Of a stretch of DNA of 64,000 nt, positions 1 through 64,000 are shown piece by piece; the first letter of the stretch is position 1, and every line of letters begins with the position of its first letter. The notes under the pieces were generated by a model. It was given only the letters and a program-made list of their open reading frames with translations. It had not been told where the DNA came from and did no database searches. Source of the stretch: Microbotryum violaceum (lineage: Eukaryota); the NCBI GenBank assembly GCA_001244265.2, contig CDLV01000007.1, positions 2,046,001 to 2,110,000 on the forward strand. Reading direction: 5' to 3'. The translations under genes and the position numbers were made by a program.

Positions 1-479
1 GATCATCGTGAAAAGCGGAGAACAGCGAACCGTACGGAAAGGGATCAAGCCGAACGGAGCAGGCTCGCCGACTATGCGCTCGGACCATCTGAGGCCCGAT
101 CGACCGAAATCGCAGAGCTCGGATCGTTGTAGCTCCACCCACAGCTTATGAAAGCTCTCGCCATTTGGGGTATGTCATTCTTTGAGCATGAAGAAAAACA
201 GAGTCCTTCACTTTTGCATGGATGCGCCTCCTTGCCAAGTTACAGAGCACCACCCCAAAATGGCCCTGAAATTTCGGAGGGCAACTGGGCCAAGCGCGCC
301 GATAACTCGTAAGCCCCTCCCAGAGGGAGGGCTTAGTTGAGCTTACGGCTGGCGCGATCTGGCGCGATTGAGCGAGTCAGCGTCATCGAGCGAGGCGCCG
401 CTTTCGCAGCTCAACCTATTAGCCGGGCCACGCGTTGAAGCGATTTGGACCACGCCAGTCCGCACTCCAGGCCAACAGT

Positions 480-3400
480 ATGGTCAAAAGCAAGTCATCG
501 GCCTCGTCCGGCACTCGCAAAAAGAATGCCGCCAAGAAGAAAGCTCGAGAGGCCCACGATGACGAAGGGGTCGAGGAGGAGGGCTCGATCGCCGGCGGCA
601 CAGGACAGGCTGGGACGGGCAAGCAACCGATGCAGCGCGGTCAGAAGAAGGACAAGAAGGTCAAGAAGGATCGTTTCGCACCCATGGTCAAGTCGTACAT
701 TCCACCTCCGCCTCCCCCCAAGGGAGTACCCGACCCGGTCGACGTTTGGCTCGCAGGTGGATCGGCCGTCGACGCCGAGCTCGTGGTAGTGTTGCGACGG
801 CTGGCCAAGAAGGACGAAGCTACAATTATCAAGGGTATCGAAGGCCTCGAGATGTGGGTGCGAAAAGTCATCAAGGACGAAGCACAAGCCGTCGATGAGG
901 ACGAGCAGTGGAAGCTCGATAAGCGCAGAGACGATCTGACTGCGAGTATGGACGTTTGGGTGAGTTCAACCACCCACACTCAAGTATAAGCCTGAATTAT
1001 ACGTCACATTTTCAACATCATGTCTGCCGTGGATGCTGTGCCGTATTACCTCCCGCTGCAAAAAAGGCTGACTCTCCGTGATCTATCCCCAGGCTCATCA
1101 TTTCAATCGCATCTCACTATATCCCTCACGCCGCCTTCGACTACAGGTCCATTCGCTTCACCAGCTGCTAACGTCGAAACCTCACCATCCTTCGCTGCTC
1201 CTCGCCTCGACCCGGTCGAGGCTGCTGGCGCCGAGCTGGCTGGAGCAGAAGGACTACGTCGGATCGTGGTGCTGCAGTACATTCGATGGCGACAGAGCAG
1301 TACGAAGCGCCGCTCGTCGGTCCTGGGACAGTGTCGTGCTACCGAACGATCAGAAGCTTGCATCAGCACGCGAGACGGACCAGGTCGAGGGAATAGATCT
1401 GCAGGAGCACGCCGAGAGCATTTTGGACTATGCCACTCGCCTGATCCTAACACCGCACTCTGTACCAAAAACAGGGGACGAATCTGACGACCCATCCTTA
1501 CTCAAAATGCAGGCTCTCTTGGCCATCTCTTCCCTCTTGTCGAGTCTTCCTTCGCCGTTACCGCTCTCGGAAACGGCCCTTGACTTCCTCACGAGTCAAG
1601 ATCTCTGGGAGCTCACCAAATCTTCCGAACCGGCCGCACTTCGACGAGCCTTGTACGAGTTGTTGGGTGCAGCGACTGGGCGCACTGATGACGAGCTGCT
1701 CGCCAAGAATGATGGGATCACGAGGATTGCCCACAGCGTGCTGAAGGAGTGCTGGGACGAGGATGAGGGATGGGCCGGCATTGTCTCGTTCTTGCGGCGC
1801 TATCCCCAAGCTTGGTCACTCGCCGACGAACCGGAAGCAAGTAAATTCAGGACTGACGATGGGGATTCGTCGAGTGACGGATTCAATTATGACGACGAGG
1901 ACGAGGAGCAAGCGGCCGAGAACAAGCACGTGGCCTCTCCATCGAAAGGTGTCACCACACCCAAAAAGCCCGATGCTTCTCCCGAGTTTCCGTCCCCTAC
2001 ACTACACCGGTTTTTTAGTCATCTCGCTCTAGCTTGCACGGGCCGACCTCAGAACTATCCGACAATACTGTTGCTTCTCTCAACCATCCCAACGAGCGTG
2101 CTCCCTCCTTCTCAAGCCAATCTCCGGCCTCTATTCGAATCCTTCTGGTCAGCATGGGGAGGCCGTGCGCTCTTCCTTGGCTCACTGGGCTCGTCGAATG
2201 GCCCGAGTGCGATCGAAAACTTCATGACCTCATTTCTCGAATGCTTCCTGTTCGAGCTCGCGAAGTTGCAGAAGGAAGGCGAGGAGAACGGCGAGGCTCT
2301 GGTCGTCGAATGGATCGGTCGAACATGGCGCACATTTCTCGGTGACGGAGTGAAGGGGCATCGAGGGATATCGACCCCTGCTGTTGCAACCCAGATCGCA
2401 TCGACACTGAACAAAATCGCCAACAAGGATGGGCTACTGTTCGAAAAGGCATGGGCCGTCATTTCCGAATCTTCTTTGCAGCTGTTTAGCTTCACTGATT
2501 CAAATGTAGCCGACGAGAGATCTTTCACTGCATTGGCGACCGCAATCAAGGCGGTCAACGCTCCGTTAATGTCGGATGCGCTGAGGTCAAGATCTCAAGC
2601 GCTCGCGAGACGTTCGGCTGGAAGTGCTGTCACAGGCGTCATGCAGGGCAACATCAACGAGCGAGTTTGTATGCTGTTAACGTTTATTGGTTCGATTAAG
2701 GAGAGCGTGGCGGGCGATGCAGAAGTGCAAAAAGTTTGTTATACGACTCAGCAGGGTCCGGGTGGCAGAGCGCTGACCTCCCCATCTCGCCCTTTCGTTC
2801 CAGATGTTGGATGGGCTCGCAGCTACGAAAGGCGTGTCCTTAATCTGTTCAGATTCCAGTCCAGCGACGATGGCCTATTTCGCATCGCATTTAAGCTCGA
2901 CATCGGAAGCGGCTCGGACCACTATCTGGACTTCGCTGTTCAAAGCTACTCCTTCGAACAGCGTCCTGCTCAAGCTCGTCGATGCCGTCAGCACTGGCGA
3001 GCTGTCATCCCTGCTTCCTTCGGCTTGTCTCGACGATTACGTGCTCGAAATAGCCCAGCGAATGCTCAGCGAAGATATCACCGCTTTCTCAATTGCCGAG
3101 TCCGATCTGTTGACACGCCTCATCGTGCAGCCGCGTGAGTGATTAGTGTAGAGCCCGCTCACCGCTCGTCTTAATCACACCTGATCCTTCCACCCTTGTC
3201 AGAGCCATTTGTCGCGGTCGACTTGCCAGCCAAAATTGTGGATCTAATTGCACGGGTCTTACCCGCCAGGGTATTACAGTCGGTGGCTCTTGCTCCATCG
3301 GCACAGGCAATTCAAGCGCTCGCCTCGCCCTGTCGACTGCTCGCCCAGTACTCCCAGTTCAGTCGAAATATGCAGGGGCTCGCCGAAACAGAACTTGCCG

Positions 3401-6400
3401 TCGCGATCTTTGAAGTTGCTCACCTCCTCCCGAACTGTCGCCTGGAGGATTCCGGGATCCAATTGCCGGACGAAGCCTTCATCGCGGCTCAACTCACTTG
3501 GACCGCTCTGTCTGAGGTCAGAGACTTCTCCCTTGACAAAAGGGTATGCGATCGCATCGGCAAACTCCTACTCGACACATCCATCCGGCCCTCTCCCATC
3601 GATCTGATAGAATGCGTCGCCACGCACCTGAGTGCATTGGACGAGGCGAATCTCCTTACTCGACTACTCCCAACATCTGCCGCCTTGGACGAACTAGTCG
3701 AAGCTTTGGTACTCTCAAATCCTTCACCATCGATATCGGTTCTGCAACCCCTCGTTCCTCCGTCCGGCGACGGTTCGGACGCTCCTCGGCCCTTCATCGA
3801 AAGTGACGCTGCCGGGTTCTCAGCCTTCGTGCGATCTGTCGTCGCGATCCTCGAAGTTGCCGCTCGAAACCACGCATGGCTGCGTAACAACTCCTGGGTT
3901 CTACCTCACATCCTCCTCCTAGGCGATGTCGCTCGGGACGAACTCGCTGCTTTCGAGTCAACCCGCGGCGTGTTCGGTTCCAACGTATCGGAGGAAGTGC
4001 TGGAGCGCATTGTGGCCTCTTGTGATGGCGCCAGCTCATTCTTGCTGGCCGCCAAAGCTGCCGATCTACCAAGCGACTGGCACAGCAAGGCGGTGATGCA
4101 TCTCCGGAAGAAGGAACCAGGTCGGATGACCGATGAGCTCGTGAGCGTGCTGGATGCGCTCGCTCGCCGAACACATGCCTCAACGGGCGTGTATTGGAAG
4201 AGAGCGTTCTCGACCGTGTTGCAGGCGATTCTACGGTATGCCGACGCCGGTGTCGCCGATGCGGAACGGTGGCTCGCGTTTGCCCAGAATCTCGGTGAAA
4301 GTAAGTCGTGGCCAAGTTTGTCTCAGCGCTCGCACCCTTGTGTTGACAAGGCTTCACACGCAGGTCATCCTCTCACTTTGGCCATCGTTCACTCAATCAA
4401 AGACATTTTAATTGAAAGCCCTCGCTTCGAACGATACCAGAACGAGCTCGCCGCTAACCTAGCCGGGGTTGTACCCTCAGCTGCGAGCGGCAAAGGTCTC
4501 GTCATATTGCAGCTTCTGCTCGCCACGGCACCGCCAGCGGATGCACCTGTCATCTTCCTGTCACAGCAACGATCCATGTTCTTGATTCAGAACATCCAGA
4601 GATGGATCGCAAGCGACGAAGACCTTGCAGAAGAGATCCATGTGGCGGTCGCGGAGCTCTTCGTTCACCTTTCACCAATCGTGCAAGACATGAGTGGATC
4701 GCATTGGGATCTGATTTTCGACGTTATCGAGTCCAATCTGGAGGTGAGAGCTCTCTGAACCAATGCTCTTGGCAGCCACGATCTGACGCTAACAATCACT
4801 TTCTTACCCTCAGACTGCCAGCTGGGACGATAATGCCACTTTATCATCATTGTACCACTCGTGCCGGCTTATTATGACGTTTCAAGATCTTGCATCCCGC
4901 AACAAGGGTCTTCGTGCGCTCGCAATGGAGCGCATCAACACGTCACTCGCCTTCATTCGTGACCTTTTCGTGTCTCGGCCAGGTGAGCGCTCAACACGGC
5001 CTTAAAGCTTGAGATGGGAACGGTATTGACACGAGAAAGCCTAAAAGTAGATTCTCAAACACGGAATCGACCTCGCTTGGTCGTCCTCGAGACGATGGCT
5101 CGCCTGATGCAGGACCTGCCTCCTACGCTCCTGACAATGGGCAAGCCGTTCGATCAAGTGGGTCAAGACACTACACCGAGACTTGAAGTTCTTCCATGTT
5201 GACAGCCCATTTTTATTGTACAGCTGCTCCGACTTTTGCGCGACCCCTCTTTGGCGATTCAGCACTCGTCGTACGGCCTCGTCACCCGAATCGCTGCGCA
5301 GCACGTCGGCGAATTAGTTGTCGAAGTCGAACTGGACCAGGAGGGCGTTCTCAAGGGATTATTACCGGATTCTTTGATCGAGTTGCTTTCGGACAAGTTG
5401 CCCGGAGAAGTTCTGCTAGAATCTCAATACTTTGCTCGTGCATCGACCCTTCTGCATGGTTGGCTCATCGCTTTCACCTTTTTCGATGAGGCGGTCAGTG
5501 ATGTTCCACATTCTGCGCTAGCTGCACAAGACACTGAGCTTAAAAAAATTGTATCTTCACAGTCTCCTCGTCTCAAAGCCGACTACACGAACCATTTGCG
5601 CAAGCTGGAGCTGATCGGTTCGTCGTACCTCCCGTCCATCTTTGCCCTCCTCAACCTCAGTGATCGCAGTCGAACGATAGACGTCAGTCCATGGGGCATC
5701 GACGAGTTCCATCTAGAGTGTGAGTCGAGCCATCATGTACGGACTACAGGTCTGTGGATCTCGGTTTTGAGACCCGATCTTCCTCCTCAGTGGTCGACGA
5801 CCTCACGCCTGTCACGCTACCCGCCTTCGCGACGTTCGTCTACTATCGTTCGCTTCAAGCCATCCCTTCGTTGGTGAGGCAGTGGTGGGAAGGCTGCAAA
5901 AACCGGCAGCTGTCGATGGCGGTCGCCAACCTGACGTCACGACACTTCTCGCCCGTGCTCATCGCTCACGAACTGGCGCACCTTCGAGATCCCAACGATC
6001 CTGCGAGCAGGACGCTACGTGACAACGACGACTTCACCGTCAAAATCGCGGCGAATGCGAACGAGGTGAAGGCCGTATTTGTCGTTGATGAGGAAAGCAT
6101 GGAGATTGGCGTGAGGATGCCGGCCGACTTCCCGTTGCAGCAGGTTGAGGTCAAGGACGTCCGACGGGTCGGAGTAACAGATTCGCAGTGGCGGGCCTGG
6201 TTGCTCGGTGTTCAACAGGTCATCACAAATCAGGTGGGTGGCCAGGCGCAAATACTACCAAGAGGTGCTATCTAATTTACATTCACCTCGTCATTCCTTA
6301 CATCAGAATGGACTTATTGCCGAAGGGTTGTCGCTGTGGAAACACAACGTGACTTTGCACTTTGAGGGTGTCGAGGCGTGTGCGATCTGCTACTCGTCCA

Positions 6401-6617
6401 TCTCGGTTGTCGATCGCTCGTTGCCCACAAAAGCATGCAAAACATGCAACAACCGTTTCCATGCTGGTTGCTTGTACAAGGTGCGTCTCCTCGGTGTTTG
6501 TTTGAATCAGAGCTGGCGCGAGGGCTCAATTGACTGACCGTCCTTTCTGGGCCGTCTTAAAAGTGGTTCTCGACATCGCATGGATCAAGTTGTCCGTTGT
6601 GCCGATCCTTGTTCTAG
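480..6617 (+). CDS. LTN1: Listerin/RKR1 E3 ubiquitin ligase (ribosome quality control), multi-exon
   Basis: Starts [18 protein letters not shown]1 N-terminal motif [18 protein letters not shown]-like region near the C-terminus, and terminal RING '[12 protein letters not shown]...[37 protein letters not shown]' (TAG 6615-6617). GT-AG introns include 960-1092, 2734-2803 and 3135-3202. Confidence 0.93.
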
Positions 6618-7057
6618 ATGCCTATACATGACATACTGAAAATGGAAGAGGGAGAAGCCTTTCCAAATACCCACCCAGTTACAGTTTGCCTCAACTCTAC
6701 GAGCTCGGTGTAGAGTGCTATGCTTCCAGTGCCATAGGGCGGGCTGACCACCGGTCAGCAGCTTCGCCACCATGAGCGATTTGGTGCCTCCACGCTGGCC
6801 CGCGCAACTGCCGCCTACTCCCGCGCTGTCTCGCGAGCTCTCGCGCGAGCGCGTGACGCGCCTCACCGCTCCGGGGGGCACGGTGCCTCTTTCATTCACC
6901 TTTCTACCTGGACAACTCGGACCCCTTGGCGCCTCACGATCTCCCCAAAGCCTTCCTCGTCTACACCAACAGGACAAATCGCACAGAAGAGCTTCCATCG
7001 TCAGATACTGTCTTCGTCTTTGGGTCTACCACCAACACCCGCCGACGTCTTAGGAAC

Positions 7058-9400
7058 ATGTCGGGCTCCATCTCACGTGCCGCGCTCACCGCCTGCGTCG
7101 CGTCGCTTCTTGTGGGCCACGCGATCGGACAAAATGCTCCCTCGGGCGCGTCTGGAGCGACAACCACGACAGGAGCAGCTGGTTCGACGTGCAGTTGGCA
7201 ACAAAAATGCCCGACAACGGCGCCGTGCTGCTCAGAGTGAGTGGGGAATAGCACTAACTGAAACTGACGGGCGAGGCGGAGTCCGATGAGAGGTCGAGTG
7301 AGGCGCACAAGATCGTCGAGTAACACGCATCTCATACCTGCTTGGCGCCTTTCATAGATTTGGATACTGTAGTTCAGGGGTCGGGTGCTTGAACGGGTGC
7401 AACGTGAATACCACCGGAATCGGCTACCCCAACTTGGCTCACGAGTGTGCCAGTGGTGCTGATGGGAATCTGGTGCTTGATTCTCACAGCCTCAATGGAG
7501 CGCGGCGGGCTATTGCGCCCCTATCCCTGTCTGCCAATCCACAAACGTGAGTCAGTGCGACCCTGTAGAACGAGTATGCTCAATTTCGGATCTACCGACA
7601 ATCTGTACCAGACCTGTCAACTCTGATGGACGGCTTAGCTAAAGTTGGCTCTGATCCTTCTGCCCTTCACAGTACACTTTCGCCGACACATCGCGAATTG
7701 CCTTGAACTCTTCCGCCTACACTGGTGATGCGGCAAAATACGACTTCACACTAGATAAGCAAGACGGCACCACCTCGCTCATTCAGGACGGCGAGCTCGC
7801 CTTGACCCTGACCGAAGCTGGTGGCGGAACTCGACTCTCCACGACCCGCGCTGTGCTGTACGGCAACATTCAAGCTTCGATCAAGACCGTCGGTGCCCCC
7901 GGAATCGTCACAGCTTTTATCACCATGAGTGGATCCAAGGATGAGATCGATTGGGAGTGGACAGGCACGGACCGAAACGAGGCGCAGTCGAATTATTTTT
8001 GGGAAGGCGACCTGAACGACTACAAGAATGGAGGCACAGGTGCGGGTACTCGCTTCGCATCTCCATACGTTGAGCACGAGAACTGACCCATATTGTGTAC
8101 GAGTGCAGCCGAGACGAGTAGCAACCGAGCGAACAACTACATCGTCTACGGGTTCAACTGGACTCCTGATCAGCTTCAGTGGACCGTGGCGGGCAAGGTT
8201 GTTCGCACTTTGACGCGCTCTTCGACGTACGACTCTGCCTCGGGCCGATACGAGTACCCCCAGACACCCAGTCGTATCCAGATGTCGGTCTGGCCCGCCG
8301 GTATCGTTGCTTCTGCCCCCGGTACAGTCACGTGGGCCGGAGGTATGATCGATTGGAGCAAAGCCCCTTTCCAAGCTCGCATCCAGTGGATCTCGCTCCA
8401 ATGCTACAGCGGCTTAAATCTGAGCTACGAAGCTGGAAATACGGCTTCGTCTTTCAACTCGTCGAGCCGACTTGCCAAGCGCGAAATCGGGGAAAAGTCG
8501 TCTCTGTGGAAGCGCGGTGGCCTGGTGGAACGAGCCGACTCGATAAACTCCTACGTTTGGGGCGTCAACAACTCGGCTGGACAGATTCAAGTTACCGTCT
8601 CGAACGCCGCAACCATCATTAACTCGGTGTACTCGACTGGAAAGAACAGTGAGTTTCAGCTGCCGCGTAGACCTGCACTCCATGGCTGACATTGATGAGG
8701 TATTTGTCAAATCTCTGCGGCCAGTGATCGTCAAAGGCTCGGATACAAAGGGTGTCACCCCGACCAACGAGTCTGGCAACGCGCTATCCAATTCGGCGCT
8801 CGGAAGCTGGTGGTACAAGTCAGTCTATAGCTGTCATTCATGGAGATCCGGACCATTTCGACTCACTCTCGTTCACATGATTGCCTGGCCAGGCTTCCTA
8901 CCGCTGCTAAAGCCGGTATCATCGCGGGTATCGTGCTGGCCACCCTCTTCTTGATCGTCGCGCTGTGCACCTGCGTAGCCCGCCGCAAGGACTCCAGAAA
9001 GGCTAAAGCCTACAAACCCGTTGGCGATGCCATTTCTCTCAACAAGACCTCGGCTGCGCCTGTCAACTCGCGAACACAAGCCTCGACGGCCTCGCTCGCG
9101 TCGACGATGACGAAGAACAACACCTCGGCTTATGACCAATCGAATTATGCGCATCCCCAAGCACAACGATACGACCTTGCTCCTCCCGCCCCTGAGTGGC
9201 CAACGGCTCAGAACGATTATGATCAACAGCAGGGGCACAGCTCGCCGAGCTACTACTCGTACCCTGAGCAGACGGCGTCGCACGGGAACTACTACGATGG
9301 GTCCCACACGCCTCAGGCTTCCCAGTGGCCTCAGAAACAACATCAGCAGCAACATCATCAGCCGCCGCAGCAGTACTACTCGACGGGCGCGAAGTACTGA
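7058..9400 (+). CDS. GH16 Crh/Utr2-like chitin transglycosylase with N-terminal Cys-rich (CBM18-like) module and C-terminal transmembrane segment, multi-exon
   Basis: Signal peptide MSGSISRAALTACVASLLVGHAIG. Cys-rich CSWQQKCPTTAPCCSE-FGYC...CLNGCN. GH16 catalytic motif DEIDWEW, plus YPQTPSRIQMSVWPAG and WAGGMIDW. TM segment GIIAGIVLATLFLIVALCTCVA followed by RRK. Stop TGA 9398-9400. Confidence 0.88.
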
Positions 9401-9681
9401 TCGCTTGTGCTGCGCTTTGTAAGCTCGATCGCTTTCGCGAGAAGCGGACGATCCAAGCTAAATATACAATTATGGACGTTGTGTATGAGGTAGCCAAGTC
9501 TTCAACTTCGACTGTTGACGCTCTGTTTGACTGTGTCTTTACCGGGCATGAACCTTTTGACGACGATGATGCAACATTGCCACATATATCAATCCTTCCC
9601 TCATGATACCAGCTTCGTTACAACAAAAAGACATGATCTAGGAGAGAGACAAGCAGTATGGAGAGAATTTTGTCAGACAGT

Positions 9682-11684
9682 TTAGTCAGTCGTTTGGGTC
9701 TCGGTCACGATAATGACGTTGGCCGAAGCGTCTGTCGTTTCAGGCGCTTTGGGAGCAGGCGGTGGCGGAGCGGGCCTGAAGACCGTACTCTGGACACGCT
9801 GAGGAGTCGAGAAGAGCGTCGAAGCCGTCAGTGATTTGGTTGTGTTTCAGAGTTGTTATCAGATGTGAGAAGGGCTCACCTTAAAATGGGGTGTGCACGA
9901 GTAAGCATGGAACTCTGCAGAGGGCAAAATTCGAAGTGACGTTAGCAAGCAGCGTCCAGGGGGTGGGGTCCACCTTCCGCGCGCACCAAAGTTCAGAGGC
10001 TCTTTCCTGCACAGGTCAAACAAGGCGCTCGTCAGCTTCTCCGTACCGTAATCTCCGGCATGACTAGGGGGAAAAACTCACTCGTCGCAAGCGCAATTCC
10101 GTGTGGGACCTCCGACGGGGCAAACATGGAAGGGTGCGTGGAAGTACTGATGGGCCGATTAAGATGACTGTCAGCTCTTAAGGTCATCCATTGTCGCGCA
10201 TCTGAGGCGCGGCGCCCGAATGCTCACCCCGATATTGTCGAAGAAGTGAAGTTCGTCGGGATGCAAAAATAAACTTGCGGCGATCGAATGAACCGGCGCA
10301 TCGCCCCATCGTTCGTAAAAGAAGCCACCGGCGTTGTCAAGGAACTCGACGTAGTCCAAATATGTTTGCGATCGCCAGAGCGAGAGATCGCCAATCTCAA
10401 AGTTGGACCAAAAATGACCTGGCAAAAATGAGAAAGTATGGTCAGAATTTCTGGAAGTGCGCCCCCGAGACATCCAGGGTCCACTCACATTGGTTATAAT
10501 TGAGCCCATTGTCGTACGAGATGAAAGGGATCAGATTGGGCTGCGCCAAGTGCTCAGGGTGCTTGATGAGGAACGCCTTCGTCGTCTCCCACAAAGTTGC
10601 GATAGTGTCCGGGTACTCGTATAAAGACAAGACGAATCCATACTTTTTCTTGTTCTCCTTCATGAAGCGAAACGGGTCAAAGTCAAGGTCGCAGTAGTAC
10701 TTGACGCTCGGCTCGACTCGCCAATACCACTTGATGTCGTCCAGCAAGGGGTGGCGCCAGAAAAACATGCTTTGGTACCGGCACATTTTTCGGTCTACCC
10801 AGGGGAACGGGTCAGCACACACGGGCGTGCGAAAGAACGCAGAACCAGGCCTCCGCAAGCTCACAAGTTATGGAACCGCCGTAGGGGATCGGCTTTTGAC
10901 CCATGGCGCTGATCCTTTCGGTCGCGAGAGTAACATTAATATCTAGGGTGTTCATAACATGCCCAAAGCCGTTAGCAACCACCAATAGGGTTCAATCTGC
11001 CTTCGGCGACTAACTTTCGGGCATTGAATTTCCTGTCGGCCATTCCGAGGGATCAATCAACCCGTAGCTGCACTCGCCCGAGGTGAACTGCGAGGTGCGC
11101 TCCTTGAACTCTTCGGTGAAGGGTTCGTTGTTGAGAAAGATCCATGGGTACCCGTACTTGTGGTTGAAGCGGTCTGAAGAAGGGTAGCCAGGTGTAGTGT
11201 TTGTCAGCAAGGATTGTCAACGCCTGCACTACGCATCGCCCCCACTCCAAAACCGCGGCGACTGCCGAGCCCGCTCAAGCTAAAACTAGGGGTGCAGAGC
11301 CGCCACGAGTTTCACCATGAGGTCCACTTTCAACGCACCTTCCATCTCTCTAACTGACTCCAGTAATTCATAGAGGTCCTTGTTCCTCGCCAGCACGACG
11401 AAAGCGGCTCGATTTACCCTAATAGGCTGAGTCGTCAGTGTGGTTGTGCCGAGGTCCTCGGGTGAGGGCAGCTTCTTGCCCGTGATGACAAGTCGTTCGT
11501 CACGTGGAGGTTGCCAAGCGAAATGCTCGAGCTTCTGCCCTCGGTACCATGTCTCGCTCGCTTTGATGCGCGAAGAGAAGCCCAACGACAGCACTCGATG
11601 GACCAACGCCGACAGCAGGAACACAAGGCTTAGGAAGCCTGCGCCGAGTATCAGACCGTATCGAAGCCGCGGATTTGATAACAT
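9682..11684 (-). CDS. KRE2/KTR/MNT1-family (GT15) alpha-1,2-mannosyltransferase, multi-exon
   Basis: Type II TM N-terminus MLSNPRLRYGLILGAGF. Family motifs AAFVVLARN, RFNHKYGYPWIFLNNEPFTEEFK, MCRYQS.FFWRHP, YWRVEP, HFWSNFEI and GGFFYERWGDAPVHSIAA. Last exon ends ETQTTD* (TAA 9684-9682). Confidence 0.92.
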
Positions 11685-11845
11685 TGCGGCATGTAGTCGC
11701 AACCGAGCTCTTCCACACTGATCCAGTTGGCCAATCCGGGCACTGTTGGGACTCTCGCGTCGCACACCGCTGGGCGAGCGGTGGAAGCGAGAACGCGAGC
11801 GGTGCCGCATGCAGGCCACCCGCGTCGTAGGCCGGGGATCGCTAC

Positions 11846-12110
11846 AGGACCCCCGAAAGCTTAGCCAGAGGCGCGTAGGTAAAATCCGCCAAAATCCCGG
11901 ATTTTGGACCTCATTTGTCCACCCTTTTTTGGTGTATTCGCCCAAAAATGTCCTTAAAATGTCCAGTCCATCTACGCTCGTCCAACCATAGCTCTAGAAT
12001 TGCTTCAGATGCCCTACACCATCTCCAAAAATCGCGATTTTGGCTTTTCTTACGCCAAAAATTTGTCCACTCTTTACCTACGCGCCTCAGGCTGGGCTTT
12101 CATGGGTCCT
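11846..12110. mobile_element. MITE, probably hAT-type non-autonomous DNA transposon
   Basis: Imperfect 38-bp TIRs at 11846-11883 (AGGACCCCCGAAAGCTTAGCCAGAGGCGCGTAGGTAAA) and 12073-12110. Exact 8-bp direct repeat ATCGCTAC flanks it at 11838-11845 and 12111-12118. Confidence 0.8.
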
Positions 12111-12268
12111 ATCGCTACTGGATTGCTTTGAGCTAGTCCTAGCACTGTCCTAGCCGTTTCCGCGCACAACGGGTAGTCTGCACTTTCTGATTCACTTCAG
12201 TTTCATTCGCACTTATTTCGGTGTTTTACTGTAACTTCCGACTACGTTGTCATCTTTCATACGCTTCC

Positions 12269-13966
12269 TCAGTCGACGATGATCACTTCGAAAGGCCTTC
12301 TTTTGGCCGACCTTATCGTCGGGTACTGCGAGTCCGCCGACGAATGGCGACCATCGTCGCCCAGTTCGTCCCTCTCCCTCTCCCTCTTGACAGAGGTCCG
12401 CTTGATCGAGTCCGCATCCCCATTCAAGACCTCGGATGCTCCAAGTCTGTTCTCCTGTCCCTTCATGCTCGATCTCATCCTCTCCAACTCCTCCTTCAAC
12501 CTGGCCTGCTTCAGCCTTTCCAATTCGATCTCGAGGTTCCGGTTTTCCATCTTGAGGCTTGTCAAAGGTGTCGACGGTGCGACAGGTGGTGCCATCGCGA
12601 TTGCCATACTGGGTTTCCGAGGCTCGGATTGAACGATTTGTCGAACACGCAAGGGTGTTTGCATACGAGGGGGCAGTTCGGGATTGACCGATCGAGGCAA
12701 CATAGGGGTCCGTGTCGGCATCGAAGGTGGAGGCATCTGCCCTGGTGAGACTTGACGCTCATCAAAACTTTCGGGACCGTGTTCATTCTTGATCGCTAGC
12801 CAAAGGCTGGCGGGCGAAGACAAGGGACGCTTGACTTGGGGTGAGGGGGACTTTGGTTGGGTTGGTGAGGGGCTTGCGGAGACGTCGCGCAACGATGCGA
12901 AGTGGCGACATGTTTCGGGAGTGATCAAACGGGGAAGCGCTCGGGAACCTCCTCGAGTGTCGGAAGGGATGGATCCTGCGAGTAGAGTTGCGAGTTGTTG
13001 ACCGTCAGTCTCCGAGCAGCAGATATTGGAGAGATCGGGAAAGACATACGGGGCATGAGATCACGGGCCTCGAGCATCTCCCGAGGAAGGTAAGAGAAGG
13101 AAATGCTGAGGTAAGGCGAGTTGCGCTTGTCGATCCAGGCGTATCGAAGATGCTCTTTTTGTGTGGCAGACCGCGCCTCGCCGAGTCTGTAGCGTTCGAG
13201 ACAGGGAGGGTCACCGCGTTAGACGCCGCAGCCATTCGCCGACTCCGTGGGGCGATCGGACTCACTTGACTTGGTGATGCGCTCTATGTTTGGCTTTCTC
13301 ATGCACAACAGCGGTATCGGCCGTTGCGAATCTAGGTGCGCTATTGACTCCTTCAATGCGTACGCGATAGAATTTGAGCGCGATCGTGCCGAGGCTACGA
13401 AGAGTGTGCTCGTCGACGTGAGTGGCTCTCCTATCGTCGTCGGTGAGCGATAAGTCGGCAAAGTAGAAGGGTTTAATAGTGGTCTGATATTCAGGGAAAT
13501 CGTTGATTTAGTCTAGATTCCGGAATGGAAACAAGATGGGCAGAAAACAGATACTGACGGCGCTGCATCGTTGCCCAAGGAAGCTGACGACCCGGTCAGG
13601 AGCGTTGGCTGAAGTTCGACAGTCCCGCGGCGCCTTCTGGAACGCCATCCTGCAAGCAGATCCGAGGGGAAGATGCTCAACCAGCTGATAATAGCGACAG
13701 GGAACGATCCTCGATTACCTATTTCCATCCACATCCAATGCAATGGCCCGCTCATCCCGGTTGAGCTGCCGCCCCTTAGCGAGGACGTGGACGGTGAAGG
13801 CGCTGCCTGCGATCGACTCGACGTAGCCATGCAGATGCCCTCCACAGCTCGACGCCGCGTACACCGGTACTCGACGACCATCGATCGCAACATAACAGTC
13901 GTAATCAGAGGTGGAGCTGTTAGAGAATAATTTGGGATGATCATGGGTGTCAGTTGTGGTGTTCAT
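12269..13966 (-). CDS. Fungal hypothetical protein, DUF7918-like N-terminal domain plus low-complexity/coiled-coil C-terminus; exon structure partly uncertain
   Basis: Exon translations MNTTT...YDCYVAIDGRRVPVY...HGYVESIAGSAFTVHV, LRSLGTIALKFYRVRI...VVHEKAK and YLSISFSYLPREMLEARDLMP follow the usual pattern of this family. The 3' ORF 12269-12928 ends ...FEVIIVD*. Confidence 0.6.
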
Positions 13967-14421
13967 CTTCAACTGACGGCTCGCGAGAGGTGGCCGGCCA
14001 GTTGGTTGGTTGACTGAAGGCCGCCGCACGCAGACAGGCCCCAAATGTGGGGGTCGTCGCTGGTTGCAGCGGTCGGATCGTCGAGCTCGAGCTTGAGTAC
14101 GTTGAGTGAGGGGGCAAGCAAAAAGACGTACATCATCGAGGTCGACATGCTCTGCTCCACAGCGAAAGGCGAGATCCACGAAGCGAGAACAAAGGAAAGA
14201 GGGTATATAAAAGGAGTGGGACTGGTCGAGTGAGAATAAGAATCTGAGGAGGGGGGAGCCTGAGGAAAAGTGACGGGTTGGAGAAACGACCGAGATTGCA
14301 CCGAGAGTCCACCCGGCGCACTCCCGGCGCCTCCATGGGAGCCACGGCGGGCGGACTGGTGCGCGGCCACATTGACTTCTCCTGTCCCCAAGTTCAATTG
14401 GCAGGGACCAGTTACTGTAGG

Positions 14422-14496
14422 CAAGGATCCGCATTAAATCAAATCACCGTCAGATCAGATCAGATTTGATCTGATCTGATCTAATGCGGACCCTTG
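14422..14496. repeat. Short palindromic element, possible collapsed DNA transposon/MITE remnant
   Basis: Outer arms CAAGGATCCGCATTA / TAATGCGGACCCTTG (1 mismatch). Inner arms AGATCAGATCAGAT / ATCTGATCTGATCT. No TSD seen. Confidence 0.6.
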
Positions 14497-14604
14497 GCGG
14501 TGGGGGTTTCGCATTCTAGATTGCCAAATTTTCGAAACGGACACTTACCAATTTAGCAAAGCACGAGTAGTAGCTGGGCTAAGACTTCGCGAATGAGCTA
14601 GGCA

Positions 14605-14770
14605 TTACCCTAACTAGTAAGAAAAAAGTGTGAGTTAAGGAATGTTACCCTACTAATTACCCTTATTCTAACTAGTAAAAAAAAAAAGTGTGAGTTAAGG
14701 AATCCTTATCCTTAAAACTATATAACAAAAAACGTCGTCGAGACAAACCACGTGGCGTGACGTCGACGTT
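14605..14770 (+). mobile_element. Stack of truncated Helitron left (5') termini
   Basis: Repeated TTA(C/T)..TAACTAGT(A)n-GTG(T)GAGTTAAGGAAT units resemble the start of the adjacent Helitron at 14771. Confidence 0.6.
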
Positions 14771-15536
14771 TTACTCTAACTAGTTTTAAAAAAGTGAGTT
14801 AAGGAATGTACCTAAAATCGCTATTTTTAACTAGGTTGCTGCCCGGAGGGCCGCCTGTGGTGGATGTATCAGCACACTGTTGTGTCCGACGCACCTGCCT
14901 GTGGTGTCCATGTTCCGATCACAAGTCATGTACAAGCTCTGTGGCAACTTTTGTTTTTTTCGCGCCAGTCGAACGAAGCTACAGCGTTCCCAGTATTTTC
15001 TGTCACTTTTTCATTGAAGTAGAACTGTGCGAACACTTTTATTGTATTTAATGGACGGCAAGCGCGTGGCTTTGTATGACATTGCTTCTACAGCAGAGCT
15101 CCGCCTGGCGCCTGGCGCCTGACGCGCTGACGTCGCTGACGCGCGCCTGACGCCTGACGCGGGGCGAGGCTTGGGTATGTCACGTGATGCGGCGCGCCAA
15201 CGGTGTCAGGCTCACAATTCTTTGCGTACTACTTGCACGGAAGCTACAATGGCGTGCGTTGTCAAACATGGAAAGCCTCCGGGCTGTTCATCATGGTGAC
15301 GCGCGACTCCATTTGGCCGGAAATCAAGGCTGCACTGTGGCCGAACGACAAAGCATGCCACCGTCCAGATCTCATTGCACGAATGTTTGAATGGGCAGGC
15401 TGTCTCGGCGATGAATGGATTTTTTTTGCGTTTTTTGTTTGTTTTTGTTTACCTGTGCTGAAATCATGTAGACTGTTCATCGATTCTCATGCGATTTGAA
15501 TTTCATCCGCCCGTTAATTTAACGGGATCCCACTGG
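14771..15536 (+). mobile_element. Internally deleted non-autonomous Helitron
   Basis: 5' part is homologous to the Helitron left ends at 15579 and 18218. Rep remnant at 15203-15390 (SQFFAYYLH...LFIMVTRDSIWPEIKAAL...RPDLIARMF). Canonical right end: hairpin CCCGTTA-att-TAACGGG (15510-15526), then CTGG (15533-15536, CTRR) followed by T. Confidence 0.85.
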
Positions 15537-17883
15537 TTACCCTTACCCTAACTATTACCACTTACTAACTTTTTTTTATTACTACCTCTTTATATATAAA
15601 AAGGTCGATCCGCGACCCATGTACCTAAAATCGCTGTTTTTGACTGTGTTGCGGCCCTCTGGGCCGCCTATAGTGAATGTACCAATACAGTATGCGTCCG
15701 CCGCACCTGCCTGTGATTTTGGCGTCCCGACCAGAAGTCATGTACGACCTTTTCGCACCTTTTCGCATTTTCTGCACCATAAAAGTCGAGCTACAGCCCG
15801 AGGACAATTGTTGTTGATTTTTGGCAGGGTACCCAACTATTGATCAGTTTGTTTGGGATTTAATGTATAGCAAGCGCGTGGGTTTGCATGACACTTCTTC
15901 TACACAGCTCGGGCGTGGTCCCGCTGTCTGTGCGGGCGCGGCTTACGCTGCCCGATGCGCCGTCGATCACGTGACGTACTGTATACAACGCGACACCGGT
16001 TTTAGGGGCTGAACAACAACATGATCTTCCAGGGGTTGTAAATAGTCCCGCGATACTCTCTCTAATTCTTTCCTTTCCCTCCCACTCATCGAATTTTCGT
16101 GACAACCGCGCCGAGTCTCTGGCGCGAGGATAGCGTACCGCCGTACCATGGGACTCGATCGGAGACCATGGGCCTGCTACTGGCCTGCTCGAGCTTGCTC
16201 GAGCGCCTGCTAGCATGCTGCTGAGCCGGCTGCTCGACTCTCCTCTTCGTCCCGCTCCGATCAACAGAATCAGCTCCCCACGCGTGATGACAACCACTCG
16301 ACCGATGTTGGTATTACGACCCGTATAAGCGCCCGCCGTACAGCTTTGTAGAACGAACAGCGTGGTCCGCGAGGGCCCGATGGCCGATCCGACGCTGAGC
16401 TTGCCCCACCACCCCTCTTCTTGCGCAGAGGCAAGTGCGCAGGCCTCGAATCGAGCTCAAACCACTCAAGCCCCACGTTCCCATTCGCGACTTACTCGGC
16501 CCCAGATGGCCGTGTGTGCCCACTGCAAGGCTCGACACTGGGAGTGCAAAGGACGAACCGGACACTTCAGCACGTGCTGCTTGCAGGGTAAGGCGCAGCT
16601 ACCTCCTCTCTCCGGCCCAATCCCGAGTATCAATAGCTACTTGAAGGTTCGGATAGCGGTCAGTTGCTCCGTCCAACGACATTCGTCTGTAGTATACCCA
16701 CATGCTGAACTGTGCAACCCACCTACACAGAAGCTAAGGCATTCCGGCGTTCCGCGAGAATGCCCGGTCGTACAGCAACGCGCTGTCGTTCACTTCGCTC
16801 GCTGGCTGCCCACTTTGACCAGACTCGACCAGGCACTCAAGGACCCCGCATGTTTTGCTTTTTTGGTTGCTTTTACCATCGACTCGCCGCCCTGATTCCT
16901 ACCGTCAATCAACGTCCAGCCTTTGCTCAAACATGGCTGATCGACCCGGCCGAGGCCACCGACACTCGACTTGAACCCGACGGCGCAGACAGTCGCGTGC
17001 AACGATCTACTTTGACCAAGCTCGAGTCCATCCTGCGCACCGGCAATCGCTTTGTGAGGGAGTTCGCATCGGCCAAAGCTCACGCAGGTTGGGATACGGC
17101 CAAAGAGTGGATCCTGCGCCTCTGCCTCCCGCCAGGCCGGGACCGACGCACCCACAACCTTCCTACGTCAAGCACGGAAATGGCGATGCTTATCTGCGAT
17201 TCCGACACCAACACGGGAGATCGTGGACCGCAAGACCTCATTCTCCAGGTGCACGGTGATCGATCTCCCGATGGTTGGCTCAAGTACCAAGTCGTTAGCT
17301 CGCTCCATCCGTCCGCGATGCCTCTCCGTTACCCACTACTTTTTCCTGCAGGGGAAGATGGCTTCCACCCCAACATTCCTCTTTGCGGGTTGCACCAAGC
17401 CAGGCCGCCAATCGCCAGAAACCGAGAGCAGATCGACAGTGGTGTCCAATTGCGCGAGCTACTTGCCGGTCTCGGTCTGGATGACGAAGACAAACAGGAG
17501 GACGAAGACCGCGACAATGAGGATGAAGACGGCGAGGAAGGGGACGAAGAGGATGGTGATGGCGAACGTACGCGTCTTCGGTTTTTTCTCTGAGGTTCCA
17601 TTCTGTCTAAGGCGCAAGCACAGATTGACATTGAACTTTTGAACACCTAGGACGAAGGTCAAGTAAAGCGGTCGAGGTGGCGAGTCTCGCGTCCACAATT
17701 CTTTGCGCATTACTTGCCAAAGGCGACGAGTACTTCTCAATCCCGCATTGCACCCAACGTCCCTTCCTGGAGTTTGTGAATAACGGATGTACTCCCAAGT
17801 CAAGACCGATTGACTCAACACATCCGGTTGCATCAAGAGAACCTACGCCTCACCACGACCCAAGGCATCAACGGCTTGACCCC
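15537..17883 (+). mobile_element. 3'-truncated Helitron with degraded Rep/Helicase N-terminal coding region (about 16380-17880)
   Basis: Helitron motifs CAHCKARHW...FSTCCLQGKAQLPPL, GP..F...G.FYHRLAALIP...PAFAQ and SSLHPSAMPLRYPLLFPAGEDGFH. Frameshifted; no helicase domain or right end. Confidence 0.88.
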
Positions 17884-18218
17884 GGGACAACCTCTGAGCT
17901 CTGTAGAAGAAGTGTCATGCAAACCCACGCGCTTACTATACATTAAATCCCACACAAGCTGCTCAATAGTTGGGCACCCTGCTAAAAATCAACAAAAATA
18001 TTCCTCGGGCTGTAGCTCGACTTTTATGGTGCGGAAAATGCGAAAAGGGTCGTACATGACTTCTGGTCGGGACGTCAATAACACAGACAGGTGCGGCAGA
18101 CCCAATACTGTACTGGTACATTCACTATAGGCGGCCCAGAGGGCCGCAACACAGTCAAAAATAGCGATTTTAGGTACATGGTCGCGGATCGACCTTTTTA
18201 TATATATAGAGGTAGTAA
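17884..18218 (-). mobile_element. Inverted Helitron left-end copy (about 335 bp)
   Basis: Reverse complement of 15579-15922, roughly 90% identical by eye, including the GCGGCCC-TCT-GGGCCGC hairpin. Confidence 0.85.
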
Positions 18219-18851
18219 ACTTGTTCATCATATTGCCCCCAATTCCTGTTCCCCCTGATTGGCCTACGGAAAAACTAGATGGAAGTCGACGATGATAGCA
18301 CAAACCGCCCGCAAGATGCGAGAAACGGGCCGGTGTCCACCAATCCGATACTTGGGATTCAAGTGCCCGAGCCAAGCGGTTGCTCCCCCCAGGAGACGAA
18401 TGAGAGAGAGAAAGAGAAAGAGTAACAAAACGATTTACTAACGACAAGAGGCCCACCCCGCACCCACTTCCCAACTCGGTCGAGACAAAAACAGGAGAGC
18501 GACTGCGCAGCTACCCTGACCCGCGAAGTCCCAAGTCTATGCTCGGTCACAACAAGACGCGGTGGAGGCCCCTCAAAACCTCCACCTCAGCAGTCCCTGG
18601 CCCCTCAAAGCCGACTTTCTGCCTGTGTCTGCTGATCCATCCCTTGACTCAGAACCCCAAAGACAAAGAGCGCGAGCCACCGTCGAGTCAATCCCAAATT
18701 GCGAGCCGGTCCATGAGCAACAAAGGCAGACCTGTAATAGATGAAAGATGAAAGTAAGATATTTAGTATACATTGTTTTGTTGGAAGATGAAGCGTGATG
18801 GTGTGTGTGTGTGGGGTGTGGTGGGGGGAAATCGAACCCAGCCTCTACTGC
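18219..18851 (-). mobile_element. LINE family A 3' UTR-only fragment, diverged subfamily
   Basis: Colinear with the 3' UTR of LINE A1 (about 52360-53008), from GTTCATCATATTGCCCCC to TCGAACCCAGCCTCTACTGC. Confidence 0.85.
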
Positions 18852-19073
18852 TCGCTTCACTGGGGGTTAGCCATACATAGTACCAAGCTGTCAACTCCTT
18901 TCAGAGTGGATATTGTACCTTTTTGAGGTCAGTGTAGGCTAGTGGTAAAACTCTGTCAGGAGCGGTTCCAAGCTTTACCACTAGCCTACACTGACCTCAA
19001 AAAGGTACAATATCCACTCTGAAAGGAGTTGACAGCTTGGTACTATGTATGGCTAACCCCCAGTGAAGCGAGC
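18850..19073. repeat. Perfect 100-bp inverted repeat with 24-nt spacer
   Basis: 18850-18949 is the exact reverse complement of 18974-19073. Confidence 0.95.
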
Positions 19074-19203
19074 TAGGAATTGCAAGATTACTGGTTCATG
19101 ACAGGTACCACCTTTGGGCAATGGATTTTCCTCTGGTTGTGATAGACTAGCTCTCAGGTAGATTCTCTCTCTCTCTCTCTCCTTCTTCTTCTTCAGTTGT
19201 AAT

Positions 19204-19298
19204 ATACTAGTAAAAAAAAAGTATTGATCCGCGACCATGTACCTAAAATCACTGTTTTACAGTGTTGCGGCCCTCTGGGCCGCCTATAGTGAATGTAC
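19204..19298 (+). mobile_element. Helitron left-end fragment cut off by a Copia LTR
   Basis: GATCCGCGACCATGTACCTAAAATC...GCGGCCCTCTGGGCCGCCTATAGTGAATGTAC matches 15607-15682. Confidence 0.8.
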
Positions 19299-22200
19299 TG
19301 TTAGAAGTGGGGTCTGAGAGCCTAACTCATTGCTATTAGTCTTGGTTAATACTTTATTCTGCGCGCGCGCCTATCTTTGTCTTTGCGTCTTTTTTCCTTC
19401 TGGGTTCCTTCTCCACGCTATTCTCATCATCTCACTCGTGTATCTCGGAGCTGGGTCGTGGAGTACCTCTTAGTCCTTGTTGCAACAGGTTATGAGCTCA
19501 ACGGGCGAATCCGACTTCCCCAACGGGTCAGGCAATCGCTTGTATCTCAAGGACACAAGGGTACAAGAGCTGGTCACAACGTGCGTTTATCAATCTTCGA
19601 GCCGACAAAGTATGGGATGTCGTCAATCAATCCATCGACTCCCTTGTCGCGGACTATCGGTCCACGCTCGTTATCGCACATGCAACTGCGTCCGTCGCGC
19701 CAGTTGAACCAGCCTCCTCCGGCTTTAGCGGGCTTGGGGGGGGGCTCTGGTTCTGCGCACTCGGACGCCTCGCCCAGGCTCACCAGCGTTCAAGTTGCGG
19801 ACAAGGTCGCGGAATATCGCGAACGGGCCATCCGCCGCAACGATTTGGCATGCAAGTACATCGCCAATTCGATCTCTGAGGAACAGATGTCTCACTTGTT
19901 TCATCTTACCTCGGCGTACGAGATGTGGGACACCCTCCGTGGTCTCCACTCTCACGGTCGCCCGAGTCGCACTATGGACCTCCTCAACACTCTAGCGCAA
20001 CCTTACTCTGGGGATATTCCTTTTAAGGAATTCGTCAACAAGGTCAAGATCGCCATGACCGATTTTCAGAACCTCGGAGCTCCGCTTCCGCATTGGCTGT
20101 TTGCAGGCATGCTCGTTCGGTCGCTCCCAGCCCAGTATGACTCGATCGTTGGGAACCTTGCCTCCGACATCGACATCCACATGGATTGGAACACGTTCTA
20201 TCCGAAACTCCTGATGAATGTCGAAATGGCTGATTCCCGAAACAAACAAAAGGAATCGTTATCCGCTCGGATCGTTGACAATACTAGCCTCGTCGCCCGT
20301 ATTTCCACCACGGCGCAAAAGGACTACTCCAAGTCGTATTGTTCGCGCTGCAAAGCACTGGGACACGAGCGTGGTTGGCGTCTCTGTCCAAGCAGGAACA
20401 AGGATGCGAGCGCTCCCGCTTCCTCGGACTCAAATTTGAACGTAGCTGCCATTGGTGTAGATGAATCTGCATTGATGACCTACACTTTCCCCTATTCGCG
20501 AACGATGCCACGTTTTCCATGGATCATTGACTCGGGTGCTACGGTCCATTGCATTGGAGACAAGTCGGTCCTATCGGACGTTGTCTCTGAGCCTCTCAAA
20601 ATTTCTGTCGCCAATCAATCTCAAATCGAATCTCCCGGTCATGGCTCAGTGACGTTTCTTACCTCATATGGCGCTCGTATCACCATTAAGAGGGTCTACT
20701 ACATGCCCGGTGCTCAATGCGGTTTTATCTCCATCGACGGTCTGTTGGAATCGATGACGTACGCTGTTGGTCCCCAAAGCAATCTCATTTTTCAGTATCC
20801 ACGGCAAGTCGATTCTGCGCTCGCTTCCTGGTCGGGGGTTTGTCATGGATGCAGCTCCCGTTCAGCCTATCATGTCATCCTCACCGCCTTCAATGGTCGG
20901 AGCCAATTGTCTCACTGGAACCTGTACGTTGATGGAAGCACATCGGAAGTTGGGCCATCAATCTCCTGCGGCGATCGTTTTGGCCGTCAAATCCGGGGCT
21001 ATCACTGGCATCACTCTGAAGGACGAAAAGGTTACTCCTTGCTTCTCGTGCATCCAGGCCAAGTCAAAGCGATCACCCTTCTCCAACAAGAGTACCGAAG
21101 CGCCTCATGCACTCTACCGCGTCTTCATCGATCTTGGGTTTGTCGAACATCCCAATCACCATGGCGATACTATCTATCTCGCTATCGTGGATCAGTATTC
21201 GACGGCTAAATGGACGATCGTGCTAAAGGACAAGAGGGCTGAGACAATTATCGAAGCATGGTCGAAATTTCAAGCCGAGTCCGAGCGTCAAACGGGTCAG
21301 AAAATCAAGAGGGTCAGATCGGACAATGGTCGTGAATTCGACAACTCGTTGTTCCGGGCTCTTCTTGAAAAGCAGGGCATCATCGTGGAATTCACAGCCC
21401 CCTATACTCCGGAGCAAAATGGTCAAGTAGAGCGACTCAATGGATCTCTCATGGGTCTCGTTCGATCAATGCTCCTCAACTCCGGTTGTAAGGCGCGCGC
21501 CTTACTACGGGCCACAGGGATTAGAAATAGAGATTGCGCGCACCTAGCTTCTTCAGTTCCCTCCCCATCGGGCTGACACCAGAAGCTAGGTGAGTACTGG
21601 TGTTCCATATCTCAGCACTCTCGTATATCGGGCTGACACCAGAAGCTAGTTGCAATCCATAAAACTTGCACCTGTCAGCTAGGTCGCCAGTGAGGCTCGA
21701 GAGCGATCTCGTGCCTTTCACCGGTCTTCCCATGCGATTCTGGCCAGATGCTCTGGCCGTCGCAACATTTGTTCTCAATCGTCAACCACATCCTCGTATT
21801 CAAGGAAAAACGGCAATCGAAGTTCTTCTCGGCAAGAAGCCTAGTCTTGCTCATCTTCAGCCATTCGGATCTACGGCGTTTGTCCACGTTCCCAAGGAGC
21901 GTCGCTCCAAGCTTGCACCTCGCTCCATTCAGGGAGTTTTCATCGGGTACTCCGGTGAATACAACTACCGTGTCTGGGTCCAATTGTCGAAACAGGTCTA
22001 CGTTTTGTGTCACGTCACATTCCTTGAGACTCCTTCGGTTGTCACTTCGTCTCAAGATTGTGCGGACGCTTCTGATCCCGTTCATCATTCTCAACCTCCT
22101 CATCTTCCTCATCCTCCGCCAGATGTGTTGCCGTCTACACCAACTTCACCTGTTGTGGATCCAACTTTGCCGGATCCACAGCCTCCTCCGGTGGTTCCAA

Positions 22201-24329
22201 TTGAAGTTGGTCAACAGGGGGGGTATCTTGCAGTCGTTCCTCGTAAGGATGACAACAATGACGACAACGATGGACTCGACGATGGACCTGATAACTATCA
22301 TGACGCAGAAGAACCACTCGACGGTGAGGCGGAAGTCGCTCTCGCTCCTCGTGAAGGTTATGCCATCGTTCGCACTGGTCCAAATCCTGGCCAATTCGAG
22401 AATGTTGATCCTTCCAACATCCTTCCTGCTGGTTCTCGTTATCGACCTCAACCTCCGGAAAATATACTTCCCATCATTTCGGCCATCATGGTTGATGTCT
22501 TGGATACTCCACCCATGTTCCACGACAAGCTTTCCTATGATGCCTACTGTGCTGCCGTGTTTGCCGAAGAAGACATCGAGATACCCAAGACATTCAAGGA
22601 AGCCATGAAGTCACCCTATCGCAACCATTGGAGTGCGGCAATGGTCTCAGAACTTCTACAATTCGATCATCATGGAGTCTTTCAGGAAGTCAAGTGGCAC
22701 GAAGGAATTTGGGTACTCGGCACGATCTGGGTCTACAGTATCAAGCGCGATGCAAACAGCAAAATCATTCGTTTCAAAGCTCGTCTCGTTGCTCAAGGAT
22801 TTGCTCAACACCCAGGCATTGACTACCATGACACCTACGCTCCTGTCGCTCGTTCTTCGACAATTTTGTTCTTGATTGCTCTGGCTGCTGCTCAGGGCCT
22901 GTATCTTGAACAGTTCGATTTTGACTGCGCCTTTCTCAATGGCAAGATGACCAAGGATGTCTATGTTCGATACCCAAAAGGATGGAATCGTCCTCAATCC
23001 CCTGGCAAGTGCCTCAAGCTCGTGGGTTCCATGTATGGCACCAAACAGGCGCCCCGTGAATGGTATCAAGCCGTCAATGATCTCATGCTGTCTCGAGGCT
23101 ACATGAGGGCAACTGCCGATGCTTGCCTCTACATCAAACATTTGGGCACTTCGTTTGCTATCATCACTCTCTATGTTGACGACGGTCTCATTGCGTCCAA
23201 CAATCAGTCCTTCTTGGACTCCGAGCTCGGATCGCTTCACAAGGCCTTCCAGCTCAAGCGTCTCGGGCCCGTCTCCTACTTCCTGGGCTTCGAAATTCAT
23301 TGCACCAAAGATTACATCCTCGTTCACCAAAGCAAGTATGTCCGCACTATGCTCGAGAAGTTTGATTTTGCTTCTCCATCCAAGTGCCGTGCAGTCACGC
23401 CCATGGACGATCGCTCCTTGCTTCGAATCAATGCTACTCCGTTTACCGATGTGTCATTGTGCCAATCGGCTGTGGGTTCCCTGCAGTACGCGTCCACTCG
23501 ATGTCGACCCAATATTGCGATTGCTGTTCGTGCCGTTGCTCAAAAGAACTCCTGTCCAACTGTCGATGATTGGGCTGCGGTCAAGCATATAGTTTGCTAC
23601 CTCAACAGCACCATCAATTTGGGAATTCTTTATCGAAACAGTTCCACAACTTGATTGATGGTCTACTCCGATGCCTCGTTTGCGGATGACCCGGAATCTC
23701 GCAGATCGGTGGGAGCCTATGCATCAATGCTCGCTGGCGGCGTTATCTCCTGGCAGTCAAAGCAACAATCTATGATCGCTACATCCACTACCGAAGCCGA
23801 AATTCTCTCTGCATCCTCAGCCACTCGTGAAGCAATCTGGCTCCGTCGTTTGGCTGGTGATATCGGCATTCCACAAGCACAGCCTACTATCATTCAAGAG
23901 GACAACGCCGCATGCATCCAGATCGCCAAGGATCCGGTCGATCACATGCGAACCAAGCACTTTGACATTGCTCATTTGTTCGTTCGAGAACGGGTTGCTT
24001 CTGGCGAGGTCGAACTTGAATACTGCCCTACCCACGTCAATGCCGCGGATATTATGATGAAGCCTTTGGGATTTCAACGCTTTGATCAACTTTGTGCGCT
24101 ACTTGGAATGGTCTCGTTAGTCTCTTTGACCGGTGGGAGTGTTAGAAGTGGGGTCTGAGAGCCTAACTCATTGCTATTAGTCTAGGATAATACTTTATTC
24201 TGCGCGCGCGCCTATCTTTGTCTTTGCGTCTTTTTTTCCTTCTGGGTTCCTTCTCCACGCTATTCTCATCATCTCACTCGTGTATCTCGGAGCTGAGTCG
24301 TGGAGTACCTCTTAATCCTTGTTGCAACA
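19299..24329 (+). mobile_element. Ty1/Copia LTR retrotransposon (family A), full length but inactivated
   Basis: LTRs 19299-19487 and 24140-24329 (TGTTAG...GCAACA). PBS GGTTATGAGC. Gag knuckle CSRCKALGHERGWRLC, protease IDSGAT, integrase [37 protein letters not shown] and RNase H YSDASFA/STTEAE in Copia order. Frameshifts and a stop at 23652. Confidence 0.95.
21487..21720. mobile_element. Solo LTR inserted in the Copia A integrase
   Basis: TGTAAGG...CTTTCA flanked by the 5-bp TSD CCGGT (21482-21486, 21721-21725). The integrase reads ...MLLNSG | LPMRFWPDA across it. Confidence 0.9.
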
Positions 24330-24907
24330 GAAAGTTTGCCTGTCTTTTGGTCAATATCCTCGCGTCAAGGCGAGGCTCGTTTCGTTGTACTGGATCACTT
24401 TTCTCTCGGCCCCAACGGCTCAACAGCCAGCACTCGAGATTTAGCCAAGGGAGGACATCAGGCGCTGTCGGGGTGACGAGTAGCTGGGGCTTGGCTGCGG
24501 CCTGTTAGTCCCTGGGGACCTCTACCTCCGGCTTCGACCCCCTCCCTTGGCCCCTCGGTGTTCCCCTCCTCTCTGTCTTAGTATTCCTGGTTCTCCGTAT
24601 CCCCAGTTGTGACTTTCTGTATACTCTCCCCCTTCTTTCTCTAGGCGCTCTTGCCTGGTTTTCGAGTATCTTTGCTCCCGCTCTTGGGACGTGAAGCGGC
24701 AGCAGTACTCACCGCCCGTTGGAGTCCGCGTTAGGTGCTCGGCGGGTTTTGATCTGCGCAGCGCTCTTTGCGCGCAGGGGTTTGACTTTCACCCAACTGC
24801 TTGCCGTCGTTGCTTTATAACCTCCTTTAGCTCTTTTTGTAGCGGTCCCAGCCAACCCGAAGGATAGCAATTTATGAGCCCCAGTCAAAAAAACAAAACA
24901 AAAACAA
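24330..24907 (+). mobile_element. LINE family B 3' UTR fragment with A-rich tail
   Basis: Inverted homolog of about 40962-41500. Ends TTATGAGCCCCAGTC followed by an A-rich tract at 24887-24907. Confidence 0.85.
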
Positions 24908-31255
<6,348 letters not shown>

Positions 31256-32944
31256 CAATGGCGGTGAGTACACATTGAAGGCCTTCACCGACTACTGCTC
31301 CACCCACGGCATCACCAGGCAACTCACAATCCCATACACCCCGGAGCAAAACGGCCGAGCTGAACGGATAAATCACACCATCGTCAAGGGAACAATTGCC
31401 CTCTTCCAACAATCGGGATTACCCATGAAGCTCTGGCGAGAGGCCCTCCTGTACGTTGTTGACACAAAGAACCTCAGCCCGCACAGCGCACTCGACCACA
31501 AGATCCCGGACGCTGTCTGGTACGGCAAACCGATCAACATGGCAAACCTGAGGGCATTCGGCTGCCGCGCCTGGCACACCTGTCGAATTTCATTCTACTA
31601 CAAGCCTTCGAACACTTCAACCTCGGGCGCCTTTCGTAAGCTGCCCCCTTGCCGTGGCCAAGCCGCCCCCCAGCCATTCGCCTCAGCGCCTTCGCCAACC
31701 AAGCCGCCCCCTTGTTTGCCGCCCCCGCGCCAGCCTGTTCAACTCACGCTCGCGCGCCGCCACCTCCACATCAGGACTCAGTTGATCCGCCCTCCAGTCT
31801 TGCCAAGCCAATGCCTCCGCCTAGTCACCTCCAACTTGCCGCTGCCGTCCTCGTGTTCCATCGGCCATCCAGAGTATCGCCCATGCATGATGCCCGCCGT
31901 TCGCAACCTGGACTCGTCACTACGGACTCCCTCGCTTACCAACGCTCGACATTGTGGATATGTTTCCCTTGTGCCTGTCGTCCAACACGACTCCTCCTAG
32001 ATGGTCCGCTTGGAGTTCAGCCTTGAAGCTTCGCGGCAAGCCTGCCCAATTTGCAGTAGATCCTTTGCCGGCGCCTTTGCTAGAACCTTGTCAAACTCGC
32101 GCCCTCCTGTGCCTTTCTTCCTCTTCTCTACCGCTTCCCGACATTAGCTAGATTGCTGATCTTTGGTAGAGAACAGATCGTCCAGCCGCACCGCGTCCGT
32201 CTCGTCAGACCGCGTCTGTACCGCCTCACAACTTCTCCCCTTTGGGCCGTCCGTTGCACGTCGACACTCCAACTCGTAGCTCCCAGCGGTCGCTACTCGG
32301 AACGCCAAAAGCCATCCGATTCACATTCAACAACACCACCCCTCAGCACAAGCGGTCAAAACTCGAACCCAAGGCCAAACCGTTCATCTTCGTCGGCTCC
32401 AACAACAAGTCCAAGGCCTGGACATTGTACGACCCTGCCACGATATCAAATTCAATGAGAAGGTATTCCCCGCTCGAGATGCCCCAATTGGCCCACCAAA
32501 ACCTTGCATGCCACCCACCACTGGCGACTGGACCTTTGTCAACGCTGCACACGCCTTGCAAACTACGCCACGACCATCCACCCCACCCATCGTACACCAG
32601 AACCAATTTGCCACGCTTGAGACCGAAGACAGTGATGATGCAACGATCTGTTGAATTGCATTCTGCCAAGCCTTCGAACACTTCGACTTTGGGCCGCCGT
32701 TTGACGGGCTTGTCCGCCTTTCGCCTCGCGCCTTTGCCTTGGCACACGCGCCTTCGCCTCTGCAAGTCTCCACCGCGCCCCCTGTCCCTCGAGCCTTGCC
32801 GCATGACGCTTGCGTCCAGCCTCACTCCTCGACCCATGTGCACCGTTGTCACCTCGTCCACATCTTGGTCAGTCTGCCCGTCGTTGCCAGCTTCACCTGC
32901 TCTGCCATGCTCGCCACCACGCGCCTTTGCCTCTTGGCACATTC
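31256..32944 (+). mobile_element. Degraded Copia integrase remnants
   Basis: NGGEY...PYTPEQNGRAERINHTI...NLRAFGCRAW (about 31256-31580) and KRSKLEPKAKPFIFVG...KAWTLYDP (about 32340-32440), with scrambled sequence between. Confidence 0.75.
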
Positions 32945-40960
<8,016 letters not shown>

Positions 40961-40961
40961 G

Positions 40962-44517
<3,556 letters not shown>

Positions 44518-45867
44518 TTTTTTTTTTTTTTGTAGATTTTTTTTTTGTATGAAACTCATCGCTAATTTGCAAGACGAGAAACCCCCCTACGGAACTAAAG
44601 GTGATGTTGCCCAGTATGCACGTTGATGACCACAACCGCCGCTCGATGCGTTGTAACTAGCAGAACAGACCAACCCGATACATCCGAGTTCAAGTCCCCC
44701 CACCCACGGTTGCTCCCTCCCAGAGACGAATGAAAGGAAGATTGAAGATAATACACGGGGAATCTGGAAACGATGGAAGAAATGTTGGTGGTGGTACATG
44801 TGTTGTACAGGTGAATCCGATCATAGTGGTACAGTTGAACCTTCTTCGATCTTTTGACTTCAGACCCCCCTGAGACTGCCATACTCCTTGAGGCCCTTAA
44901 TTCTTTGAGACGCGTCGAACAAGGCCTCCGATGGCACAAACATCCCGCTCAATCCGAATGATTCACGTGGTCCAAAAGGGGGAATGTAACCCCCTGCGAC
45001 CGCAGCAATCACATACCCCTTGTACCCGTCTGCGCTGGATCTCCACCGCGGAGTCCAACCCCTTTTCGGTTACCAAAGTCTGCCCCCCTCGCGACCGCAC
45101 AACCCCAGATCACCCCCATTTCAATGACTGCAACTGCGAAACAGGCCTACTTCGCACAAAAACACACAATCCAGAGATTTCCGGGGAAAGTCATGGAGCA
45201 TGTGACAGTCCATTGGACACGCCTCGGTCTGCAGCGCGGGCGGGTGGCCGTCAACACCGTCGCGCAGCTGGAGACAAGAGGCGGGGTATACCTTCCGCAG
45301 GGGCCTCGCTTCCCTGCGGCGTACTCCCAATCTCGGAACGCACACTCGAGTCCCGTTGTACGTGCAGGTGGTTCCCAATCACCGCAGATACTGGGGAAAG
45401 AAGGAGCATGAGGCCCACGACGGTGATGTCATTGGGTGGGACCTCGCTCGAGTGTGGATGTGTATGGCGGTTCGGTACCCGAGTCACCCGCCGCGCGGCC
45501 GCGACTCCGAGCGAGCAGCAAAGCAAGGAGAGGCGAGCCACGCAGGCAGTTTGTGCCGGCCTTGAACAGGAGATCACGGAGTCGCTCGACCGAAAGAGAA
45601 AACAGACCCGGCCCTTGAGAGGAGTGGAAAACTCACGGCGTAGTCCAGGAGAGGGCCGAGGGGATCCGCTTTCGCTGTGTGTCATCGTGATGTGGCAGAA
45701 GCTCGAACCAAGGGCGACGATGCTCGCCGGCGCAAAGAACCCGAGGCTCCTGGGGAGTACGGAAGCCTATGATGAGGTATGGCAAAAAGAGCGAGAGAAA
45801 ACAGGTTCAGTATGCTGGCGTTTTTGGGAGACAGTGGAGAGATTGAGAAAGAGGGAAAGGGGACTTG

Positions 45868-45870
<3 letters not shown>
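44518..45870 (-). mobile_element. Highly degraded LINE 3' fragment (family E)
   Basis: Double T-run tail 44518-44546. 3' UTR shares CCTACGGAA, CACAACCGCC and CGGTTGCTCCC motifs with LINE A. Faint ORF2 C-terminal remnants. Confidence 0.7.
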
Positions 45871-52333
<6,463 letters not shown>

Positions 52334-52344
52334 TAAAATTTTTA

Positions 52345-55300
52345 TTTTTTTTTTTGTAGAAAACGTTCATCATATTGCCCCCAGTTCCTGTTCCCCCTGT
52401 TTTGGCCTACGGAAAAACTAGATGGAAGACTACGATGATAACACAAACCGCCCGCAAAAGTGCGAGAAACGAGCCAAGTCCACCAATCCGAGATTCAGAT
52501 TCAAATGCCCTAGCCAAGCGGTTGCTCCCCCCCGGAGACTAATGAGAGAGAGAAAGAGAGATGAAGAGAAAAAGAAAGAAAAGAAATGTACTAACGACAG
52601 AAGGCCCACCCCACAGCCACTTCCCACTCGGTCGAGACGAAGACAAGAGCACGACTGCGCAACCACCACGACCCTCGACGCTCCAAGTCTCTGCTCAGTC
52701 ACAACAAGACGCGGTGAAGGTCCCTCAAAACCTCCCCCATCGGCAGTCCCTGGCCCCTCAAAGCCGACTTTCTGCCTGTGTCCGCTGATCCCTCCCTTGA
52801 CTCAGAACCCCGAAGCCGAAGAGCGCGAGCCACACCGAGTCGACGCCAAATCGCGAGATGGTCCATGATCCGCAACGATGAACCTGTAACAAATGAAAGA
52901 TGAAAGCGATCTATTTAGTGTACAGTAGGAGAAAATGATGTCACGAGAATTTGGTGTGTGTGTGTGTGTAGTGGTGGTGGGGGGAAAGTCGAACCCAGCC
53001 TCTACTGCCCTCTCCTCCCCCAAGCTCCTCCCGCCCTCAGCTTCAACCTCTCCTCCAAGATGATCCTCCTCCTCCCAACACCCTCCATCCTCGTCCCCAC
53101 TTTTGCATCCCCCACCTCCCACTGCTGATCATCTCCAAGACCAGCCCGGTGAATATTTCGATCGTCCTCCCCGCTCCTTCTTGATCGCGTAGACTGGCCT
53201 TGAGCTTCGGAAGTCCGAACATGCGTTGAACAGCCGTGTAATGCGTGTTGTCGATCGTGTCGAGCCCCAGTGCGTCGCAGAGCACGCTCCTTGCCGCGAT
53301 CCAAACGTTCCCAGAGTCAACGCAGTCGAAAAAGTAGTGGTCGGTGTCGTCCACCGGCGCTTTGCAGACGAGGCACGCGGAAGAAGTGTCGTGATTCTGT
53401 TGGTGTTGCAGCTTGCGCGTCGGGGTGAAGCGGAGAATCAGCTTGAACCAAACTTCCCTCTCCCTCGCCGTCAGTGCCTTCGAGTTGACCGCCTTCCAAA
53501 AGCTCCTGAGGTCGTCCGGCTGCGGTGGTCCCTTGAGCCCGAGCGTGTTGGTAAAGGCCTTCGCGTTCAGGACCCGGCGGATGCGACGGATGGTGTACGG
53601 TCGAGCCATGTTCAGCAGCTTGTACTGGCTCGCCTGCTGTGGAAGCACCGGGTCCGGAAGGCGCTGCTCCATTGCGAAGCGGGCCACGGGCTTGGGGAGA
53701 ATCGCCTCGAGTGGTGCGCTGGTGCCGATCCGTGGAGGCACGTTGAGCCGTCCTGCCGCCACCGCCACCGCCAAGGGCGTGTTCTTGTGTCGATCGACAG
53801 TGAACCGGTACCAGGCCGCGATTGCCAGTCGCTGCGGGAGCCCGCGTCGATCGTACTCGCTGTTGTCGCCGAGCACATCCGCCGGCGGCGTCCAAAGGTG
53901 AAACCCCCCACCCGCATACAACTCGCGCCGGTAAAGATCCGCCACCTTCGGGTAGCCCTGGAGACGAAGGTAGTCAGGTATATGAACCGCGTCGATGGTC
54001 TGTCTCCCTCTGATGGGGTGTGGAGGCTGCCGAGCAAGGTGGGAAGCGCGAGCAGGTTCGCGGTGGTCAAGGTCCTCGGGTTGACCTGCGCGTCTTGCTG
54101 TTTCGGAACCCCAAAGCTGCTCGCCATCGGGGATGGAGGTCGCTGGGGATGGGAGTGGATGGATGTGGCCAGAGATCGGTGGCCAGGTCGAGGTCGGACT
54201 GAGCTCGCTGGAGTGCCGCGCGCGCAAGTCCTTGCCAGATCGCGCCCGAACCGCCGAGAAGAACGTCCCAGATCCGTGCCGCAACCGCGTACACAACGTC
54301 CTGCATCCTGATCACCCCGAGTCCCCCCTTGAGCTTGGCTGTGAACACGATATCTCTGCCGTAGCTGGTCCTGCCCTTGCCCCACGGACGAAATCGACGA
54401 GCATGTCATCGAGCTTCTTGACGACTTCGGGCGGCGGGATGTCGGCTGCAAGGAAGTGCAGGATCTTGGGGATGGCGTACCGATTGACGTAAAAGGCACG
54501 GGTGTGGTGTGTGAGCCAGCGATGCTGAACCCCTTCCAGCGTCGCCTCGAGGCGTTCGATGAGATTCGCGTAGGCGAGTTCGGTGTCGCCGCTCGGGTCG
54601 AAGGGGAGGCCGATCCACTCGAGCGACTCGCCTGCGGCCTTGACGACGAGCGGGCGTTGCCCCGGGTCCCAGCGGCGTCCGATCGGTAGGACGACCGTCT
54701 TGTCCGTGTTGAGCCGGCCATTCGTTGCATGCCTCCAGTCGAGCGCCAGGTCATCGAGCAAGTTGAGTGACCCCAAGCTCGCGACGGCGACGACAACGTC
54801 ATCGGCAAAAGCAAGCGATGTAATGGCGCGGCTCTGTGGGTACGGATGAAGTGCAGGTATGGAGAGATTCAGCGCGATGTTTCGACGGTGTAGAGCATCC
54901 AGAAACGGCTGAAACACGATGTCCTAGACCGACGACGACGCCGGGTCCCCTTGGCCGAGCCCACATGTCAGTCGTACCGGCGCCGTCAAGAACCCATTGA
55001 TGATGTAGCGGGCCGAGGTCGAGTCACCCGAGTAGAGCATCATCAGCACGCGAAGAAAGGTGGCAGGAGCGCCCAGAGCGTCAAAGATGGCAAAGATCCA
55101 GTCATGCTCGACGAGGTCGTAGGCGGACGATTGGTCAAGAGATAAGAGTGCGGCCGCGGGGAACTCGGTCCTGCGCGCGCCAACTTCCTCGATCAGGAGA
55201 CGAAGGTGTAGTGCAGCGTCAGCCGATCGGCGGTCCTTGACGAATCCGTGCTGCTGCGGCGGGAGGAGATCGGGTAGAATCTGGTTCAAACGGGCGACAT

Positions 55301-58300
55301 AGACCTTGGTAAAGACCTTGTAATCGCACTCGCGCAGGGTGATCGGCCGGTACGACGAAAGTTCGGCGCGATCGGCATTCTTCTTGTGTCGCTTGAAGAT
55401 GAGGCGCACGAGTCCTTGGCCCTGCTTGGGAGAGAGTGAGCCTCGCTCTATCATCGTGTTGTAGGCCTTGGTCAGCACCTTGGCCCACGCCTTGGGTGCG
55501 GTCTGGTAGAGTTCGTAGGGCACGCCCGACGGTCCCGGCGATCGCCCCGGGTGCGTCGTCCCGATCGCGGCCACGACCTCGTCCTCGGTGATTGGTCGCT
55601 GGAGTAAGTCGATCTGTGATTCCGAGAGTCGGCGCAGAAAGAGAGGATCCGAGCGCGGGTCGTCGCAAGTCCGCGCCGCCCTGATCGGCGCGAGGAATTC
55701 GTCCCGAAGTCGGTCGACGCGGTCCGGGTCACGAGGCTCGATGTGGTAGAGGCGCTGGAAATGCGCCTGCGTGTGGTCAAGAGCGACATCAATGTCCTGC
55801 GTTAGCTCTCCGTTGCTCAAGCGCAGTGCTGTGATCTTGGAGTCCGAGTTCCGCGCCGCGAGCTTGGCGTGGACCGGCCGCGACAGTCGTTCCTCGGAGG
55901 CGATCTCGGGTACGTGGGCTCGGATCCGGAGTAGGCGCGCGCGCTCCTCGACCGCCCGCTTGAGTTCCTCGGACGTCCTTGTCCATTCTGCCGTTTCCGC
56001 CTCCCCCCATTCCGGTATCGCCTCCAGATCCTGCACCCTCCCCACCAAATACTCCATCCGTTCCGTCCGCTCCCGATGCAGCCTCCTCGCCATCTCCCCA
56101 CCCCTATCCCTGCACGCCTTCAGAATGACCTCGAGCTCCCCCACCGGTTCCTCCCCGCTTGCCCCTTCCAACCATCCTTCCATCATCCGCTGGAATTCCA
56201 CCGTCTTAAAGGTTGTGGTGTTGATTCGATGTAGTTGGTTTGATGTGGTAGGTAGGCTGAGCTGTGGGAGGGTCGCATCAGGATCGTCTGAGAGAGCCAG
56301 CACAATCAAGACCGGTCGGTGATCGGAAAGCTCCTTGGGATAGTCGTAGATCGTCGAGGCCTGATCGAGTCTTTTTTGGTGTGTCCGTTGCAGGAGAAAG
56401 TAGTCAAGCCGGGAGAAGGAGTTGGGTCGCTTGCGATTGGGATTAGGTCGAGTGAAGGATGGGGTGATGGGGTGTTTGTAGCGGATGCAGTCCGTGTAGG
56501 CCGAGTCGAGCTTGCCGATCAGGATTGGCCAGTGGTGGCCGCGCCGACTTTGGTTCCGCCGATCGACTTCTGGGCGCGGGCAGTCGTTGAGATCACCGCC
56601 AAGGAGTCGGAGGTGGGATTTATGTGTTTTGTGAAATAAGAGTTTGTCAAAGAATTTCGCTCGTTGCTTTGGGTCAACGGGCGCGTAAACGTTGTTGATT
56701 TCTAGAATTTTGATGTCGCCCCGCAGTCGAAAGGACGTGACGAGGAGCCGGCCGTCGAGTGCCGAGTGGGTGCGCAAGAGCTCGGCGTCGATCAGGGGGG
56801 AGTCAGCCGGAATTAGAGTCAGACAATGTTGGTTGATGAAGAGCTTGCCCTCGTACTCGTCCTTGATGAGTTGCCAGAGGTGCGGTCTGATGAAGTGCTC
56901 TTGTATGAGAATGGCCGATGCTTTGAAAAGGGATAGGTAGTTGTAAATGTCACGTCGTTTCTCCGGGACCCCCATGCCCCTCCTCACGTTCCAGGTGATG
57001 ATGGTGTGCTTAATCATTAATGGGTAGTTGAGGTCGAAGCGCTCTTGGCGGTGGTGACGTCCTCAAAGAGGGGGAGGGCGGGCAGGACATCGTCCTCGGG
57101 CTCGTGGTCGGACCATCTTTTCTCCTCGGCTACCCCCTTTGCTTTCCCTCGGTCCACTTTCGTCACGCCAACCGGCATCGCCGCCGCCGCTGACATCGAC
57201 CTCGTCACCCTCCGCCCCTCTGTTCCATCCTTGACAACGACGCGGCTCTTCCCTTTGATGATCACTCGCTTGGCGTCGGTCGGTTCGTCACTCGGGTCAC
57301 TGAGGTCCGCCGCAGTCTGCGACCTCTTCATTACCGGCTTTTTGAACTTCGAAGCGGTCCCCCTGATATTGATGGAACGTATCTCACCGTCCTCATCCCA
57401 CGTGGCAAAGTTGTGACGCACCAAAGGGGTTTCAGCGTCGAGCCTCCTCTCGATGCTTTGGTCCCGCTCGAGTCGTGCCTGCTCAACCCAGTTAGCTCTG
57501 ATCCTGTCCCACTCCTCCCCCTCGCGAAGCGACTTGGCAAGAGTTTCGGGTGACAAAGGTGGGGTTGGTTCGTGGGGTGTCGATTCGCGGGAAGCGGTGG
57601 CGGCGGTTGCTGTTGCGTCGCTGTCGTCGTCATTGCCCAGCCTGTTCGTCTCCCCTAAGTCCGTCGCTTCCGCGTTCTCCGCTTTCGTCGCTCCCCCTGC
57701 CTCGTCCACATCGTCCACCTCCGTCGCCACCTCCTCTTCCTCCATCTCCGTCGCCACCTCCCTTTCCTCCATCTCCGTCGCCACCTTGCCTTCTGTTTCG
57801 CCCCTTCCATCCGCCATCACCTCATCCTCATCAATCACCTCTCCATCGGATCCTCCGCAGTCCACTAAAACCGACTCGTCCTCGCTCTTAAGTTTGATGA
57901 CCTCCGTTTTCACGGTCGCCTCTGATTCCATCTCCGAGTCCTCCGAGTCCTCGTCATCCGCCTTATCACCAGCCTCCTCCTCCCCCGATTCCTCTGGCCC
58001 CTGTCCGCTCTGGCCAGTTACCGCTTCCTCCTGTCCCTCCTCAACCTCGAGCCCGGCGAAGCGATTCTGTGATGCGATCCTGCTAACAACTGGCACAGGA
58101 ATGGGGGCCTCGGCCTCCACAATGTTGGTGTCGTTGGTGATGGTGTTCTTGTTGGCGTTGGGTTGCCGTTGCCGTTGCCGTTGCCGTTGTGAGCCTCCTT
58201 TCGCTTGCTCTCCTGATCCAGTCCGCAGGTTCCCACGTGACCAACGAAGTGGCACCTACCGCAAGCCGCCTCCTTCTCATAGTCATGGCGAAGGGCGGTG

Positions 58301-59583
58301 ACCGAGATGCCTCGAGTGGGAAGGCCGATTCTCGAAGGTAGGATCTCTTTCAAGGTCGTGTTAGGGCGTTTGAACAGGGAGTCGTCATCGAAGTGTAGGA
58401 AAGCTGAGTAGTCTCCGGCAACGTGGGCAAAGGCCGAGGCGTTGTCCACGCTGATAATGCGCAGAACCTGCACAAGTTGGCACGAATGTCCCTTGCCTGA
58501 CAAGTCCTGCACTAGTAATTGGAACGATTTGATGATGGCATCCATGGAAGGCACTCCTTGAACACCGACGTTGATTCGAAGCTCGACCATGTTATGGTGG
58601 AACCTGTGAGATTTCGCGAAGCGGGCCTTCGCCGATCGCCAAGTGAGAGCAGGGGGCGTCGTAAGCGCAGCGTCACGTGCCTCGCCGGTGACGAACCCAA
58701 CGGTAACGCGATGGTGAGCCGCCCCATTACGCAGGATTGATGAATGTTGTACGCCTAGGATCTGTGGTCGATAGGCTGCAAGGTGGTCCGGCAGAGGAAC
58801 TCCAGGCTCAAAGCAGATAGGAGAGATCGGCGATAACAGCCTCGTGACGCAGGCCACGAGATCGGTCTTGTCGGCATGAGACGCTCGCGAGGCGCTCTGG
58901 TGAGACAGAGTCACTTCAAGGGCGTAATCAAAGATGTTCTCGACAGACCGGTTCGCGTTCAAGGCCGAGAATTTCAGCGATGTGGCGGTGGCGACGGGGT
59001 AGAGTTCGGCGAAGTAGATGGCCTGGACCCAACGATCCATGCGGTTTCCGGGTACAGCACCCATGGCTTGTAGGAGGCTGCCCAGAGCCTTGGCACGCTG
59101 TTGTTGTTGTTGCTGTTGTTCAGGTGACTGAGTCGCCTGACTCGCAGCGGCGGCATAGTTGGGTGCGGCGGTGGCGGGGCCCGTGGCTTGCGTCTTCTTC
59201 GAGCTTATCGGGATCTGGTCGCGGGTGGCTGGACGCTGGTGGCGGACACCGGTGGTGGCGGTGCCGGCCGTGGGGACCCAGGGTCTCCTGTAGACATCTT
59301 GTCGGTGTATCACTTGTTAACTCGAGTATCGAAGACTGCGGTAGGGCGATTTCGAAGTGAAGTGAAGTGAAGTGAAGTGAAGTGTAGTGAGGTGAGGTGA
59401 GGTGAGGTGAAGTGAAGTGAAGTGAAGTGAAGTGAAGTGAGGTGAGGTGAGGTGAAGTGAAGTGAAGTGAAGTGAAGTGAGGTGAAGTGAAGTGAAGTGA
59501 AGTGAGGTGAGGTGAGGTGAGGTGAGGTGAGGTGAAGTGAAGTGAAGTGAAGTGAAGTGAAGTGAAGTGAGGGGGAAGTCGAG
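52345..59583 (-). mobile_element. L1/Tx1-like LINE (A1), full length with a few disabling mutations
   Basis: T11 tail at 52345-52355. About 650-bp 3' UTR. ORF1 about 59300-57017 ([13 protein letters not shown]). ORF2 57017-53002 with APE, RT and zinc finger; premature stop at 54924 and frameshifts. Possible A/T TSD at 52334-52344 and 59584-59594. Confidence 0.94.
59354..59571. repeat. Pentanucleotide tandem array (GTGAA/GTGAG)n, about 43 units
   Basis: Directly visible; blocks of GTGAA and GTGAG units alternate. Lies at the 5' end of LINE A1. Confidence 0.97.
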
Positions 59584-59649
59584 TAAAAATTTTAAACTAG
59601 TGAGCAGTGATATGATATTGTACAAACGCGCCTATATTGCCACATTATC

Positions 59650-59736
59650 GGGGATGTAGCTCAGGGGTAGAGCGCTTGCTTAGCATCATCTTATGTGATG
59701 TGCATGAGGTCCCGGGTTCGATTCCCTGCCTCTCCA
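59650..59736 (+). tRNA. tRNA-Ala(AGC) with 15-nt intron (59686-59700); possibly pseudogenised
   Basis: GGGGATGTAGCTCAGGGGTAGAGCG...TT-AGC-A[intron]T...GGTTCGATTCC...CTCCA. G3-U70 alanine determinant, intact A and B boxes, TTTT at 59743-59746. One mismatch each in the acceptor, anticodon and T stems. Confidence 0.88.
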
Positions 59737-59834
59737 TAACTCTTTTGGTCTTTCCTCTCCTCTTGTTTACAGCTCCAATGGAGCTCCCAAAAACCATGTT
59801 CGTCCTTTTTTTTTTTTTTTTTTTTTTGCGGGTT

Positions 59835-60127
59835 TGATAGGACTGGTTGGAAATGTGAAGAGTCCAATCTCTCCTTGTGTCACAAAGGGAAGCTCGCCAC
59901 TCCGAGTTCGGCCTCTCAGCACTCTCGTCATCCACGTAACCTTGGCCTTCCCACGCCTCAGACCTCCTCTCCCCGCTTCGGCACCTGCACTGCTTTCTTC
60001 TCCTCCAACTACACACTCACAACCCTCTCACCCCCGACTCTTAGGTGATCATCAACCAAGCTCTATCTATTACGTGATCCTCCTGCCTCGCCTCCTCAAG
60101 CTCGCCCACCTCGTTCCCAACTCCTTA
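59835..60127. mobile_element. Probable solo LTR-like segment
   Basis: Begins TGATAGG and ends CTCCTTA, resembling the termini of neighbouring LTRs. No second copy in the window. Confidence 0.35.

Positions 60128-64000
<3,873 letters not shown>

Follow-up and report, generated by a model that had tools for sequence, protein, structure and literature searches.

Among fungi, solo long terminal repeats (LTRs) are known as the delta and sigma elements of Saccharomyces Ty1 and Ty3 and as the solo Tf LTRs of Schizosaccharomyces pombe. Repeated enhancers in the U3 part of LTRs are represented by the 75-bp repeats of murine leukaemia virus and by the BII boxes of tobacco Tnt1. The leader RNA of HIV-1 contains a splice-donor hairpin and adopts alternative conformations, and in HTLV-1 and the foamy viruses the major splice donor is located inside the R part of the LTR.

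For rust fungi, solo LTRs with 5-bp duplications are described in passages of one report (PMC10886601). The genome of Microbotryum lychnidis-dioicae is given as 26.1 Mb with a G + C content of 55.4% in an excerpt of its description (PMC4469406), and the G + C content of the sequence analyzed here agrees with this value. According to parts of the published work, Copia and Ty3 LTR elements are the main repeats of these genomes and nested copies occur among the LTR elements (PMC10502011, PMC5381629, PMC4469406); excerpts of two of these articles also describe a RIP-like process at TCG sites (PMC10502011, PMC5381629).

The 234-bp element analyzed here is located in a 64-kb stretch of a Microbotryum violaceum contig, referred to as the window in the following. 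Like the fungal solo LTRs, it has TG...CA ends, short inverted termini and a 5-bp duplication and lacks an internal region, and it is likewise multi-copy with different flanks and nested in another retroelement. Unlike the named fungal examples, it is known from its LTR alone, with neither a Copia nor a Ty3 parent assigned.

Insertion site and host element

The element, its target-site duplication and the interrupted host element have the following positions in the window.

19299–24330, plus strand: host Ty1/copia element interrupted by the LTR, identified by its LTRs and Pfam domains
21482–21486, no strand assigned: CCGGT, left copy of the 5-bp target-site duplication, identified by the empty-site joint
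21487–21720, no strand assigned: very probable solo LTR, 234 bp, TGTAAGG...CCTTTCA, with multi-copy loose ends at both termini
21721–21725, no strand assigned: CCGGT, right copy of the 5-bp target-site duplication, identified by the empty-site joint

The LTRs of the host copia element are located at 19299–19488 and 24140–24330 and are 97.4% identical. Upstream of the insert, the Pfam domains rve and gag_pre-integrs and, further upstream, Retrotran_gag_2 were detected, and SH3_retrovirus and RVT_2 were found downstream of it. The reverse transcriptase shares 84–87% identity with Microbotryum silenes-dioicae proteins, and its identity to an M. intermedium protein is 76%. The reading frame changes between gag-PR and IN, and the codon at 23652–23654 is an in-frame stop; the host element therefore was or became a dead copy. 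The window is repeat-dense in general and contains a second copia element at about 34742–39532 and, in addition, several non-LTR elements in which Exo_endo_phos and RVT_1 domains were detected.

The boundaries given for the LTR in the initial annotation proved to be exact, with TG at 21487–21488, CA at 21719–21720 and CCGGT on both sides. The termini TGTAAGG and CCTTTCA are inverted-complementary at six of seven positions. Upstream of the insert, the integrase frame of the host reads ...YTPEQNGQVERLNGSLMGLVRSMLLNSG, enters the insert and is terminated by a stop 30 codons past the junction; downstream, it resumes with LPMRFWPDALAVATFVLNRQP.... The deletion of the 234-bp insert together with one CCGGT (239 nt in total) restores this frame exactly (...MLLNSG/LPMRFWPD..., with the slash at the joint). 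The element itself contains no ORF, as stops are present in five of its six frames and the sixth is stopped near its end. Neither a second LTR nor an internal coding region is present at the locus, and the termini are not repeated nearby.

Four public runs (X1, X2, X15 and X17; Logan contigs, probably DNA) comprising 17–31 million letters each were compared with positions 21000–22200 at 80% likeness. In all four runs, one contig joins 21481 to 21721, by which 239 nt with the ends CC..CA are skipped and five letters are shared. These contigs differ from the window at a few flank positions, and for this reason they represent further members of the copia family that lack the insert, i.e., empty sites. 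Apart from the empty site, three further skips are among the joints listed for the four runs. The interpretation of the 239-nt skip as an intron was ruled out, since the joined form occurs in DNA-labelled runs and its ends, with five shared letters, are CC..CA and not GT..AG. Record 6 of run X1 bridges 21688–21809 with no differences from the window; the very same insertion is therefore present in this run.

Hairpin, direct repeats and terminal palindrome

Within the element, one inverted repeat, three same-sense copies of a motif and one palindrome could be located.

21488–21505, no strand assigned: terminal palindrome GTAAGGCGC/GCGCCTTAC, found by inverted-repeat search
21541–21592, no strand assigned: imperfect 19-bp hairpin or inverted repeat with 12 perfect outer pairs, a CACC bulge, an inner stem and a pyrimidine-rich loop
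21567–21592, plus strand: direct repeat copy 1, ATCGGGCTGACACCAGAAGCTAGGTG, the end of which is the 3′ arm of the hairpin
21627–21652, plus strand: second copy of the direct repeat (26 nt), which differs at one position (AGTTG for AGGTG) and lacks the donor-like hexamer
21669–21684, plus strand: degenerate occurrence of the core motif, CACC-TGTC-AGCTAGGT, found in the sequence and by repeat search

The outer arms CACCTAGCTTCT (21541–21552) and AGAAGCTAGGTG (21581–21592) show 100% complementarity and are separated by 28 nt, in agreement with the 12-bp pairing described in the initial annotation (12 of 12 positions). The CACC bulge (21577–21580) and the 10-nt loop CCTCCCCATC reported there are both in the sequence. 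The inner stem had been described as TCAGTTC/GGGCTGA with two G-U pairs; this pairing is readable in the sequence, but ViennaRNA favours TCAG/CTGA plus CCC/GGG, and its preferred fold of the hairpin requires no G-U pairs. The terminal palindrome had likewise been described correctly. In variant copies from the public runs, the sequence starts with TGTAAGGCAAG followed by GCCTTAC, by which the 7-nt palindrome arms are kept and the centre is different (loose ends at 21499), and one variant copy reads TGTACGGCAAG with one mismatch in a palindrome arm.

In mononucleotide shuffles of the element, a perfect separated arm of at least 12 was never obtained (0 of 200, maximum 9). A direct repeat of at least 23 was likewise absent from shuffled sequences (0 of 300, maximum 10), and the repeats are thus beyond chance expectation. 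The hairpin alone has a predicted energy of −25.7 kcal/mol (ViennaRNA), and the fold of the whole element reaches z = −3.3 on the plus strand and −1.9 on the minus strand. The hairpin folds on both strands, as expected for an inverted repeat in DNA, and therefore nothing marks the plus strand as the RNA strand.

The 23-mer at 21567–21589 occurs again at 21627–21649 with a spacing of 60, as had been noted before, and the duplication extends to 26 nt with one mismatch. Furthermore, AGCTAGGT is present at 21584, at 21677 and inverted at 21542, and it occurs four times in total on both strands of the 64-kb window. Each 8-mer of the motif has 3–4 occurrences in the window (both strands), clustered within the 234 bp. 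The reverse complement of 21541–21566 corresponds to the 26-mer unit, from which it differs by a slightly changed GGGCTGA part and by the lack of four letters, those facing the CACC bulge. Read from the sequence, a single unit of about 23 nt, present in three to four copies of which one is inverted, accounts for both the hairpin and the competing arm, which are therefore not two separate devices.

Copies of the element in public runs

A second copy of the LTR is absent from the 64-kb window, in which the best non-self match is 15 nt long, and the 23-mer had 0 matches in a metagenome scan. Two metagenome loci (L001 and L002) that were found with a 22-mer of the LTR 3′ end were rejected as chance hits, as the match comprises only 23 nt in unrelated GC-rich sequence. 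In all four public runs, however, contigs cease matching exactly at 21487 and at 21720/21721, and the flanks beyond these positions disagree (agreement 0.5–0.7). Due to these exact loose ends with unlike flanks, the 234 bp represent a repeat family sharing these ends. Contigs whose match starts at 21687/21688 have a common, different upstream sequence (agreement 0.82–0.97 in six listed rows from the four runs), and a related family therefore has only the last 33 nt in common with the element. LTR subfamilies with one common end show this pattern.

The solo LTR proposed in the initial annotation is borne out by the TG...CA ends, the 5-bp CCGGT duplication, the in-frame interruption of the integrase, the empty sites in four of four runs and the multi-copy nature of the element. 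Based on the ends, the duplication, the empty site and the family with fixed ends, the 234-bp element is very probably a solo LTR, the parent of which is known here from the LTR alone. Another kind of small mobile element, e.g., a MITE-like DNA transposon that has short inverted ends and generates a 5-bp duplication, or else a miniature retroelement, would agree with the termini forming a 6/7 inverted repeat and with the lack of a full-length parent among the copies seen. This alternative is very unlikely, since a 5-bp duplication together with TG...CA ends is the signature of LTRs, the 234 bp contain neither an A/T tail nor the terminal direct repeats of a miniature retroelement, a part resembling tRNA or 5S is lacking, and the related family with only the last 33 nt in common fits LTR subfamilies.

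An LTR derived from a small RNA (tRNA, 5S or snRNA, as in Cassandra, Helenus and Ajax) was also considered and rejected. In the element, ARAGORN detected no tRNA-like part, and no RNA family match was obtained with Rfam, for which the best hit was a snoRNA model with E = 0.79. Helenus is reported to be absent from Microbotryum in passages of PMC10886601.

The copies in the public runs also contain the repeats. Record 21 of run X17 spans 21542–21717 with one substitution and four inserted letters, and record 13 of run X15 spans 21566–21717 with two substitutions and one gap; both direct repeat copies are kept in each of them. A more divergent copy is represented by record 27 of run X2 (21566–21677, seven substitutions and three gaps). 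In total, the runs that contain the repeat unit carry the labels of four different organisms. The arrangement of hairpin and repeats is a property of the LTR family and not peculiar to the copy in the window.

Variation between the copies concerns the stem, the repeats and the sequence between them. At 21541, a C to A change accounts for 187 of a depth of 287 in run X17 and breaks the outermost pair of the stem, with no change of the partner among the listed variants. Insertions of 1–3 nt are located between the repeats at 21624–21626, and insertions were also found at 21679. In one X2 contig, 21589 is followed directly by TTGCAATCCA, a sequence found 3′ of the second repeat (10 loose letters); this contig is apparently a single-repeat copy without GTGAGT, for which the indication is weak. 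One X15 contig with a loose end at 21677 lacks the fourth copy of the motif at 21669–21684.

These variants bear on the possibility that the repeats are functionless relics, i.e., that template switching or slippage in reverse transcription duplicated and inverted a piece of about 23 nt, which was then spread by amplification. Copies in other runs are 1–2 substitutions away from the window over about 150–175 nt, which points to a young family in which conservation is uninformative, and both the apparent single-repeat contig of X2 and the tolerated insertions of 1–3 nt at 21624–21626 agree with a lack of function. On the other hand, three to four motif copies in both orientations within 150 bp exceed a single duplication event, and the unit is retained in runs labelled as four different organisms. 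Functionless relics are rather unlikely but represent the main rival of a cis-regulatory role, and at the same time the conservation of the repeats may mirror recent amplification instead of selection, as the copies are nearly identical.

A candidate promoter element could also be found by comparison of the copies.

21659–21664, no strand assigned: TATA-like site, read as CCATATAAC in the family, with T at 21662 in four runs

The change from A to T at 21662 is present in essentially all of the depth of the four runs, and A is found in the window copy. The site may be a TATA box; it is the best-conserved TATA-like site of the family and has been lost in the window copy. Another TATA-like site at 21625–21629 is broken by insertions in the main variant of X17.

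With respect to the sense strand, five listed right-flank ends of run X17 read C-T8/9-GA, in agreement between contigs. Seen on the minus strand, this flank is a purine run abutting the LTR, which resembles a polypurine tract and is a weak hint at a minus sense strand. The other loose-end consensuses (30 nt) are mixtures with an agreement of 0.5–0.7, from which neither a primer binding site nor a polypurine tract could be read.

Candidate roles of the repeated unit

The initial annotation had interpreted the hairpin and the second direct repeat as a two-state RNA switch that controls splicing, priming or packaging. In this model, the 5′ arm pairs either with 21581–21592, by which a splice donor is masked, or with 21641–21653, by which it is exposed. 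The putative donor is part of the first 3′ arm.

21590–21595, plus strand: GTGAGT, a hexamer resembling a 5′ splice site, at chance frequency and of putative use

The sequence AG/GTGAGT is located at 21588–21595 as described, with GTG in the 3′ arm, but the hexamer is no commoner than expected by chance. In the 64-kb window, GTGAGT occurs 14 times on the plus strand and 12 times on the minus strand, i.e., about once per 4.9 kb with both strands counted. Among the joints listed for the four runs, none starts from 21589/21590; as the contigs are probably DNA, this is uninformative on splicing. None of the listed runs is on record as RNA, and X15 and X17, which are guessed to be RNA, contain empty sites and numerous repeat flanks in the manner of DNA.

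On paper, the 5′ arm can pair with either partner, as 12 of 12 positions are complementary in the first case and 12 of 13 in the second, and this part of the earlier proposal stands. The second pairing is strongly disfavoured in the predicted ensemble (ViennaRNA). State 1 has a constrained ensemble energy of −90.03 kcal/mol compared to −90.06 kcal/mol for the free ensemble (P = 0.96), whereas state 2 reaches −80.89 kcal/mol (P = 3e-7) and is thus about 9 kcal/mol worse. Furthermore, the pairing of state 1 is local and would be formed first in transcription, before the second arm is made. The idea resembles the HIV-1 leader in that a donor is partly buried in a stem and an alternative pairing partner is present. 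Unlike in the HIV-1 leader, the two states are far from isoenergetic here, and no covariation is seen among the listed variants.

Both direct copies are retained in other runs, as the switch would require, but no compensatory stem changes are among the listed variants, the copies being nearly identical, and the stem variant with A at 21541 is uncompensated. One variant copy apparently lacks the donor together with the 3′ flank of repeat 1. The solo LTR has neither an acceptor nor an internal region here, and no trigger, ligand or factor site is apparent. If the plus strand is the sense strand, the conserved TATA-like site is downstream of the stem, which would place the stem in U3 and outside the 5′ leader; if the minus strand is the sense strand, there is no donor at all. 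Due to the energy gap and the 26 hexamers in 128 kb of both strands, the two-state switch is not supported; as stated, it is predicted to be thermodynamically implausible, and we regard it as extremely improbable.

A single functional stem without a second state has to be distinguished from the switch. It would be formed by RNA or minus-strand DNA and act in R-region strand transfer, as a 3′-end signal or in packaging. The predicted hairpin is very stable (−25.7 kcal/mol, P = 0.96, fold z = −3.3), and this would equally suit a functional RNA stem. In minus sense, the stem is downstream of the family TATA-like site at 21659–21664 and could be in the 5′ leader, and the T-run flanks in X17 weakly favour this strand. 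The absence of covariation among the listed variants, including the C to A change at 21541 (187/287, X17) without partner change, argues against such a stem, and it is considered unlikely. It is very improbable that the family-wide 19-bp stem and the extra same-sense copy together represent a functional structure, namely a leader or R-region hairpin of the minus strand with the upstream copy as its competitor. If this were true, a minus-strand hairpin near the transcript start would govern strand transfer, packaging or expression, and the upstream copy would compete with it during reverse transcription or RNA folding.

The repeated unit can also be read at the level of DNA. Its core, CACC-N3/4-AGCTAGGT, is present in one inverted copy (21541–21566) and in two to three direct copies (21567–21592, 21627–21652 and, degenerate, 21669–21684). 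The units may go back to duplications and inversions within the LTR in the course of reverse transcription and would serve as binding sites in both orientations around the TATA-like site. Like the U3 enhancer repeats of murine leukaemia virus and Tnt1, they are several copies of a short unit, the number of which varies among the family members. Unlike in these systems, one copy is inverted here, which results in a palindrome capable of forming a hairpin, and the placement in U3 is presumed for the present element. The broken TATA-like site at 21625–21629 and the near identity of the copies count against this reading. The chance that the repeats are promoter or enhancer motifs acting in DNA is judged to be close to even, though slightly below it.

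For the locus as a whole, an LTR retrotransposon of a multi-copy family very probably inserted into an older Ty1/copia integrase gene, by which the 5-bp CCGGT duplication was generated, and recombination between its two LTRs would then have removed the internal part. The copy remaining here is an inert relic, by which the host integrase is cut short 30 codons beyond the junction. Taken together, the best explanation is a nested solo LTR whose repeats are cis-regulatory DNA of this LTR and inert at the present site, and we consider it reasonably probable.

In anther-smut-type genomes, repeat-dense regions are expected to contain solo LTRs inside degenerate copia elements, and the present case is an ordinary feature of such a region. 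Two outcomes are useful, namely the definition of a clean insertion, for which both the exact ends and the empty site are available, and the recognition that the proposed switch consists of copies of one motif. A possible use of the LTR family is as a marker by which nested insertions are dated. If the repeated unit is a promoter element, it would provide a handle on the expression of LTR elements in these fungi.

Host Ty1/copia element and the last 33 nt of the solo LTR

The degenerate Ty1/copia element (19299-24330) that carries the 234-bp solo LTR (21487-21720) in its integrase frame has two LTRs of 97.4% identity. Its coding region shifts frame from gag-PR (19350-21209) to integrase (20758 onward) and contains an in-frame stop at 23652-23654. 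No target-site duplication was evident when the 5 bases beside each LTR were compared, since the flanking TGTAC (left) and GAAAG (right) differ. A GCGCGCGCC run is present in the LTRs of this host element (19360-19372, 24201-24213) and in the solo LTR (21494-21501), which may be a coincidence or a common motif.

In the contigs of public sequencing runs, the final 33 nt of the solo LTR (21688-21720) are common to another, more abundant repeat family, of which the upstream sequence is unlike that of the solo LTR and well conserved, with an agreement between contig flanks of 0.82-0.97 among the six rows listed. Within 21000-22200, the depth reaches its maximum over these 33 nt in the runs X17 and X1; in the run X2, several other bins exceed them.

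Second copia family, LINE-like elements and gene content

A second copia family was found at the following places:

34742-39532, minus strand, coding (gag_2, rve, RVT_2)
47663-47945, further place
62496-62882, further place
38007-39381 versus 64000-62751, further places

Its LTRs of ~280 bp (TGTGTTGTTG...CCCACAACA) occur with 98-99% identity at at least four places in the window, and a 1.07-kb piece is repeated with 99% identity. The family looks like a case of recent amplification or duplication.

Non-LTR (LINE-like) elements were recognized by their Exo_endo_phos and RVT_1 domains:

24960-31255, LINE-like
42319-44391, LINE-like
47934-50465, LINE-like
52657-59316, LINE-like

Two LINE-like copies in opposite orientation share 79-80% identity across about 4.5 kb. 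A predicted tRNA-Ser (GCT) adjoins a short tandem array, in which the units are about 20 nt and about 100 nt long; this pair borders a LINE-like copy:

59650-59736, tRNA-Ser (GCT), predicted by ARAGORN
59354-59587, adjoining array region

No ordinary genes were recognized among the 14 long ORFs of the window scanned against Pfam, six of which have no Pfam match.

Differences between copia copies

Between the run contigs and the window, the copia copies differ mostly by transitions in 21000-22200, for example at 26 of the 32 places among those listed for X1. PMC10502011 and PMC4469406 contain passages that describe RIP-like or CpG-directed mutation in these fungi, and the transition excess among the copia copies is consistent with such a process.
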